A stretch of DNA of 64,000 bases from an uncultured bacterium (GTDB taxonomy: Bacteria; Zhuqueibacterota; QNDG01; DTFT01), in assembly GCA_963736115.1 (NCBI GenBank), contig CAVTNR010000005.1:1-64000 (forward strand). The letters are read 5' to 3'. The position numbers were made by a program, and so were the translations under genes. The notes beneath the pieces were generated by a model. That model searched no databases. It saw only the letters and a program-made list of their open reading frames with translations, and had not been told where the DNA came from. How positions within the stretch are numbered: the stretch's first letter is position 1; each line of letters begins with the position of its first letter. Positions 1-64,000 of the stretch are shown one piece after another.

Positions 1-1013
1 AATAAGTCCCTGAAGACGCCGATGGCCTCGTCTGTCTGGGACACGGAAACATCCAGATGAAAAACAACCCTCACTCTGTCCGGACCCGTGGCGATCACAC
101 GGACGCGTTTCTCCGCAAGCAGGCGGACCGCGTCAGCGGCTTTCATTTTCAGCATGCGGATGAAAACCATATTGGTCTGAACCGTTTCCAGGTCGATTGA
201 AAGCGCCGGGAGGTCCGAAAGCGCCCGGGCGAACCGGCCGGCAGCCGCATGATCGTCCTTCAGCCGTTCCATGTGATGATCCAGGCTGTACAGGGCAGCG
301 GCCGCGAGAACGCCCGCCTGCCGCATGCCGCCGCCCATCCGTTTGCGGTTCCGCCTGGCCCGCGAGATCAAGTCCCGGCTTCCGGCCAGCAGGGAACCGG
401 CCGGCGCGCCCAATCCCTTGGAAAAACAGACCGAAACGGAATCGAAACGCGAAGCCGTCTCTGAAACAGGCACGCCGGAGGCTGCGGAAGCGTTCCAGAG
501 ACGCGCCCCGTCCAGATGCAAGGCAAGGCCGTAACGGTCCGCGACCGATCGGATTTCGGCGATCCATTTTTCCGGCCATACCGTGCCGCCGGCGCGGTTG
601 TGCGTATTCTCGATGCAGATGAGACGGGTGACGGGATGATGCGGATTATCCGGCCGGACCGACTGTTCCACTTCAGCGGCCGTGAAAAAACCGAATTTTC
701 CGTCCAGGGGATAGAGTTGGACGCCCGAAAAAATAGCGGCCGTCCCGCATTCATAGGTGAAAATGTGGCTGTCCCGGTTCAGAATGACTTCATCTCCGGG
801 CTGGGTGTGGGTTTTTACCGCCACCTGATTGCTCATGACGCCTGAAGGCATGAACAAACCGGCTTCCAGGCCGAGCATGGCGGCGACCCTCTCCTCGAGG
901 CGGTTCACGGTCGGATCCTCGCCGAATACGTCGTCCCCTACTTCCGCCCGGCTCATCGCATCCCGCATGCCGGGTGTCGGCCGGGTGACCGTATCGCTTC
1001 TCAGATCGATCAT
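1..1013 (-). CDS. ltaE: Low-specificity L-threonine aldolase (3' end runs off the window)
   Basis: Not in the ORF track. Manual translation from ATG 1013 gives [41 protein letters not shown]; the same frame at the window edge reads [11 protein letters not shown], typical of the family C-terminus. Confidence 0.92.
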
Positions 1014-1083
1014 CGCCTCTCTCCCATATAACATAAAAATATGGATTTCAGCGGTAAAAAACAAGCGGAAACATACGAAAAAA

Positions 1084-1186
1084 TAGTTCATAGTTCATAG
1101 TTCATTGTTCATAGTTGAAGACGGAATATATCAAGATTATGCAAGGATTCTTTTGCTATGAACTATGAACCATGAACTATAAACTG
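1084..1186. repeat. Inverted heptamer arrays (TAGTTCA)x5 ... (TGAACTA)x4 around an AT-rich spacer
   Basis: Units read directly at 1084-1118 and about 1154-1186; same architecture at 12846-12954 and 63783-63930. Confidence 0.9.
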
Positions 1187-1195
1187 TTCTTATCC

Positions 1196-1224
1196 TTGAC
1201 ATTAGCCCCTGCGTTCACTACATT
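1196..1224 (+). promoter_or_regulatory. Sigma70-type promoter for the MBL hydrolase gene
   Basis: TTGACA (1196-1201), 17 nt spacer, TACATT (1219-1224). Confidence 0.65.
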
Positions 1225-1292
1225 GGCCTACATGCGCGGTCCGGAACCGGCCGGTGCCGGATCGCAAAAATCCGAGTTCCCGAGGAGAATCA

Positions 1293-2689
1293 ATGGACAT
1301 TCGATTTCACAATGCGGTCAGGGAAGTCACGGGCACCATGCATCTGCTCACAGTGGCGGGCAAACGGATCCTTCTGGATTGCGGTCTCTCCCAGGGCAGA
1401 CGCGCCGAATCGGACCTGAAAAACCGGAATTTTCCATTCGATCCCGCGTCCATCGATGCCGTGATTCTCTCCCACGCCCATATCGACCACAGCGGCAACA
1501 TCCCCCAGCTTGTGAAGCAGGGCTACTTGGGGCCGATCTACAGCACGCATGCGACTCACGACCTGGCCAATATCATGCTCCGCGATTCGGCGCACATACA
1601 GAAAAAAGATACGGAATTTCTCAATAAGCGCGCCCGCAAGGGCGGTCCCCCCCCCTTCCTCCGCTCTACACCATGCAGGACGCTGAGAAATCCCTGCGTC
1701 AGTTCGTGGGCATGGGATACGAACGGACCTTCCTTGTGACGCCCGAGGTCCGCGCGACTTTCTTCGACGCCGGGCACATCCTCGGATCCTCGATCGTGCA
1801 GATCGATGCCAGCGAAAACGGGCGTCCGTCCCGCATCGTTTTCACGGGCGATCTGGGCCGCGCGAAACTGCCTCTGCTCCGGGATCCCGTCCGTCTCGTC
1901 GAAGCGGACGTGTTCATCACGGAATCCACGTACGGAAACAAGATTCACGATGACATTCTGGACATGAAGGAGGAACTGCGGGATGTGGTGAAGCGGACCA
2001 TGGACCGGGGAGGAAAAATCATAGTACCCTCGTTCTCGGTCGGCCGCACTCAGGAAATGGTTTACTTTCTGCATATGCTGATCAATGAAGGCGCGCTTCC
2101 GGAACTGCCGATTTTTGTGGACAGCCCGCTGTCCATCAGCGCCACCGAGGTGTTCCGCATGCACGCGGAGCTCTTCGACGAGGAAACCCAGGAGGCTTTT
2201 CTCGATCGTCATGAGGATCCCTTCGGATTCCGCCGGCTCCGGTACGTCCAGTCCGCTGAGGAATCGAAAACCCTGAACAGCCTCCGCGAACCGTGCGTCA
2301 TTATTTCGGCTGCCGGCATGTGCGAAACAGGCCGCATTCTCCATCATCTTGCCAACAATGTGTCCGACCCGAAGAACACCGTGCTCGTCGTCAGTTTCAT
2401 GGCCGCCAACACGCTCGGCCGCCGCATCGTGGAACGTCAGCCCGTTCTGAAAATACTCGGGGAAGCATACCCGTTGCGCGCCGAAGTGGCCATTCTGAAC
2501 GGATTCAGCGCGCACGCGGACCGGAACGCGCTTCTGGAATACGCCGGCGGACTGAACCGGGCCCGGCTCAGACAGGTGTTCGTCGTGCACGGCGAAACAC
2601 CGCAGTCCGAAGCCCTTGTCTCAGGTCTGCAGGACCAGGGGATCAAGGACGTCCTGATTCCTGAGGAAGGGAAGGCGTATACGCTCTGA
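1293..2689 (+). CDS. MBL-fold metallo-hydrolase, beta-CASP/RNA-processing type; frameshift in C9 tract at 1647-1655
   Basis: LSHAHIDHSG motif, AGHILGS, ESTYG and FSAHAD. ORFs 1254-1739 and 1673-2689 join if one C is added (GGPPPLPPLYTMQD). RBS GAGGAG before ATG 1293. Confidence 0.88.
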
Positions 2690-2713
2690 TCGTGAACGGA
2701 AGGATTGCATGGT

Positions 2714-2811
2714 AAAAAACGCTCCGGGAGGTTTCAAACCTCCCGGAGCGTTTACGTAACGGTCAAGAAAAAACCTCCCGCGGGTCTTCACAAATCCGCG
2801 GGAGGTTTTTT
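2714..2811. terminator. Two tandem hairpins (bidirectional terminator or REP-like) between convergent genes
   Basis: AAACGCTCCGGGAGGTTT-C-AAACCTCCCGGAGCGTTT and AAAAAACCTCCCGCGG...CCGCGGGAGGTTTTTT; a related hairpin lies at 17301-17337. Confidence 0.75.
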
Positions 2812-2839
2812 CTTTTCCGTGATGATTCTTCCTTTTCCG

Positions 2840-3688
2840 CTACCGGCCCTCGGACATGCGCCTGTACACTTCCGCATGGCTGGAATCCGCGGCTGCCAGC
2901 CGGATCAGGGCTTCCGGATCGTTCCGGAACAGTTCGGCGATGCTCATGTGGTGCGCGTTCATAAAATCCTTCGTTTCCTTGTGCTCGACATCCCGCTTCC
3001 GCACGGATTCCAGCAGAGTCAGACCCTCGAGCCCGAGCCGGACGGCCGAGGTGTCCGCCTGCGAGGCTGCGTCGAATGCCGCGAAAAAGCAGTACTTGCT
3101 CTTCCGGAACGGCTGGGCGTCCAGGCCCATCAGGGACTGAAGCAGTTTGCCCCGCTCGTCCCATCCCCAGATGAAGGTCGAGTTGAACCGGGCCTGGTCG
3201 TAAACCGCCTTGGCTTTTTCATACCAGGGACTGCCGCCCAAGGGCGCGTATTTGTCGTATTCGCCCGCGATGACGATATAGATGTAGAAATTAATGAACC
3301 CGGTGAACGGCTCGTACAGGTTCACGTCGTGGACGAGCCGGTCCCCCGCCATGTACGGAAACTTCCAGTACTTGTCGTAGAACTGCAGGTCCGACATGTT
3401 CGAGATGAGGCAGATGCCCGCATAGCGATCCTCGAAACTGACGCTCACATCCTGCAGATAGATCTGAAGGTTCAGCGGGAGTTCCCAACTCGTGTCGCCC
3501 GTCCAGTCCGCGTCGGACAGATAGGTCGCGAGAGCCGATTCGAAATCCGTCAGCCGTTTCTGCTTTTCGAGGGGCAGGCGTTCGAGAATCAGCTTGACCT
3601 GCGGGACGAGTTTCTGCGCCTCCAGCCGCGGCGTGGCCGCAAGCAGGACAGACAGAATGAAGGTTCGAGTGAAACCGCGTCGCATCAT
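2840..3688 (-). CDS. DUF4835 family (PorD-like) exported protein
   Basis: Signal peptide; FYIYIVIAGEYDKYAPLGGSPWYEKAK resembles the conserved DUF4835 block. Confidence 0.7.
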   Translation of the reverse strand: MMRRGFTRTFILSVLLAATPRLEAQKLVPQVKLILERLPLEKQKRLTDFESALATYLSDADWTGDTSWELPLNLQIYLQDVSVSFEDRYAGICLISNMSDLQFYDKYWKFPYMAGDRLVHDVNLYEPFTGFINFYIYIVIAGEYDKYAPLGGSPWYEKAKAVYDQARFNSTFIWGWDERGKLLQSLMGLDAQPFRKSKYCFFAAFDAASQADTSAVRLGLEGLTLLESVRKRDVEHKETKDFMNAHHMSIAELFRNDPEALIRLAAADSSHAEVYRRMSEGR

Positions 3689-3715
3689 TTCCTCCTCATG
3701 GGCGATTTGTATGAA

Positions 3716-3791
3716 AATATAGGATTTTTGGGCAGATTGTCAAGGCATTCCTCTGTTTCGGCCTTGACATTCAACTGAAAAATGGTATATT
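3716..3791. promoter_or_regulatory. Back-to-back divergent sigma70 promoters
   Basis: Minus strand: TTGACA (3743-3738)...TATATT (3721-3716). Plus strand: TTGACA (3764-3769)...TGnTATATT (3783-3791). Confidence 0.6.
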
Positions 3792-3921
3792 CTCCTTCAT
3801 CCGCTGACGCGCCGCCGGCCCGGCGGCCGTCCGCGGCTGTCACACCAAACGAAACGCCCGCAGAACCGCATCCAGGACCGCTTCGGAGAACCTCTCTCCC
3901 GGGTTTGTGAAGGAGAGTCCG

Positions 3922-4833
3922 ATGCGGATCGACCCTGCCCCTGCAATCCCCCCGCCCCTTGCTTGTGAAGGATCCGGACAAAACCGGTCGCATCCCGATT
4001 TCCGGACGCGTCTTCCGCGCCGTATCCTGCTCATCGCCATTCATGTTTTCTGCATGAACACAATCGGCCGGCCCGCATTCGACGGGCCGCTTCCGGGCGC
4101 GGGTTCCGCGGGAAACGGCGGCGTGCGCATGGCGTCCATAGGGCCTGAGGCCGTGTTCACAGATCCCTGCGGAATCGGGGACGCAGCGACGCCGACATTC
4201 GGGTGTTCCTTCACGCTCCCTTACGGCATCCGGGAACTGGGCGTGGCCGCGGCTTCCCTGGTCCTGCCGACACAGCTGGGCCGCATCGGAGCAGGCTGTC
4301 AGTCAACGGGCGGCGCCGCCTACCGCGAAACCGCGGCCTGCATCGCCTGGTCGGGAACCGACAGGCAGGGGAACCGGTTCGCGATCCGCATCCGTCTATT
4401 ATACCTCGCAATACCCCGTTACGGTTCCTGGACGGGCGCGGCCGCGGACTGTTCCCTGCGTCTGCGGCTCGATGAGGCCTGGTCCTTCGGCGGCTCGATC
4501 GATGATGTGAATGGCGCGTCTCCGGACCGCCGCGGTCCGGCCGGCCTGGGCCTGAACGCCGGTCTCCGGTTCGAACCCGGGCCGGGCTGGCGCCTGTTCG
4601 CCGAGGCCGGCCAGGCGGAAGGCCGTTCCAGGGAATGGCGGTTCGGCGCGGAAGCCGCGGTCATTTCATGCATCGTCCTGCGGGGCGGATGGACGCGCGG
4701 TCCATCCACAGCGTCATTCGGAGCCGGTTTTCGTTTCCGGAAGCTGGAAGCGGATTACGCATGCTCGGTGCATCCGGTGCTGGGCCTCACGCACCGGACG
4801 GACATCACGATCCCCGCCCGGTCGGGCCGGTAG
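3922..4833 (+). CDS. Outer-membrane beta-barrel protein, PorV/PorQ-like
   Basis: Alternating beta-strand pattern; C-terminal LRGGW...SFGAGF...DYA...HPVLGLTHR typical of this family; AGGAG RBS. Confidence 0.6.
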   Translation: MRIDPAPAIPPPLACEGSGQNRSHPDFRTRLPRRILLIAIHVFCMNTIGRPAFDGPLPGAGSAGNGGVRMASIGPEAVFTDPCGIGDAATPTFGCSFTLPYGIRELGVAAASLVLPTQLGRIGAGCQSTGGAAYRETAACIAWSGTDRQGNRFAIRIRLLYLAIPRYGSWTGAAADCSLRLRLDEAWSFGGSIDDVNGASPDRRGPAGLGLNAGLRFEPGPGWRLFAEAGQAEGRSREWRFGAEAAVISCIVLRGGWTRGPSTASFGAGFRFRKLEADYACSVHPVLGLTHRTDITIPARSGR

Positions 4834-4840
4834 GCTGTGT

Positions 4841-6810
4841 ATGAGAAGCCTCTTTCGATTCGCGGTCGTCGCGGCTGTCTTGCCGGCGGCATTTCTGGCG
4901 ACGCGGCTCAACGGCCAAACCGATTATGAGGAAAAGGTCATGGATGGTTCGGACGGAGACGGCGCCACGGCAGCGGCCGCGTGGGAAAGACTGGACGGAT
5001 GGCGGAATCATCCGCTCGATCTCAACCGGGCCGAACCGGATGAACTGCGGCTCCTTCCCTTTTTCACTCCAGGGCTCGCCGAAGCGGCGGTCCGCGAACG
5101 CAACAGGTCCGGACCGTTCCGGGACAAGCGGGATTTCATCGAAAGGCTTGCATTGGATCATGTCATTGCAGAGGCCATCGCCCCTTATGTCACAGCCGCG
5201 CCCATAGTGCGGGGCGCCGGCCGCAGGACAAAGTCGGTCCGGGTATCCGGTCGTCGGGGATTTCCGGAACCGGCGGGTTTCAGGGACGGCCGGTATGCCG
5301 GGTCCTCTCCGCATGTTCTCGCGAAAGCAGAGACCCGGAGCCGCGGCGGACCGTCCGCGGGCATTGTGACGGAAAAGGATCCGGGTGAAAAACGCTGGAC
5401 CGACCGCCTGTCCGGATACGCCGCGTTTCCCGCGTCAGCCGGCCGGCTTCGTTTCACAGCCGGGAGTTTCGAAACCGAGGCCGCTCAGGGTCTGGTGCTA
5501 TGGGGACCCTACGCCTCCATGCCGTCAGGCGATCCGGTTGGATCCGTCTGCCGCACCGCGGCCGGCGTGTCCGGATCCGCGTCTTCGGGCGAAAGCGGAC
5601 GGTTCTCCGGATGCGGGGCTGAATGGGAAAGCGGCCCGTGGAACGCGATTCTGCTCGGCTCACGCTCGGCCGTCGACGCTTCCGTGGACGGATCCGGGAC
5701 AGTCACCGCCTTCCGGACTTCGGGACTGCATCGGACCGAGTCTGAAATCCGGGGACGCGGCGCATGCCGGCTGAACGAAGCGGCCGGCCGTATGTCGGTC
5801 CGCTCCGGCGGATTTTCCGCCGGCGGCACATGGTGCCTCACACATTACAGCCGGGCGGTGAATCTGCTGGACGAGGAGCGCCGGCCGTATGGATTCCGCG
5901 GGAGGCAAAATGCGGTGTGGGGTCTGGACTGGGACCTGTCCGGCCGGCTCTTCCGTTTCTGCGGCGAATGGGCCCGCAGCCGGGGAGGCGGCGCGGGCTT
6001 CATCACGTCGCTCGCGGTCCAATCCGGCGGAACCTCACTTTGTCTTTCCGGCCGTAAAACGGCCGCGGACTTCCACAGTGTCCGCGGGAACGGATACGGG
6101 GCCGCATCGAATGAAATCGGCTGGTACGTGGGATTCAAAACCGCGCTTTCGAAAAACATGGACGTGTCCGGTTACGCGGACCTGGCCCGTCACCCGGTCC
6201 GGACATGGCTCTCCCCCTCCCCTCGACTGAATCCACGGTCGTGGTGTATGCGGAGCGGAAACTGGGTTCGAAAACCGCGCTCCGGGCCCGTCTCCGTTTC
6301 AGAGACGGGCAGGATACGGAAGCCCCGGCTGATCCGGCGACCGCGACGGACCCCGGCGCTTTCCGTTCCGTCCGCCTCGACCTGGACAGTCGGACCGGCC
6401 ATGGATTCCGTGTCCGGTGCAGGGCCGAGTCCACAGCCGGTTGCGGGAAAGACGGAACACAGGTTGGCCGGGAGCGCGGCAGCGCGCTTTCCGAGGAAAT
6501 CCGCTGGGATCCGCGGCCGGATCTTTCCGTTTCCGCGGGACTCATTCTGTTCGATACGGATTCATGGGACACGCGCATCGTGGTCACGGAAAGCGACTGG
6601 CCGGGCTCATTCTCCATGATCCCGCTTTACCGGAAAGGGCGGCGGTGGTCGGTCCGCGTACGCGGCGCGTCATTCTCCGGCGCATCCGTCACTTTCAAAC
6701 TGTCCAGAATCGTTTATGCGATAGGCGCCGCCCGGGGCAGCGGGGCGGAACGCATGGACGGAAATTCGGAATGGGATGCGGGAGCGCAGATCGAGTGGAG
6801 GATAAAATAA
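4841..6810 (+). CDS. Helix-hairpin-helix (ComEA-like) domain outer-membrane protein; frameshift in C5 tract at about 6213-6217
   Basis: PLDLNRAEPDELRLLP HhH motif and EKDPGEK block. ORFs 4841-6619 and 6205-6810 join with one extra C (RTWLSPLPSTES). Ends in barrel-like QIEWRIK. Confidence 0.75.
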
Positions 6811-6834
6811 AACCGTCCCGGAACCGGGACGGTT
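6811..6834 (+). terminator. Hairpin after the HhH gene
   Basis: AACCGTCCCGG-AA-CCGGGACGGTT. Confidence 0.5.
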
Positions 6835-6994
6835 GAATGACAGCGACAGGATCGGTCGGATCGGACCGGGTTGCACGGCCGGTTGAGGCGTCCTGAATGC
6901 ATGGCGGCAGGCGGCATGCCGGCTTGCCGGGAACCCGCGGCCGGCATGGATCCGGGACGTTTTTAAATGCCGCACCTTTCGGAGCGGCCCGTTT

Positions 6995-7126
6995 TCAGAA
7001 CTCTTCCTGCGTACTTCTGCGCCGCGTATTTTTCACGACCTTACGGCCGATCAGAATAGCGGTAATGGCGAGTGCGAGTCCGATCAGGACTTTCAGAAAA
7101 CCCTTACTGTTGCTCGATCCGGACAT
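6995..7126 (-). CDS. Small single-pass membrane protein (43 aa)
   Basis: MSGSSNSKGFLKVLIGLALAITAILIGRKVVKNTRRRSTQEEF*; GGAGG RBS 9 nt upstream; hairpin downstream; below the ORF-track size cutoff. Confidence 0.7.
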   Translation of the reverse strand: MSGSSNSKGFLKVLIGLALAITAILIGRKVVKNTRRRSTQEEF

Positions 7127-7357
7127 GTATGATAACCTCCGTTTTGCATGTTTAGGATACAGTTCTTCAAGAAATAACGTACAAATTTCACGCCATAAAA
7201 AAGGCCGTTTTTCAGGCTGATTTCATCTCTAAAACCAGCATAATGAACCCCCCTGTGGCCGCTTTGGTTCCGGACCTGCACTGAAACCGGGCAGGCAGGC
7301 CTCCCGAAGACGGGGCCTTCGGCCTTCCGGATGCCCGCCCCCGGCCGTCCGCCCGGA

Positions 7358-7649
7358 TCAGCGGAACAGCCTCTCGAATCCGTCATACGGCGTGAGCGGA
7401 ATCAGACGAAACCGGATTCTTTTTTCGCGGACCAGCGGCAGTCCGGAAAGGATCTGTTCCGCTTCTTTCTCGTTCGCGCATTCGAGTTCCAGCACGGCCC
7501 GCCTGCACATCCGCGCGGAAATGAATCTGGCGGATCACACCCGACCTGTATAGCTCCCAGACGCAGCCCGCCTCTTCTTTCAGGAGTCCGTCCGGAACAG
7601 CTGATTCGGACGCTCCCGGTATTTCCTCCTCCAGCGCGAGGATCTTCAT
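7358..7649 (-). CDS. Muconolactone isomerase/YciI-like small protein; frameshift near 7499
   Basis: MKILALEEE...VWELYRSGVIRQIHFRAD continues as AVLELECANEKEAEQILSGLPLV...IPLTPYDGFERLFR* if one G is removed; GGAGG RBS. Confidence 0.7.
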
Positions 7650-7776
7650 TTGTGAGTCCTCCATTCTCGTATGGTCCGGATGGACCGGATGCGCTGCCGT
7701 TTCAGCATTTGGATCCATACGCGGCCTCCCGATGACGGGGCCTTCCTGCGAGTGCGGATTCGGCCTTCGAGTGGTC

Positions 7777-10700
7777 TCACTTGCCCCCGGCGTACAGCTT
7801 GTACAGAGCGGGCACCACGATCAAAGTCAGGGAGGTCGAGGTCAGCAGTCCGCCGATAATCGTCCACCCCATGGGCGCCCAGAAGGAGCCGCCGGTCAGG
7901 GTCAGCGGCAGAAGCCCGCCGACCGTTGTGCCGGCGGTGAGCAGAATCGGCACGAATCGCCTTTCCCCCGCGGCCTGCAGGGCACCGCCGACCGGCATGC
8001 CTTCCGCCCGGAGTGTATTGGTGTAATCCACGAGCAGAATGGAATTTTTCACGACAATTCCCACCAGACTGGTGAGCCCGATGAAGGCCGAAAATGAGAA
8101 CGAATAACCGGTGATCAGGAGCGTGAGCACCGATCCGATCACGGCCAGGGGAAGCGCCGAGAAAATGATCAGGGGCTGGACGAAGGACTTGAACTGGAAC
8201 ACGAGCACGGCGAACACGCCGAACATCGCGGCCAGCACGGCTTTTTCCATCCCGCCGAAAGCCTCCTCCCGGCTCTCGATCTCGCCGCCCATCTCATACC
8301 GATAACCCTTCGGCCAGGGATACGCCTTCAGCTGTTTCATGATCCGCTTGGTCACCTTGTCCACCGAGGCGCCGCCGGCCACATCCGCGGTGACGGACGC
8401 GCACCGCTCCAGGCTGCGATGTCGGATCGCCAGCGGGCTGGCCGTCATTTCAACGGTTGCGAGCTGTCGCAGGGGAACCGGCGCGCCGGAGAGGGACGTC
8501 ACCATGATCCGGTCAAAATCCGAATAGGACGGCATGCCGGTCCGCGGCAGACGGACTGTGACGTCGTACCCCTTGCCTTTTACGTCCCGGTACCGGGTCA
8601 CCGGTATGCCCGCCAAGCCGGCCCGAACCGTCCGCTGAATCTCGGTGACCGGCACGCCGAGACCGCCCGCCTTGTTCCGGTTGATCCGGACCTGCAGGTC
8701 GCTTTTCACGGACGCGAGCGGATTGTTCACGTTCACCGCATCCGGGTCGGAGCGGAGAATGGCTTCCACGTCACGGCTGAGGGCTTCGAGGGTTTCAAGC
8801 CTGTCTCCGACGACCCGCACCGCGACCGGCGCTTCGATCGGATGCCCCTGCTCCAGTTCCTTCACTTCGACGCGGCCGCCGGTGAACGCGGCATACTTGC
8901 GTCGGAGCTGTGTGACGAACCGCTCCATTCCGGCCGGCGTGTACTCGGTCAGCTCCACAAACAGCTGGGCATGCGAGCTCTTCTGGCGCTCGGGGAATAC
9001 GTTGTAGTAGAGGCGGGGATTCCCGTGGCCCACGTTCGCCGTTACGTTCCGGACCTCGGGCATGGACATCAGATCGCGCTCGATTTCACGCGCCGCCGCG
9101 TCGGTCCGGCTCAGCGCGGTGCCCGCGGGCATCTCGATGTTCACGAAGAGCTGGGGCTTCTCCGCCTTCGGGAAAAGGCTGAATCCGACCAGGGGGAAAA
9201 CCGCCAGGCTGACACAGAAGGCCGCGGCCGCGATGCCGACTGTGCGGAGCGGCCTGGCCAGGCATTTTGCCAGGCCGCCGCGATACCGGGTCTCGATGAA
9301 ACGATCCAGCCGGCGGCGGGCCGCGGTGACGCGGCTCTCCCGGTTCAGATCGAGAAAACGGGCGCTGAGGTTCGGCGTGACGGACAGCGAAACCAGCAGG
9401 GACACCGTCAGCGTGTAGATCACGGTGAGCGGCATGGACCGGATGAAGTCTCCGGTGACGTTCCGCATCAGGACGATGGGCATGAAGGCCAGCAGGGTCG
9501 TGATCGTGGCCGTGGTCACCGCGCCCGCGACCTGCCCGGTTCCGAGGATGGCGGCTTCGCGGGCGGGCTTCCCGCTCCGGGCGAAACGCGAGATGCTGTC
9601 CGTGACGACGATGGCGTCGTCAACGAGCATGCCGAGCGCGATGACGAGCCCGGCGATGGAAATCTGCTGAAGGCCGTAACCGGTCCAGTCGAGGATCAGA
9701 ATGCCCGCGACGCACGACAACGGAATGGCCAGCATCACGATCAGGGACGAGCGGCCGCTCTCGGCCAGCAGAAGAACCAGTCCCACGAGAAATATCCCTT
9801 CCAGCAGGTTCCGCAGAAAGCCGTTGACCCGCTCCTTCACGCTGACGGACTGGTCGAACACGGTCTCGAGCCGCATGCCGGCCGGCAGCCGGCTTCGCGA
9901 CTCCTCGATGACGTCCCGGAGCCTGTCAAAAATCCGGTAGATGTTGGTATCGTCCTTCTGATTGGCCGTGATGAACACGGCGCGCCGGCCGTTGGCGCGG
10001 CCGAGATGGTCCGGGTCCGCGTGACCCCACGCCACATCGGCCACGTCGCGCAGCCGGATCACCTTGCCCGCGGCTGAGTGGACCGGTGTCATGCGGATGT
10101 CCTCGAGGCTCCGGAACGCGCTGACGGCCTTGACGGAAAAACGCCGCGAGCCCATCTCCACCAGACCGCCGGGAATGTTCGTGTTCGCGTCCTGAAGGGC
10201 GGCCATGACCTGGGTCAGGGGGACGCGCAGCCGGGCGAGACGGCCCAGGTCGATCGAAACCAGCACCTGCCGCTCGGGCAGGGCCCACAGGGCCGTGCTC
10301 CGGATGCCCGGCACGCGCTCGATGCGCTTCTGAACGGCCTCGGCCTCGGTTTCAAGCTCCGCCACGGACGCCGAGTCGCTGATCAGCGCGAGCTGAAGCA
10401 CATACACATCCGAAATCGACCACTTCACGATTTCGAGGTCCAGTATATTTTCCGGAAGCGTGCCGCGGATGGCGTTGACCTTCTGCGTCACGTCCGCATA
10501 TTTCTTGTCCGGGTCGCTGCCGGATTCGAACTCGATGTCCACGATGGCCAGCCCGTCGGACGCCTCCGCCTCGAGCGTCTTGATGTCCTCGAGCTGATTG
10601 AGGACCTTTTCGATCGGCTCGACGAGAAGTTCCTCCATGTCGGCCGGCGAACCGCCGGGATAGATGGCGACCACCGAAGCGCCCGCCGGCTTGACCGCCG

Positions 10701-10812
10701 GATCCTCGGACCGGGGCATGGTGACAAAGCTGAATCCCCCGAGCGCGACCGTGAGAAGGGTCAGGATCCAGATGAACTGGGGGTTGCGGACGGAAAATTT
10801 CGCGAGGTTCAT
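7777..10812 (-). CDS. RND efflux permease (AcrB/AcrD/AcrF family)
   Basis: 1011 aa; GMLVDDAIVV and GIVVKNSILLVD motifs; RFVPILLT. Confidence 0.95.
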   Translation of the reverse strand: MNLAKFSVRNPQFIWILTLLTVALGGFSFVTMPRSEDPAVKPAGASVVAIYPGGSPADMEELLVEPIEKVLNQLEDIKTLEAEASDGLAIVDIEFESGSDPDKKYADVTQKVNAIRGTLPENILDLEIVKWSISDVYVLQLALISDSASVAELETEAEAVQKRIERVPGIRSTALWALPERQVLVSIDLGRLARLRVPLTQVMAALQDANTNIPGGLVEMGSRRFSVKAVSAFRSLEDIRMTPVHSAAGKVIRLRDVADVAWGHADPDHLGRANGRRAVFITANQKDDTNIYRIFDRLRDVIEESRSRLPAGMRLETVFDQSVSVKERVNGFLRNLLEGIFLVGLVLLLAESGRSSLIVMLAIPLSCVAGILILDWTGYGLQQISIAGLVIALGMLVDDAIVVTDSISRFARSGKPAREAAILGTGQVAGAVTTATITTLLAFMPIVLMRNVTGDFIRSMPLTVIYTLTVSLLVSLSVTPNLSARFLDLNRESRVTAARRRLDRFIETRYRGGLAKCLARPLRTVGIAAAAFCVSLAVFPLVGFSLFPKAEKPQLFVNIEMPAGTALSRTDAAAREIERDLMSMPEVRNVTANVGHGNPRLYYNVFPERQKSSHAQLFVELTEYTPAGMERFVTQLRRKYAAFTGGRVEVKELEQGHPIEAPVAVRVVGDRLETLEALSRDVEAILRSDPDAVNVNNPLASVKSDLQVRINRNKAGGLGVPVTEIQRTVRAGLAGIPVTRYRDVKGKGYDVTVRLPRTGMPSYSDFDRIMVTSLSGAPVPLRQLATVEMTASPLAIRHRSLERCASVTADVAGGASVDKVTKRIMKQLKAYPWPKGYRYEMGGEIESREEAFGGMEKAVLAAMFGVFAVLVFQFKSFVQPLIIFSALPLAVIGSVLTLLITGYSFSFSAFIGLTSLVGIVVKNSILLVDYTNTLRAEGMPVGGALQAAGERRFVPILLTAGTTVGGLLPLTLTGGSFWAPMGWTIIGGLLTSTSLTLIVVPALYKLYAGGK

Positions 10813-10891
10813 GAACGAATCCGGTTGAATAGAGTGGCGGGACGGATAATCCCGTTCCCGGTTCGGGAGCGCGTTGTTCGCGGATGCGCGT

Positions 10892-11932
10892 TCAACGGCC
10901 GGCCCCGATAACCCGGACAGCCGCGCCGTCGGTGCAATACGCGGCCCCTTCGGTGATCACGGCCGTGACCGTGTCCAGGCCGGAGGTGATCGCGGCGGAA
11001 TCGTCCGTGAAGAATGCGATCCGGACGGCGATGCGGCGGGCCGTGGAATCAGGCGACACGGCATACACGGCGGCCTCCCCGCCGTCCGCCTCGGCGAGCG
11101 CTTCCACGGGCACGACCCGGTATTCTCGGATCCGCGAGGGGAACACGTCCGCGTCGGCCATGAGCCCGTCGATGAAAGCGTGTGTCCCGCGCCGCACGGA
11201 CAGGGCCGCCTCGAACACGCCGCTCATGGGATCCGGCGCTCCGGCCACTCGTTTTACCCGGCCGGAAAACCGGACGCCCGGGAAGGCATCGAATGTCACG
11301 GACGCGGAATCGCCTTCCGAAACGCGGACCGCGTCCCGATCCGAGAGCCCGATTTTCACCAGCCACTCGGATCCGGCCGTTCCGAACAGAAAAACCGGGT
11401 ACCCGGGGCCGATCAGCTCATGCGGCTCCGCGAGCCGCTTCAGCACGACCCCGTCCGAGGGCGCGGTCACGGTCGAATGCGCCAGGTTGTACTCCGCGAT
11501 TCTCATGTTCGCGTCCGCCACGTTCAGGCCGGTTTCCGCGTCCTGGACCTGCTCCAGCGTGGCCACGCTGTCGCGGAACAGGCTGTTTGCGCGCTCGAAA
11601 TCGCGTGACGCCTTTTCGAAACCCTGCCTCGCCTGGTCGGCCACGGCCCGGATCTCGTCGAGCTGAAGCGAGGCGAGCGTCTGGCCCGCTCTGACCCGGT
11701 CGCCTTCATGGACGTCGATTCGGCCGATGACGCCCCCGGTTTTGAATCCGAGCCGGATCTCGGCCTGGGAGGACAGAAAGCCGCTGGTCCGCACCGGCTC
11801 TCCAAGCCGCCGGACAGACACCGGCGAGAGCCGGACCGGCACGGCCTGCCGCTCTTCGGGACCCGGCTCGCGTTTGGCGCATCCGGAGGCGAACAGGAGG
11901 AGAATGAGAACGGAAATGATCGAGCGACGCAT
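10892..11932 (-). CDS. RND efflux periplasmic adaptor (MFP) lipoprotein
   Basis: Lipobox LFASGC; VHEGDRVRAGQTLA lipoyl half-motif; TAPSDGVV. Confidence 0.92.
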   Translation of the reverse strand: MRRSIISVLILLLFASGCAKREPGPEERQAVPVRLSPVSVRRLGEPVRTSGFLSSQAEIRLGFKTGGVIGRIDVHEGDRVRAGQTLASLQLDEIRAVADQARQGFEKASRDFERANSLFRDSVATLEQVQDAETGLNVADANMRIAEYNLAHSTVTAPSDGVVLKRLAEPHELIGPGYPVFLFGTAGSEWLVKIGLSDRDAVRVSEGDSASVTFDAFPGVRFSGRVKRVAGAPDPMSGVFEAALSVRRGTHAFIDGLMADADVFPSRIREYRVVPVEALAEADGGEAAVYAVSPDSTARRIAVRIAFFTDDSAAITSGLDTVTAVITEGAAYCTDGAAVRVIGAGR

Positions 11933-11954
11933 GGGATTCTCCTGTGTGATGGTA

Positions 11955-12827
11955 TTAAACGGCCGGAGTCCAGGACACCACGTACAGACCGGCTTCCGGA
12001 GCGGAAGGCGCAGGCCCGGGGTTGCGACGCCACCGGCCATTCAGGCCCGAGGCTTCGGCCGCCAGACCGAAATGACAGGCCGCAATGCCCATGTCCACAC
12101 GCTGAAGGTTGATCAGCCCCAGCCATTTCATCTGGCGCTGATAGGCGGTGTTCATCCGCAGGAAAAAGTGGAAGGATCCGTCGCGGGCGTCCCGGACGAT
12201 CCGCCAGGGCTGGCGGTTCGAAGCGGACGGCGCGAGCCGGACCGATTCCAGTGCCGCGGCCGCTTTTCCGGCTTGAGCGGCGGTCAGGGGACGGTTGAAA
12301 TCTCCGTCGAAGAACAGGGCTTCGAAGGGAAGCCTGCCCACGGAACCGGCTCCGGCCGTCAGGACGCGTTCGATCAGACGTTTTTTGCCGGACGGGACTC
12401 CGAAGGAAAGTACGGAAGGAACGATCTCCCCTTCCTGCAAGCCGATCCGGTCCGCAAAACGGCTTTTACGGAAGGAGCCGCCGAGCCAGCAGGATCCCAG
12501 CCCGAGATCCGAGAGCTTCAGGCAGGCCGCCTCCATCAGGAAACCGAAATCGAACAAACCGTCATCCGACGTTTGAACTGCCGCGATCACGAAACCGGCC
12601 GGGTTCCCGATAATTCCGTACGTGCCGAGACCCTTGAGGCTGTCCGTATCGACTGCATCCGCGGACACGGGCAGGAAACGGACCGCGGATCCTAAAGGCG
12701 GCTCCGGTAAAGACCGGAGGAAAGATTCCAGGGCCTGCCGGCTTTCCTGCGGAATCGGTTCCTTCTCGTACGTGCGGACGGATTTGCGCGTGCGGATCAG
12801 GTCGATGACGGGGTTTGAGTACAGCAT
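11955..12827 (-). CDS. Nitroreductase family protein
   Basis: RKSVRTY, GLGSCWLGG, LAPSASNRQPW, DMGIA. Confidence 0.9.
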   Translation of the reverse strand: MLYSNPVIDLIRTRKSVRTYEKEPIPQESRQALESFLRSLPEPPLGSAVRFLPVSADAVDTDSLKGLGTYGIIGNPAGFVIAAVQTSDDGLFDFGFLMEAACLKLSDLGLGSCWLGGSFRKSRFADRIGLQEGEIVPSVLSFGVPSGKKRLIERVLTAGAGSVGRLPFEALFFDGDFNRPLTAAQAGKAAAALESVRLAPSASNRQPWRIVRDARDGSFHFFLRMNTAYQRQMKWLGLINLQRVDMGIAACHFGLAAEASGLNGRWRRNPGPAPSAPEAGLYVVSWTPAV

Positions 12828-12845
12828 GGTCCTCCAAGGATTTAG

Positions 12846-12954
12846 TAGTTCATGGTTCATAGTTCATGGTTCATAGTTAATGGAGAGATAATCAATTCCA
12901 ACAATCACCCATTCATTTTCAACTATGAACTATGAACCCATGAACTATGAACTT
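12846..12954. repeat. Inverted heptamer arrays (TRGTTCA)x5 ... (TGAACYA)x5
   Basis: Read directly between the tolC stop and the nitroreductase start. Confidence 0.9.
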
Positions 12955-14312
12955 TATTCTTCCGACGGCCCGGCCTTGCCGACCGCCGTCACCTTCTCCA
13001 GCTCCGCCGCGCGTATGTGAAGGTCGTATTCCGCGACCGCGGTTTCGACCTCCGCCTGCGTCCAGGCGTTCCGGGCGGCCAGGACTTCGATCTGGGGCGC
13101 CATGCCCTCGCGGTATCTCCGCTCCACAAGCTCGAAGGCCTTGCGGCCGGCCAGCCGCTTTTCCGCCGCGGCTTCGAGGGTCCGGCGGCCGACGGCAACG
13201 GCCGTGGCCGCGTCCCGGGCCTGGAGCCGGATCCGGTTCAGGCCGTCCTCGAGTTCGCACCGTTTTTCCGCTGCATCGAGTTTCGCCTGATCGACACGGC
13301 GCCTGTCCTGAAATCCGTTGAACAGGTTCCAGCTCACCGCCAGGGAGGCTGTCCAGAAATCATGCTCATTGTCGAAACGGTAAATCTCGTCCCAGTACCC
13401 CCAGTCGAAAACAGCCGCGACTCCGGGCAGAAAAGAGGTCCGGCTGAGCGAGGTCTTGTGCCCCATCAAATCCACGGCCCGCTCCAACTGTTTCAGTTCC
13501 TCGCGGTTCGCAACGGCCAGTGATTCCGCCTCCGCCGGATCCGGGGTCAACACGGGAAGCGGAATCGGGCCCGCGGGTTTTTCAATCGATGCGTCCAGCG
13601 GCCGGTTCAGAAGGCAGTTGAAATACGAGACGGCCATGGACCGGTTTTTCTCCGCCTCGGCCGCGGCCCGCCGGATCTCCGCCATGTCCGCGCTTGCGCG
13701 GAGCACATCGGCGCGGGTCACCTTGTCGTGTCGAAACAGGCTCTCGGCGACGCGGCTGTGCTCCCGGACCAGTCCCTCGGTCACGGTCAGCAGGGAACAC
13801 ACGGCGTCCGCCTTCAGATAATTGTAATAAGCCGCGCGGATCTCCGACACCAGACCCCGTCCGTGAACGGAAACCGAAAGTTTCCCGATGTCCCGGAGCG
13901 CGGAGTGGATTCTGTAGTTGTATACGATCGCCGGCTGCAAGACGGGCTGGACCACGCGAACCTTGGTCTCCTGCTCCCGCTCCCGGAGAAACGGGATCGT
14001 CTGGTTGGGCAAAGTGATCGGGACTTGCAGTGCCTGATAAACCGGATTCATCAGGTCGCCGATGGGCAGGTCGATGACGCGGCCGCCCCCTGCGGCCGTG
14101 TACCGGGCCTCGGCGCTCACGGACGGCAGGAACAGGCCGGCCGCTTCATGCAGAGCGGACGCGCTCTTTTCGCCGGCGAACCGTTTCTGACGGAGGGCCG
14201 GGTTGTCCCGGAGTCCCTGTTCGATGTACCGGTTCAGCGGGTCCCCCTCGGACTGGGCCAGGAGGGAAATTCCTCCGAACGCGCACAACGCAATGATGAT
14301 TCTCGGTTTCAT
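12954..14312 (-). CDS. TolC family outer-membrane efflux protein
   Basis: Signal peptide; helical OEP repeats; VSWNLFNGF; RYREG...EVLAA. Confidence 0.9.
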   Translation of the reverse strand: MKPRIIIALCAFGGISLLAQSEGDPLNRYIEQGLRDNPALRQKRFAGEKSASALHEAAGLFLPSVSAEARYTAAGGGRVIDLPIGDLMNPVYQALQVPITLPNQTIPFLREREQETKVRVVQPVLQPAIVYNYRIHSALRDIGKLSVSVHGRGLVSEIRAAYYNYLKADAVCSLLTVTEGLVREHSRVAESLFRHDKVTRADVLRASADMAEIRRAAAEAEKNRSMAVSYFNCLLNRPLDASIEKPAGPIPLPVLTPDPAEAESLAVANREELKQLERAVDLMGHKTSLSRTSFLPGVAAVFDWGYWDEIYRFDNEHDFWTASLAVSWNLFNGFQDRRRVDQAKLDAAEKRCELEDGLNRIRLQARDAATAVAVGRRTLEAAAEKRLAGRKAFELVERRYREGMAPQIEVLAARNAWTQAEVETAVAEYDLHIRAAELEKVTAVGKAGPSEE

Positions 14313-14337
14313 TCAGTCTCCGTATGTCCGGATTTTG

Positions 14338-14988
14338 TCAGGCCGAAGCCTTCTTGTTTTCGAGGAAACAACGGGTGAACCGGAAATAATCGTCCGTGAT
14401 GGTGGCGAGATCGATCCCATGCCGCTTCTGAAGGTGATCGCCTTTCAGGCTCAGGACCTGGATGACCCCGGCCGCCTGGCCCCAGAGAATCACGGCGGCG
14501 GTGCCGGGATTGATTTGCGGATTGATGGAACCATCCCCGATTCCCTCCTTCAGCGCCCGCATCAGGAGATCGAGACATTCCATGCCCTCATGATCGCACA
14601 TCGATACAACCGATTCGGTCCCGCCGAAATCAACCTCCTTGATCTCGTAGTAGCCGAGGGCGTTGAAATAATCCGGATACTCCTTCGAGAAGCGGAAAAA
14701 CGACTGTCCCATAAAAAACACTTTCTCCAGCCCGTTCCTCCCCTCTTGCATGGCTTTCTGAAACATCTCGGTCAGGATTTTAAGGCCGCGAAGGGTGATG
14801 GCATAGTACAGCTCTTCTTTTGTCTTGAAATAGAGATAAATCGTGCCTTTGCTCAGCTCCGCCGCCTCCGCCACGTCGTCAATGGTGGCTGTCCAGTAAC
14901 CCTTTGAAGAATATACCTTTTCAGCGGCATCAATTATTGCGTTCCGCCTGAGTTCCTTTTCTCTTTCCTTACGTTCCGGGATTCCCAT
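14338..14988 (-). CDS. TetR/AcrR family transcriptional regulator
   Basis: N-terminal HTH ATIDDVAEAAELSKGTIYLYFKTKEEL. Confidence 0.93.
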   Translation of the reverse strand: MGIPERKEREKELRRNAIIDAAEKVYSSKGYWTATIDDVAEAAELSKGTIYLYFKTKEELYYAITLRGLKILTEMFQKAMQEGRNGLEKVFFMGQSFFRFSKEYPDYFNALGYYEIKEVDFGGTESVVSMCDHEGMECLDLLMRALKEGIGDGSINPQINPGTAAVILWGQAAGVIQVLSLKGDHLQKRHGIDLATITDDYFRFTRCFLENKKASA

Positions 14989-15005
14989 TATGCTGGTCCT
15001 TATTT

Positions 15006-15022
15006 AATGACCATCAGTCAGT
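15006..15022. promoter_or_regulatory. Candidate TetR operator
   Basis: Palindrome TGAC-catca-GTCA just upstream of the tetR start. Confidence 0.45.
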
Positions 15023-15067
15023 TTTTACGTAGCAATATATCAAATTGTTTCATGAATAACAACAAAA

Positions 15068-15098
15068 AAGTTCCGGGTTCCGAGTTCCGGATTCCGAG
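15068..15098. repeat. Heptamer array, GC-rich variant (AAGTTCC GGGTTCC GAGTTCC GGATTCC)
   Basis: Read directly; same NNGTTCN core as the other arrays. Confidence 0.8.
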
Positions 15099-15187
15099 CC
15101 CCTCATACGACCGGAAAAAAAACTTGATTCTTACCTGTATACTCTTTAGTTTAAACTTTTCAGTCCGGATAGAAAGGAAATAGAACC

Positions 15188-16432
15188 ATGACCGTTCGAA
15201 TCCCTGAACCGCGCCAAATCCGTTCTTATCCCATCCTCCTGACCGCGTGCCTGCTGATTCTGTCGCTGTCTCCGGCCTGCGGCCAATCGGACCCGGCTGA
15301 AATCCACACCCGGATATTCACCATCGATTCGCATCTGGACACGCCCATGCGCGTATTCCGCATTCCATCCGATCTGTCGGTCCGCCATGCCCCGCCTGCC
15401 GCGGACGCCGGGGACCTGGATTTCCCCCGCATGCGCCAGGGCGGACTGGACGCGGCCTTTTTCGCCGTGTATGTCCAGCAGGGAGAACTCACGGACGCAG
15501 GCCGCTCCGGAGCGAAGCGGACCGTTTCGGATATGTTGTCCATGATGGAAGGCTGGAAAACCCGCTACGCCGCGGACATGGCGTTCGCCTTTTCTCCGGA
15601 AGATGTCCGGCGCATCGTCCGGACCGGACTGCGGGCCGTCTGCATCGGCCTGGAAAACGGCTATCCGATCGGCACGGACTCGACTGCGGTTGCGGCATTC
15701 CACGCCAGAGGCATCCGGTATATCACCCTGTGCCATTCGCGGAACAATGATATCTGCGACTCCTCCACCGACCCGGCCGGCCCGAAGTGGAACGGGTTGA
15801 GCCTGTTCGGAGAATCCGCGGTCCGGGAGATGAACCGGCTCGGCATGCTCGTCGATGTGTCTCATGCGTCCGATTCCGCCTTCTATGATGTGCTCCGCAT
15901 TTCACGGGCCCCGGTGGTCGCCTCGCACTCCTGCTGCCGGGCACTGATGGATAATCCCCGGAATCTCACGGACGACATGCTCCGGGCCCTGGCCGCACAA
16001 GGCGGCGTTGCGCAGATCAATCTCTGCTCGTTCTACCTGATCCGGACGGAAGCGCCGTCCGGCCGCGGAGCCGCGATGGACTCGCTGAAACGGATTTACG
16101 GCGAATGGGACCGCGTTCCCGCGGTAAAAAGGACCGAATACGAAGAGGCGCGGGCCGCGGTGGACCGCCGATTCCCCATGCCGAAGGCGTCCGTGGCCGA
16201 CCTTGCGGACCACATCGACCACGCGGTCCAAATCGCGGGGATCAGGCATGTCGGCATCGGATCGGATTTCGACGGCGGCGCCGGCCTCTCGGATTGCCCG
16301 GATGTCAGCGGATTCCCGGCGGTCACGGCCGAGCTCATCCGCCGCGGCTACGCGGAAAAGGACATCGCCGCGATATGGGGCGGCAATTTCATGCGGGCGT
16401 GGGAAGAGACAGTGAGGGCGGCTGGGAAATAA
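15188..16432 (+). CDS. Membrane dipeptidase (peptidase M19)
   Basis: IDSHLDT, GLENG, DVSHAS, ASHS, HVGIGSDFDG, GGNFMR. Confidence 0.93.
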   Translation: MTVRIPEPRQIRSYPILLTACLLILSLSPACGQSDPAEIHTRIFTIDSHLDTPMRVFRIPSDLSVRHAPPAADAGDLDFPRMRQGGLDAAFFAVYVQQGELTDAGRSGAKRTVSDMLSMMEGWKTRYAADMAFAFSPEDVRRIVRTGLRAVCIGLENGYPIGTDSTAVAAFHARGIRYITLCHSRNNDICDSSTDPAGPKWNGLSLFGESAVREMNRLGMLVDVSHASDSAFYDVLRISRAPVVASHSCCRALMDNPRNLTDDMLRALAAQGGVAQINLCSFYLIRTEAPSGRGAAMDSLKRIYGEWDRVPAVKRTEYEEARAAVDRRFPMPKASVADLADHIDHAVQIAGIRHVGIGSDFDGGAGLSDCPDVSGFPAVTAELIRRGYAEKDIAAIWGGNFMRAWEETVRAAGK

Positions 16433-16439
16433 GTGAAAG

Positions 16440-16575
16440 AAGTTCCGGGTTTCGAGGAACTCTTGACTTCAATACATAATGTCCGATAGCCTCGCTGAGA
16501 AGCTTGCCCCGGACTTGATCCGGGGATGCTCGGCATATCGGACCTACAACCCGGAACTCGGAACCCGGAACTCGA
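16440..16575. repeat. Heptamer arms enclosing a GTAG-type REP-like element (16480-16550) with a nested CCCCGGA-CTTGA-TCCGGGG hairpin
   Basis: About 70 nt nearly identical to 47731-47800; outer palindrome GTCCGATA/TATCGGAC; minus strand begins GTAGGTCCGATA. Confidence 0.85.
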
Positions 16576-16586
16576 GAAAACACTGA

Positions 16587-17258
16587 ATGTCCGTGATCAC
16601 CCAAAACGTCCACAGGCTCCTGAACGAGCTCCCGAAAACCGTGGCCCTCATGGCCGTGATCAAGACACGCACGGCTGAGGAGGTCCGCGAGGCCGTGGAT
16701 GCGGGTATCCGCCTGCTCGGCGGTAATTACGTGCAGGAAACGGCCGCGCTCCTCGAAACCCTTGGAAAACCGGTTCCCTGTCATCTCATCGGCCACCTGC
16801 AGACCAACAAGGCAAAGAAGGCCGTCGGACTTTTCGACATGATCGAAACCGTGGATTCCATAAACCTGGCCCGAGAAATCGACAGGCGTACGGCGGAATC
16901 CGGACGCGGGCCGATTCCCGTGCTCATCGAGATCAACAGCGGACGGGAGCCGGGTAAAACCGGGATTTTCCCTGAGGAGGCGGATGCGCTCGCGGAGGGC
17001 ATATTGTCCCTCCCGAACCTCCGGCTGGCCGGGCTCATGACCATGGGATCTTTTGAATCCGATCCGGAAGATTCACGGCGGTATTTCCGCGAAACACGGC
17101 GGGTTTTCGAGCGCCTGGCGCCGTCCTTTTCCAGCCGGGCCGGCGGATCCGGAATGACCGTGCTTTCAATGGGCATGAGTCATTCCTACAAGGTTGCAGT
17201 CGAAGAGGGCGCGACTGAAATCCGCATCGGAACAATGCTCTTCGGGCCGAGGGAATAG
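16587..17258 (+). CDS. yggS: YggS family PLP homeostasis protein
   Basis: AVIKTR, NYVQE, HLIGHLQTNK, GLMTM, LSMGMS, RIGTMLFG. Confidence 0.95.
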   Translation: MSVITQNVHRLLNELPKTVALMAVIKTRTAEEVREAVDAGIRLLGGNYVQETAALLETLGKPVPCHLIGHLQTNKAKKAVGLFDMIETVDSINLAREIDRRTAESGRGPIPVLIEINSGREPGKTGIFPEEADALAEGILSLPNLRLAGLMTMGSFESDPEDSRRYFRETRRVFERLAPSFSSRAGGSGMTVLSMGMSHSYKVAVEEGATEIRIGTMLFGPRE

Positions 17259-17300
17259 ACCTCCGCGCTGTCAGGATCCGCGGCAACTGCGACGGGATGG

Positions 17301-17363
17301 AACTTCCCGCGGGTTTGTAAAATCCCGCGGGAGGTTTGATATTAACCCGGAACCCGGAACTTT
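17301..17363. repeat. Hairpin CTTCCCGCGGG...CCCGCGGGAGG plus heptamer arm (TAACCC GGAACCC GGAACTT)
   Basis: Hairpin resembles 2771-2808; heptamers read directly. Confidence 0.7.
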
Positions 17364-17471
17364 TATTCCACCCTGCCCAATCCCTGTCCCAATTCTTTTT
17401 TATTGCATTTTTTCTACAAAAACGTTATCTTTTGACCCTCAATTCCGTATTTACCGCTTTTTGAGGCATTT

Positions 17472-20400
17472 ATGCGCAAATGGCTGTCGGTCGGTCTGAC
17501 TCTTGGCATTCTCGCCGCATCCCATGCGGGCAACCGTTGGATGCGGAATCCGGACATCCACGACGGCCGAATCGTTTTCACATGCGAAGGCGACCTGTGG
17601 ACGGTTCCGGCCACAGGCGGAACCGCCCGCCGTCTTACGTCCCACCCGGGAACGGAAAACCTCGCCCGTTTCTCCCCGGACGGAGAGTGGATCGCATTCA
17701 CCGCTTCTTATGACGGAGGCGTGGATGTGTACGTCATGCCTTCCGCGGGCGGGGAGCCGCGCCGGCTGACCTTTCACCCCGCGAACGACAACGTGATCGA
17801 CTGGACTCCGGACGGACGCTTCGTTCTGTTCTCCTCCGAACGGGCCTTGAACCGCGAAGTCTGGCGCGTTCCCGCGGCAGGAGGGCCGCAGACGCCGGAG
17901 CGCATCGACCGCATCCGCCACGCGTCTTTCGCGCCGGATGGCCGGCGCCTGGTGTTCACGCGCTCGGACGCGGACCGGATGCACTGGCGGGGTTACAAGG
18001 GCGGAGCCCAGCCCGACGTGTGGCTGGCGGATCTCGGCTCCGGAACCTTCGAGCGGCTCACCGACTACCGCGGGTTCGACATCCGGCCCATGTGGCACGG
18101 GGAATCCGTTTACTTCCTGTCCGACCGGCACGGCCGCATGAACCTGTACGCCATGACGCTGAAGGAAAGGAGAGCGGTCCGCAGGACGGATCATTCGGAT
18201 TTCGACGCGGCGGACGCGTCCATCGGCGGCGACACCGTGGTCTACGTCTGCGGCGGATCCCTGAGGATTTACGACATCCCGTCCGGACAGGACCGGGCGG
18301 TCAGCGCGGACATTCCGTCCGACCGATGGCTCACGCGCGAGACCTGGATCGATCCGTCGGACGACGTGCTGGCCGTCGCGCTTTCGAATGACGGAAGCGC
18401 GGCCGCGGTTCAGGCGCGCGGAGACGCGTATTGGATAGGCCCGGACGGCGTACGGAACCTCACCGGCACTCCCGACTCGAACGAGCTCCTGCCCGCGCTC
18501 TCGCCGGACGGGAAATGGGTTGCGTTCTTTTCGGACAGAACCGGCGCGTACGAACTCTGCGTCACAACGCCGGACGGCGCCGGACAATGGAAGCAGATGT
18601 CATCCGGTTTCGACGGCTGGCCCTACCGGCCGCTCTGGTCCCCGGATTCCAAAAAAATCGTATTCGGCGACCACCGGTACGGCCTCTGGGTGGCGGACCT
18701 GGAAGCCGGCGCCTGCGTCCGGGTGGACCGGACCCGGTTTCAGAAGGACAATGAAATCATCTGGGAAACGGCCGAATACGACTGGTCCCCGGATTCGAAG
18801 TGGATCGCGTATTCCAAGTGCGAAGCCAACATGAACTCCTCCATCTTCCTGTACGACGTGGAGGCGCGCCGCATCGTGAGGGTCACGGACGACCGGTACG
18901 ACGACACCTGGCCCGCGTTTGACCGGAACGGGGAATTTCTCTATTTTCTTTCCCTGAGGAACTTCGACCCCATGCTCGACCCGTTCATGGACAATCACAT
19001 CAACGGGTCCATGTCCGTGGTCCTGGCGGCCGTGTTGCGTTCGGACGGCCGTTCCCCCTTCGAGCAGGAGGAGGACGGCGCGGATCCGGAGGCTGCGGCA
19101 AAGCCGTTCCGCATCGATCCGGAGGGACTCGGGGACAGGCTTGTCGCGGCTCCGGTCCCGGCCGGAACTTACACGCGGCTCCAGGCGTTGAAAGACGGAT
19201 TCTGCCTCCTGTCCAAGGACGTTTACGGCTTCCCCGGATGGGACCAGTTTCTCCGGCCGTCGCGCACCACGGACTGGACCCTGCTGAAATTCACCCGCGC
19301 TTCGCGGCGGTTCACTGAAATTCTCACGAACATCGGAAGCTACAGCCTGAGCGGAGACGGATCGAAAGCCGCGTACCTGTCGGGCTTCACGGTCGGGTCG
19401 GTCGGGACGGACGGCGAAAGCCTGCCGGGCGACGGCGCGTTCGACTGGCGCGGCACCCGGCAGAAAATCGATCCCCGCCGGGAATACGGGCAGATTCTCC
19501 GCACGGTCTGGAACCAGATACGGCTGTTCTTCTATGACCCCGACCTGCACGGCGTGAACTGGCGGGCCGTGCTGCAAAAATACGAGGCGATGATCCCCTG
19601 GGTCGCGGACCGGTCGGAACTGAACGACCTCATCGGCGGCATGATCGGCGAGCTCGGCGTTTCGCATGAATACGTGCTGGACCGTGGAGACGAGTCGCGC
19701 ATTCCCAGGGACCGGACGGTCGGCGTGGGGCTTCTCGGCTGTGATTTTGAGCCCGACCCGGCCTCGGGCCGCGTCCGCATCAGCCGCATCGTCTCCGGAC
19801 GCGCCTGGGACGCGGCCCTGCGGAGCCCCCTCGCATCCGCGGGCACGGATGTCCGGCCCGGGGACTTTCTACTGGCCGTCGACGGCTCTCCGGTTGCGGC
19901 CGGTGAGGACGTCTATGCGCATTTCACGGGAAAGGCCGGGAAACAGGTCGTCCTGACGGTGAACAGCCGGCCGGATACGGCCGGGTGCAGGCGTGTGAAG
20001 GTGAAGACGCTCGTTTCAGAAGCGGCCCTTCGCAGAGCCGAGAGGACGGAGGCCGATTACCGGCGGGTCGCCGAGATATCGGGCGGCAAAGCCGGATACA
20101 TCCGGCTTTCGGACATGGACGAAGAGGGATTCCGGGAGTTCGAGCAGGGGTTCCGGGCCGAGCGGTACCGGGACGGTCTGATCATCGACGTCCGCGGTAA
20201 CGGCGGCGGGTTCATCGCGTGGTTCGTGCTCGACAAGCTCGAACGCCGACTCGCGTTCTACAGCCGCACTCGCGATTTCGAACCCATGCGCTACCCCCAT
20301 GCCGTTCACCCGGGCCCGCTGGTTTTTCTCTGCGACGGGAATACCGCCTCGGACGGGGAACTCTTCATCGAGCTGGTGAAGAAAGCGGAACTGGGCCCCG

Positions 20401-20687
20401 TGATCGGCGCCGACACCTGGGGCGGGCTGGTCGGCATCACCAACATGATACCGGCCGCGGACGGCGGTCTGGTGACCCAGTCCAACGTCGGCTTTCTCGA
20501 TCCGGACCGCGGCGACTGGCTGGTGGAAAACCGGGGCGCGCGGCCGGACACCTTGATTGAGAACCGTCCTGAAGACATTCTCGCGGGCCGGGACCGCCAG
20601 CTCGACAAAGCGGTCGAAACGGTCCTGGATCTGCTGAAACGGAATCCCCCGGCCGGGCCGAAGTTCCCGGAATTTCCGAAACGATAA
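17472..20687 (+). CDS. Tricorn protease homolog (peptidase S41)
   Basis: 1071 aa; WD40/PD40 SPDG repeats, PDZ-like domain, DVRGNGGG, TASDGE, TWGGLVG. Confidence 0.95.
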   Translation: MRKWLSVGLTLGILAASHAGNRWMRNPDIHDGRIVFTCEGDLWTVPATGGTARRLTSHPGTENLARFSPDGEWIAFTASYDGGVDVYVMPSAGGEPRRLTFHPANDNVIDWTPDGRFVLFSSERALNREVWRVPAAGGPQTPERIDRIRHASFAPDGRRLVFTRSDADRMHWRGYKGGAQPDVWLADLGSGTFERLTDYRGFDIRPMWHGESVYFLSDRHGRMNLYAMTLKERRAVRRTDHSDFDAADASIGGDTVVYVCGGSLRIYDIPSGQDRAVSADIPSDRWLTRETWIDPSDDVLAVALSNDGSAAAVQARGDAYWIGPDGVRNLTGTPDSNELLPALSPDGKWVAFFSDRTGAYELCVTTPDGAGQWKQMSSGFDGWPYRPLWSPDSKKIVFGDHRYGLWVADLEAGACVRVDRTRFQKDNEIIWETAEYDWSPDSKWIAYSKCEANMNSSIFLYDVEARRIVRVTDDRYDDTWPAFDRNGEFLYFLSLRNFDPMLDPFMDNHINGSMSVVLAAVLRSDGRSPFEQEEDGADPEAAAKPFRIDPEGLGDRLVAAPVPAGTYTRLQALKDGFCLLSKDVYGFPGWDQFLRPSRTTDWTLLKFTRASRRFTEILTNIGSYSLSGDGSKAAYLSGFTVGSVGTDGESLPGDGAFDWRGTRQKIDPRREYGQILRTVWNQIRLFFYDPDLHGVNWRAVLQKYEAMIPWVADRSELNDLIGGMIGELGVSHEYVLDRGDESRIPRDRTVGVGLLGCDFEPDPASGRVRISRIVSGRAWDAALRSPLASAGTDVRPGDFLLAVDGSPVAAGEDVYAHFTGKAGKQVVLTVNSRPDTAGCRRVKVKTLVSEAALRRAERTEADYRRVAEISGGKAGYIRLSDMDEEGFREFEQGFRAERYRDGLIIDVRGNGGGFIAWFVLDKLERRLAFYSRTRDFEPMRYPHAVHPGPLVFLCDGNTASDGELFIELVKKAELGPVIGADTWGGLVGITNMIPAADGGLVTQSNVGFLDPDRGDWLVENRGARPDTLIENRPEDILAGRDRQLDKAVETVLDLLKRNPPAGPKFPEFPKR

Positions 20688-20725
20688 CCGTGCGATAGAC
20701 CCAACCGCAATCAGAAAGGCGCCCG

Positions 20726-21202
20726 ATGAAGAAAGCGACCAAGGTCAAGAAAAAAACCGCTCCCCCAAAGAAAAAAACAGCCGCCGCCAGGCCGGTTCCG
20801 AAAAAAGCCGTCCGCAAGTCCGTCCGGCCCGCGGCAAAGGCCAAACCCGCTTCCAGGCCCGGCCGGTCCGCGAAGCCGGACAAGCCGTCCCGGAAGGCCG
20901 TGACCGTGAAGGCACAGGAACGACAGGCGAGTTCCGGAAAGCCGGCGAAGCCCGCTCAATCCTCGAAGGGCGGCAAAAAAAAGGTGCCCTGCGAATTCTG
21001 CGGAAAGCCGATCCCCTCCGAGCGGATCGAGGCCCTTCCCGAGACGACCACCTGCGTCGAATGCAGCCAGACCAAACCCTATTCAGAGGCGCAGATCATC
21101 GGTTTGAACGGCGAGGAAACGGATCAGAATCGCCTGAACGTCGAGGATTTCGAGGAAACGGACTCGGATTTTGCATCGGGGTACGGCAATGACCAGTGGT
21201 GA
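20726..21202 (+). CDS. TraR/DksA C4 zinc-finger protein with a Lys/Ala/Pro-rich N-terminus
   Basis: CEFCGKPIPSERIEALPETTTCVEC. Confidence 0.8.
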   Translation: MKKATKVKKKTAPPKKKTAAARPVPKKAVRKSVRPAAKAKPASRPGRSAKPDKPSRKAVTVKAQERQASSGKPAKPAQSSKGGKKKVPCEFCGKPIPSERIEALPETTTCVECSQTKPYSEAQIIGLNGEETDQNRLNVEDFEETDSDFASGYGNDQW

Positions 21203-21231
21203 CGGCCGTCCCTGAAATGCCGGAGTGACAG

Positions 21232-21798
21232 ATGGACTATCAGACCGTTTATTTCGACAAGCCGGGACCCGAAAACACGGATGAGACCCTGCGCATCGCG
21301 GGGGAATGGTCGGACCGTCTCGGTCTCCGCACGATTCTGACGGCCAGCACATCCGGCGACACGGGCGTCCGGGCCGTCGGACGTTTCGCGGGCCGGGAGG
21401 TGATCGTGGTCTCGCATGTGCACGGGTTTTCGTCTCCGAATGAGACAGAAATGCTCCCGGACAACCGGCAGAAGATTGAAAGCGCGGGCGGCCGCGTCCT
21501 GACCTGCCAGCACGCCTTCGGCGGCATCGGCCGCGCGGTCCGGTTCAAGTTCGGCACCTATGAAATTGAAGAGATCATCGCCAACGCCCTGCGGACTTTC
21601 GGGCAGGGAGTGAAAGTGGCGGCTGAAACCGTCCTGATGGCCGCGGATGCGGGCTGGGTCCGCACGGACCGCGACATCATCGCGGTGGGCGGCACTGAAT
21701 CCGGCGCGGACACGGCGCTCGTGGTCAGGCCCGCGAACGTCAGCCGGTTTTTCGACCTTCGGATACGGGGGATTCTGTGCAAACCGTGGGATTTTTGA
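21232..21798 (+). CDS. Stand-alone pyruvate kinase C-terminal (alpha/beta) domain protein
   Basis: YFDKPGPENTDETL, ASTSGDTG, GQGVKVAAE, GGTESGADTA. Confidence 0.85.
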   Translation: MDYQTVYFDKPGPENTDETLRIAGEWSDRLGLRTILTASTSGDTGVRAVGRFAGREVIVVSHVHGFSSPNETEMLPDNRQKIESAGGRVLTCQHAFGGIGRAVRFKFGTYEIEEIIANALRTFGQGVKVAAETVLMAADAGWVRTDRDIIAVGGTESGADTALVVRPANVSRFFDLRIRGILCKPWDF

Positions 21799-22250
21799 AC
21801 GGGGCCGCGAGGACCGGGTGCCGGGCCGCGCTTCTGCTGCTGCTCGCCGCAACGGTCCTGACCGGCTGCGACAGTCCGACTGAAGTGAAGAAAGGCGCGC
21901 TCGTTCGCACGCTCTATGAGCGCAACGGCCTGCCCGGACGCTATATCTATTTCTGGGACGGCCGCGATGACGACCATAAAACCGTGGCCGCGGGCTCCTA
22001 TCAATGCTTTCTGGAGGCCGAAGGCTACAGCAACGCGATCGAGATGACCGCCCTGGACGGCACCCGCGGAAGACACGCGGACACCCTGGGCACCGATGCA
22101 ACCGGCCGGCTCTATATTCCGACCGAACCCGCTCTCTATTACCTCTCCCCCTGCATTCCAGAGCCCTTCTACAACCAAGACGGCACAAACATCCTCTTTG
22201 AAATCACGGGAACCGGTTACGTGCGGGTCCGCATCCATCGGAAGCGCTGA
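21777..22250 (+). CDS. Lipoprotein with a circularly permuted FlgD-Ig/CTD-like domain
   Basis: Lipobox LTGC; LVRTL...WDGRD...GSY...; start position uncertain. Confidence 0.65.
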   Translation: MQTVGFLNGAARTGCRAALLLLLAATVLTGCDSPTEVKKGALVRTLYERNGLPGRYIYFWDGRDDDHKTVAAGSYQCFLEAEGYSNAIEMTALDGTRGRHADTLGTDATGRLYIPTEPALYYLSPCIPEPFYNQDGTNILFEITGTGYVRVRIHRKR

Positions 22251-22253
22251 TCC

Positions 22254-22544
22254 GTGCCGCCGCCGACCGAAGGGGACCTGTATTTTCCCGAGCCCGTCCG
22301 GGTCACCGACACGCTCGACCTGCATGGGTTCTTCCCCGAGCAGGCTCCCGAGGTGCTCGGGGCTTTCCTGGAAAACGCCGCCTCGCTCGGTCTCCGCTCG
22401 CTCCGCATCGTGCACGGCAAGGGCCGGAGCCGGATGAAATTCGAAGTGATCCGCTTCCTCCGGACGCGCCCCGACGTGCTCCGCTTTTCTGACGCCCCTC
22501 CCGGATCCGGGGGCTGGGGCGCCACCCTCGTCGAAATGCGCTGA
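22254..22544 (+). CDS. Smr/MutS2 C-terminal domain protein
   Basis: LDLHG, IVHGKG, GGWGAT. Confidence 0.9.
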   Translation: MPPPTEGDLYFPEPVRVTDTLDLHGFFPEQAPEVLGAFLENAASLGLRSLRIVHGKGRSRMKFEVIRFLRTRPDVLRFSDAPPGSGGWGATLVEMR

Positions 22545-22549
22545 CCTTC

Positions 22550-23701
22550 CTACGGCTTTTTCACGGCCCGCAACGCATCGAGCAGAATCAAGCCGATCTC
22601 GGCGCGCGTGCACTCCAGGGGCAGGGGTTTCGCCTTCTGCAGCAGCTCCTGAATCGCGGCGCCGCTGAATGACAGGCGGCCCACGCCGGTGTGCGGGCAG
22701 GTCCTCTCGGTGGCCATGCTCCCGCAGGCTTTGCAGTAGAAGGCATCGTCCACGAACATCGTCGTGATGCCGAGTTCCTTCGCCTCAAACCGCGAAATCA
22801 TATCCCGCGCCTCGCTGCGCTCCTGCGCGGTGTAATCGGACCCCGCGATGAAGTGCGTGCATCCGAAATTCTTGTGCACGATGGCCTGAAAGACCGCCTC
22901 ACGTCCGCCCATGGCGCGGGGACGGCCCGGCAGCGCCGCGAGAAGAACACGGTCTTTGGGGAAATATCCGTCGATCAGGGCCTCGATGCAGTTCATGCGG
23001 ACATCGGGATCGATCTCTCCGGGCGCCGCCCCGCCGACGAACGGATGCATCAGCAGTCCGTCCACCGTTTCCATCACGCATTTGATCTGGTATTCCTCCC
23101 TGCGGTGCACGGTTTCGACGGACGCCAATCCGGCCGTCGTCCGCCATTTCCGGTCCTGGATGAGATCGCGGATTTCCGACGGCTCCAGGCGGTACCGGTT
23201 GAATGTCCGATGGTCACGGCGCTTCAGCACCGTCACCTCTCCGGCAAGCATCCTCGGCTCCATGGCATAGAGGGCGGACACACCGGGGTGTTTCACGTCG
23301 GTTGACTTGAACACCTTGTGCGCGTATTCCAGCGCATTGTACTCGAAAATATCGGAAACGGAAAGGATCGCGACGGGCTTGCGGGATTCGTCGAGCAGGG
23401 CGATTTCCTCGCTCGAACGGACGGAAGATGCGAATGAAACCGGAACGGTGATGTGGATCGGCACCGTCCAGGGCAGGCCCTTGGACAGGCGATGGTTGTC
23501 CAGCACGGCCTTGAAATCGCTGCGGCCCATGAATCCGGTCAACGGGCTGTATGCGCCCGAAGCGATCATTTCCAGGTCGCACAATTCCCGATCCGAAAGC
23601 TGCCACGATTTCAGGCGGCCGCAGCGTTCGGTCAGGGAGTCCGCAAGCGACGGATCGGTGTACCGGTTGATCAGGACTCCGCCATGGGGCAGCTGACTCA
23701 T
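22550..23701 (-). CDS. sat: Sulfate adenylyltransferase homolog with degenerate catalytic motifs
   Basis: PHGGVL, DLEMIASGAYSPLTGFM, HPGV, KNFGCTHFI and a CxxC...CPH zinc site; the QTRN/HRAH motif is replaced by ASVETVHRREEY. Confidence 0.85.
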   Translation of the reverse strand: MSQLPHGGVLINRYTDPSLADSLTERCGRLKSWQLSDRELCDLEMIASGAYSPLTGFMGRSDFKAVLDNHRLSKGLPWTVPIHITVPVSFASSVRSSEEIALLDESRKPVAILSVSDIFEYNALEYAHKVFKSTDVKHPGVSALYAMEPRMLAGEVTVLKRRDHRTFNRYRLEPSEIRDLIQDRKWRTTAGLASVETVHRREEYQIKCVMETVDGLLMHPFVGGAAPGEIDPDVRMNCIEALIDGYFPKDRVLLAALPGRPRAMGGREAVFQAIVHKNFGCTHFIAGSDYTAQERSEARDMISRFEAKELGITTMFVDDAFYCKACGSMATERTCPHTGVGRLSFSGAAIQELLQKAKPLPLECTRAEIGLILLDALRAVKKP

Positions 23702-24062
23702 GACCGTTTCTCCCTTCTCGTCATTTGGATGAACGCCGGGTGACGCGGCGTCGCCCGTGATCCGGATTCCTTGCCGGGAGAGCCGGCGGAACGCCCGGTT
23801 TTGATCAATGTATTAAAAACCTAAGATGGAATCAAGCACGAGTTCGGCCGATCCGGAAGCGCGAACACCGGTGAGGTCCCTGAGGCGGATCAACGAATTC
23901 CGGCCACATTTCACAGCAGGGAAACAAACGGAAATAAACCAAAAGACGGGTTATGGTATTGTTTTAAATATACTTAATGTAATTATTTTAAAGAAATACA
24001 TTATTTGGTATGACTATTGCACTTCTTATAATCTGATCAAACAACCTACTAACTCATGCAAA

Positions 24063-24476
24063 ATGCAAATGGAAAACACTCAAAAATTCACGATTCTGCT
24101 GATCGAAGATTCCGCAACCATCCGCCTTTTCTACAAAAAGGTCCTGGAATCCGCGGGCTATGAAGTGATCGCATCTGAAACCGGAGAACAGGGCTGGACG
24201 GCCGCGCAGATTCACAACCCGAATCTCATCTGCCTGGACATGATCCTGCCGGATATACACGGCCTGGATGTGCTCAAGAAGATACGCGGGGAAGCCTCGA
24301 CCAAGTCCATCCCCGTCCTGGTGCTGACCACGCTGAAGGATTTCGCGGATGTTCAGAAGGCGATCAATCTGGGGGCTAATTATTACAGCATCAAGGGCAG
24401 TGATTCGCCGGAGAAACTGCTCGGCATGATCGACAAACTCCTGAAAAGAACGCCTCCCGTCAACCCGCCGGCTTGA
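24063..24476 (+). CDS. Single-domain response regulator
   Basis: ILLIEDS, LDMILPDIHG, PVLVLT, GANYYSIK; start at 24063 or 24069. Confidence 0.9.
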   Translation: MQMENTQKFTILLIEDSATIRLFYKKVLESAGYEVIASETGEQGWTAAQIHNPNLICLDMILPDIHGLDVLKKIRGEASTKSIPVLVLTTLKDFADVQKAINLGANYYSIKGSDSPEKLLGMIDKLLKRTPPVNPPA

Positions 24477-24559
24477 CGCCGCAGCCCGCCGTTCGGCGGA
24501 AACGCATCACCCGCTCTCCGCCTTCCCCGCTGTCCATACAACGTCTTCGGGCCGGCCCG

Positions 24560-26266
24560 TCACACTCCCGGCTTCGGGAATGTAACCGTTGCCGTCAATC
24601 CCCCCGCGTTCCGGAATTCCAGCTGTCCCTCGATCTGCTGGGACAGCACATGCACGAGTTTCATGCCGAGCGAATCCGTCCGTTCCGCATCCGGTTCTCC
24701 GGGCATACCGACACCGTCGTCCACGACTTCCAGGACGTAATTGCCGCCTTTGTCCTCGGTGAACCGCACCGCGATGAACCCGCTGCGCTCGTCCGGAAAC
24801 GCGTGCTTGACCGCGTTGGTGACCAGTTCGTTGAGGATCAGTCCGCACGGAATGGCCAGATCGAGGCTCAGAATCCCCACCCGGAGATCGAAACGCGGGC
24901 TGATCCGGTTGCCGCTGTGGTGCGAAACGATGAGGTCGGACACCAGCGTCACGGTATATTCGCGGAAATCGATCCGCTCGAAATCCTCCGACTGGTAGAG
25001 ACGTTCGTGGATCATGGCCATGGTCCGGATCCGCTGATTGCTGTCCTCCAGCACGCGCTGGATCTCGGAATCGGACAGCCGAGCGGAGGACAGGTTGAGC
25101 AGGCTGATGATGATCTGCAGGTTGTTCTTGACCCGGTGGTGGATCTCCTTCAGGAGGATGTTCTTCTCGCTCAGGTTCCTCTGCAGGAGCGACTCCGCGG
25201 TCTTCCGGACCGTGATATTGAGAATCGACCCCTGCACCGCGGGCTTTGATTCGAAGACGATCGGCGTGGTCAGCACCTCGAGATCGATGATGCGGCCCGA
25301 CAGGGTGCGGCCTCTCCGCTCGAACCGCTGGGGCAGTTCAAAATCCTCGTATATCCAGTGCGACGGCTCGGTGTCGTCATCCGACGGCATGAAGACTTCG
25401 ACGGGGTGGAGCCGGGCGGTCTTTTCGTCCGCGCAGTCGAAGACGCGGGCGAATTGCTGGTTGCAGAAACGGATCTGTCCCTGCTGGGCGATGAAAATGC
25501 CGACCAGGGAATTGTCCACCAGGCTCCGGTATTTGCGCTCGGACGACTGAAACGCCTCCTTCAGCGCGGCGCTCTCCACCACATCGTTCGAAAGAATGTG
25601 GGCCATGAGCACGACGATGGCCATATAGGCGAATTCAATGATGTAGAAATTCCGGAGCAGGCCGCCGTGCACGAGGGCATCGTTCACAAGCCCGGCGCAG
25701 AAAATCAGGGCGGACAGGAAAAGGGGCAGGCTGCGCTGTCGGTCCTTCCGGGCCACGCCGGCGACCAGGCTGAATACGTACACAAACACCAGAAAGCCCA
25801 TGACGCCCAGAAAATCGGTGAACAGGCCGGGCGTGACCTCGTGATAGGTCATGCGGATTCCCAGGACAGGGCCCAGTTCCTTGACCGCGGGTTCCGAAAC
25901 GCGCCAGAAGAGGTCTCCCCGGACGAACAGAACGAGAAAGGCCGAAACCGTGAAGAACACGGCGGCGACGTTCCGCACAAAAGTATGCCGATGCCGGGCG
26001 TAATCGGTCGCGAACCAGGTGTATGCGGCGCCGATGAGGGAAAGGGTCGCGACCTGTGCCTTCTGCCACTGAAATCCGTCCGCAACGTTCGATGCCGCGT
26101 ATGCGCCGGCGCTGAACGCGTCATAGCACGCCATGGTGAGGCAGAGAATGGCGAAGGACAGATCCTCCGGATGATGGCGGCGGCGGGTATACAGGAGAAA
26201 ATGAACGAATGAGACGTAGAACGTGACCGCGGCCATGCAGATCACGGGAATCGAGGCGAATGGCAA
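24560..26266 (-). CDS. Membrane sensor histidine kinase (7TM-PAS-HisKA_2-HATPase)
   Basis: Multiple TM helices; PAS; EIHHRVKNNLQ; NELVTNAVKHAF; DDGVG. Confidence 0.92.
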   Translation of the reverse strand: MPFASIPVICMAAVTFYVSFVHFLLYTRRRHHPEDLSFAILCLTMACYDAFSAGAYAASNVADGFQWQKAQVATLSLIGAAYTWFATDYARHRHTFVRNVAAVFFTVSAFLVLFVRGDLFWRVSEPAVKELGPVLGIRMTYHEVTPGLFTDFLGVMGFLVFVYVFSLVAGVARKDRQRSLPLFLSALIFCAGLVNDALVHGGLLRNFYIIEFAYMAIVVLMAHILSNDVVESAALKEAFQSSERKYRSLVDNSLVGIFIAQQGQIRFCNQQFARVFDCADEKTARLHPVEVFMPSDDDTEPSHWIYEDFELPQRFERRGRTLSGRIIDLEVLTTPIVFESKPAVQGSILNITVRKTAESLLQRNLSEKNILLKEIHHRVKNNLQIIISLLNLSSARLSDSEIQRVLEDSNQRIRTMAMIHERLYQSEDFERIDFREYTVTLVSDLIVSHHSGNRISPRFDLRVGILSLDLAIPCGLILNELVTNAVKHAFPDERSGFIAVRFTEDKGGNYVLEVVDDGVGMPGEPDAERTDSLGMKLVHVLSQQIEGQLEFRNAGGLTATVTFPKPGV

Positions 26267-26355
26267 ACAGTGCTCCTTTCGGATCTGCCGCCCGGTCCCG
26301 GACGGCCCGCAGAAGTGGTCGGCTGACTGGCCCCGGCCTTCCGCCGGACGGCGGT

Positions 26356-26745
26356 TCAGCCTTCCGGGGACCCGCTCCGGCCGTCCGCCGCTTCTATGAT
26401 CCGACCGACCGCGGCCGCGAGCCCGGCCAGGTCGTACGGCTTTGACAGACGGTCGGACCGCTCGACTGCGCGGATGCGCCGGATCGAATTGGCGTCGCTG
26501 AAGGCCGTCGTGAACAGGATGGGGCAGTCCAGGAAAGACCGGATCCGTATCGCCGCATCGATCCCGTCCGTTCCGTCCTTCAGCCTGACGTCCATCAGGA
26601 TCAGCTCCGGCCTGTGCCGGCCTGCCAGATCGACCGCGTCCTCCGCAGTTTCGGCCATGCCGCAGATATCGTGACCGAAACGGGAGAGGTACCGTTTGAT
26701 GTTGAGTGAAAGAATGCTCTCGTCCTCGACGACCAGTATTTTCAT
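26356..26745 (-). CDS. Single-domain response regulator
   Basis: ILVVEDE, LMDVRL, FTTA, KPY. Confidence 0.9.
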   Translation of the reverse strand: MKILVVEDESILSLNIKRYLSRFGHDICGMAETAEDAVDLAGRHRPELILMDVRLKDGTDGIDAAIRIRSFLDCPILFTTAFSDANSIRRIRAVERSDRLSKPYDLAGLAAAVGRIIEAADGRSGSPEG

Positions 26746-26768
26746 GGAATCACCGGCCGGGCGGCCGT

Positions 26769-27539
26769 TCAGGGCCGCATCCGGTCCGAACCCTCCTTGA
26801 CCGTGATCACCGCTCCGGCCAGCTGGCCATGATGGTTGCGGATCGGCGCCACATACAGAGCGATGGCCGTCGACGTGCTCTTCCGCGTGGCCAGCATCAG
26901 GGATTCGAGCGGGTGGATATAGGTGCCGTCATAAAGCATCTTCCCGCCGAACACCGTGCGGGGCTCGCCCGTTTTGGCGTCGGACAGCCGGATCATTTCC
27001 TGAACGGGTCGGTCGATCAGTTCGGCATGCAGCCATCCGGTCAGCGCCGACGCGGCCGCGTTGGCGAAGCGGATGCGCCCTCGGATGTCGGTCGTAATGA
27101 TGGCATCGGATATTCCGTCCAGCGTGTCCGCCAGCCACTGCTCCTTTTCCTTCATTTCCTTCTCGATCCGCGAGCGGAAAAGGGCCATTTCAATGCGCTT
27201 GCTGAGTTCCTTCATAATGACCGGCTTGACGATGAAATCGAAGGGTTCGGCCAGCTGCGACCGCAGGAACGTCTCCTTGTCCCCGTGGGCGGTGAGGAAC
27301 ACGATGGGAGTGCCGACCTCCTCCTTGATCCGACGCGCCGCCTCGATGCCGTCCATCTTCTTTTTCAGCATGATATCCATCAGTACCAGCACCGGATGGA
27401 TCTCTTTGGCCTTCTGAATCGCCTCCTCCCCCGAAGAGACCGTCAAGGGCACCTGGTATCCGAGTTTCTTCAGCGCCTCCTGGATCTCCAGCGCCACGAT
27501 CTTTTCATCTTCCACGAGCAGAATCACGTCGTTTTCCAT
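26769..27539 (-). CDS. Response regulator receiver plus PAS domain protein
   Basis: LLVEDE, LMDIML, KPV; then DAIITTDIRGRIRFAN (PAS). Confidence 0.9.
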   Translation of the reverse strand: MENDVILLVEDEKIVALEIQEALKKLGYQVPLTVSSGEEAIQKAKEIHPVLVLMDIMLKKKMDGIEAARRIKEEVGTPIVFLTAHGDKETFLRSQLAEPFDFIVKPVIMKELSKRIEMALFRSRIEKEMKEKEQWLADTLDGISDAIITTDIRGRIRFANAAASALTGWLHAELIDRPVQEMIRLSDAKTGEPRTVFGGKMLYDGTYIHPLESLMLATRKSTSTAIALYVAPIRNHHGQLAGAVITVKEGSDRMRP

Positions 27540-27654
27540 TCAGGCCTCCTTGGCAATCCTTCAGGATTAAATCATTGCGGCCGGCCCCCGCGGGGGTCCG
27601 CCGACGCGTCCACCCGGTTCCGGGCGGACCTCCCTCCGACGATCGGCGGGCGGC

Positions 27655-29094
27655 TCACTTCTCCTGCGGCAGGCGGATCGTGAGCCGGGTGCCGTTGCGG
27701 CTGTCCATTTTCATCGTGCCGCCGAGCTGTTCCAGAAGTATGACGATGATCTTGAATCCGAGCGAAGATGACGACGCCGGGTTGAATCCCGGAGGCAGTC
27801 CGATGCCGTCGTCCGCCACGGACAGGCGCACGCTCCCGTCGCGGGCCCGCCTCAGCGTGATTTCGATGCGGCCTTCCTTCCGTCCGGCGAAGGCGTGTTT
27901 GACGGCATTGGTCACCGCTTCGTTCAGAATCAGTCCGCAGGGCACAGCCAGGCCGAAATTGAGAACAACGGGCTCCAGGCGGAGAGACAGACGCACCGGT
28001 GCTCCATCCGGACTGCCCGACGGCAGATCGTTGACCAGGGATCGGATGTAGTCGTCGAAACGGATTCCGGACAGATCGGGGGATCCGTACAGTTTCTCGT
28101 GCAGAACCGCCATGGAATAGACGCGCCTGCGGATCACATCGATGGTGTCGAGTATCTTCGGATCGCTGCTCTTTCCGGCCTGCAGATTCAGCAGGCTGAC
28201 GATCATCTGCAGGTTATTCTTCACGCGGTGGTGGATTTCCTTCAGGAGAATTTCCTTCTCCTTCATGGAAGTCCGCATACGGTCCTCGGCCCGCTTCCGT
28301 TCCGTGACGTCGATATTGAATTCGGCCACCATCCACCGGCCATCCGGCTCGCGGTAGGGAATGGTGTGAACCTCGATCACCCGATTCTCCTCGCGGGGCA
28401 GGACTTCCTCCGACACGGTGATCCGGCGGGTTTTCAGCGCCTCCGGGATGCCGCATCCGGCGCACATCGCATCGCGGCCCATGAAGTATTCGTAGCATTT
28501 CCGCCCGGCCGACGGGCCGTAGCGTCTGACCCACTCCGGGTCGACGTACTGCAGATTGAATCGGCCGTCGATGATGTCGATGTTGGTCCGGGTGGCGCCG
28601 ATGATGTATTCGAGCCGGTTCTTGGTTTCCGCCAGCTCGTTTTCCGTGCGTTTGAAGGTGATCAGGTGCCCCAGGGACGCGGCGAACAGTTCAAGGATGC
28701 GCGCGTCCTCGGCCGTGATCCGGCGTTTCGTGAACAGCTGATCGACGCTGAGCAAACCGATGACGGTTCGTCCGTCCCAGAGGCCGGCGATCGCGTGATC
28801 CGACCGGCCGACTGTTTTCCCCCACCCGTCCGTCAGGATGTCGTTCCGGAACACTTTCAGCCGGATGCGGCCTTTCCGCACTTCAGCCGCATGGGGATCA
28901 AGCACCGGGCCGGACCGTCCGCGTTCGTCCCGCAGCCGTCCCTTCCCGTCCGTGCCGTAACGGCCCAGCAGGGTTTTGCCGTCCTCGCTGAAAAAAGCGA
29001 TGCCCGCGCGGTCGAAATGAAAACGCGACCGGATCAGCGTGACGGCGCTTCGGCAAAGACCATCCAGTGATCCGGATTTGGACAGCTCATTCAC
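27655..29094 (-). CDS. Soluble GAF-PAS HisKA_2 histidine kinase (true start possibly 29245)
   Basis: GAF, PAS with CYEYF...CAGC, EIHHRVKNNLQ, DDGIG. The frame stays open upstream to about 29240; ATG 29245 joins if one C is removed near 29222. Confidence 0.88.
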   Translation of the reverse strand: MNELSKSGSLDGLCRSAVTLIRSRFHFDRAGIAFFSEDGKTLLGRYGTDGKGRLRDERGRSGPVLDPHAAEVRKGRIRLKVFRNDILTDGWGKTVGRSDHAIAGLWDGRTVIGLLSVDQLFTKRRITAEDARILELFAASLGHLITFKRTENELAETKNRLEYIIGATRTNIDIIDGRFNLQYVDPEWVRRYGPSAGRKCYEYFMGRDAMCAGCGIPEALKTRRITVSEEVLPREENRVIEVHTIPYREPDGRWMVAEFNIDVTERKRAEDRMRTSMKEKEILLKEIHHRVKNNLQMIVSLLNLQAGKSSDPKILDTIDVIRRRVYSMAVLHEKLYGSPDLSGIRFDDYIRSLVNDLPSGSPDGAPVRLSLRLEPVVLNFGLAVPCGLILNEAVTNAVKHAFAGRKEGRIEITLRRARDGSVRLSVADDGIGLPPGFNPASSSSLGFKIIVILLEQLGGTMKMDSRNGTRLTIRLPQEK

Positions 29095-29459
29095 GGTTGA
29101 CAGAAGAAGGGCGAGGCGGTCGGTATATGCGGAAGTGGAGCCGCTTTTTGAAGCGCCTTTCCGTATTACAGCTCCGGTGTGAGCCGGTTTACGGCGCCGG
29201 GATGCCGCCGCTGTCCGCTTGGGACGGCTTTCCGGCCGGCTTCATTCCGAAAGCCTTTGTTTTTCGGGGGGATGAGGGTGTTCTCAACTGCGGATGAGAC
29301 ATACTGAGCCCTCTTCATGCCAGCGGCGCCGGAAGCTCGGTCCGCGCCGGGTCTTCCATGAGGAAAAATAATCATGCTGTTATTATATTGTGAAAAATAC
29401 AGGAAAAAAGCAAGGAAATTCTATGTTTAGGGCAGGTTCCTGCGACGGAGTTCGTCACC

Positions 29460-30724
29460 TCACATCATCCCGGAAAATCGGAATTGTTCTCGGTTTGTCT
29501 CACTATCTGACAGCAGCTCCGTCATCGCTTCGACAGGTTCCATCTTGATCCACGTCCTCCGGAGACGCGCCGCGGCCTCCCACTCCCCGGCCGTCATCAG
29601 CCTCTCGTCCCTTCGGGTTCCGCTGGACGCAATGTGAATCGCGGGGAAAATCCGACCGTCCGCCAGCGAACGGTCCAGGACAATTTCGCTGTTGCCGGTG
29701 CCCTTGAATTCTTCGAAAATGTAGTCGTCCATCCGGGATCCTGTTCCCACCATGGCGGTTGCGACCACGGTCACCGATCCCCCGTTTTCGACCTTCCGGG
29801 CCAAGCCGAAAAACCGTCTTGGCACTTCGAGCGCGGATGCGTCCAGACCGCCCGAGAGCGTCCGCCGCGAGCCGACCGTCACCTGATTGAAGGCGCGCGC
29901 CATGCGCGTGAGGCTGTCCACGAGAACGAAAACGTCGCGGCCGCATTCCAGTTCGGTCCGGATGTGGCCGAGCGCCATCTCGGCGAGCCGCGCATGCGAT
30001 TCCACGTCCTGGTCGCTCGAGCTGGCGAGCACCTCGGCGTCCACCTGCCTGCGGAAATGCGTCACCTCCTCGGGCCGCTCGTCGATGAGCAGAACGATGA
30101 GGCGCATGTCCGGCTCCACGGCCCGGACCGCGTGGGCCATTTTCTCCAGCAGAGTCGTCTTGCCGCTTTTCGGCTGAGCCACGATCATGCCCCGCGTGCC
30201 TTTTCCGATCGGCGCCACCAGGTCGACGATGCGCATGGACGGATCGCCGGATTCTCCCAGCCGGATGCGCTGGTCCGGGCTCACGGCCGTGAGCCGGTCA
30301 AACGGGGTCCGAGAAGCGAAACGTGCCGGATCCAGACCGCATACGGAGCGGACCGTATGAAGCCGCGGACCGCGATCCCCTTCGGCCGCGTCTCCCTGCA
30401 CGGCGGCGCCCTCGACCAGTCTGTAACCGCGTATCAGTTCGGGAGAAACCCAGGCGTCGCCGGGGCCCGGGGCGTAAGAGCGTTCCGGATCCCGCAGGAA
30501 TCCGCCGCGCCCTTCCAGGACTTCAAGCACGCCGGTCGTTTCCCATGCGCCTTCAGGCACGGCCGCGGGATCCGGGACAGGCATGCCTGCGGGTTTCACG
30601 GAAACGCCGGATCCGGTTTCCCGGCCGCGGCCGGCGCGGCGCGGCGCCGGCGAAGGCCGTGCGCGCGTCCCTCCCGGTCCGCGGGCCTTCCTCCCCCGCC
30701 GGCCTTCGGTCCGTTGCGGTTCAT
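29460..30724 (-). CDS. rho: Transcription termination factor Rho, short form (probable frameshift near 30695; intact ORF 29460-30599)
   Basis: GFLR...[58 protein letters not shown] 30724 overlaps the ccsBA stop (ATGA). Confidence 0.88.
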
Positions 30725-32997
30725 AATCGGAACCTCCGGCCGCGGATCAGGGCCGCGGCACTGAGCAGAGCCGCAAGCCCGGCGGCGATAAAAACAGCGG
30801 CCGGCAGTCCGGGTTTCGCTCCGGATGCGTAAGAATGCATGCCGGACAGGTACAGATTCACTCCCAGATAGGTCATCAGCACCGAGCCGAAGGCCCACAG
30901 CGCGCCGGCATTGAACGCAGCCGGTCCCCGGAGGCCGGGAACGAGCCTGAAATGGAGAACCGCGGCATAAAACAGAATCGTGACGAGCGTCCAGGTCTCC
31001 TTCGGATCCCAGCCCCAGTACCGGCCCCAGCTTTCATTCGCCCAAACGGCGCCCAGAAAATTGCCGATCGTGAGCAGAGTGAGCCCGATGAGGAGACTGC
31101 GTTCGGTGATCGCCGTCTGCAGGAGCACGGCACGCCTGACGTTTTCCCCTTTCGACAGCGAAAGAAGCGTCAGACTGAAAAGCGCGAGCACCGCGGCCAC
31201 ACCGAGAAACCCGTAACTGGACGTGATGACCGAAACATGGATGATCAGCCAGACGGATTTCAGCACAGGCGCAAGCGTGGTGATTTTCGGATCCATTGCG
31301 GCCGCATGCGCGGCATTCAGGAATAATCCGGCGAGTATTCCGGACGCGGCCAAAGGGATGCGGCTTCGGAAGCCCAGAACGGTTCCGGCCAGCAGGGCCG
31401 ACCAGGCGATGAACACCATGGTTTCGTACCGGTTGGTCCACGGCGCGTGCCCGGACACGAACGCTCGCAATCCGAGGGCTCCGGTCTGCGCCGCGAAGCA
31501 GGCCAGGAGCAGAACGGTCAGCGCGACCCCGGCGGTTTTCCAGGCGCGGATCGGGCGGATGGATCCGACCATCGACAACACCAGAAGCGCGAATCCCGCC
31601 CAGAAGACGACCGGCGCCAGACGGGCAAAAACGTTGAGTCTGTTGTGGAGAACCTCCATTTTCAGCCTGCCGCTTCCGGGATAAGCCCGGCCGGAATGGG
31701 AGACCTGGAAAGATTCCAGCGCGGCCAGCAGGGAGTCCGCCCGGTTCCGGTCGGAACGCAGGCCGGCTTCGCGCATGGCGCCGGCCCATTCGACCGCGAA
31801 CGCGGAAGCGGGTTCGTAGCCGGCTTTCAGACGTTTCTCCGCGGCTTCCACGGTCACCCATCGGCCCGCAGGATCGCCCGGAACCGGAAAAATCCGGTAA
31901 CCCGCGGCCGCGTTGAAATCCGGCGAGAATCCGGCGTGAAACACCGTGTCCGGCCGGACAAAGAGGACGAATGCGAGCCGGTCCGCGTCCCCGCGTCCGT
32001 ATTTTCTGAAACCCGGTTCGGACCGCATCCATTCGAGCGTCATGGACTGAATCGGTTTGACGCGTCCCTGATTGTCCTGAACAGCCAGCCGGCCGAAGCG
32101 TTTTTCAACGGCGGATTGCGGCACGGGGCGGCCACTGAAAGCGGCCGCGTCCGCTGAAGCGTCGGCCGGCCGTGCGGCGCCCGGCGCCGTCAGCAGAAAC
32201 AGCAGAATCAGTCCTGCCCCCGAAGATTGGCGGACCGCGCGGCCCAGACTGCGGAACCGTCCTTCAGGCGCGAACAAACCGGCCAGCAGGAACAAACCGA
32301 GCAGGACGTACCCGGCATAGGTCGGAAGCATGCCCGGATCGCGGGACACGGTCAGGATGGTTCCCATTTCGTCGTCGTCGTACGAGGACTGATAGAACCG
32401 GTATCCGCGATGACGCAGAATGTGGTTCATGAAAATGGAGTACGGTTTCTCCGTCCCCTTCTCCGAATCGATGACGGTCACATCGCTTGTGAAACCGGAC
32501 GGCTTCATGGACCCGGGGTAGCGGTCCACCCGGAAATCCTCCAGCCGCAGGCTGAATGGAAGCCGGACCGGTTGAGACGTCTTCTCTGAAATCACGGTTT
32601 CGGACGCTTCCCCCTCGCGGATGTTCATGGATCCGGAGAATCCGAGATGGCGTGTGACAGCCGCGCCGATCAAAATGAACAGAAAAGCCAGGTGAAAGAG
32701 AAAGACCGTCCTTTTGCCTTTGCGCCACAAGCGGAGCCGGATCAGGTTCGCGGCCAGATTCAGCCCGATGAGGACGAGGAGGATTTCGAACCACGCGGCA
32801 TTGTAAACCAGGGATCGGGCCGCTTCAGTCCCGCTCCGCGCTTCGATAAATGTGGCGGCCGCGATGGACACGGCGAAAATCAGGGCCATGACGAGCGCCG
32901 CAGGGATCGAGAATAGAGTGTTCGGGATGAATCGCAGGATGCGGGCGACAACGGGGACGGGGGCCTGGGCCGGTTTCGGTTCTGGCATGTCTGTCAT
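30721..32997 (-). CDS. ccsA: Fused cytochrome c biogenesis protein CcsBA (ResB+CcsA, system II)
   Basis: ResB-like N-terminal part; WANESWGRYWGWDPKETW (WWD domain); SGMHSYA. Confidence 0.92.
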   Translation of the reverse strand: MTDMPEPKPAQAPVPVVARILRFIPNTLFSIPAALVMALIFAVSIAAATFIEARSGTEAARSLVYNAAWFEILLVLIGLNLAANLIRLRLWRKGKRTVFLFHLAFLFILIGAAVTRHLGFSGSMNIREGEASETVISEKTSQPVRLPFSLRLEDFRVDRYPGSMKPSGFTSDVTVIDSEKGTEKPYSIFMNHILRHRGYRFYQSSYDDDEMGTILTVSRDPGMLPTYAGYVLLGLFLLAGLFAPEGRFRSLGRAVRQSSGAGLILLFLLTAPGAARPADASADAAAFSGRPVPQSAVEKRFGRLAVQDNQGRVKPIQSMTLEWMRSEPGFRKYGRGDADRLAFVLFVRPDTVFHAGFSPDFNAAAGYRIFPVPGDPAGRWVTVEAAEKRLKAGYEPASAFAVEWAGAMREAGLRSDRNRADSLLAALESFQVSHSGRAYPGSGRLKMEVLHNRLNVFARLAPVVFWAGFALLVLSMVGSIRPIRAWKTAGVALTVLLLACFAAQTGALGLRAFVSGHAPWTNRYETMVFIAWSALLAGTVLGFRSRIPLAASGILAGLFLNAAHAAAMDPKITTLAPVLKSVWLIIHVSVITSSYGFLGVAAVLALFSLTLLSLSKGENVRRAVLLQTAITERSLLIGLTLLTIGNFLGAVWANESWGRYWGWDPKETWTLVTILFYAAVLHFRLVPGLRGPAAFNAGALWAFGSVLMTYLGVNLYLSGMHSYASGAKPGLPAAVFIAAGLAALLSAAALIRGRRFRL

Positions 32998-33144
32998 TCG
33001 GGATTCTCCGGGGATGGAAGGTCGGTGCGCACGGCAGTATTGCGCAATGATGCAAAGGTAATCATTTCAAGGGATTGGGTCAAGGGGCAAAACGAAGCCG
33101 GTGCCGGAGATGCCTGTGCGACGCACTTTCAAAATGCGCCGCAC

Positions 33145-33186
33145 AAAAAAAGACGGGAACCTTCCGGAAAAAGATTCTCGTCTTTT
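33145..33186 (-). terminator. Intrinsic terminator after the sigma factor gene
   Basis: AAAAAAAGACGGGAA...TTCTCGTCTTTT. Confidence 0.55.
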
Positions 33187-33214
33187 GGATACTCCATGAT
33201 CCGGTGGTCCTCTT

Positions 33215-34063
33215 TTATCCCAGGTATTGCTGAAGAGCCCCGCTTCTTGAATGCCGGCGGAGTTTCCGCAATCCCTTCTCCTTGATCTGTCTCACCCGCT
33301 CGCGGGTCAGATGGATTTGATTCCCGATTTCCTCCAGATTCATGCTCCGGCCGGCATCCAAACCGAAATACAGCCGGATGACCCGGGCCTCCCGTTCAGT
33401 CAGCGTGTCCAGCGCCTTCCGGATCTCATCCTGGAGCGATTCCACCGCCAGACGGGCGTCCGGAGCGGATTGATGCTCATCCTTGACGACATCCAGCAGG
33501 CACGTTTCGGAATCGTGGCTCATCGGCGCGTCGAGAGAATACTGCTTTCCGGACAGGCTCAGGTGATCGATGACGTCCTGCGGCCCCAATTCCATCTGCT
33601 CGGCGATTTCGAAAATGCTGGGATCCCGGCCGAATTCCTGTTCAAGGACGCCGCAGGCCTTGCTGATGCGGTTCAGCGTCCCGATCCGGTTCAGCGGAAG
33701 CCGGACCACTCTTGAATGCTCCGCCAGGGCCTGCTGGATCGACTGCCGGATCCACCACACCGCGTACGAGATGAACTTGAAACCCCGGGTCTCGTCGAAC
33801 CGCCTTGCGGCTTTGATCAGGCCGACATTGCCCTCATTGATGAGGTCGGCGAAGGACAGCCCCCTGTTCTGGTATTGCTTGGTGACGCTCACGACGAAAC
33901 GGAGATTGGCCGTGGTCAGCTTCTCAAGCGCCTGCTCGTCTCCCTGCCGGATCCGCCGGGCCAGCTGAATTTCCTCCTCGGCTGACAACAGGGCGACATT
34001 CCCGATCTCCTGGAGGTATAAATCGAGGGATGAATTGGCTCTGCTCTGTCGGCTCTTTATCAT
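33215..34063 (-). CDS. RNA polymerase sigma70 factor, RpoD/SigA family lacking region 1.1
   Basis: ANLRFVVSV, DLINEGNVGL, KFISYAVWWIRQSI, TRERVRQI. Confidence 0.95.
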   Translation of the reverse strand: MIKSRQSRANSSLDLYLQEIGNVALLSAEEEIQLARRIRQGDEQALEKLTTANLRFVVSVTKQYQNRGLSFADLINEGNVGLIKAARRFDETRGFKFISYAVWWIRQSIQQALAEHSRVVRLPLNRIGTLNRISKACGVLEQEFGRDPSIFEIAEQMELGPQDVIDHLSLSGKQYSLDAPMSHDSETCLLDVVKDEHQSAPDARLAVESLQDEIRKALDTLTEREARVIRLYFGLDAGRSMNLEEIGNQIHLTRERVRQIKEKGLRKLRRHSRSGALQQYLG

Positions 34064-34104
34064 ATAAAGGGACCCGCTCCTCTCGGTGGCTGTTCGTTCA
34101 GGCG

Positions 34105-34413
34105 CTAAACCATCACCACGGAATTTTCACATGCGCCATAGGAGGAATGCACATATTTGTCCGCCTGAAAGTCATTCTGCCATTTCTGACCGTCGATCAG
34201 GTATCGATACTGATATTCCCTGCCCGCTTTTAATTCGACGACGACCTTGAGTGATCCGTCTCTGGACTTTTTAAGAGGCGTGCTCCGTTCCTGCCAGTCG
34301 TTGAACTCACCGACCAAATGGACGCTCTTTCCGATGGGCGCTGTTTCTTTCGGGATGCTGAATGTGACACTGCAGGCATTACTGTCTTTCGCGTACTTTT
34401 TGAACAATCCCAC
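34105..34413 (-). CDS. Isoamylase early-set (CBM48) domain protein
   Basis: VHLVGEFNDW, YQYRYLIDGQKWQND, ENSV. Confidence 0.88.
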   Translation of the reverse strand: MGLFKKYAKDSNACSVTFSIPKETAPIGKSVHLVGEFNDWQERSTPLKKSRDGSLKVVVELKAGREYQYRYLIDGQKWQNDFQADKYVHSSYGACENSVVMV

Positions 34414-34504
34414 TGGATTCTCCGTTCGGTGACTGGATGCGGGTGATCGATGAGATGGTTAGATTAAAACAGGTTCGAAGGGGAGAGACATGATTTCGGC
34501 ATTT

Positions 34505-34533
34505 AATATACGATATTATTTTCAATAAGTCAA
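34505..34533 (-). promoter_or_regulatory. Sigma70-type promoter upstream of the CBM48 and sigma genes
   Basis: TTGACT-17 nt-TATATT on the minus strand in AT-rich DNA. Confidence 0.6.
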
Positions 34534-34702
34534 TTAATTTTAATTATTTATTATCTCGCCCGACAGCCTCTGCGGAATGATGGGGACCCTGTACCCCCGT
34601 CACAAACAGCTCTTTTCAAATAAAAAACCCGGCCTCAATATCCGGGTTTTCTTCATCCCAAAGGGGATTGAGATCCGAAGGGCGGAGGTCCTGTCGACGG
34701 GC

Positions 34703-36355
34703 TTATTTCATCATCCCCTTCTCCAGTGCTTCAATGCGCTTTCCCTGCTCTTTCACCACGGCCAGGAGCAGACCGATGCAGTCGCCGGTCGCCATGCTGT
34801 TCCGGTCCTTTCCGGAAAGGATCCCCGGCGTGTCCTCCGCAATGAATCCGACATGGAAAGGCGCATCGGAATTCTCTGCCACTTCGGTCTTGAATCGATA
34901 CTTGACGATCTGAACGTCTGATAGAATAGCCTGAACATCCAGATCATTGGGGGCGATGTCCTGCTTGAGCTGGCGCGACGATCCGTTATGCCACTCGTGA
35001 TCGGTTGCGCTGTAAAATCCTCCGACTCCGTCCGCTTCCATATCGAGCAGGTAGTCGGGTGTCGGGTCGCCGATACCCACATTCCCTGTGCCTTCAATGG
35101 TGACCAGATCACTGAAATCCCAAATGCTAAAACTGATTCGGCCTTTCTTGTCCGTCGCAGAGGGGATGAAATACATGTTTCCCGATTCATTCCTCGAACA
35201 TTACCTGCCGAAGATAATGCCCGAAGTATGGACGCCGTCGGCCGCGTTCGGGGCGATGATATCCAGCATCTCATTCCAATCGGTTGTACTTTCATTCTGA
35301 ACGGTCAACAGCGCATTGGGCGTGGCCGTTCCGACGCCCACTTTACCGTTCTTGAGTACGGTCACGGCATTGGTTTTGGGAGGCCCCTCATCCGCACCGA
35401 TACCGATTTCAAATATAGGATCGCTGGAAACCCAGCTATCGGCCGTACCGCCTCCAACATTACCCTGCCCGATTGCCATGGATGCCCAGGATCCGGCCGT
35501 GGTGCTTCTGCCCATTGCAGTCGAAAAAACACCGCTGGCCGTGGTGCCACACCCGATTGCTGTGGAGGAATAATGGCTGGCAACGGTATTCACACCCATG
35601 GCCGTGGACTCATCACCGCTGGCGATGGTGGAATTGCCCATGGCTGTGGAGGAACGGCCGTTGGCAGCGGTGCTCGAACCCAGGGCCGTGGAATTATCGC
35701 CGCTGGCCGAGGTGAAAGCACCCATGGCCGTGGAAGCCGCGCCGCTCGCGGTGTTGGAACTACCCATCGCCGTGGAAGACGCGCCGCTGGCGGTGTTGGA
35801 ACGACCCATCGCCGTGGAGCCCTCGCCGCTTGCCGTGGTACTCTTTCCCGTGGCCGTGGAATAAGCTCCGACATTGGCTTCATTCCATTGATCTCCACCG
35901 ACATATCCCGCCCTGAAAGCGGCCTTCTTCGGGTACCAGATCAGACGTGTTCCCACACTCGATGTGGTAAGCGTGGTGTCCGTTCCGAACATCCCTTTTG
36001 CGATGATACCTCCACCGTTCAGACTCAGGTTGAACTCCGGAGCGGAGGTGCCGATGCCCACCTTATCCCATGATGTTGTGGTATGGATAGATCCGCCACC
36101 GTCCGTCCACCCGCCGGCGCTTCCTGCGGTGCCCAGCGCGCTGCCGTTCCAGAACAGGGAACCGCTCACGTTGTAGAGTTTGTTGGCCGTGGCCGCGGGC
36201 GTGAAACCGGCCGGCAGGGTGATGGACCCGACCGTTCCTTCATCGTTCACCTCCATGAGAATGTTGGAGTCGCTGTCTTCGACCGTCATCTTCTGGGCAA
36301 ATCCGCTCCCGTACAGGAACAGAAAAAACGCGCAAAAGAACAATCGTCTTTTCAT
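34703..36355 (-). pseudogene. Tail-fibre/adhesin-like exported protein (YadA-head-like repeats plus peptidase S74 chaperone) interrupted by an in-frame TAA at 35203-35201
   Basis: Signal peptide MKRRLFF; KVGIGT motifs; 14-aa STAMG repeats; SSRQLK...GFIAE...EQGKRIEALE S74 tail. ORFs 35201-36586 and 34703-35176 are in the same frame. Confidence 0.75.
35470..35870 (-). repeat. Coding tandem repeat, about 42 nt (14-aa STAMGxxTxASGxx)
   Basis: About nine imperfect units in the translation. Confidence 0.85.
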
Positions 36356-36543
36356 CGCAAACCTCACGCGGCGGACGATCAGGAAAGAAAGATTACAAGG
36401 CAAAGACCCTTCCCGGAGAATCCCGCGTTCCGGTTCAGGAGAGAAAGAGGAGGAAAAAGAGGATGGAAAGGGCCCTAATATACTGGAAAAGTATGCAATC
36501 GCACGAAGGGAAACAAGCGGATAATTGTGGATGTCCATGTAAT

Positions 36544-36573
36544 AAAAAAGCCCGGAAATGACTCCGGGCTTTT
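36544..36573 (-). terminator. Intrinsic terminator after tRNA-Glu
   Basis: AAAAAAGCCCGGA-aatgac-TCCGGGCTTTT. Confidence 0.75.
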
Positions 36574-36577
36574 GAAG

Positions 36578-36650
36578 CGTCCCCATGGGGATTCGAACCC
36601 CAGTTACAAGATCGAAAATCTTGAGTCCTAGGCCTCTAGACGATGGGGAC
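36578..36650 (-). tRNA. tRNA-Glu (TTC)
   Basis: GTCCCCA/TGGGGAC acceptor stem, CAAGA-ttTTCga-TCTTG anticodon arm, GTTCGAATC T-loop; CCA not encoded. Confidence 0.95.
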
Positions 36651-36697
36651 GGGTGTTTTCGAGGTTGTCAAAGACGGCTCTGAACGGGCCGGCCGTT

Positions 36698-36774
36698 TGG
36701 GTGAGTAACGGGACTCGAACCCGCGACCTTCAGGGCCACAACCTGACGCTCTAACCAACTGAGCTATACCCACC
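36698..36774 (-). tRNA. tRNA-His (GTG)
   Basis: G-1 GTGGGTA/TACTCAC, TCAGG-ttGTGgc-CCTGA, GTTCGAG. Confidence 0.95.
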
Positions 36775-36790
36775 ATGAACAAAGCCGTAT

Positions 36791-36819
36791 AATTTAAGAA
36801 AATGACTTACGGAAATCAA
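36791..36819 (-). promoter_or_regulatory. Promoter of the tRNA-His/Glu operon
   Basis: TTGATT-17 nt-TAAATT. Confidence 0.55.
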
Positions 36820-36823
36820 GTAT

Positions 36824-36861
36824 AAAAAACGCTCCGTCCATTTTCCTGGACGGAGCGTTTT
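36824..36861 (-). terminator. Intrinsic terminator after the small membrane protein gene
   Basis: AAAAAACGCTCCGTCCA...TGGACGGAGCGTTTT. Confidence 0.7.
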
Positions 36862-36897
36862 CAAGGAAGTGAAGGAAGTGAAGGTTTCGTGATAGGG

Positions 36898-37107
36898 TCA
36901 GTTGACCAGCGCATGCACCCGGGTGCGGGGGTCTTTGACCGGCTGATAATGGCGCTTGGGGCTTTCCTTTTCCAGGAAATCCAGCCTGGCCTTGTAAATC
37001 CGGTTCTCGTGGATCAACTTGGCCTTGGCGCCGTACGCGAGCACGGCCATTCCGAGCATGCCGAAAAGTCCTCCCGCCAGGAACGAGACAACCAGTAAAA
37101 CCGCCAT
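36898..37107 (-). CDS. Small membrane-anchored hypothetical protein (69 aa)
   Basis: MAVLLVVSFLAGGLFGMLGMAVLAYG hydrophobic helix followed by a coiled segment; own terminator. Confidence 0.65.
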   Translation of the reverse strand: MAVLLVVSFLAGGLFGMLGMAVLAYGAKAKLIHENRIYKARLDFLEKESPKRHYQPVKDPRTRVHALVN

Positions 37108-37386
37108 AACAACCCCCGATTCAGTTTGAAAATGACTCCAGCCGATAATTTCAAAACTGTAACAATTCCCGCCTGAAATTCTACCTATGGTAGGCATATG
37201 CAAATTATGGACCGAAGTTTTCGTGCCTGAAATCGATTGTAACAACGGTAGAAAGCTGAAAATTCTTCTTTTTTACAGCAATTGCTTGGAAGAAATTGCC
37301 TGGTCAACCATGTGTCCAAATTCTAACCTCATATTCTCCCTGGAATGTTGAAAAAATCATTCCAATTCATTAAATTGGACAGACAA

Positions 37387-38595
37387 ATGAAAAAACAGCA
37401 TAAATCATTGATTTTCAACAGAAACTCGGGGAACCGCTTTTCCATCCCGGTTCTTCTCTCCTCCATTGAGAAACGAGGACTTGAAAAGTCATTTTCAGTG
37501 CGGGTTAAAGACGATCTGTGCCCTGATTCTGTGCCGGATGGAGCGATTGTCGCTTTTTCCTTCCAGACTGTGCATCTCCCTGAAGTGCGGGCGGATGTAC
37601 GAAAATTCAGGCAAAAAGCCGGAATCCGGCTCATTGCCGGAGGCCCCCATGCCACGGGTGATCCGGAAAATACGTTGAAACTGGGTTTTGATACGGTTTT
37701 CCAGGGGGACGGGGAAGAAATACTTCCTGATTTTCTGGAGTCTATCGCCGGTTCAGGAAAATGGCCGGAGAAACGGATATTCCGGGCCGACCCTATGGAG
37801 GACCTGGAGCAAAGTCTCCCCTTTTCCGGTATGGATCCGTTCATCCCCCCTATCGAGATCATGCGCGGATGCGGCCAGGCCTGCCGCTTCTGTCAGACCC
37901 GGGGAAGAAAGCCTGTTTTCCGGTCCATGGATTCAGTGCGGCTGTATTTGGAAGAAATCAGGCGCAGACACATGCTGCTCCGTCTGGGTTTCATATGCCC
38001 GGACGGATTCGGTTTTAAACAGGACGGACTGGAAACAGCGGAAACGATTGAAATGCTCCTGGCCGAATCCAAATCCGCCGGAATCCGGTTCCTGGAATAC
38101 GGGATATTCCCCTCAGAGGTGAGGCCGAACCACGTCACCGCCCGCCTCCTGGCCGCGGTCCGCAGGTACTGCTCGAACCGGAAAATAACGGTGGGCGCCC
38201 AGTCCGGCTCCGGGAAAATTCTGCGCCGGGTGTGCCGTGGCCATGGAAAGGAGAGCATCGAGGAAGCGTCTGCCCTGATCCGCGAAGCCGGATTCAAACC
38301 CCAGCTCGATTTCATTATCGGATTCCCGGAGGAAACGGACGAGGACAGGCTGGAAACCGTGGAGTTCATGAGGCGGATGGGCATCCGGTACGGCGCATGG
38401 AACCAGGTGCATTATTTTTTGCCGCTCTCAGGAACCCCTTATTACGGAATGAAGCCTTCGGTGATTTCAGCGTCTACGGTCCGGAAGCTGGACGGACTCG
38501 CTTCAGCGGGCCTGGCGAATGACTGGTGGAAGAAAGGGCTAGTGCTGTCCAGGAAGATTGTGGAGACGCTGGAGGAGATGGAGCAAAATGAATGA
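37387..38595 (+). CDS. B12-binding domain radical SAM protein (TIGR04013-like)
   Basis: IAGGPHATG, GDGEE, EIMRGCGQACRFC, FPSEVRP, GAQSGS. Confidence 0.88.
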   Translation: MKKQHKSLIFNRNSGNRFSIPVLLSSIEKRGLEKSFSVRVKDDLCPDSVPDGAIVAFSFQTVHLPEVRADVRKFRQKAGIRLIAGGPHATGDPENTLKLGFDTVFQGDGEEILPDFLESIAGSGKWPEKRIFRADPMEDLEQSLPFSGMDPFIPPIEIMRGCGQACRFCQTRGRKPVFRSMDSVRLYLEEIRRRHMLLRLGFICPDGFGFKQDGLETAETIEMLLAESKSAGIRFLEYGIFPSEVRPNHVTARLLAAVRRYCSNRKITVGAQSGSGKILRRVCRGHGKESIEEASALIREAGFKPQLDFIIGFPEETDEDRLETVEFMRRMGIRYGAWNQVHYFLPLSGTPYYGMKPSVISASTVRKLDGLASAGLANDWWKKGLVLSRKIVETLEEMEQNE

Positions 38596-38596
38596 T

Positions 38597-38871
38597 CGTT
38601 CCGGGTTCGGAGTGCCGGGTTCCGAGTCGAAACATCCCTGATCACCAACTCGGAACCCGAAACCCTGAACACGGAACCTCAAGCGGGTAGCCGCGACCTT
38701 CAGGTCGCGCCCTTTAACAAGGGAACCTTGAAAGAATAATCGCGGGCTGAAGCCCGGTTGAACGGGATCAATCTATTATTATATGCATATCGTATTGAAG
38801 GCCCGCGGCTACCGAATATTCCGATATCCGATAGCTCTACGACTTCGTCGCGGAGCATTTCGGACCTACAA
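38597..38871. repeat. Composite repeat cluster: inverted heptamer arrays, an interrupted GTAG-REP pair and a REP variant
   Basis: Heptamers at 38597-38680; GTAGCCGCGACCTTCAGGTCGCG (38687) and CGCGGGCTGAAGCCCG...GCCCGCGGCTAC (38741-38812); TCCGATAGC...TCGGACCTACAA (38827-38871). Confidence 0.8.
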
Positions 38872-40023
38872 AGTATATTGCCTTTGATCCGGCTCCGGAA
38901 ATCCCAGTTCCGGAAACCGGCGGTGCAGGCTCTCGGCGAAGCGGAAATCCAGGTCCGCGTTGTCCTCAGGCGCGAATCCCATGACTTTCTCCCACACCGG
39001 CCGCGACTCCATGCAGAAATAAACAAACACGTCATCGGACCTGCGGCGTATCCGTTCCATGACGGACCGGTACAGGGTTGTACGCAGAGGCCGCGGATAT
39101 CGCATCTTTCCATCCAACCCCCGAATCATCTCTCCGGTTCCGATGCGGCTCTTCGGGAACCGCGTCCGGATCACATCTCCGAGCGCCGGCGGATAGCGCA
39201 GACTGCCGAGGCTGATCCAGGCCACGCGGGCCGGATCAACCGCATCGAACAGACGGTCCGTCAACGCCGTGTATTCCCTATCGCAGTCCGGAAAATCGAG
39301 AACGGGATCGAAGTGGAAACCGACGAGGAATCCGGCCTCCGCGCACCGGGCCGCCGCGTCCAGGCGGCGCTCCAGAGGCGCGGCGCCGTGTTCCTCGGCC
39401 GTGACGATGGAGGGCGGATTCACGGACCAGGAGATGACCGCGCGGCGCGATTCAGCTTCGAGCGCGCCGTCCACGTGGACGGTCTTGGTCTTGAGTTCGA
39501 ACAAGGCATTGGACCTGGCCGCGAAGAATTCGATGAACGTCCTGGCCGTGCCGGTCAGATCATCCAGCGCGAGGCTGTCCGCGAGTTCGCCTGTTCCGAT
39601 CCGGAACAGGCGGTGCGGCTTTTCATCCAGAAGGCGGCCGGCCTGTGCGAGCATGTCGTTCGTGTTGACGAAAACGGTCTGGCACGGCGAGTCCAGATAG
39701 GTCTGGAGCACGCAGTACGCGCAGTCCATGGGGCACTGGGACTGGGCGTTCATCACAGTGTACCGGCAGCAGAGATACGGCTCCGCCGTGGCCGGACAGG
39801 GTTCGACGAGGCTGCCGCGGCCGACCGTGAGCCTGAGCACGGCCTTGCCCCGGGTCAGCGGCAGGCGGCTGATCGAACGGCTGAAGGTTTCCCCGTCGGA
39901 CACGGAACGGGCTGTGCCCGGCAGGCGCTCCAGGATATGTTCGGTCAGCGGATAGGAGACCGCTTCCGGATCGATTTCTATCCGGTCGAAGCGGAAAGGG
40001 ATTTCCATTCTCATCAGGGACAT
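38866..40023 (-). CDS. Spore photoproduct lyase (SplB)-like radical SAM protein
   Basis: CPMDCAYC, RIGTGELADSL, ELKTK, SWSVNP, GFHFDP, GLDGKMRY, YFCME. Confidence 0.88.
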   Translation of the reverse strand: MSLMRMEIPFRFDRIEIDPEAVSYPLTEHILERLPGTARSVSDGETFSRSISRLPLTRGKAVLRLTVGRGSLVEPCPATAEPYLCCRYTVMNAQSQCPMDCAYCVLQTYLDSPCQTVFVNTNDMLAQAGRLLDEKPHRLFRIGTGELADSLALDDLTGTARTFIEFFAARSNALFELKTKTVHVDGALEAESRRAVISWSVNPPSIVTAEEHGAAPLERRLDAAARCAEAGFLVGFHFDPVLDFPDCDREYTALTDRLFDAVDPARVAWISLGSLRYPPALGDVIRTRFPKSRIGTGEMIRGLDGKMRYPRPLRTTLYRSVMERIRRRSDDVFVYFCMESRPVWEKVMGFAPEDNADLDFRFAESLHRRFPELGFPEPDQRQYTL

Positions 40024-40033
40024 CGGGCCGCTC

Positions 40034-40981
40034 TCAGAGCAGTTCGAACATGGAGCGCAGGCCTTCGCGTGTCATGGAATCGCTGAGCGCTGATGCCAGT
40101 TCGGACGCATCCGCCTCAGTCCGGAGCAAGGCCTCGAGGCGCAGTCCAGGGGATTCCAGAGACGCATCCCAGTCCAGGACACAGAACGGCGGAAACCGCA
40201 TCCCGCTTCTCGCCCGGGTCAGGGATTCATTCCATTCCGTCAGCCGCGGCCGGCGCATCCGCTTCAGGTTATCCTTGAGCAATGCGATCCGCTCGTTCCG
40301 GTTCATCCCCGGCCGCGAATCCCCCGCGGACGCCCCGGCCAGCACCGCGTCCACCGGCCGGCTGTCGCGGCGGCCGATTTCCCATGCGGTCCGTACGATC
40401 TCAGTTAATTCCACTGGACGGAGCTGGAGTTCCGACCCCAGTTCCGCGGCCGCTTTCTGGCCGGACGGATCGAGCGTCAGGAAGAAGGACGCCTGCTTGA
40501 AAGCCGCGGGGAAACGTTCCAGATGGCGCATCAGTGAAGGCTCCAGCCCGAGAAGCCCGATGAGTTCATCAGGCGACGGGGCGGATTCGGAAAGTTCCAG
40601 CGCCTCCCCGCAACGACCGGGGATTTCCGCGTCCGGCGCTCCGGCCCGTCTGAGAATCTCCACGATCCTCGCCTTTTCGAACAGATGGAGGGGTCGAGTC
40701 GCGGCATGTTCGAGAACCGCGTCCGCGAAATGCAGCCAGACCGGTGTTTCCGGGGACAGCACACGGCCGGGCGCGGTTTCAAGCCCGGCGGCTTCGGCCG
40801 CGCGGATCCTGCTGAACCCGGCCACCGGCCGCCAGCCCCCTTCCGCGGCCAGCACGGGAATCGGATTCAGGATGCCGCTGGCGGCCACTGACCGTTCCAG
40901 ACCGGGCTTTTCCGCATCCGGAGCAAAAGCAAAAAAGAAATCCCGGAGGATTTCTTTCAAGGGGATCGCGATGACGTTCAT
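40034..40981 (-). CDS. ParB/Srx N-terminal-like domain protein
   Basis: LERSVAASGILNPI...VAGFSRIRAA...LHLFEKAR. Confidence 0.6.
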   Translation of the reverse strand: MNVIAIPLKEILRDFFFAFAPDAEKPGLERSVAASGILNPIPVLAAEGGWRPVAGFSRIRAAEAAGLETAPGRVLSPETPVWLHFADAVLEHAATRPLHLFEKARIVEILRRAGAPDAEIPGRCGEALELSESAPSPDELIGLLGLEPSLMRHLERFPAAFKQASFFLTLDPSGQKAAAELGSELQLRPVELTEIVRTAWEIGRRDSRPVDAVLAGASAGDSRPGMNRNERIALLKDNLKRMRRPRLTEWNESLTRARSGMRFPPFCVLDWDASLESPGLRLEALLRTEADASELASALSDSMTREGLRSMFELL

Positions 40982-40985
40982 GGGG

Positions 40986-42146
<1,161 letters not shown>

Positions 42147-42187
42147 GAAACCGATCCTCTCCTATGAGTCGTTCAGGCCGGGCCGGC

Positions 42188-42844
42188 CTATTCCCCGGTG
42201 AGCGCCCGGAGCCTGCCGACCGTGATTTCCTCCATGGACCGGACCACCCAGTCGGCCGGGGTCAAATCCTGGCCCGTGCTGTTCGGATTGCGGAATCCCA
42301 CACAGAACATGCCGGCCGACTTGGCCGCGGCCACGCCGTTCGTCGAATCCTCGATGACCACGCACTGTCCGGGATGGACCCCGAGCCTGGCGGCCGCTTC
42401 GAGGAATATGTCCGGATGCGGTTTCGATCGGGCCGCATCGTCTCCCGATACAACTGCCGTAAAACGGTCAGCGAGACCGGTCTGCGACAGAACGAGTTGC
42501 GCCAGCTCGCGGTTTGAACTGGTTCCGACCGCGATCGGAACTCCGGCCCCGGACAGGGTCCGGATCAGATTGAAAGTCCCTGGAACCGGAGGGACTCCCT
42601 CTCCGAAAAGACGGAGGAGGTTCGATTTATATGAAGCATATAAAACGTCAAAGGTAACGTTTAAGTGATAACGCTCAATAAAACGCGTCATGAGTAGGCT
42701 TGCCTCGGTTCCCATATAGGAATCGAGTTCTCCATCGGTCAATGCAATGCCGAAGGGAGCCAGGGTAACGCGTTCGGTTTTCTTATGGAGCGGTTCTGTG
42801 TCTACGATCACTCCATCCATATCGAAAATGACTGCCTGGAACAG
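42188..42844 (-). CDS. HAD family phosphatase (beta-PGM-like); probable CTG start
   Basis: IFDMDGVIVDTE, GTSS, KPHPDIF, IEDSTNG; GGAGGA RBS before CTG 42844. Confidence 0.88.
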   Translation of the reverse strand: MFQAVIFDMDGVIVDTEPLHKKTERVTLAPFGIALTDGELDSYMGTEASLLMTRFIERYHLNVTFDVLYASYKSNLLRLFGEGVPPVPGTFNLIRTLSGAGVPIAVGTSSNRELAQLVLSQTGLADRFTAVVSGDDAARSKPHPDIFLEAAARLGVHPGQCVVIEDSTNGVAAAKSAGMFCVGFRNPNSTGQDLTPADWVVRSMEEITVGRLRALTGE

Positions 42845-42919
42845 GACTCCTCCAAAATCACCGCAAAAAAAAACAACCCACCGATCGGTGGGCCGAAACT
42901 CCAGGCGGCGTGGACGCTG

Positions 42920-43005
42920 TACCGGGAGCCGGAATCGAACCGGCACGCCCCTTGCGGGACAAGGGATTTTAAGTCCCTTGCGTCTACCTATTCCGCCATC
43001 CCGGC
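42920..43005 (-). tRNA. tRNA-Leu (TAA)
   Basis: AGGGA-ctTAAaa-TCCCT, long variable arm, GTTCGATT. Confidence 0.95.
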
Positions 43006-43013
43006 CGATTCAT

Positions 43014-43089
43014 TGGAGGCGGCGAGCGGAGTCGAACCGCTGAATAAAGGTTTTGCAGACCTTCGCCTTAGCCACTTGGCTACGCCGCC
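43014..43089 (-). tRNA. tRNA-Cys (GCA)
   Basis: AAGGT-ctGCAaa-ACCTT; CCA encoded. Confidence 0.95.
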
Positions 43090-43094
43090 CTGTT

Positions 43095-43170
43095 TGGAGC
43101 GGGAAACGGGACTTGAACCCGCGACATTCACGTTGGCAACGTGACGCTCTACCAACTGAGCTATTCCCGC
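43095..43170 (-). tRNA. tRNA-Gly (GCC)
   Basis: GCGGGAA/TTCCCGC, CACG-ttGCCaa-CGTG, CCA; conserved Gly-Cys-Leu order. Confidence 0.96.
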
Positions 43171-43190
43171 TTGTGTGACTCTCGGGCTGT

Positions 43191-43218
43191 AATTTAATAA
43201 ATTTCGGCGGTTTGTCAA
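43191..43218 (-). promoter_or_regulatory. Promoter of the tRNA Gly-Cys-Leu operon
   Basis: TTGACA-16 nt-TAAATT. Confidence 0.6.
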
Positions 43219-43239
43219 GGATTAATTTAGGGGAAAACG

Positions 43240-43416
43240 CTATTTTTTCAACTGACCGACCGTGAAAAAGCTGTAAAGGTTGGGGCCGCATCCGTTCGGG
43301 CATTTATAGGAACGGAATAGTTCCAGACATTGTTCATAGGTCTGAACCGGTGTTTTATGAACGGTTTTGCATTTCTCGCAGACAATCACGAGTTCCTGAT
43401 AGGTGACTTCCTCCAT
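43240..43416 (-). CDS. Small Cys-rich (zinc-ribbon-like) protein, 58 aa
   Basis: CEKC...CPNGC; purine-rich RBS. Confidence 0.7.
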   Translation of the reverse strand: MEEVTYQELVIVCEKCKTVHKTPVQTYEQCLELFRSYKCPNGCGPNLYSFFTVGQLKK

Positions 43417-43541
43417 TTGTTTCCTCTCCCCCCTCAATTTCTTTATTATAAATATTTTAAGTAATAATTTTCAAAAAGTCAAGAAAAAAATGAATGTTTT
43501 TCGATTTCACGGAATAATATGAAACCCTGAGGATAAATTTC

Positions 43542-45308
43542 TCAGTTCTTTCCATTTGCATGCAATGCCGCCCGCCGCAGTTCCTCTTTTGCCTCTTCCA
43601 GCGTGAGCACGTCTGTCCGAATCGGAATGCCCCGGCTCTTGAATGACTCCATTGCGGCAGAAGCCGAAAGTGTGCCGAGACCGACCCGTTCCGGCTGATC
43701 GGAAAAAAAGAAGGGCCTCACGGGCCCGTCGTATCGCACGCGTCCCTTTTCAAGCAGAATCACCCTTTCCGCGAGACGGGCCACCAGATCCATGTCATGC
43801 GAGATGAACAGAACGGAACGGCCGGAACCGTGAAACCCTGACAGTATGGATTCCACGCGGATGGACGACTCCCAGTCCAGACCGGCCGTGGGTTCGTCGA
43901 GAACGATCCACTCGGGCTCCATGGCGAACACGCCGGCCAGCGCCGCCCGGCGCTTCTCCCCGCCGCTGAGGTGAAATGGCGAGCGGTTCCGGTACGCGTT
44001 GAAAGACAGACCCACACGCTCCATGGCCTCGGCCACAGCCGACTCCAGACGACTGCCGGAGAGGCCGAGGTTTTTCGGACCGAAGGCCACATCCGCGAAT
44101 ACAGTCTCTTCGAAAAGCTGCGTCTCCGGCAGTTGAAAGACCAGCCCGATCCTGCGCCGCACCTCGTTCAGGTCAGTCCGTCTGTCCGACAGGTTCAGGC
44201 CGTCCAGCAGGACCGCGCCGGACGACGGTCGGAGGAGGCCGTTCAGGTGCTGAATGAGCGTGGTTTTCCCGGATCCGGACGGTCCCACGAGTGCGACGGA
44301 TTCGCCCGATCCGAAGACCGCGGACACATCGTCCAGCGCGTTTCGGGTTTCGATAAACGGGGATCGGTAGGAATAGGAAAGATTTTCAAGTCGGACGTTG
44401 AACAATCTCGCCGCTAGCGGCGGGGGATCACAAGGGATTCGGATGATGGACGCCGCGAGGGAATGTGAACTCGACTCGTCGAGGCCGCCAGAAGCCCCCG
44501 TTTGTGAATCATTATTTTGGGATGGATAAGGACCGGGCTTCTGGCGACCCGATTCAGAGCGAAGACCCTCCCAGAAAACCTCGAGGCTGACCGATGCGGG
44601 AACGCCGACCGCGGCTGCCCGGCACAACCCGGCGTCCCGGAATCCGGTTTCGGCCGGGCCGTCGAATACGAGCGCCCCTTCACGGAGCAGGAGGAGACGG
44701 CCGCAGAAAAGGGCCTCGTCCGGATACTGGGTGACGATGAGGAATCCCGCTTCCGGCCGCTCCGTCACGAAACGCCGGATTTCCGCGCGGCCTTCAGGGT
44801 CGAGAAGCGATGTGGGTTCGTCCAGCACGTAATACGCGGGTTCCATGACCCAGACCGAGGCCAGCGCGAGCCGCTGGCGTTCGCCGCCGGAGAGCAGATG
44901 CGGGGGATGCGTCCGGACCGGATCGAGCCGGAACCGCCGGAGCGCCTCTTCCACGCGACGGACGATGTCCTCCGTATGGATGCCGAGGTTCTCGGGGCCG
45001 AATGCGATTTCCCGCTCGACCGTGGTCGAGACGATCTGGTCGTCCGGGTTCTGGAAAACCAGGCCGATGCGCCTGCGCAGAGGCATCAGGTCCCCGGGCC
45101 GAAGCACGGAAAAACCGTCGACGCGGACGTCCCCGGCGGACGGATGGAGCAGGCCGTCGATGCACCGAACCAGGGTCGTCTTGCCGGATCCGTTCGATCC
45201 CATGAGCGCGATCCGCTCGCCCGGCGAGATCCGGAACGAAACACCCCGGAGCGCGGGTGTGGATTCGGCTCCGGGGTAGACGGCCTGCAGACCCGCAACT
45301 TCAAGCAC
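43542..45308 (-). CDS. Fused ECF transporter ATPase (EcfA-EcfA')
   Basis: Two Walker A motifs (GSNGSGKT, GPSGSGKT), two LSGGE, FQNPDDQ/FQLPETQ; GTG start overlaps the waaA 3' end. Confidence 0.9.
   Translation of the reverse strand: MLEVAGLQAVYPGAESTPALRGVSFRISPGERIALMGSNGSGKTTLVRCIDGLLHPSAGDVRVDGFSVLRPGDLMPLRRRIGLVFQNPDDQIVSTTVEREIAFGPENLGIHTEDIVRRVEEALRRFRLDPVRTHPPHLLSGGERQRLALASVWVMEPAYYVLDEPTSLLDPEGRAEIRRFVTERPEAGFLIVTQYPDEALFCGRLLLLREGALVFDGPAETGFRDAGLCRAAAVGVPASVSLEVFWEGLRSESGRQKPGPYPSQNNDSQTGASGGLDESSSHSLAASIIRIPCDPPPLAARLFNVRLENLSYSYRSPFIETRNALDDVSAVFGSGESVALVGPSGSGKTTLIQHLNGLLRPSSGAVLLDGLNLSDRRTDLNEVRRRIGLVFQLPETQLFEETVFADVAFGPKNLGLSGSRLESAVAEAMERVGLSFNAYRNRSPFHLSGGEKRRAALAGVFAMEPEWIVLDEPTAGLDWESSIRVESILSGFHGSGRSVLFISHDMDLVARLAERVILLEKGRVRYDGPVRPFFFSDQPERVGLGTLSASAAMESFKSRGIPIRTDVLTLEEAKEELRRAALHANGKN
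44398..44557. mobile_element. Decayed palindromic element forming the linker of the fused ECF ATPase
   Basis: TTGAACAATCTCGCCGCTAGCGGCGGGGGATC...GCCGCGAGGGAATG resembles the 57311-57426 element; internal inverted repeat GCCGCCAGAAGCCC/GGGCTTCTGGCGAC. Confidence 0.55.
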
Positions 45309-46602
45309 GCGGTTTGACCCGTTCTTCCAGTCGACGCACGATGCGGTCCGTGGCGCCGACATTCTCTCGCACCAGGGCCAGCGCGGACGCGCCCGCCTTC
45401 TTGAGAATACCGGGGTCGTCGATCATGGGCCGGAGGACGCGGAGAAAGGAATCCGCGTCCCGGACGAGGAATCCGCCGCCGCGCGATTCGAGCTGACCGG
45501 CCTCGTGGGAATTCCTGCACCGGGGTCCGAAAAAAACCGGGATTCCGAAAGCCGCGGGCTCGAGCACGCTGTGCACCCCGGGCCCGAATCCGCCGCCGAC
45601 AAAGGCGGCGTCCGCCAGGGCGTAGAGGCCCGCGAGAATGCCGATGCGGTCCACCAGGAGCACGTCGAAAGCGCCGCCGGACGCGGCCTGAAGACCCGAA
45701 AGCCGGACACAGCGGAGTCCCGCGCCGGCGCACTGGGATTCAACATTTTCCAGGTGCTCCGCGGTGGGCTCATGCGGCACCCACACCGACCAGACCCTGC
45801 GTTTTTCCGCGGCAAGCGCCTTGAGCACCGGCTCGATCACGGCCTCGTCCGTGGGCCAGGTGCTGCCGAACACGATTCCGAAACGCTCCTGCTTCAGCGG
45901 CCGTAGAGGTCCGGCCACGGCATCGGCATTCTCCGTCCGACGCACGACCTGGTCATAGCGCGTGTCCCCCGCCACCTCGGGCTGGACCGACGCCAGTCGG
46001 AATTTCCCGCTCACATCCGCGGTCTGTTCCGAAACCGCGAGCACATGGTCAAAGGGCCGGACGCACATGCGGAGCGTGCCCCGGGTCCAGAACCGGCGGT
46101 ACGCCGCCTCGGAACGGAGCGAGAAGTTGATCAGAAACGCGGGAATGCCCCGCCGCTTGAGCTCGGCGGTGTGGTTCGGCCATATGTCGTGACGCACCAC
46201 GATTCCGGCATCCGGCCTGATAATGGAGAGGAAACGGCCGGCGTTCCGCCTGGAGTCAAAGGGGATATAGGTCAGGAGATCGGCGCCGGGAAAAGACCGG
46301 ACATTCTCGTACCCGGAGGGAGAGAAGAAACTGACCGCGATGAAGGCGGCCGGAAACCGGGCTCGCAGTCCGGCGATGACGGGTTTGGCCTGCTCGAACT
46401 CGCCCATGGAACTGGTGTGTATCCAGAAACGGGGGGAACGGCCGGAAAATCCGGCGGTTTCCGATTCGAGGCGGCTGAAAAGCCCCCTGCGGCCTTTCAA
46501 TCCGCGTCGGATCTTGGGATTGACCAGCGCACCCAGGAACAGCGCGAACCGGAGCATCGGCAGTACTGCCGCGTTGTATACCGCGAAATAGAAGGAATCC
46601 AT
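45301..46602 (-). CDS. waaA: 3-deoxy-D-manno-octulosonic acid (Kdo) transferase
   Basis: WIHTSSMGEFEQ, YIPFD, GDTRYD, GSTW, VPHE, AFVGGGF, HSVLEPAAFG. Confidence 0.93.
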   Translation of the reverse strand: MDSFYFAVYNAAVLPMLRFALFLGALVNPKIRRGLKGRRGLFSRLESETAGFSGRSPRFWIHTSSMGEFEQAKPVIAGLRARFPAAFIAVSFFSPSGYENVRSFPGADLLTYIPFDSRRNAGRFLSIIRPDAGIVVRHDIWPNHTAELKRRGIPAFLINFSLRSEAAYRRFWTRGTLRMCVRPFDHVLAVSEQTADVSGKFRLASVQPEVAGDTRYDQVVRRTENADAVAGPLRPLKQERFGIVFGSTWPTDEAVIEPVLKALAAEKRRVWSVWVPHEPTAEHLENVESQCAGAGLRCVRLSGLQAASGGAFDVLLVDRIGILAGLYALADAAFVGGGFGPGVHSVLEPAAFGIPVFFGPRCRNSHEAGQLESRGGGFLVRDADSFLRVLRPMIDDPGILKKAGASALALVRENVGATDRIVRRLEERVKPRA

Positions 46603-47687
46603 CAGTTCTCCGGAATCAGTACCCGTTCGGCCGCGGACAGCACCTCCGCGGGTTCGATGTCCAGCATACAGCGGAAATGCCCCTGCGGACAGCGGTCGGT
46701 GCCGTGGTAGGAGCAGGGCCTGCACGCGAGCGGCTTCTCGACCACCGCGGAGGGCGCGCGGAACGGGAAAAAGCCGAAATGACGCGTCGTCGGGCCGAAG
46801 ACCGCGACGCAGGGGACCCGCAGAGCCGTGGCCATATGCATGAGCCCGGTGTCATTGGTGACCAGCAGACCGGATCGGCTGATCAGCGCGGCCGTGCCGG
46901 CCAGGGAGAAAACGCCGCTCAAATCCACCGCGGATCCGCCCGCGCTTTTCAGCGCCTCCGTGCAGGCCGTTTTGTCCGCCTCTCCCCCGATGAAAACGGC
47001 CGCGTATCCCCTGGAAATAAAGGCTGAGGCGACTGCGCCGAAACGTTCCGCGGGCCAGCGTTTGGTGGCGCGGCCCGCTCCGGGCGCCAGCGCGATGAGC
47101 GGCCTGTCGCCGGCGATCCCGGCCGATTCCAACCGGCCGGAGACGGCCGCCGTCTCTTCCGGATCCATATACAGATCAGGCCCTTTCCCGTCATCCCGGG
47201 CGCCGATCACGGAGGCCGCGGCCAGGTATTTCAACGGCACGGCCAGGATATCCCCGTACCGATCGCGGCGGCAACGCACCAGCAGGAACCGCTTCCAACG
47301 GCCGATTTTCACCGTGCCGCGGTCAGACGCGCCTGAGAGCAGACTCAGGAAACGGCTGCGCCAGCTGTTCTGCAGGTCGATCACCGCATCATACCGGCCG
47401 GCGCGGACGGCCCGCACCATATCCGCAAGACCCGCCCCGTCCCTGCCCCCGAACCCCAGCACGCGGCCGACGGACGGGTGGTTCCGAACCAGAGGAATAT
47501 AATCCGACTTGGCGAGAAAATCAATCCGCCCGGCCCCGCAGGCCGCGGCCGCGGCCCGAATGACCGGTGTGGCGAGGATCACATCGCCCATCGCGCCGAA
47601 CCGGATCAGAAGCACGCGCTTCGCCCGCGGGATCTCATTCGCGGCGGGCGGCATCCGGTATCCCGAGTCTGCGGCGGAACCTGTCAA
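46602..47687 (-). CDS. waaF: Glycosyltransferase family 9 (LPS heptosyltransferase II-like)
   Basis: IRFGAMGDV, APGA...KRWP, TNDTGLMHMA, FGPT. Confidence 0.85.
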   Translation of the reverse strand: MTGSAADSGYRMPPAANEIPRAKRVLLIRFGAMGDVILATPVIRAAAAACGAGRIDFLAKSDYIPLVRNHPSVGRVLGFGGRDGAGLADMVRAVRAGRYDAVIDLQNSWRSRFLSLLSGASDRGTVKIGRWKRFLLVRCRRDRYGDILAVPLKYLAAASVIGARDDGKGPDLYMDPEETAAVSGRLESAGIAGDRPLIALAPGAGRATKRWPAERFGAVASAFISRGYAAVFIGGEADKTACTEALKSAGGSAVDLSGVFSLAGTAALISRSGLLVTNDTGLMHMATALRVPCVAVFGPTTRHFGFFPFRAPSAVVEKPLACRPCSYHGTDRCPQGHFRCMLDIEPAEVLSAAERVLIPEN

Positions 47688-47730
47688 TTCTGTTTTTCAG
47701 TCCGAAACCCTTTTTATCCGGAGAGCCTCT

Positions 47731-47830
47731 TGTCCGATAGCCTCGTAAAAAGCTTGCCCCGGACTTGATCCGGGGACGCTCGGCATATCGGACCTGCAAC
47801 TTTTTAACTCGGAACGCGGAACTCGGAACT
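47731..47830. repeat. Second copy of the GTAG-REP-like element plus a heptamer arm
   Basis: Near-identical to 16480-16550; followed by AACTC GGAACGC GGAACTC GGAACT. Confidence 0.85.
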
Positions 47831-48869
47831 AATCCATCGCGTCATACCGGTTCTTCAGCCCGGAGGAAATCTTCTGGCGCACGACGCCGTCCTCCTCGGT
47901 CATGACGATGCCCTCGACGTGCGGCAGGCTCTCGATGACCGCCAGGGCCGTGTCCGGATGGAGCGTGAACAAACCCGTGGCCAGGGCGTCGGCATCCAAT
48001 GCGGCCGGAGCCACCACGGTCACGCTGATGCATCCGGACTCAGCCGGAAACCCGGTCCTCGGATCGAGGATGTGGCAGTAGCGCTTTCCATTCTCCATGA
48101 AAACCCGCTCGTAATCGCCGGATGTGGCCACCGCCTCCTCTTCGAGTTGGATCACCCCGATGAGGCGGCCTTCCGGGTCGCGCGGATTCTTGACGCCGAT
48201 GCGCCAGCGCGGACGCTCCGGATGCCGGCCGAAAGCCGCGAGATCGCCAGTGGCCTCCACGATGCCGGAACGGACGCCGCTGCGGCGCAGGGACCGCACG
48301 GCCAGATCGATCAGGTATCCCTCTCCGAGACCGCCAAGGTCCATGGACGCGCCGCTGTTCTTCAGAAAAACGGTTCCGTCCCCGAGCTCGAGCTGACGCA
48401 TTCCTGAGACCCGGAGCCGTCGATTCAACGCGGCTTTGCCCGGGACGGCCGGGCGGTCCGTTCCGAATCCCCAGAGGATTTTAAGCCCTCCCAGAACGGC
48501 GTCGTATCCGCCGCGGGTCAGGCGCGACGCTTCAACGGCTTTGTCGATCAAGCCGCGGGTTTCAGGCCTGACCGCCACCGGCCGTTTGCCGGCCGCGGCA
48601 TTCACGCGAGCGATGTCACTGGTGTCCACATGCGCCGTGGTTCGTCCCTCGGCCGCACGCATTTCCCGGATGCATCGCTGAACAGCCGCCCGGGCGCCGG
48701 TTTCTCCGGAATCCGCTTCGTAAACCGTGATCTTAACGTGGGTGTCAACCAGAAAAGCTTCAGCGTTCACCGGAGAAGCGAGGCGGCCCCTCCGGCATCC
48801 CGGCTGGCTGGCCAGAAAGACCGATAGAATGAGAAGCACAACCTGATGCCGTTGAATCGATGCGATCAT
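47829..48869 (-). CDS. apbE: FAD:protein FMN transferase (ApbE) lipoprotein
   Basis: MDLGGLGEGY, WRIGVKNP, VATSGDYER, HILDPRTG, ADALAT. Confidence 0.92.
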   Translation of the reverse strand: MIASIQRHQVVLLILSVFLASQPGCRRGRLASPVNAEAFLVDTHVKITVYEADSGETGARAAVQRCIREMRAAEGRTTAHVDTSDIARVNAAAGKRPVAVRPETRGLIDKAVEASRLTRGGYDAVLGGLKILWGFGTDRPAVPGKAALNRRLRVSGMRQLELGDGTVFLKNSGASMDLGGLGEGYLIDLAVRSLRRSGVRSGIVEATGDLAAFGRHPERPRWRIGVKNPRDPEGRLIGVIQLEEEAVATSGDYERVFMENGKRYCHILDPRTGFPAESGCISVTVVAPAALDADALATGLFTLHPDTALAVIESLPHVEGIVMTEEDGVVRQKISSGLKNRYDAMD

Positions 48870-49942
48870 CAATGGCCTTCCCCGGCCCGCCGGAGCGCGC
48901 CGAAGCCGGTGCGTTCGGAATTCCGCTCCGGCTCCGGGAAATCCTCTTCCGGGTGGAAGGCCGTTCCGGTCCGGCCGGAAGCCGACCGGCCGCAGAGTAG
49001 AACCAGACCGGATCGGCAAACGGATTCCGGCAGTCCGGACAGCTGCCGGACCGCTTCGCCGAGCTCCGCAACCGCCCTCCTCTCGGCCGCCTCAGCGCCG
49101 CCATGACGCAGGATGAACGCGTGAATCCACGCGACGTCCGTGGCGTTCCGCCTTTCCATGCGGCGCAGGCACGCTTTCCGATCCGCGGCGCCGGATGCCC
49201 CGAGGCTGTAGACCAGGGGGAGCGTCCATCTCCCGCCGCCCGCATCCTGTCCGACCGGTTTACCGAGCAATTTCGCGTTTCCCGTGACGTCCTGAATGTC
49301 GTCCCGGATCTGATAGGCGAGGCCGAAATGACGGCCATACCGGCCCAGCGCACGGACCCGATTTTCGTCGGCGCCGGCCAGGCGGCCGCCGAGTTCGCAG
49401 GCCGTCTCCATCAGGCACGCGGTCTTGCCGAAGGCGACATCAAGCGCTTCCGCTTCGGAAGCCGCGGAAGCATTGCCGGACGCCGCCTGCTTCAGTTCCG
49501 CGGCCGTCATGGCAAGCAGGGCGCGGGACAGGGCCGGCAGGACGAAAGGCTCGGGACGGCTGATCGCCAGGGACAGCGTCTTCGCCATGAGGTAGTCGCC
49601 GGACAGGACGGAAAACCGGTTGCCTTCGGCCGCGTTCAGGCTTTTCAGCCCGCGCCGCCTGTCCGTTCCGTCCACCACATCATCATGGAGGAGGCTCGCG
49701 ATATGCAGGAGTTCGATGAGGACGGCAAAGCCGGGTACCGGCGGCCGTTCCGGATCCGCGGCGCCCTGGGCAAGCAGATGGAGCAGGGGTCGGAGCCGTT
49801 TGCCGGAAAGCAGGAGCGATGCCTTCAGCGCCGGATAGCCGGCGCTTTCCGCGGCGTCGAGCGACACGATGAATTCGGTTTCAAATCGCTCCAGCGCCGA
49901 AGCGACCGGAGCCGAAGCCTTCCGGAGCACGGCCGTGTTCAA
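48869..49942 (-). CDS. Polyprenyl diphosphate synthase (start uncertain)
   Basis: GKRLRP, HIASLLHDDVVD..RRG, KTA, QIRDDIQD, GKPVGQD. Confidence 0.9.
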   Translation of the reverse strand: MNTAVLRKASAPVASALERFETEFIVSLDAAESAGYPALKASLLLSGKRLRPLLHLLAQGAADPERPPVPGFAVLIELLHIASLLHDDVVDGTDRRRGLKSLNAAEGNRFSVLSGDYLMAKTLSLAISRPEPFVLPALSRALLAMTAAELKQAASGNASAASEAEALDVAFGKTACLMETACELGGRLAGADENRVRALGRYGRHFGLAYQIRDDIQDVTGNAKLLGKPVGQDAGGGRWTLPLVYSLGASGAADRKACLRRMERRNATDVAWIHAFILRHGGAEAAERRAVAELGEAVRQLSGLPESVCRSGLVLLCGRSASGRTGTAFHPEEDFPEPERNSERTGFGALRRAGEGH

Positions 49943-50105
49943 GCCGCGGTTCCGGGCTGACGCGACCGCCTGGGAATCGATGTCCGTCCTCCGGCGGATC
50001 CGGTTGTCCCGGCCGGCCGGTCCCACGCTGCCGCGGGAACCGCCCCTACGAAAACGGGCGGGTCCATTCCCCGCCCGTTGACCGCCGGAAATGCCGGAAA
50101 CCGGT

Positions 50106-50450
50106 TTATTTCGACCCGAAGGAGGCGACCGCCTCGTCGACCGTTTCATAGGTTTCGAATAACGTGATGAGTTTGGTGATCACGAACAGATTCTTGACTT
50201 TCTCCGTGACGCCGGTGACCCGCATCTCTCCGCCCGCGTTCCGGATCGACGTGAGGCATCCCATGAGCATGCCCAGGCCCGAACTGTTGATCCAGGCCAC
50301 GCCGGACAGATCAATCACCACATTCGCTTTCTTCAGGCCGACCAGCTCGCGGACCTTTTCATGAACCGCCAGCGTCTCGGGACCGCCCATCAGGTTTCCC
50401 TTGACGAGAAGTACGGCCGCAGTGCCCTGTTCTTTCACGTCCACTTTCAT
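50106..50450 (-). CDS. STAS domain anti-sigma-factor antagonist
   Basis: IDLSGVAWINSSGLG. Confidence 0.92.
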   Translation of the reverse strand: MKVDVKEQGTAAVLLVKGNLMGGPETLAVHEKVRELVGLKKANVVIDLSGVAWINSSGLGMLMGCLTSIRNAGGEMRVTGVTEKVKNLFVITKLITLFETYETVDEAVASFGSK

Positions 50451-50522
50451 AAATGCCTCCGATGCACATCATCCAATTCCCGGGAAATGTAGCCTATTTA
50501 GCCGAAAATTACAAGAGGTTTC

Positions 50523-52043
50523 TCATTTTTCCTGAAGGACTTGCGAGGTGTAAACATAAATGTCCGCCCCCTCCTTCCAGGCATCGGGCGGCAGGCCCGC
50601 TTTCTCCGCACAACAGCTTTCCAGAAACTGCTCCCGCGTCCAACCCATATCCGTCGCCACCTCGGGCAGATAGGTGCCGCTCCGCATGCCCTGCCGGACC
50701 CAGATGCCGTGCCTGCCGACCTCGATTTCCTCGACGGAATCGATTTTCTTGAGCGGGGACAGGATGGAAATCTTGATATCGATATCCTTCATCTCGCGTT
50801 CCGTGACCGGGTTGTGGGCGAACCGGTGATCCTGGGTCGCGGCCGCAACGGCCATCTGGGATACGATTTCGAACAGGGGCAGGTCGGGCTCGAAATGCCC
50901 GATGCACCCGCGCAGGCGGCCCCGGTTCTCCAGCGTCACGAAAACGCCGCGCTTGACGAGCAGATTCGGCGAATCGATGCTGAATTCCGGGGGCCGCTGT
51001 TCGTCCAGCGCGGCAAGAATGCTCTGACGCGCCACACGGAACAGCGTTTTTTTCTCCTCCGCGGTGAATTTGAGCGATTCCGGTTCCACGTTGCCGCCTC
51101 CTTTACTGAGTGAACCCGCTGCACCGACGAAGGCGGCCGCCCCGTACCCGACCACCCGATCCGCGTCGCCGGTGACATCCCCCGAATGGGCATAGGCCAG
51201 CTGAACCGCCCGGTCCGCGCCCATGGCGCGGGCCGCCAGCATGACGGTGACCAGGGCGCCCGATCCGCACAGCGCGCAGTCCAGATTCCGGATTCCCCGG
51301 GTTCGCGATTTGGCCTCGAGCGCAAGAATCCGCTTCGTGTCGTATCGCGACACGGCCGAAAGTACCTCGCCGTCGGCGCGCCGGGCGTCCGCGGCGGACG
51401 GAAAATGCGACATGTCCGAACTGGCGACCAGCAGCACCCGCCGGCCGGCGCATGCCGCGGCGATCGCGGCCGCGATCCTGCCGGCCTGGTCATGCGGCAT
51501 TTCTCCCGTGAGCATCAACACGACCGGCACGCCCGGAAGCGCGGTCTGAATGAACGGGAGCTGGACTTCGACGGAATGTTCTTCGTCGTCAACGCCCGGG
51601 ACAACCGTGATCCACGGATCCGCGGCTGTGAGCGCGCGGACCAGGCCGCGATCGACGGCGATACGGCCGAGCGGCGTGGCAAGCGAATCCCAATCGGCAA
51701 TGGCCGCGCCCTGTAACGCCCGGTAATGGCTGGGCCCGATCACCAGGACGGCGTCGTAGGACCGGCCCGACACCTGCCGATAGGCCGCGGCCGCGACCGG
51801 CCCGCTGTACTCGTAGCCCGCGTGCGGGGCCCAGATGCCCCGGATCTCCCCTTCCGTGACCGCGCCCCCGGCTTTGGACAGACAGAGCCGGACCTGCTCG
51901 CGGAGTTCGGTCGCGGAATAGGCGTAGAATTGTCCCGCCCGGGCCGCGGGCCTCACCTTGGCCGCAACCGTCTGCCGCTGCTGGCAGAAAAACAGGCAGA
52001 ACCCGAGAACCAGCAGGGCAACGGTCCATCCGCTGCGTTTCAT
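50523..52043 (-). CDS. amrB: AmmeMemoRadiSam protein B (MEMO)-protein A (AMMECR1) fusion with a signal peptide
   Basis: PHAGYEYSG, EHSVEVQLPF, ASSDMSH; GVFVTL...LRGCIG, YLPEVA; N-terminal hydrophobic stretch with Cys. Confidence 0.92.
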   Translation of the reverse strand: MKRSGWTVALLVLGFCLFFCQQRQTVAAKVRPAARAGQFYAYSATELREQVRLCLSKAGGAVTEGEIRGIWAPHAGYEYSGPVAAAAYRQVSGRSYDAVLVIGPSHYRALQGAAIADWDSLATPLGRIAVDRGLVRALTAADPWITVVPGVDDEEHSVEVQLPFIQTALPGVPVVLMLTGEMPHDQAGRIAAAIAAACAGRRVLLVASSDMSHFPSAADARRADGEVLSAVSRYDTKRILALEAKSRTRGIRNLDCALCGSGALVTVMLAARAMGADRAVQLAYAHSGDVTGDADRVVGYGAAAFVGAAGSLSKGGGNVEPESLKFTAEEKKTLFRVARQSILAALDEQRPPEFSIDSPNLLVKRGVFVTLENRGRLRGCIGHFEPDLPLFEIVSQMAVAAATQDHRFAHNPVTEREMKDIDIKISILSPLKKIDSVEEIEVGRHGIWVRQGMRSGTYLPEVATDMGWTREQFLESCCAEKAGLPPDAWKEGADIYVYTSQVLQEK

Positions 52044-52062
52044 AACCCGACCCTCCTCCCGA

Positions 52063-53178
52063 TCAGGCCCAGACACCGGGTATGGCGCGTCCGCAAAAAC
52101 CGCACTGCCCGTTGCGAAGATGCGTCTCCTGCACGGAGAAGCCGGAGCGGCGGATGACGGCCTTGTGACATCCGGGGCAGAATGTGTTCTCCGCCTCGTG
52201 CCCCGGCAGGTTGCCGAGATAGACGAAATGCAGCCCCGCCTCGCGACTGATGGACCAGGCGCGCTCCAGCGTGGCCGCGGGCGTCGGCGGCAGGTTGTTC
52301 AGCTTGTACTGCGGATAAAAACGGGAAAAATGGACCGGCACGTCCGGCCCCATCTCCTTGAACACCCATTCCGAGAGCTTACGGAAACCGGCGTCGGAGT
52401 CGTTGAGCGTGGGGACCACTAGATAAACGATCTCGCACCAGATTTTCCTGTCGCGCAGCCGGACCAGGGTCTCGAGCACCGGCGCCATCCGGCCGCCGCA
52501 TACGGACCGGTAATACGACTCGTCCATGGCCTTCAGATCGACTTTGTATCCGTCGATCACGCCGCACAGGTCCTCGAGCGGCTCCCTGCGGATGAATCCG
52601 TTCGAAATGACCACGCTCCGGAGGCCCAGGCGCCGGCCCGCTGCGGCCGTGTCGACCGCGAACTCGTTGAACACCGTGGGCTCGGAGTATGTGAAGGCGA
52701 TCACCGGGCATCGGGCGCGGGTCGCCGCTTCAGCGACGGATGATGCCGAAAGCTCGGGGACCTGGGCCTCCTCCGGACGCCGCTGGGACAGGTCCCAGTT
52801 CTGACAGAACCGGCAATCGAAGTTGCAGCCCACGGTGGAGATGGAATAAGCCGGACTGCCCGGGAGCAGATGATAAAACGGCTTCTTCTCGATCGGGTCG
52901 ACATGAGAAGCCGCCACCCGGCCGTACACCAGGCTGTAGAAACGTCCGGCCCGGTTTTCCCGCACGCCGCATTTGCCCCGCTTCCCCTCGTCCACCAGGC
53001 ATTCCCAGGGGCACAGCCCGCATTGCACCTTGTTTCCCGCGAGCTTGCGGTAATGACGGGCCTCTTTGCCGGCCGGCCGTTCCGCGCCGCCGAGGCGGCC
53101 GGCCGGACCGGTCAAGCCGCAAGCCACAACCCCGGTTGCGGCCGCGAGGAAGCGCCTCCGGGACACGGCGGTTTTCAT
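52063..53178 (-). CDS. amrS: AmmeMemoRadiSam radical SAM enzyme with a Tat signal
   Basis: SRRRFL; DPIEKKP; CNFDCRFCQNW; YSEPT; HFSRFYP. Confidence 0.93.
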   Translation of the reverse strand: MKTAVSRRRFLAAATGVVACGLTGPAGRLGGAERPAGKEARHYRKLAGNKVQCGLCPWECLVDEGKRGKCGVRENRAGRFYSLVYGRVAASHVDPIEKKPFYHLLPGSPAYSISTVGCNFDCRFCQNWDLSQRRPEEAQVPELSASSVAEAATRARCPVIAFTYSEPTVFNEFAVDTAAAGRRLGLRSVVISNGFIRREPLEDLCGVIDGYKVDLKAMDESYYRSVCGGRMAPVLETLVRLRDRKIWCEIVYLVVPTLNDSDAGFRKLSEWVFKEMGPDVPVHFSRFYPQYKLNNLPPTPAATLERAWSISREAGLHFVYLGNLPGHEAENTFCPGCHKAVIRRSGFSVQETHLRNGQCGFCGRAIPGVWA

Positions 53179-53246
53179 CCGTGCCGCCTTTTTGCCGGTT
53201 CGGCAGGGACCGCCGGGAGAATGTGAAAATGGGACGGCACCGGAAC

Positions 53247-53693
53247 CTACCGTGACGGCAGGGTGTCGGGCCGGGCGTGATTCAGGGCGGCCCGCACCGC
53301 CTCCTTCAGACTGTTGCAGGACAGCGTGGCGCCGGTGATGCCGTCTACTTCCGCCGATCCTTTCTCCTTCATCAGGACCGGGAGGCGCCGTACGACGCGG
53401 TCGTAATACCGGGGCGTCCCCTTTGCCTTCAGAACTTCCACGCAGGCCAGACGCCCGTCTTCGATATGCACGGCCACGGCCATGCCGGTCCAGCCCGGGC
53501 TCTCGGCCTTGTATATCCCGTCCCTGAAGTTCTGGACGGAACCAGCCGAGGTTTCGTGAACGACGGTTGCTGAAGCGCTTGTGACTGAATCGCCGGCCGG
53601 GCCGGCCGCAAATCCCGCGGCCGGACTGACCAGCCACAGGACGGCGGCCGACAGCAACCGGAACAGACATGCCTGGTGTTTCAGGATTCCCAT
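53247..53693 (-). CDS. Exported FMN-binding domain protein
   Basis: Signal peptide; RDGIYKAES...VDGITGATLSC flavinylation motif. Confidence 0.85.
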   Translation of the reverse strand: MGILKHQACLFRLLSAAVLWLVSPAAGFAAGPAGDSVTSASATVVHETSAGSVQNFRDGIYKAESPGWTGMAVAVHIEDGRLACVEVLKAKGTPRYYDRVVRRLPVLMKEKGSAEVDGITGATLSCNSLKEAVRAALNHARPDTLPSR

Positions 53694-54052
53694 GGCCTGT
53701 TCCTGGTCATCATCCATTCCGTGAACAGACCGATGGCCGCGCCCGTCACCGGGATCCAGGCGGCCAGGGATTTTCCCCAATCCCCGCCGAACCAGGCCAG
53801 ACCCGCGGCCAGGGGGAGATTGAATCCGAGCCCGAACACGAGGCCTTTCACCCACCAGGACGCGGACCATTTCTCCGCTCCGATCACCGCGCCCATAAGC
53901 GTCTGAACGAGGACGACGGCGCGCACCGCCCATGCGGTGATGTCGTTGGTGATGCTCCAGGCCACCACATAGTCGCAGATGCCCAGAAAGAGGCCCCAGC
54001 CCGCGGCCGACTTCACGCGCGGCCAGAGGCCTGTTTTGATTCGGTTTTCCAT
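53681..54052 (-). CDS. Small 4-TM membrane protein, unknown function
   Basis: Four hydrophobic segments; overlaps the FMN-binding gene start. Confidence 0.65.
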   Translation of the reverse strand: MENRIKTGLWPRVKSAAGWGLFLGICDYVVAWSITNDITAWAVRAVVLVQTLMGAVIGAEKWSASWWVKGLVFGLGFNLPLAAGLAWFGGDWGKSLAAWIPVTGAAIGLFTEWMMTRNRPWES

Positions 54053-54161
54053 TCAGTCCTTTTTCCCCGGTTAATGATTCGGTTCCGGTGCGGCCGCGCT
54101 TCATCGTCGGGAACGGGGAGTCCGTCCGACGGCGGACAGATTCCCGCCCCTCGGATAACCG

Positions 54162-54920
54162 TTACTTTTTCGATTCCACCGCTTTTTCCAGGAAAGGCCT
54201 GAAAAGATCGATCGGAATCGGGAACAGGGTGGTCGAATTGTTCTCCGCCGCGATCTCCACGAGGGTCTGGAGGAAACGAAGCTGCATGGACGTCGGTTCC
54301 TTGCCGAGTATGTGAGCCGCGTCCGCCAGCTTCTGCGACGCCTGGAATTCGCCGTCCGCGTGGATGACCTTGGCACGGCGTTCGCGTTCGGCCTCGGCCT
54401 GCCGCGCGATGGCGCGCTTCATCTCATCCGGCAGATCGATGTTCTTCACCTCGACGAGGGCCACCTTGATGCCCCAGGGGCCGGTGTGCTTGTCAAGTAT
54501 GTCCTGGAGCTTTTCGTTGATAGTCTCGCGTTCCGATAGGAGCTGGTCGAGCTCGAACTGTCCGAGCGTGGACCGGAGCGTTGTCTGCGCGAGCTGGGAC
54601 GTGGCGTACAGGTAGTCCTGCACGTCGGTGACGGCCTTGTTGGCGTCAACCACGCGGAAATACACCACCGCATTCACCTTCACGGATATATTGTCCTTCG
54701 AAATCACGTCCTGGGGGGGGACCTCCATGGGGATGGTGCGCAGGCTGACTTTCACCATTTTGTCGAAGACCGGGATCAGAAGGATGAGCCCCGGGCCCTT
54801 GGCCTTGATCAGGCGTCCCAGGCGGAAAATAACACCCCGTTCGTATTCCCGAAGAATGCGGACGGAATTGGCCAGAAGGAACAGGACGAAAAAGATTACA
54901 ACGATCCATTGAGTGGACAT
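54162..54920 (-). CDS. Slipin/SPFH (stomatin-like) protein
   Basis: [36 protein letters not shown]. Confidence 0.95.
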
Positions 54921-55029
54921 GACGACCTCCCATTCATGGGTGTGTGATGAAAATTCCCCTCCGCGAGCGTCGGGTTCCCCGTCCTCATAGCGGCGGGTGA
55001 CGTGTGAGCGGACGGATGGACGCGGAAAA

Positions 55030-56334
55030 TCATTTTCCCCGGCTTTCAACCGGAGTAACCTCCAGAACGAGTCCGTCGACCGACCGGACGACCACCTTTT
55101 CACCCTTTTTTACCGGTTTTTTGCTTCGGGCCGTCCAGATTTCTCCGTGCACGGAAATTTTCCCCTCCTCGCGTATGGCATCCACGACCGTTCCGATCTC
55201 GCCGACCAGGCCCTCTTCTCCGGTGGTGATTTTCAGACGGTGCGCCCGGGCCGTCAGGGCCAGTGCGAAGAGGAAAAACAGGGCCGAGCACAGGACGGCG
55301 GTGACAATGATGCTCAATGAAACCCTCATTTCCGGGGATTTGAACAGCATGAGTGATCCCAGAAACATGGCCACAATTCCTCCAATCGCCAGCAATCCAT
55401 GGCTGTTGACCTTCACTTCGACGATGAAAAACAGAATGGCAAGGAGTATCAGCAGAACTCCGGATGCGTTGACCGTAAGCACCTGCAGGGCAAAAAACGC
55501 GAGGATGAGAAAAATGCCGCCGATCACGCCGGGCAGAATGGCGCCCGGGTTGGACAGCTCGAAAAACAGGCCGTAGATGCCGAGCATCATGAGAATGTAG
55601 GCGATGTTGGGATCCGAAATCTTGTCGAGGATGCGGTAGCGCCAATCCATGGCCGAATGCCGGACGCCCGCGTCCTTCGTCTGAAGGGTTTTCTCTACGC
55701 CGTTATCGAGTCGGATCGTGCGGCCGTCCACCTGGTCCAGAAGGTCGCCGAGGTCTTTGGCGATGATTTCCGCGACTTTCTTCGAGACCGCCTCGGTTTC
55801 AGTGATGGAAACGCTTTCGCGCACCGCCTGCTCGGCCCATTGGCCGTTCCGGCCCCGCTTCTCGGCCAGACCCTTGATATGGGCCACCGCATCGTTGGTG
55901 ATCTTCTCCATCATGGTCTTCGAGGAGTCCTGGCCGCCCATGACGACCGGATGCGCGGATCCAAGATGGGTGGCGGGGGCCATGGCGATCAGATGCGCTG
56001 CGTAGGAGATGTAAACCCCGGCTGAGGCAGCCCTGCCTCCGCTGGGAGAGATGTACACGATGACAGGCACCAGGGAGGCGAGTATGGACTTGTCGATTTT
56101 CCAGGTGGCTTCCATGAGACCGCCCGGCGTGTCCATCTGGATGACCAGGCACTCGGCCTGGTTGTCTTCTGCCAGGCGGATGGCCTCATCAATGTATTTA
56201 GCGGTCACGGGCGTGATCGCGCCTTCGATTTTCAGGACTTCAACGGTATTCGCGGCCCCGAGCCCGGTCGCACCGAGCAGGAACAAAGCCGTCAGGAACC
56301 CTCTGAAGACCTCTGAATGCTTTAATAATCTCAT
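55030..56334 (-). CDS. nfeD: NfeD long form (ClpP-like protease domain)
   Basis: [30 protein letters not shown]; adjacent to the slipin gene. Confidence 0.93.
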
Positions 56335-56673
56335 AGATAGGCTCCTATTCCCCATTCTATTTGAATGTACGTAATTTTTTGAAAAAAGTATATGAAAATC
56401 GACCGGGAAAGAAGGGGAAATCCGAAACCGGAACACTGTCATCTATATTAATATCAATATTTTAAAACCCGGAGGATCCTTCCTTCGCTCGTCCGGGCCT
56501 CACCCATGGAAACGGCCGGGTCCGGTTTTGAAGCATCCCGGACTAACGCTCGACCCGTACCGGAGAAAGACGGAATCCTTCTTTTAGAAGGTACCCGGCT
56601 TCCGCCTGTTACACGCCATGCGCATCTCCCTGTGCGCTGTGCCCCATGCGTAATGCGTTATCCGCATTACCTC

Positions 56674-58221
56674 CTAGAACATATATGTCCGTATCGAATG
56701 CGCCGGGCTCTCGGTTCTGACCGACCTCTCCCCCAGCCGCACCGCATAGGAAACGGGTGTGTCCGTACGGTTCAGGACCACAAGCGCCAGGGAACCGTCC
56801 GGGTTCCGGAACGCCGTAGTCTCCAGTTCGTCCACGGAAGCGGCGGATGCGATGCGCACCGCGCCCGGTTTGATGAACCTGGAGAAATGGCCGATATAAT
56901 AATAAGAGTTCATAAAATGCAGGCCGTCCGTTCGCGTGTCCGCATGCACGGGCGCGAAGCAGAAATTGCCCACATGATTGGGTCCGCCTGTTTCATCGAG
57001 CAGGATGTTCCAGTCCACCCAGCCGACGGTCCAGCGGTTCAGATCCGCGAGGATCGATTTGCCGTAGGCCTCGCCCATACTCCAGTCGTCCAGCTTTTTC
57101 GCGTCATACGGCCCGAGGCATCCCTCGGTGAACAGCAGTGCCTTGTCCGGGAACATTTCGTGCGCGAGCCGCACATTGTCGAAATTGTCACTGACGTACC
57201 AGTGGAATCCCATGCCCCATACATACCGGCCGGCGGCCGGATCGGACAGGATGGTGTTCGCCCATTCGGGCAGACGGTTCCGATTGTGGTCGTACCCGAT
57301 CACACGGACGTTGAATCTGTCAGCGAGCGCATTCCCCGCGGCTTGCCGCGGGGCAAGCGAGCGAATATCAGATGTCTCCTCTCTACAGATAGAAGATTCC
57401 CCGCCGCTTGCGGCGGGGAGCTTCAACAGCCCAGCCCGCTCGAGCGCGGGTCCCAGATGGTCGCGGATGAAGTCGCGCTGTTCCCCCGCCGTGAACACGC
57501 AGGAATCCCATGTCTGGGTGGCCTCCGGCTCGTTCTGCGGCGTCAGTCCCCAGATCGGAATCCCTTCCTTCTCGTATTCCCGGATGTATCGGACAAAGTA
57601 CTCCGCCCAGACCCCGCGGCATTCCGGCTTCAGCTTGCCGCCGTTGTTCATCTTGCCATTGGTCTTCATCCAGGCCGGCGGGCTCCAGGGCGAGGCGAAG
57701 AGCTTGAGCGGGCCGCCGGCCGCGCGGAACGCCTCGCGGATCAGGGGAATCAGCGCCTTCCGGTCCCTTTCGATGGAGAATTTCTTCAGCTCGAAATCGC
57801 CGGGCGTTTCGGCGTACGCGTAATTGCCCGTGGAAAAGTCGCAGCTGTTGATGTGCGTGCGGCAGAGTGTGTACGCATTCCCGCGGACGGGATCGAAGTA
57901 GGCCTCGAGCACGGCCGCGCGCTTCGCCGGGCTCAATTTGTAGAAGGTCACAGCCGCGGACTCGGTGAAGGCGCCGCCGAATCCCTCGATGGTCTGATAG
58001 TGCTGCGCCGGCTCAACCCAGACAGAGGTGATACGGTTGTCGAAGAACGCGTCCGCCGGAACGGATTCGAAAGAAAGCGCGGCCTTTTCCGCCAGACGGT
58101 CCGGCGTGTCTTTCGCGGTCTGAAATACACGGAGGCCGCGGGACGCGGGTGTATCCTGGCCCTGGGCCGTTGCCGCGAACCCGATGATCAGCATCATCCA
58201 ACTTCTTTTCCATGCCTGCAT
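56674..58221 (-). CDS. Glycoside hydrolase family 30 (glucosylceramidase-like) carrying a 38-aa insertion
   Basis: GFGGAFTE, SCDFS, ASPWSPPAWMK, QNEP, FHWY, FTEGC, DWNILLD. Confidence 0.93.
   Translation of the reverse strand: MQAWKRSWMMLIIGFAATAQGQDTPASRGLRVFQTAKDTPDRLAEKAALSFESVPADAFFDNRITSVWVEPAQHYQTIEGFGGAFTESAAVTFYKLSPAKRAAVLEAYFDPVRGNAYTLCRTHINSCDFSTGNYAYAETPGDFELKKFSIERDRKALIPLIREAFRAAGGPLKLFASPWSPPAWMKTNGKMNNGGKLKPECRGVWAEYFVRYIREYEKEGIPIWGLTPQNEPEATQTWDSCVFTAGEQRDFIRDHLGPALERAGLLKLPAASGGESSICREETSDIRSLAPRQAAGNALADRFNVRVIGYDHNRNRLPEWANTILSDPAAGRYVWGMGFHWYVSDNFDNVRLAHEMFPDKALLFTEGCLGPYDAKKLDDWSMGEAYGKSILADLNRWTVGWVDWNILLDETGGPNHVGNFCFAPVHADTRTDGLHFMNSYYYIGHFSRFIKPGAVRIASAASVDELETTAFRNPDGSLALVVLNRTDTPVSYAVRLGERSVRTESPAHSIRTYMF
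57311..57426. mobile_element. 116-bp palindromic MITE-like element inserted in frame in the GH30 gene
   Basis: Ends TTGAA...TTCAA; two 20-bp hairpins, CCCCGCGGC-TT-GCCGCGGGG (57334-57353) and CCCCGCCGC-TT-GCGGCGGGG (57399-57418). Confidence 0.8.
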
Positions 58222-58328
58222 ATCCGCCTCCTTTTCAGATGCCCTGAACCGGCCGTTCCGGACCTTCCTTTTTCGCTTGACATTCACGGTAAATTTTAGG
58301 AAATTGATGACAGAAAATAGGAGTGTTC

Positions 58329-58498
58329 ATCCCTGCTCCAGTAGCAACCACATCTATAAAGAACCTTCAAATCAGAGAGACAGGGAGCCCGACTCTGGAC
58401 GCGTATTACAGGCCTCCATCGAGTGGAAGTAAAAAACGTCAGGGGGGCACCCACCGTGTGACCCACGGTTCTTTATAGCCATGCTATTGGGCAGGGAT
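58329..58498 (+). ncRNA. ssrS: 6S RNA
   Basis: Long closing stem ATCCCTGC-TCCAGTAGCA/TGCTATTGG-GCAGGGAT, CTATAAAGAACC/GGTTCTTTATAG, central bubble, GGGAGCCC...GGGCACCCACC motifs; TTGACA at 58277. Confidence 0.8.
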
Positions 58499-58855
58499 AT
58501 TTTTTTGCCCGGATAGAACCGCGACTCCCTCCTCCACACTCCCCGCCATCGGAAATAAATCCCCCAGGTGCATGCGTTCGAAGAGTTCCTTCAGAATGGC
58601 CCCCAGTCCGGCCACGGCGAAACGTCCGCCATCTTTGGTCACCCGGTCGTAGGTCAGGATCACGACGCCCAGGGCCGAACTGTTCATCACGTCCACGCCG
58701 TTGAGATCGATGAGCACGGACCTGCGTCCCTGTTCGATGAGACCGAGCATTTCCGCGCGAAAGGCCGGCACAGCCTGCTGGTACAGCTTGCGGCATTTCA
58801 CGGTGGCGACGGTCACCCCGTCCCGGTCTGCGATTGAAAGCATGGATTCGGACAT
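58484..58855 (-). CDS. STAS domain protein
   Basis: IDLNGVDVMNSSALG. Confidence 0.88.
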   Translation of the reverse strand: MSESMLSIADRDGVTVATVKCRKLYQQAVPAFRAEMLGLIEQGRRSVLIDLNGVDVMNSSALGVVILTYDRVTKDGGRFAVAGLGAILKELFERMHLGDLFPMAGSVEEGVAVLSGQKNIPAQ

Positions 58856-58969
58856 GTCATTTTCCTTCGGGTGGATGCGCTCGCGGACAGATTCCGGGCC
58901 GGACGCACGGTCTGGCAGCCGGCCGGATGTTTGCTTTTGCCGGACGCCGGACGGCGCACGGCGGCCGGC

Positions 58970-60512
58970 TCAGACCATGGTCGTGAAATCCCGGTCGAGG
59001 CTCCGGTACTGGATGGCCTCGGAGAGGTGCTGTGGTTTTATGGATTCCGAGCCATCGAGGTCCGCGATGGTCCGGGACACTTTCAGGATGCGGTCGTAGG
59101 CGCGGGCCGACAGGCCCAGGCGCGTGATCGCGCGGCCCAGCAGGGCGTCGCTTTCAGGGCCGACGACTCCGTATTTCCGGATGTCCCTCGGCGTCATGTG
59201 CGCGTTGCAGTACACACCCGGCCGGCCCTTGAAACGCTCGGTCTGCATGCGCCGCGCGGCCATGACCCGGCGGCGCACGGTTTCGGAGGTCTCGCCCGTG
59301 GCGCGGCCCGCCAGCTCCCGGTAGGGAATGGCCGGCACCTCGACGTGTATGTCGATGCGGTCGAGCAGGGGTCCCGAGATGCGGGCGCGGTACCGCTGAA
59401 CGTCCATGACCGTGCACGCGCAGGAATGCAGGGGGTTTCCGAAATGGCCGCAGGGACAGGGATTCATGGCCGCGACCAGCATGAATACGGCCGGATACGT
59501 GACCGTGAGCGCGGCGCGCGCGATGGTGACGCGGCCGTCCTCCATGGGCTGGCGCAGCACTTCGAGCACGTTCTTGCGGAATTCCGGGAGTTCGTCCAGG
59601 AACAGGACGCCGTGGTGGGCGAGGCTGACTTCCCCGGGCCTGGGCAGGTGGCCGCCGCCGATGAGGCCCGCGTCCGAAATGGTGTGATGCGGCGATCGGA
59701 ACGGCCGCGTGGCGATCGAGCGCGGTGTCCGTCGGCAGAAGGCCCGCGACCGAATGGATCTTCGTGGTTTCGAGCGCCTCCTCGAGCGTCAGGTCCGGCA
59801 GCACGGTCGGGATGCGCTTCGCCAGCATCGTCTTTCCGGAACCCGGGGGTCCGATCATCAGCGCGTTGTGCCCGCCCGCGGCCGCGACTTCAAGACTGCG
59901 CTTGACGTGTTCCTGGCCCTTGACGTCCTGAAAATCCACGCCGTAGGAGGCGACGCGGGCGAAGACGTCCTCCATCGCGACCGTGAAGGGCGGGTCTTTT
60001 CTCACCCCGTCGAGGATTTCCACGGCCTGCCGCAGGGTCTCGACCGGGTGCACGGCCAGCCCCAGCGCCATGGCGGCCTCCTTCGCGTTCTGCTTCGGAA
60101 GCAGAATGGCCGGCACTGCCGCGTCGCGCACCGCGATCGAAATCGGAAGCCCGCCGCGTATGGCCCGGACCTGGCCGTCCAGCGCCAGTTCGCCCAACAC
60201 CACCGTATCCCGCAGTTTTTCCGGGTCGATCTGTCCGCTGGCCGCAAGTATGCCGATAGCCATGGGCAGGTCGTAGGCGGACCCCTCCTTCCGGATGTCT
60301 GCGGGAGCCAGGTTCACCGTGATCCGCTTGTTCGGCAGGTAATACCCGGCGTTCCGTATCGCCGCGCACACCCGCTCCTTGGATTCCTTGACTGCGCTGT
60401 CCGGAAGCCCCACGGTCACGAAAGCGGGTAATCCGCCCTCGAAATGGGTTTCAACCTGGACGATGTAGCCCTCGATGCCCAGCACTGCCGCGCTCAATAC
60501 TTTCGCAAACAT
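58970..60512 (-). CDS. comM: YifB/ComM Mg-chelatase-like AAA+ ATPase; one extra base near 59717
   Basis: [45 protein letters not shown]; removing one base restores [15 protein letters not shown]. Confidence 0.9.
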
Positions 60513-60864
60513 GCCGGTTTTGGGAATGGTGAATGATGGATTTCAATCAATTGTATGCAATTCAGCGGACAGAATCAAGCGCTTTTTAAACGCCTTGACT
60601 TTCCCGCCCCCCAGTCGTATGTTGATTGAAAAGAAACTTTATTCCGGACCGGGAGGCCGGGCGGATGCGTCCGCCGCTCCGATCTGAAAAAAATCAACTG
60701 CCCGGCCGAACCTGACCGAGCGACATCCGTATATCCTATTATGTGAAGATCCAGGCCCTGCCGCAGAACCAGCGGTCGGCCTGTCTACCGACTGCGGACG
60801 TATGGGATCGGTACTGTCGGCTGGAACCGGCCCCTCGTTACTTCCAACTCTCCCGGAGGACTGC

Positions 60865-61569
60865 ATGAAAAAATCGCTGATGATCACCATCTGTCTCGCG
60901 GCCGCGGGCGCCTGCTTCAGCCAGCAGATCGGTTTCTCGCTCGGACCGGCCGTGTTCAGGCCGGAAGGCGGAACGGCGCTCTCTAACGCGCCGACACCGG
61001 TGAACGCCTGCGGTCTGCTCCGCTTCAGGCTGGCCGAGGACCTGCTGCTCCAGGTGTCCGGCGGTTACGGCGTGAACAGCCGGTACTACGAGACGAATTC
61101 GCTCATGATGGGGGGACCCTACAGAACGGAAACCCGCATTTCCGGATTTCCGGCGGAAATCGAATTGTCGGCCTCCAAGCCGCTCGTCATCCTGAGCAGT
61201 CTCAGGCCCTGCATCGGGCTGGGCGCCGGTTATTACCGCTACACGTGCGCGGCATCGACCCGGACGGCCGTCGCGGAATACGAAACCGAAGCGGACATCA
61301 CCGGCTTTGCGCAGTATTTCACGGCCGGATGCGATTTCCGTCTCGGGAAACGCGTGATCGTTTTCGCCCGCGCGAGGAAAATCGGATTCAGCGGCCTGAA
61401 GGTGAAGGGCGAGGATCCGTACGAGAACACGCTGGGAGAACCGGCGTACGCGAAATACGAAACATCCCTCTCCACGGACCCTGGATCAGGGGACCTGTCC
61501 CTGGCGGTCGGCGTCCTGTTCGATCTGAATCCCGGCAGGTCCTGGTCCATCTCGGGTGAACGGGACTGA
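60865..61569 (+). CDS. Small outer-membrane beta-barrel protein
   Basis: Signal peptide, GGAGGA RBS, PCIGLGAGYY, amphipathic strands. Confidence 0.7.
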   Translation: MKKSLMITICLAAAGACFSQQIGFSLGPAVFRPEGGTALSNAPTPVNACGLLRFRLAEDLLLQVSGGYGVNSRYYETNSLMMGGPYRTETRISGFPAEIELSASKPLVILSSLRPCIGLGAGYYRYTCAASTRTAVAEYETEADITGFAQYFTAGCDFRLGKRVIVFARARKIGFSGLKVKGEDPYENTLGEPAYAKYETSLSTDPGSGDLSLAVGVLFDLNPGRSWSISGERD

Positions 61570-61685
61570 GAACGAACAAACCGCCCGAAATCCAGGATCA
61601 CGAGGTTCAGTATCACGGCTCCGGATCAACTCGGACCATCCGCTTCAAGATGCGGGATTTATTTCTTATCAAGAGAGGAAATCGA

Positions 61686-61883
61686 ATGGCTGTATCAGGC
61701 AAGACCCTCAGACGCTCCAAGGACCGCTGGATAGCGGGTGTATGCGGCGGATTGGCGGAGTATTTCGCATGGCCCGCGGACCGGGTCCGGATCCTGTATG
61801 TTCTGGTTTCAGTGATCAGCGCCGCATTTCCCGGAATACTGGTCTATCTCCTGCTCTGGTTCGTCATGCCGGACGCGGACTGA
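61686..61883 (+). CDS. PspC domain protein
   Basis: LRRSKDRWIAGVCGGLAEYF...YLLLWFVMP. Confidence 0.92.
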   Translation: MAVSGKTLRRSKDRWIAGVCGGLAEYFAWPADRVRILYVLVSVISAAFPGILVYLLLWFVMPDAD

Positions 61884-62062
61884 TCAGTCCAATTTCTTGT
61901 TTATATGTGGGTTGCCCTGTTTTTTCGGAATCCCGTCGTAATCCGCATTTTCCTTTTCCATCAAGGGAAATATCATTTGCTTTTTGCCCGACCGATGTAT
62001 AAATTGATCGGATTTTGGTCTTGTGCCGGTCCCTCCCGCCACGCGACAGAATGAAAGGCCCC

Positions 62063-62686
62063 ATGTTCAGGAAACTGCTTCCCCGCGAATACAGCTTCTT
62101 CGATTTTTTCGAAGAACACAGCCGGATCGCCATCCGGACCTGCCGTGAGCTCCTGGAACTGACTTCCGGCAAGGGCGACATGTCCGAACACATCCAACGC
62201 ATCAAGGATCTGGAACACGACGCGGACAAGGTCACCAACCAGTGCATCGAGGCCCTCCAGAAGACCTTCATCACGCCCATCGAGCGAACCGACATCCACC
62301 AGCTCATCAAACAGCTCGACGACATCATCGACATCGTCAATGCCTCGGCCTACCGCTTTCAGCTCTATGAGCTCCGCGAGATGCGGCCCGAAGCGCGGGA
62401 GATGGCGCATATCCTGGTGCTGGCCTCCGGCGAAATCGAAGGCGCGCTCAAGGCGCTCCGCAACATGAAGAACGTCAAGGTGCTGAAGGAGCGCTGTCAG
62501 GCCATCTACGACCTGGAAAACCAGGGGGACGAGGTCGTCCGGTCCGCGCTGAGCCGGCTGATCCAGGAGGACCAGCCCATGGTCTTCATCAAGTGGAAGG
62601 AAATCTTCGAGCGTCTCGAGAAGGCGATCAACCGCTGCAAGCACGTCGCGGACCTGATCGAAGAAATCGTCATTGCCTCCACGTGA
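62063..62686 (+). CDS. DUF47 phosphate transport regulator
   Basis: LEHDAD, TFITPIERTDI, LENQGD, IKWKEIFE; precedes pit. Confidence 0.92.
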   Translation: MFRKLLPREYSFFDFFEEHSRIAIRTCRELLELTSGKGDMSEHIQRIKDLEHDADKVTNQCIEALQKTFITPIERTDIHQLIKQLDDIIDIVNASAYRFQLYELREMRPEAREMAHILVLASGEIEGALKALRNMKNVKVLKERCQAIYDLENQGDEVVRSALSRLIQEDQPMVFIKWKEIFERLEKAINRCKHVADLIEEIVIAST

Positions 62687-62719
62687 GGCATTTTTTTTAA
62701 TCCCGTCAGGAAACCCCGC

Positions 62720-63748
62720 ATGATCTCCACCGTCTGGATTGCCGTCATCGTCACCATCGCCATCGCGCTTCTGTTCGATGTGATCAACGGTTTTCATGAC
62801 GCGGCCAATTCCATCGCCACCGTGGTGTCGACCCGCGTGCTCTCGCCCCGTGTGGCCGTACTCTGGGCGGCCTTCTTCAATTTCATCGCCATGTTCATTT
62901 TCGCGCCGCGGGTGGCCGACACGGTCTCGAAAATCGTGAAGATCGTGCCTTCGGACCGGGACTTCATTGTCGTCGTTCTGGCCGGGCTCATCGGCGCCGT
63001 GATCTGGGACCTGATCACTTGGTGGTGGGGCCTTCCCACGAGCTCCTCCCACGCCCTGATCGGGGGATTCGCCGGAGCCGGTATCACCCACGGAGGATGG
63101 TCCTCCATCCGGTGGGACAAGATGTGGGCCACGATCCAGTTCATCCCCCTGGCTCCCCTGATCGGGATGGTGCTGGGGTTCATCATCATGGTAATCGTGT
63201 ACTGGGTATTCCGCAGATGGCGGCCCGCGGAAGTAGACCGCGTGTTCCGGAGGGGCCAGCTGGTCTCCGCGGCCCTATACTCGCTCGGCCACGGCGGAAA
63301 CGACGCGCAGAAAACCATGGGACTGATCGTGGCCCTGCTCGTCGCGGCCGGCAAATTCGATCTCGACACCCAGCTGTCCCTGACCCACTGGAACACCGCC
63401 TGGATCGTCCTGTCCTGCCATGCGGCCATGGCCTTCGGCACGGCCATCGGCGGCTGGCGCATTGTGAAGACCATGGGACAGAAACTGACCAAGCTGAAAC
63501 CGGTGCACGGATTCTGCGCCGAGACCGCGGGCGCCGTCACCATTTTCGCGGCCACCCACATGGGCATTCCCGTATCCACGACGCATACTATTTCCGGGGC
63601 CATCGTCGGAGTCGGGTCCACGCACAGCCGGTCGAGCGTCCGATGGGCCGTGGCACTGAACATCGTGGTGGCCTGGGTGATCACAATCCCCATCGCCGCT
63701 CTGATTTCAGCCGGCGCGTATGAAGCGCTGAGCCGGCTGATCCGCTGA
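62720..63748 (+). CDS. pit: Inorganic phosphate transporter (PiT family)
   Basis: NGFHDAANSIATVVSTR, GGNDAQKTMG, PVSTTH. Confidence 0.95.
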   Translation: MISTVWIAVIVTIAIALLFDVINGFHDAANSIATVVSTRVLSPRVAVLWAAFFNFIAMFIFAPRVADTVSKIVKIVPSDRDFIVVVLAGLIGAVIWDLITWWWGLPTSSSHALIGGFAGAGITHGGWSSIRWDKMWATIQFIPLAPLIGMVLGFIIMVIVYWVFRRWRPAEVDRVFRRGQLVSAALYSLGHGGNDAQKTMGLIVALLVAAGKFDLDTQLSLTHWNTAWIVLSCHAAMAFGTAIGGWRIVKTMGQKLTKLKPVHGFCAETAGAVTIFAATHMGIPVSTTHTISGAIVGVGSTHSRSSVRWAVALNIVVAWVITIPIAALISAGAYEALSRLIR

Positions 63749-63782
63749 CGAAAACAGAGACCTGAAAGGTCTTCATTAAAGA

Positions 63783-63930
63783 AAGTTCATAGTTCATGGT
63801 TCATAGTTCTGAAAGCGTTAAAATTCAGTTCAGAGTCTGAAAAAAAAAGCCGCAAGGTTCTGCTTGCGGCTTGTTTTTTTGGGGAGGGGGGGCGGGGAAC
63901 TATGAACTATGAACCATGAACAATGAACTT
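63783..63930. repeat. Inverted heptamer arrays enclosing a terminator
   Basis: AAGTTCA TAGTTCA TGGTTCA TAGTTCT ... GGAACTA TGAACTA TGAACCA TGAACAA TGAACTT. Confidence 0.9.
63841..63880. terminator. Bidirectional intrinsic terminator
   Basis: A8-GCCGCAAG-gttctg-CTTGCGGC-TTGTTTTTTT. Confidence 0.75.
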
Positions 63931-63933
63931 TTC

Positions 63934-64000
63934 TTACCGTGCCGGCTGCCAGGTTTGTTCCTCCGCGTCCATATCCTTCGAGGATGAGACGACCGGACCC
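63934..64000 (-). CDS. Possible 3' end of a gene entering from the right edge
   Basis: Open frame ...SSKDMDAEEQTWQPAR* ending just before the repeat and terminator. Confidence 0.35.
   Translation of the reverse strand, partial: GPVVSSSKDMDAEEQTWQPAR

Follow-up and report, generated by a model that had tools for sequence, protein, structure and literature searches.

Can radical SAM chemistry take place outside the cytoplasm, and what would supply the enzyme with electrons there? These questions are raised by a locus within a 64,000-nucleotide stretch of DNA from an uncultured bacterium (GCA_963736115.1, CAVTNR010000005.1:1-64000; here called the window), in which the radical SAM enzyme AmrS is encoded beside an AmrB-AmrA (Memo-AMMECR1) fusion and a small FMN_bind protein. 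Radical SAM catalysis depends on an iron-sulfur cluster, on a low-potential electron and on SAM, all three regarded as cytoplasmic. The reading that we prefer, at a probability of about 0.5, is that the AmmeMemoRadiSam system of the window is an extracytoplasmic one, with the FMN_bind flavoprotein as redox partner.

Every gene named in the initial annotation was recovered where it had been placed, all on the minus strand. The co-oriented run starts with a gene for an NfeD-family membrane protease-like protein (55030..56442) and ends directly 3' of the ApbE gene at a terminator-like hairpin (47757..47775, minus strand; a stem of 8 pairs, 6 being G-C, ahead of a T run). This hairpin probably marks the end of the transcription unit, a suggestion that stems from its position, as the number of terminator-like sites in the region (12 found, 9.7 expected) is not above chance.

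AmrS (52063..53178, minus strand; 371 aa) matches TIGR04337 at 360.4 bits (cut-off 220). The protein begins with MKTAVSRRRFL and the family profile only about 40 residues past the start. The leader, SRRRFLAAATGVVACGLTG, has a [ST]-R-R-x-F-L motif and then a stretch of moderate hydrophobicity, and residues 1 to about 33 have the layout of a twin-arginine signal, with SRRRFL preceding the hydrophobic region. Such a signal had been proposed in the initial annotation, and the comparison bears it out: R7, R8 and F10 are invariant in an alignment of 43 homologues sharing 52-90% identity with the window AmrS. The motif is therefore not a start-codon artefact, and the true start does not lie downstream of the arginine pair. 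The twin arginines are found in 109 of the 120 nearest AmrS proteins and at 70 of 80 related loci from many phyla, and all 24 intact copies in the taxonomic order of the window have them; a hydrophobic N-terminus without them occurs in 4 of the 80 loci. The genome also encodes Tat machinery (TatC on contig C14; PF00902, 223.9 bits). A second AmrS, on contig C2, begins with MKEARHY and has no leader, and an AmrB without leader is present on contig C24. The leader is thus an addition to a cytoplasmic template.

The catalytic features of AmrS are intact. The CX3CX2C motif, as defined in PMC2034487, reads CNFDCRFC (C118, C122, C125) and is invariant in 43 sequences. It is flanked by an N-terminal 4-Cys site (C53, C56, C60, C70) and a C-terminal one (C334, C337, C359, C362). 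The nearest solved radical SAM relative is PflA (PDB 3c8f), the core of which aligns with AmrS residues 116-315 (E 5.7e-10), but PflA is cytoplasmic and has neither the leader nor the extra cysteine sites. An assignment of AmrS as PflA was rejected, the TIGR02493 score of 56 bits being far below the cut-off of 231.75. Flavodoxin reduces PflA, which sets a precedent for the reduction of such a cluster by a flavin hydroquinone.

The AmrB-AmrA fusion (50523..52043, minus strand; 506 aa) starts 19 nt past the AmrS stop codon, with a GGAGG ribosome-binding site 6 nt 5' of its ATG. It is a single open reading frame matching both TIGR04336 (236 bits, cut-off 26) and TIGR04335 (173.4 bits, cut-off 99). 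Alignment of the AmrB part with human MEMO1 (7kq8) shows that APHAGY, GPSH, SSDxxH and the CG cysteine are kept and the Memo iron ligands retained. The AmrA part keeps the AMMECR1 motifs RGCIG and DxRF, the former as RGCIGH in alignments with archaeal AMMECR1 structures. The protein begins with a Sec-type leader, MKRSGWTVALLVLGFCLFFC, and the signal peptide noted earlier can be confirmed, since a leader is present in all 26 copies in the order. Many copies from other phyla have lipoboxes, as judged by eye. In the order, the fusion gene is always directly followed by a gene for a STAS anti-sigma-factor antagonist (50106..50450, minus strand; PF01740 and TIGR00377), which has no signal peptide.

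The system thus resembles canonical AmmeMemoRadiSam in that TIGR04337, TIGR04336 and TIGR04335 are all matched above cut-off by adjacent genes, and in the conservation of CX3CX2C, both 4-Cys sites, the Memo iron ligands, RGCIG and DxRF. It differs in having an export signal on every component, in the fusion of AmrB with AmrA and in the secreted flavoprotein encoded upstream. Cytoplasmic location, which is part of the canonical description, does not agree with the conserved Tat and Sec leaders; the canonical form in this genome is the leaderless paralogue on C2. Going by these signals, AmrS and AmrB-AmrA are probably exported. The role in RNA-base modification that PMC2034487 proposes for AMMECR1 would not fit an exported system.

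The FMN_bind protein (53247..53693, minus strand; 148 aa) is encoded directly upstream of AmrS and matches PF04205 at 41.9 bits (cut-off 22). In an alignment of 14 sequences V116, D117, G121, A122, T123, L124 and S125 are invariant, and all 14 members have a hydrophobic leader. The segment DGITGAT aligns to the SGAT of a solved FMN-binding domain (8p2b), and its TGAT conforms to the [S/T]GA[S/T] flavinylation motif, so that Thr123 is the predicted FMN attachment site. Single-query searches with this protein, or with the adjacent 4-TM protein, retrieved close relatives only. The candidate flavin transferase is ApbE (47829..48869, minus strand; PF02424, 250.5 bits), whose start overlaps the stop codon of a gene for a long-chain polyprenyl diphosphate synthase (48869..about 49930, minus strand, start approximate; PF00348, 163.6 bits), an overlap also seen in the relatives L004 and L006. 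As judged by eye, both the FMN_bind protein and ApbE have leaders, that of ApbE being of the lipoprotein type, and ApbE orthologues have lipoboxes, all of which points to extracytoplasmic targeting. The genome has no other leader-bearing ApbE; contig C12 encodes a further one, but its N-terminus lacks a hydrophobic leader. Another small FMN_bind lipoprotein is encoded at C8:49151-49555. FMN_bind proteins of RnfG or NqrC size are also found elsewhere in the order, and ApbE probably serves these as well.

Of the 25 readable genomes in the order, 18 have an exported flavoprotein in the slot directly 5' of AmrS. In 6 of them it is FMN_bind alone, in 2 FMN_bind together with a SagB-like nitroreductase, in 2 a fusion of the two (474-478 aa) and in 8 the nitroreductase alone. 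In the remaining 7 genomes no flavoprotein fills it. Wherever the start is clear the slot flavoproteins carry leaders. The nitroreductases match the family of SagB FMN-dependent peptide dehydrogenases above cut-off (TIGR03605, 136-146 bits; cut-off 78.4), but unlike SagB proteins they are short (about 210-250 aa), leader-bearing and not encoded beside cyclodehydratase genes. The window itself has no SagB-like nitroreductase, and in its genus FMN_bind stands alone beside AmrS with no nitroreductase nearby. This variable flavoprotein slot upstream of an AmrS with export signal is the new element here. The counts come from related genomes and are not independent events.

Outside the order the picture changes. 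FMN_bind adjoins AmrS in 2 and ApbE in 4 of the 80 loci, so that an FMN_bind/ApbE adjacency common to Tat-bearing AmrS loci, which the initial annotation had made a test of its reading, does not extend across phyla. A CxxCH haem-c motif is instead present between the leader and the first cysteine site in 49 of the 80 AmrS proteins, and separate redox-partner genes lie beside AmrS in 8 of the 31 loci lacking CxxCH (FMN_bind in 2, nitroreductase in 1, DUF362 in 5) versus none of the 49 that have it. In Chloroflexota AmrS loci ResB is directly upstream in 11 and CcsA in 9. A Spermine_synth-type membrane protein accompanies AmrS in 36 of the 80 other loci and was not found in the window's genome.

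Two further genes had been drawn into the electron-supply chain. One is ApbE, a place in the chain that the synteny does not support. A block comprising NfeD-SPFH-4TM and, further on, AmrS-AmrBA-STAS-PPS-ApbE-epimerase-heptosyltransferase is kept order-wide, and housekeeping envelope genes are among its members. The arrangement AmrS-AmrBA-STAS-PPS-ApbE, with ApbE downstream, occurs in 17 of 31 genomes, some of which lack the FMN_bind neighbour, and in two genomes that have this neighbour ApbE is absent from the downstream position. The place of ApbE is inherited synteny, and its presence there does not track FMN_bind. The other gene encodes the 4-TM protein (53681..54052, minus strand; 123 aa), the 3' end of which is overlapped by the FMN_bind ATG. 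It is the third gene of the run, after NfeD (minus strand; Pfam NfeD_membrane, NfeD1b_N and NfeD) and an SPFH/Band 7 (stomatin-like) protein (54162..54920, minus strand; PF01145, 133 bits; approximate start at MSTQW). It directly follows the NfeD-SPFH pair in 28 of 30 loci, with or without AmrS next to it, and because it trails that pair irrespective of AmrS it belongs to an NfeD-SPFH module.

The 4-TM protein has no Pfam or NCBIfam family match. Within the phylum 72 of 167 genomes have the gene, and within the order all 31 do; the family has 36 cluster representatives in a large protein library. An invariant SAAGWGLFLGxCD stretch is found in ten close homologues, a protein-atlas search returned unnamed clusters only, and tandem forms have no Pfam match. 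Two longer proteins matched by the 4-TM profile, P0142 and P0161, have no Pfam matches beyond DUF7572 and sub-threshold ones. The protein contains no histidine or cysteine-pair ligands. Roles as electron conduit or SAM exporter were discarded, given its association with NfeD-SPFH and the lack of ligand residues; it is probably not an electron conduit. Of the electron-supply chain as first drawn, then, the recurring flavoprotein slot is the part that stands.

Comparison with known flavinylated systems helps to delimit the FMN_bind protein. Like the ApbE substrates NqrC and RnfG and the flavinylated extracytosolic proteins in the survey of Meheust et al. (eLife 2021, PMC8238504), it is a secreted FMN_bind domain with an [S/T]GA[S/T] motif and an exported-type ApbE nearby, but it differs in standing alone, with 148 aa, next to a radical SAM system. 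None of the terms 'radical SAM', 'AMMECR1', 'Memo' and 'nitroreductase' appears in the survey's main text. The window has a secreted FMN_bind protein, an ApbE-family transferase and a polyprenyl synthase in common with the flavin-based extracellular electron transfer locus of Listeria. That locus comprises PplA, FmnB, DmkB and others, with an NADH dehydrogenase, a quinone prenyltransferase and EetA/EetB. In the interval from 46.6 to 56.4 kb, Pfam searches of its 10 ORFs detected no NADH dehydrogenase, quinone prenyltransferase or EetA/EetB family member. A Listeria-type electron-export locus was rejected in view of these missing partner genes, the association of the 4-TM protein with NfeD-SPFH and the housekeeping synteny of the synthase and ApbE.

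A mechanism for the preferred extracytoplasmic reading can be outlined as follows. AmrS would obtain its iron-sulfur clusters in the cytoplasm and then be exported in folded form via Tat, and the Memo-AMMECR1 fusion and the FMN_bind protein would leave via Sec. The lipoprotein ApbE would link FMN covalently to Thr123, after which the flavinylated protein could serve as redox partner of the AmrS system at the outer face of the inner membrane. Its likeliest role would be one-electron transfer to AmrS, first to the N-terminal 4-Cys site and from there to the radical SAM cluster. Related genomes have a SagB-like FMN dehydrogenase or its fusion with FMN_bind in this slot, and in other phyla AmrS itself contains a CxxCH haem-c motif instead. 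Because AmrS and Memo-AMMECR1 carry export signals beside a secreted flavin-carrying protein, the iron-sulfur chemistry of AmrS probably takes place outside the cytoplasm. The gene content, the conserved signals and flavinylation motif and the recurring flavoprotein slot are shown by the data, whereas export itself, flavinylation, the route of the electrons, the origin of SAM outside the cytoplasm and the substrate are inferred. A flavin partner is plausible since the slot upstream of AmrS holds an exported flavoprotein in most readable genomes of the order, and it is supported by the only leader-bearing ApbE lying in the co-oriented run that the hairpin closes. Counting against the link to AmrS, the protein to which FMN_bind is most directly tied, by fusion or gene pairing, is the nitroreductase. 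A predicted complex of mature AmrS with the FMN_bind domain, run without controls, scored 0.00, which speaks neither for nor against the pairing. Cooperation of FMN_bind with the AmrS system has roughly even odds, and direct reduction of AmrS by FMN_bind is a tentative and rather doubtful proposal.

We consider a more elaborate form of this scheme unlikely. In it, the system would be a self-contained periplasmic module in which Tat-exported AmrS carries its clusters and perhaps bound SAM, and is re-reduced outside by the covalently flavinylated carrier. SagB-like dehydrogenation, acting on the same envelope substrate, would yield the electrons and make a membrane conduit unnecessary; none is visible at the locus. 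Memo-AMMECR1 would hold the substrate or be the modified target itself.

Other explanations have to be weighed against this. FMN_bind could belong to the same exported pathway without reducing AmrS, acting as a sink or relay for FMN-dependent dehydrogenation of the same envelope substrate by a SagB-like enzyme or the Memo iron site, with the electron for AmrS coming from elsewhere. The two genomes with FMN_bind fused to the SagB-like nitroreductase, the two in which they are adjacent and the eight with a nitroreductase but no FMN_bind would be consistent with this, as would the exported nitroreductase paralogues on contigs C12 and C13 of the window's genome. However, in the window's genus no nitroreductase is near FMN_bind, and the paralogues are distant, scoring 95 and 69 bits against 386 for the L006 copy in a model that was built from AmrS-adjacent nitroreductases and includes L006 itself. 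The sink or relay function is a rather improbable account. Equally improbable in our view is that the arrangement merely reflects inherited synteny, with FMN_bind, ApbE and the polyprenyl synthase serving general extracytoplasmic flavin or quinone electron transfer. It would explain why the block from NfeD to heptosyltransferase, with its housekeeping envelope genes, persists order-wide, why ApbE is kept where FMN_bind is absent and why FMN_bind adjacency is so rare across phyla, and the FMN_bind lipoprotein on C8 would fit as well. Passive synteny is nevertheless awkward to reconcile with a slot whose content turns over between FMN_bind, nitroreductase, both and their fusion and yet in 18 of 25 genomes remains a flavoprotein, leader-bearing wherever its start is clear.

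A more radical objection is that nothing is exported, the RR leader being a membrane anchor, a chaperone-binding motif or a vestige, with the catalytic domains retained in the cytoplasm where SAM and reductants are at hand. The searchable literature yielded no radical SAM enzyme located outside the cytoplasm; a search covering mostly listings and abstracts found no paper on exported ones. The 2019 JBC work of Burroughs, Glasner, Barry, Taylor and Aravind on Memo/LigB dioxygenases reportedly treats Memo-AMMECR1-radical SAM contexts and may mention secreted forms. We know of no SAM outside the cytoplasm, where its supply would need an explanation, and the four loci with a hydrophobic N-terminus lacking RR could also be taken to favour retention. 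Against this, the AmrS leader has a complete n-, h- and c-region layout, and the positive charges before its hydrophobic stretch would place the AmrS domain outside. The partner proteins have Sec or lipoprotein signals, and a leaderless AmrS exists in the same genome. Haem attachment to CxxCH takes place outside the cytoplasm, and this motif, with adjacent ResB and CcsA genes, implies such attachment in relatives. Retention in the cytoplasm is therefore very improbable.

If the extracytoplasmic reading is correct, a conserved exported branch would extend radical SAM chemistry to the cell envelope and raise the question of where its electrons and SAM come from. To our knowledge no biochemistry has been established for the human Memo and AMMECR1 homologues. 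A bacterial Memo-AMMECR1 confined to the periplasm, with a flavin partner, would restrict the candidate substrates to exported proteins or molecules of the envelope, and the locus offers a few proteins that can be expressed and reconstituted in vitro.

The genes described in the initial annotation are all confirmed, and all are encoded on the minus strand. In transcription order the co-oriented run encodes NfeD (55030-56442), an SPFH/Band 7 protein (54162 to about 54920), a four-helix membrane (4-TM) protein of 123 aa without Pfam or NCBIfam match (53681-54052), an FMN_bind protein of 148 aa (53247-53693; PF04205, 41.9 bits vs 22), the radical SAM enzyme AmrS (52063-53178; TIGR04337, 360.4 bits vs 220), the Memo-AMMECR1 fusion AmrB-AmrA (50523-52043; TIGR04336, 236 bits; TIGR04335, 173.4 bits), a STAS protein (50106-50450), a polyprenyl diphosphate synthase (48869 to about 49930) and ApbE (47829-48869; PF02424, 250.5 bits). 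The ATG of the FMN_bind gene lies within the 3′ end of the 4-TM gene, 19 nt separate the AmrS stop from the AmrB-AmrA start, which is preceded by GGAGG, and the start codon of ApbE shares bases with the stop codon of the synthase gene. The best terminator-like hairpin of the region (47775-47757) lies just 3′ of ApbE, the total of such sites being at chance level. The STAS gene, one of two STAS anti-sigma antagonist genes in the window (the other at 58484-58855), encodes no signal peptide and in the window's order invariably follows AmrB-AmrA directly.

The Tat signal proposed for AmrS is borne out. The protein begins with MKTAVSRRRFLAAATGVVACGLTG, and the TIGR04337 family profile starts about 40 residues further in. 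Among the 120 closest proteins in the database, with 52-90% identity, 109 have the RR motif at the N-terminus and the remaining 11 appear to be truncated there; an alignment of 43 of these proteins shows no variation at R7, R8 and F10. It also occurs at 70 of 80 related AmrS loci drawn from species-representative genomes of many phyla, where three others are truncated by a contig end and another four start with a hydrophobic stretch that lacks RR. All 24 intact copies of the locus in the window's order (31 genomes) have the Tat motif, 21 flagged by a regular expression and 3 more recognised in the printed text, and TatC is encoded in the window genome. A second AmrS in that genome, on contig C2, starts with MKEARHY, and its start coincides exactly with that of the mature window AmrS. 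The conserved leader and this leaderless copy therefore argue against a true AmrS start downstream of the RR motif. The leaderless AmrS (C2:103607-104659) and a leaderless Memo-like AmrB (C24:14256-15110) coexist with the exported system; a further copy (C27:239-1141), identical to the C24 protein over the Memo-like core and different in its flanks, may be an assembly duplicate or fragment.

The signal peptide of AmrB-AmrA also holds, a hydrophobic leader being judged by eye to be present in 26/26 copies of the order; many copies in other phyla, not formally counted, have classical lipoboxes. Alignment to human MEMO1 (7kq8) shows that the iron-binding positions are kept in the fusion (APHAGY, GPSH and the CG cysteine), the human ligands being given as H49, H81 and C244 in a passage of PMC11081632. 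The AMMECR1 motifs RGCIG and DxRF, described in a section of PMC2034487, are kept as well. Family f2 of the order has an M28 peptidase gene inserted after AmrS and ahead of AmrB-AmrA (L141:5460-6965 and L006:9221-10750, the latter with a hydrophobic leader at its start), a hint that the substrate may be a peptide or a protein.

Independent support for a location of AmrS outside the cytoplasm comes from its relatives, since at 49 of the 80 loci AmrS has a CxxCH that follows the leader and precedes the first Cys site, and cytochrome c maturation genes stand directly upstream of AmrS in Chloroflexota (ResB at 11 loci, CcsA at 9). At these Chloroflexota loci (L009, L010, L014, L017, L019, L024, L036, L043, L046, L048 and L055) the CxxCH stands after a Tat leader; covalent haem c on a Tat substrate would be out of the ordinary. 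We put the probability that the AmrS system is exported at roughly 0.8. The conserved leaders and the haem motif make a non-exported system improbable. The three-gene system is defined by NCBIfam models; the RNA base modification proposed for AMMECR1 in PMC2034487 would not fit an exported branch.

Separate redox-partner genes lie beside AmrS at 8 of the 31 loci without CxxCH versus 0 of the 49 with it. These eight comprise two FMN_bind, one nitroreductase and five DUF362 genes, the last directly upstream of AmrS (L007:6896-7909, L077:7043-7942, L021, L022 and L052). A few kb downstream of AmrS-AmrBA, two Chloroflexota loci encode a DUF4405/cytochrome b561-type membrane domain fused to a nitroreductase domain (L009:12223-13341, L046:12208-13851). 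Directly downstream of AmrB-AmrA, 36 of the 80 loci have a Spermine_synth (PF01564) membrane protein of about 720 aa (for example L028:3290-5473 and L049:10650-12848), a candidate link to SAM-type ligands; a search of the window genome did not find it there.

The features of the FMN_bind protein fit the secretion and flavinylation that had been proposed: besides a leader it carries VD-G-I-T-G-A-T-L-S, a motif in which V116, D117, G121, A122, T123, L124 and S125 are invariant among 14 sequences and which aligns to the SGAT of the solved FMN-binding domain 8p2b. Only two FMN_bind proteins, both small and secreted, were found in the window genome (87% complete); proteins as large as RnfG or NqrC, which the rest of the order has, were not among them. 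The second, a lipoprotein of 134 aa with the motif VSGAT, precedes a gene of 122 aa that at its start looks flavodoxin-like by eye alone (C8:48786-49555 for the pair).

The slot directly upstream of exported AmrS could be read in 25 of the 31 genomes; contig ends, a decayed locus or lack of AmrS at the locus excluded G018, G023, G027, G029, G032 and G037. It holds FMN_bind alone in six genomes (G000, G028, G030, G033, G035, G036), FMN_bind with a nitroreductase-family gene in two (G021, G022), a nitroreductase-FMN_bind fusion of 474-478 aa in two (G016, G020), a nitroreductase alone in eight (G012-G015, G017, G031, G040, G041) and no flavoprotein in seven (G019, G024-G026, G034, G038, G039). 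An exported flavoprotein of varying form is thus kept in 18/25 genomes, which, like the loci, are related and do not count as independent events. The slot nitroreductases match the SagB-family dehydrogenase model TIGR03605 with 136-146 bits (cut-off 78.4), the fusion with only 35.8 bits, and carry leaders or lipoboxes where the start is clear. The fusions tie FMN_bind to a SagB-like enzyme; a covalent-flavin domain on an exported SagB-like dehydrogenase is already unusual. In relatives, short SagB-family nitroreductases lie directly upstream of AmrS at L124:3358-4794, L126:2146-3570, L127:2682-3371, L139:3415-4044 and L141:8568-9245; most have hydrophobic leaders or lipoboxes, and two genomes have them as fusions with an FMN_bind domain. 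In many relatives the 4-TM gene is separated from the slot by a gene, absent from the window's genus, that encodes about 375 aa and weakly resembles GNAT (PF00583) (for example L124:2204-3331, L130:2337-3485, L139:2121-3239). In G037 (L136) AmrS is missing between this gene and AmrB-AmrA, and in G023 (L149) the syntenic AmrS is a fragment of about 60 aa; both genomes have AmrS copies elsewhere.

The initial annotation had grouped the 4-TM protein and ApbE with an AmrS module supplied with electrons by a flavinylated carrier; its observation is confirmed and its interpretation only partly supported. The 4-TM gene tracks NfeD-SPFH, lying directly 3′ of that pair in 28 of the 30 best loci (L094-L123), with or without AmrS next to it, and the protein has no histidine and a single conserved cysteine. 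We read it as the third gene of an NfeD-SPFH module (53681-56442) and not as part of the AmrS system. The family is small and well conserved (36 cluster representatives in a large library; SAAGWGLFLGxCD invariant across ten close homologues) and occurs in 31/31 genomes of the order and 72/167 of the phylum, in a tally that includes the unpublished genome G158. ApbE is present and is the only copy with a leader in the window genome. The AmrS-AmrBA-STAS-synthase-ApbE block is syntenic in 17/31 genomes of the order, but ApbE does not track FMN_bind: five genomes have the block without an FMN_bind neighbour (G024, G025, G026, G038, G039), whereas G021 and G022 have the neighbour and lack ApbE at this position. 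Because, in addition, FMN_bind proteins occur elsewhere in all 31 genomes, many of RnfG or NqrC size, ApbE is best seen as a general exported flavin transferase in inherited synteny.

The flavoprotein probably works with the AmrS system, though in our judgement at no better than about even odds. Pure synteny would account for the low frequency with which FMN_bind (2/80 loci) and ApbE (4/80) adjoin AmrS across phyla, a scale at which the proposed adjacency is not conserved; retention of a flavoprotein in the slot despite its changing form, and the confinement of redox partners to loci without CxxCH, speak for a functional link. If there is one, FMN_bind might be the sink for a dehydrogenation, such as one by a SagB-like enzyme. 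We tentatively prefer, while considering it doubtful, a one-electron donor role, by analogy with the related PflA, which is reduced by flavodoxin. The AmrS N-terminal 4-Cys site (C53, C56, C60, C70) is invariant, and donation there would parallel the position of CxxCH in other lineages. In the export reading, AmrS would acquire its clusters in the cytoplasm before Tat exports it, Sec would take the Memo-AMMECR1 fusion and FMN_bind, and ApbE would flavinylate Thr123 outside the cytoplasm. In the donor scheme the flavoprotein would give single electrons to the 4-Cys site and on to the radical-SAM cluster.

Literature searches on exported or periplasmic radical SAM enzymes and on the system's name found no paper addressing the exported form, and in its main text the flavinylation survey PMC8238504 is silent on radical SAM, Memo, AMMECR1 and nitroreductase. 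What is new from the window is the slot, occupied by stand-alone FMN_bind and SagB-like proteins, together with the new assignments for the 4-TM gene and ApbE. The finding is of interest mainly because, if true, it would move radical SAM chemistry out of the cytoplasm and pair it with a flavin partner that can be identified.

Follow-up and report, generated by a model that had tools for sequence, protein, structure and literature searches.

An in-frame mobile repeat with IS200/IS605-like ends in a GH30 glycoside hydrolase gene of an uncultured bacterium

A GH30 glycoside hydrolase gene in a stretch of 64,000 nucleotides of DNA from an uncultured bacterium (the window) almost certainly harbors a mobile, non-autonomous repeat. 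Judged from sequence comparison, the insertion of the repeat into the gene is recent. With moderate confidence we propose, as the whole explanation, that the repeat is an element of the IS200/IS605 type (PATE) that was moved by a Y1 transposase, pasted at a TGAA tetranucleotide and read through as a protein loop.

Results

Insertion of the element in the GH30 gene

The gene and the element are placed as follows.

56674..58287, minus strand: GH30 glycoside hydrolase gene, 537 amino acids from the first GTG
57316..57426, plus strand, opposite to the strand that encodes GH30: the insert itself, 111 nt, 37 codons

The database copy of the GH30 protein (P0001) starts 22 residues downstream of the first-GTG start. 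In Pfam the open reading frame matched PF02055 (2.9e-80), split into two matched stretches, and also PF17189. The protein carries the motifs QNEP (residues 251-254) and FTEG (residues 386-389), in which we take E253 to be the acid/base and E388 the nucleophile, as is general for GH30 and clan GH-A. Between these motifs, in frame and without a stop codon, lies a unit of 116 bp (57311-57426) that starts with TTGAA (57311-57315) and ends with TTCAA (57422-57426), and both the unit and its position in the gene were as described in an earlier, sequence-only reading of this DNA. The insert is absent from all 12 aligned homologues, two of which are 93% and 90% identical to the GH30 protein, and these homologues read ...ERAGL-FNVRVIGYDHN at the site. 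An empty site, as the sequence-only reading had expected, was thus found at the level of protein alignments. Because the homologues keep Phe-Asn without the insert, the insert comprises 37 codons (111 nt) with the translation LKLPAASGGESSICREETSDIRSLAPRQAAGNALADR (residues 288-324). The earlier count of 38 codons (114 nt) had to be corrected accordingly, while the absence of stop codons held. Likewise, the letters TTGAA and TTCAA said to bound the unit are present, but the apparent left end TTGAA on the plus strand is formed by the native Phe-Asn codons of the GH30 gene.

The placement of the junction can slide by 2 nt, with AA common to both sides. Since the empty site is known from protein alignments alone, a 2-bp (AA) target duplication is compatible with the data; a duplication at this site cannot exceed 2 nt. 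Other loci match the window from 57311/12 to 57426/28 only. The unit folds better than 200 of 200 shuffled sequences (z -3.3 as DNA and -3.9 as RNA).

The AlphaFold model of the GH30 protein has a pLDDT of 77.7, with values below 50 for residues 293-322, a stretch flanked by a helix (267-284) and a strand (328-333). According to this model the insert is located in the α4-β5 loop, on the barrel face opposite to the active site, and it probably adds a disordered, floppy loop of 37 residues that is remote from the catalytic centre. The window protein has 40 residues at this position, compared with 3 in the solved GH30 structure 2wnw. The window carries frameshifted genes, so GH30 itself may have become a pseudogene recently.

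Hairpins, ends and guides

The element and its left flank contain the following parts, all on the plus strand.

57312..57315, plus strand: TGAA, putative target and left cleavage tetranucleotide (C_L); host DNA, minus-strand codons TTC AAC
57330..57333, plus strand: CATT, candidate left guide (G_L), immediately 5' of the hairpin 1 foot
57334..57353, plus strand: hairpin 1, left subterminal palindrome, CCCCGCGGC-TT-GCCGCGGGG; 9-bp stem, CTTG loop
57375..57396, plus strand: central small hairpin, variable core, predicted fold only
57395..57398, plus strand: GATT, candidate right guide (G_R), the 4 nt 5' of hairpin 2
57399..57418, plus strand: hairpin 2, right subterminal palindrome, CCCCGCCGC-TT-GCGGCGGGG; same orientation as hairpin 1
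57423..57426, plus strand: TCAA, putative right cleavage site and right end of the element (C_R); TTCAA in 57-58 of the 58 copies listed

The two GC hairpins of 20 nt differ by a compensatory G/C swap only, and each sits inside a 23-nt direct repeat whose copies are spaced by 65 nt. The sequence AGCGAGCG occurs twice, at 57322-57329 and 57356-57363, where it flanks hairpin 1 and can form an outer stem; the near-identical hairpins and this repeat were found where the sequence-only reading had placed them. The stem of hairpin 2 is lengthened by the pair T57398-A57419. The sequence of the central core differs between subfamilies. In an alignment of 46 copies, columns 39/49 of hairpin 1 hold the pairs AU (12), CG (12), GC (9) and UA (2), and columns 128/138 of hairpin 2 hold GC (30), AU (9) and CG (5). 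Both hairpins are under selection and are kept via compensatory changes across the 46 aligned copies.

TGAA is placed 18 nt 5' of hairpin 1, and the last base of TCAA lies 8 nt past the 9-bp stem of hairpin 2, or 7 nt past the T57398-A57419 pair. Following the pairing scheme of IS608, CATT is complementary to TGAA and GATT pairs with TCAA. Among the matches listed, the left tetranucleotide is TGAA in 48 of the 56 NGAA-anchorable copies, and the combinations TGAA/CATT and TCAA/GATT are present in 32 and 40 of 58 copies, respectively. Within the same 58 listed copies, guides and tetranucleotides co-vary: at the left end, 40 copies combine TGAA with a guide that starts with C, both copies with a left TCAA have a G-initial guide, and at the right the single TTAA copy has the guide AATT. 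There are at least 12 exceptions among these listed copies, comprising at the right TCAA with CATT (6 copies), with CCCT (2) and with other guides singly, and at the left TGAA/GCTT and TGAA/TATT (one each); 7 left ends were not parsable. In the AraC-like protein P0243, Phe directly follows the insert; its helix-turn-helix presumably carries Phe there normally, as in the consensus, and this site would then be a second native TGAA.

On the plus strand of the window, a degenerate hairpin pattern gave 2 exact sites (6 with up to 3 mismatches), where shuffled sequences lead one to expect 0.21. A hairpin at 44396-44430, preceded by the same 11-mer CGGACGTTGAA, was considered as a second intragenic insertion in the window and rejected. 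There, the orthologue P0122 matches except for one residue (G for R), two orthologues are 15 amino acids longer, and the nhmmer E-value is only 0.23. Separately, positions 58875-58894 match the left arm at 19 of 20 nucleotides without an adjoining hairpin.

Copies and hosts of the repeat family

The family was sampled by a motif scan of reference genomes, which gave at least 118 loci, mostly in metagenome-assembled genomes (MAGs) of Desulfobacterota. With nhmmer, at least 132 matches and at least 58 unique near-full copies were obtained, in agreement with the earlier proposal of a non-autonomous repeat family, together with at least 12 unique one-hairpin forms of 50-52 bp. Among the matches listed, one copy in another genome (L012) is 98.3% identical over 117 nt and has a different context; the family occurs across many lineages and the one-hairpin class in many phyla. 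The four hairpin strings were not found in the papers searched. Palindrome-containing multicopy families are on record for the genome of Geobacter metallireducens. Desulfo- taxa are not mentioned in the available part of the MITE review PMC10969869. A plasmid collection yielded 3 weak unannotated matches to the element. The family is large and apparently undescribed.

Most copies are intergenic among the matches listed, and a host open reading frame running through the element was supported by Pfam in only 2 of the 57 non-window copies examined among them, which speaks against the earlier suggestion that the family colonises coding sequence. Copies occur in both orientations relative to host genes, and one sense-frame copy is located in a MotB linker. 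The insert peptide was also found inside ComEC, AraC-like (P0243) and Lnt-like proteins, as called in other data sets. When the 38-aa peptide was compared with 1.84 billion cluster representatives, 20 matches had E ≤ 0.001; 18 of these are at most 229 amino acids long, including 14 below 110 amino acids. We take the 18 short matches to be open reading frames called over non-coding copies, and intragenic copies are not countable from them. The antisense frame is free of stops in 31 of 58 copies among the matches listed versus about 20% in shuffled sequences.

Search for a transposase

A TnpA/RAYT gene bearing the ends of the family, which the sequence-only reading had suggested looking for, was not found in the window or in the fetched flanks of the copies. 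Pfam detected no transposase among 265 open reading frames of the window (129 of at least 140 amino acids and 136 of 85-139), nor among 266 open reading frames within 1.2 kb of copies and 7 read-through frames. All-against-all clustering of 2,360 open reading frames from the loci gave only housekeeping families as recurrent neighbours, and pairs of left and right ends 150-4000 nt apart enclosed no coding candidate. For the one-hairpin class, Pfam analysis of 73 neighbouring open reading frames revealed no shared gene. Searches of 7,455 stop-free frames with phmmer/hmmsearch, seeded with E. coli RayT, returned two Y1 genes only; both were rejected as cognate genes, being flanked by repeats of other kinds. 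A RAYT-like gene (L012:13421-14230) is located 3.3 kb from the copy that is 98% identical to the window element, and its flanking palindromes are GACCCCGGGGTC.

Discussion

Compared with known mobile elements, the GH30 element is most similar in its architecture to PATEs and in its ends to IS608. In the PATE HqIRS46 of Haloquadratum walsbyi, as described in the available part of PMC3119063, the palindromes form a 22-bp direct repeat and a core-deleted form of 52 bp exists. The GH30 element shares with it that it is too short to encode a transposase, that the palindromes near the ends are directly repeated (23 nt here), that no target duplication is proven and that a form with the terminal parts only (50-52 bp here) looks like a deletion between the palindromes. 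In contrast to HqIRS46, the family of the GH30 element is bacterial, occurring mostly in Desulfobacterota MAGs instead of haloarchaea, and there is no sequence relationship. It further differs from PATEs in that a parental IS605-type element sharing its ends was not found and that some of its copies would be read as protein.

In IS608, following the portions of PMC3201880 and PMC5934647 at hand, C_L precedes the left palindrome by 19 nt and is not part of the element, C_R (TCAA) is inside the element 10 nt 3' of the right palindrome, and each guide is the tetranucleotide immediately 5' of a palindrome foot, G_R being GAAT with C_R TCAA. The third guide base of IS608 is an A that inserts into the protein. 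Measured against these descriptions, the GH30 element resembles IS608 in having the left tetranucleotide outside (at 18 nt) and TCAA inside, shortly after the right hairpin, and resembles IS608 and ISDra2 in having 4-nt guides complementary to the putative cleavage sites and in its probable insertion 3' of the target. It differs in the target, TGAA versus TTAC in IS608 and TTGAT in ISDra2, in the third guide base, which is T, and in the distance of C_R, which is 7-8 nt (PMC3201880, PMC5934647). Unlike IS608 and ISDra2, the GH30 element contains neither tnpA nor tnpB and is known here from sequence alone. The earlier comparison of the hairpins with those of IS200/IS605 elements was borne out by the spacing, the direct orientation, the host-derived left tetranucleotide and the co-variation of guides and cleavage sites.

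The explanation that we favor builds on what was observed, namely the insertion, the family, the anatomy of the element, the co-variation and where the loop is placed. In this explanation, a Y1 (HUH) tyrosine transposase encoded elsewhere would bind both like-oriented hairpins on the single-stranded top (plus) strand. It would cleave after TGAA at the left and after TCAA at the right, each cut site being recognised through pairing with the tetranucleotide in front of the hairpin (CATT and GATT, respectively). The excised strand of 111 nt would then be pasted, as a single strand and without target duplication, 3' of the TGAA that corresponds to the Phe-Asn codons of GH30. Because 111 is a multiple of 3 and the element is free of stops in this orientation and phase, the GH30 gene stays open, and the element would be translated as a loop of 37 residues between helix α4 and strand β5 of an enzyme that presumably retains its activity.

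The same chemistry, in which single-stranded hairpins are processed by a Y1 HUH enzyme, would be at work if the element were a doublet of the REP/BIME type (REPIN-like) kept by a single-copy domesticated RAYT and not a derivative of IS200/IS605; it would, however, have another partner and other population dynamics. The abundance of the family in many lineages, its mostly intergenic location and its one-hairpin forms fit such a doublet, as does the lack of a linked transposase near the copies, which is expected for a single-copy partner gene. REP/BIME sequences and REPINs, as far as described, are likewise short, GC-rich, abundant, mostly extragenic palindromes and presumed trans substrates of Y1 HUH enzymes. 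The RAYT-like gene of L012 fits a doublet in its position, 3.3 kb from the copy with 98% identity, but it is flanked by a different palindrome. REPINs, in the available description, consist of two inverted REPs (PMC3337134), whereas the hairpins of the GH30 element are direct repeats and not halves of one long hairpin, and its left and right ends are distinct, C_L being excluded from the element and C_R included in it as in IS608. We regard the REPIN-like origin as rather doubtful. Distinctly unlikely in our view is a classical MITE moved by a DDE transposase, with TTGAA/TTCAA as short terminal inverted repeats and the junction AA as a 2-bp duplication. The 2-nt ambiguity of the junction would agree with it, and the termini of the unit are indeed reverse complementary to each other over 9 nt (89%), perfectly so in the TTGAACC/GGTTCAA ends of a Desulfosarcina-type subfamily. 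Yet the conservation is asymmetric among the matches listed, with TTCAA at the right in 57-58 of 58 copies and a T before the left TGAA in only 31 of 56. In addition, TGAA is host sequence at the one reconstructable site, the co-variation of guides and terminal tetranucleotides is not predicted by a DDE mechanism and no DDE transposase recurs near the copies.

The sequence-only reading had left open whether the element is translated or removed at the RNA level. Read-through into protein would be the simplest outcome as judged from the reading frame, and the peptide occurs in other proteins as well. Removal from the transcript, in the manner of an intron or of a processed intervening sequence, would give an enzyme that lacks the loop; it appears very improbable, even though the RNA is predicted to form a compact three-way fold closed by its own ends (-63.4 kcal/mol, z -3.9). 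At gathering thresholds, Rfam 15 gave only tRNAs in the window, and an E-value scan of the element gave nothing better than E = 0.45. The insert has 111 nt and neither a ribozyme core nor intron features, host genes are met by its copies in either orientation and gene callers in other data sets read the peptide inside proteins. Moreover, we know of no bacterial mechanism that would cut out such a hairpin cassette precisely and rejoin the message. The frameshifted genes of the window suggest assembly errors, and one could suspect that the insert is an artefact of assembly or a native lineage-specific loop of GH30 and not mobile DNA. This has next to no probability, because the same 116 nt are found in unrelated contexts in dozens of genomes, the closest homologues lack exactly the insert and a misassembly would not keep both halves of the gene in frame.

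Beyond the insertion by a Y1 transposase that we prefer, the family might represent a widespread, still-active orphan Y1/HUH element with an unlinked and unrecognised transposase. Since excision of the IS200/IS605 type reseals the donor exactly, the in-frame insertions in GH30, ComEC, MotB, AraC and Lnt would be reversible; they might switch the genes on and off seamlessly or modulate them, and might supply proteins with new surface loops. The share of stop-free antisense frames hints that the sequence may be shaped for harmlessness when translated. We consider this extended scenario unlikely.

In its effect, the GH30 element is similar to in-frame MITEs, for which the Rickettsia palindromic elements (RPEs), ERIC, BOX and QMITE1 are examples in the available part of PMC10969869. 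Like those described there, it is a palindromic repeat of approximately 100-150 bp placed in frame in unrelated protein genes, to which it adds a peptide with the reading frame kept. In contrast to RPEs (PMC10969869, in part), in-frame copies are a small minority, most copies being intergenic, and the ends point to a mechanism of the IS200/IS605 type. The hosts are free-living anaerobes and not Rickettsia, and the likeness is one of effect only. By analogy, the element could be described as a PATE in mechanism and a Rickettsia palindromic element in effect.

In conclusion, no new principle is involved, as PATEs have been described before and so have in-frame MITEs, RPEs among them. If our explanation is true, a large bacterial family, common in sulfate-reducer-type (Desulfobacterota) MAGs, would join the hairpin-ended, transposase-less PATEs, which the available part of PMC3119063 describes for haloarchaea. 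Because the ends obey the guide/cleavage rule of IS608, the target (TGAA) and the partner enzyme would be predictable and testable. The copies in coding regions would provide natural examples of read-through of a mobile element in a TIM-barrel enzyme, in a DNA-binding helix-turn-helix and in membrane proteins. Such examples would be useful for annotation, since these genes look "split" to domain models, and they would have a bearing on the origin of new protein loops.

Architecture of the unit and size of the insert

The unit lies within a gene for a GH30 glycoside hydrolase and consists, on the plus strand, of TTGAA, an 18-nt arm, hairpin 1, a core, hairpin 2, AGC and TTCAA. The sequence-only reading had described it correctly as a TTGAA...TTCAA-bounded unit with two hairpins and the repeat AGCGAGCG, which is present twice.

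56674-58287, minus strand: GH30 glycoside hydrolase ORF, containing the unit; Pfam TIM-barrel match split in two stretches
57311-57426, plus strand: whole unit, with hairpin 1 at 57334-57353 and hairpin 2 at 57399-57418

The repeat search also returned a 23-nt direct repeat, ATTCCCCGCSGCTTGCSGCGGGG, at 57331 and 57396 (spacing 65 nt), both copies of which are 9-10-bp palindromes themselves, and showed the 9-nt unit termini to be 89% complementary. The hairpin pattern has two exact sites, compared with 0.21 expected from shuffles, and in DNA and RNA folding alike the unit outperforms each of 200 shuffles.

The protein was aligned with 12 of 120 listed homologues (the nine best, then P0010, P0014, P0028 and P0033; the search also returned the window's own protein). 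At the protein level, the site without the insert, which the sequence-only reading had proposed to look for, was found in all 12. P0002 (93% identity over the alignment) reads ERAGL-FNVRVIGYDHN and P0003 (90% identity) DRAGL-FGVRVIGYDHN. Because the homologues run GL straight into F, the insert comprises 37 residues (LKLPAAS...ALADR; 111 nt, 57316-57426) and not the 38 codons or 114 nt originally assumed. The Phe-Asn codons after the insert are native to the gene and read GTTGAA on the plus strand; TTGAA, which looks like the left end of the unit, therefore belongs to the host. The insert junction has a 2-nt ambiguity, the shared AA. The match to the solved GH30 structure 2wnw is likewise interrupted, with query residues 90-288 and 329-525 matching chain residues 35-231 and 235-430.

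A dispersed family with conserved hairpins

Scanning GTDB representative genomes with TTCCCCGCSGCTTGCSGCGGGG gave at least 118 loci, most of them in MAGs labelled delta proteobacterium, Desulfobacterota, Desulfosarcina or Syntrophaceae, with other phyla in the minority. Similarity of the listed loci to the window is confined to 57311/12 to 57426/28, and since none has the window's flanking DNA, they do not include the source genome. The best match among these loci, L012, comes from another genome, has a different context and is 98.3% identical over 117 nt. With a profile made from the window copy, at least 132 matches reached E ≤ 1e-4, and only one of these lies in the window. Nearly complete copies account for 61 of the matches, and 58 of those are unique and have flanks. 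Further copies of the unit thus exist in other genomes. Copy lengths among the matches listed are mostly 112-127 nt, with variants reaching 208 nt.

A strict pattern detected at least 12 unique one-hairpin forms of 50-52 bp, made of the left arm, one hairpin and the right end (L018, L021, L030, L056, L068, L069, L070, L081, L084, L100, L105 and L107). Their make-up suggests deletion between the hairpins, as described for the 52-bp forms of HqIRS46, a palindrome-associated transposable element (PATE). In an alignment of 46 copies, each of 127 nt or less, one pair position of hairpin 1 is AU in 12, CG in 12, GC in 9 and UA in 2 copies, and the matching position of hairpin 2 is GC in 30, AU in 9 and CG in 5; this alternation of pair types indicates that compensatory changes have kept both hairpins intact.

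The same 22-nt hairpin occurs in many phyla in another one-hairpin setting, TTAAATC..GGGTTNTAA-hairpin-TAGTTCATT (L002 from Xenorhabdus, L006, L014, L019, L031, L037, L040, L042, L063, L065, L074 from Chlorobaculum, L079 from Thiorhodospira and others). It often adjoins small genes of toxin-antitoxin or unknown type; a gene common to these neighbourhoods was not found among the neighbours of the listed loci. A Gammaproteobacteria MAG carries, at a contig end, a tandem hairpin array with a 40-nt period (L045:94-195), comprising three exact units with identical 18-nt spacers.

Ends, candidate guides and the proposed mode of transposition

Among the matches listed, the right end is TTCAA in 57-58 of 58 copies and the left end TGAA in 48 of 56 anchorable copies; the anchor pattern demanded NGAA and left out two copies, both TCAA. 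T precedes TGAA in only 31 of 56 copies. In IS608 (PMC3201880, PMC5934647), insertion takes place 3' of TTAC, which remains outside, 19 nt 5' of the left palindrome; cleavage on the right is at a TCAA within the element, 10 nt 3' of the right palindrome. A 4-nt guide directly 5' of each palindrome (AAAG and GAAT) reads the corresponding site, and excision reseals the donor with nothing gained or lost. The window copy shares this plan, with host TGAA, 18 nt and hairpin 1 on the left, hairpin 2 and a TCAA ending 7-8 nt past it on the right, and the candidate guides CATT (left) and GATT (right).

From the published IS608 base contacts and the four IS608 guide and site sequences we infer a scheme in which guide position 1 pairs with site position 2, guide 2 with site 1 and guide 4 with site 4. 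The window element conforms to it at both ends, and the G-to-C change that distinguishes TCAA from TGAA has its counterpart in the C-to-G change from CATT to GATT. Among the 58 listed copies, left ends combine TGAA with CATT in 32 cases and with any C-initial guide in 40, both left TCAA copies have G-initial guides, right ends combine TCAA with GATT in 40 cases, and the sole copy ending TTAA carries an AATT guide. Exceptions are TCAA/CATT (n = 6), TCAA/CCCT (n = 2) and single cases on the right, and TGAA/GCTT and TGAA/TATT (n = 1 each) on the left, where 7 of 58 ends were unparsed. The Haloquadratum PATEs share the overall design, including a 22-bp direct repeat of the two palindromes and 52-bp core-deleted forms, which recall the 50-52-bp forms found here. 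Given the IS608-like plan, the guide/site fit and the Haloquadratum design, the element is, by analogy, most likely a PATE-type derivative whose transposition, as single-stranded DNA, would depend on a Y1 (HUH) transposase.

The missing partner transposase is the weak point of this assignment. Transposase domains were absent from 265 window ORFs, from 266 ORFs within 1.2 kb of copies at the listed loci and from 7 read-through frames scanned alongside, and no transposase was among the recurrent neighbour families of the listed loci. A search of 7,455 stop-free frames seeded with E. coli RayT detected two Y1 genes, neither with the element's hairpins beside it, so that the TnpA/RAYT gene with matching ends anticipated by the sequence-only reading was not found in window ORFs, flanks or this search.

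L012:13421-14230, minus strand: RAYT-like Y1 transposase (Pfam Y1_Tnp 4e-6; phmmer against E. coli RayT 1.7e-7)
L063:2940-3980: Y1_Tnp and DnaA_C fusion gene; 30-nt inverted repeats, 90% complementary, bounding 2910-4014

The first lies 3.3 kb from the 98% copy, and its flanking palindrome differs, being GACCCCGGGGTC in doublets. The L063 unit is a different element; it lies 1.7 kb from a hairpin of the other one-hairpin class.

Location of copies and the predicted read-through peptide

The idea of a family that colonises coding sequence was not borne out. Among the matches listed the majority of copies are intergenic, and only 7 of 57 non-window copies lie in stop-free frames extending at least 60 codons on both sides. 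The L012 copy is flanked by the stop codon of an aminotransferase gene and the start of a flavodoxin-like gene. In L043 (JACRLF010000081.1, 1234-9469) four copies occupy spacers of a ribosomal-protein/SecY operon, and the element is therefore tolerated within highly expressed transcripts. Two of the seven long frames contain the element inside a recognizable protein:

L075: MotB-like; plug 71-97 and OmpA 238-337 (Pfam, both sides), element 162-202
L059: TPR protein of 820 aa; element 229-280

In the L053 frame the element precedes the gene, and the other four gave no Pfam match.

Searching residues 286-327 against a 5.8-billion-protein set returned the same peptide in five other proteins (295-940 aa, 66-88% identity). 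It lies within the metallo-beta-lactamase domain of a ComEC, divides the helix-turn-helix of an AraC-like protein (HTH_18 ends at 353, HTH_AraC resumes at 390) and separates the N-terminal and CN-hydrolase domains of an Lnt-like protein. These three fit read-through as protein, one of the two outcomes put forward in the sequence-only reading. In the remaining two the peptide is N-terminal, which may reflect over-extended start calls. In all five proteins, the window, L059, L066 and L111, the peptide is followed by Phe and then an amino acid with a possible A-initial codon, as expected from TTCA, the complement of TGAA. The window copy has two open sense phases and only one open antisense phase, which explains why one and the same peptide recurs in antisense insertions. 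Of 58 copies, 31 have this antisense phase free of stops, compared with about 20% of shuffled sequences, an excess that suggests, but does not prove, selection for an open phase.

Two further sites in the window resemble parts of the element. The 11-mer preceding it, CGGACGTTGAA, occurs again at 44393-44430 (ORF 43542-45362, minus strand), likewise followed 4 nt on by a related GC hairpin, CTCGCCGC-TA-GCGGCGGGG, within the linker region of a double EcfA-type ABC ATPase fusion. A simple insertion was rejected there, as one orthologue is the same except for G in place of R and two are 15 aa longer; the hairpin site may have arisen by chance, be a remnant or represent a preferred target. On the minus strand at 58875-58894, in intergenic DNA upstream of a STAS-domain gene, 19 of 20 nt match the left arm (GAATCTGTCCGCGAGCGCAT; blastn E 0.002 within the window), but no hairpin adjoins this match.

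Fate of the GH30 gene product

An AlphaFold2 model on a 13-row alignment (mean pLDDT 77.7, pTM 0.79) places residues 293-322, with pLDDT < 50, between helix 267-284 and strand 328-333, so the low-scoring segment is, in the model, the alpha4-to-beta5 connection. In (beta/alpha)8 barrels alpha-to-beta connections are generally on the face opposite the catalytic C-terminal strand ends. Due to the low pLDDT and this expected position on the non-catalytic face, a disordered, tolerated loop in the predicted enzyme is plausible. Alternatively, the gene could be a young pseudogene, in line with two frameshifted genes in the window, each split into two overlapping ORFs:

58970-60512, minus strand: ComM/Mg-chelatase-like gene
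1254-2689, plus strand: beta-CASP metallo-beta-lactamase gene

These frameshifts could reflect assembly error or gene decay, and the second break, in the beta-CASP gene, is at a C/G run. Removal of the element at the RNA level, the other fate considered in the sequence-only reading, is very improbable because the element has no match in Rfam, lacks ribozyme or intron features and occurs within genes in both orientations.

In-frame MITEs such as RPEs, ERIC, BOX and QMITE1 are already known (reviewed in PMC10969869), as are PATEs and the mechanics of IS608. Searching the literature by hairpin strings returned no description of the family, with PDF supplements of Geobacter genome papers, which list palindromic multicopy families, lying outside this search, and plasmid records hold no annotation for it. 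The family is apparently new, and of known kinds, namely PATE and in-frame MITE.
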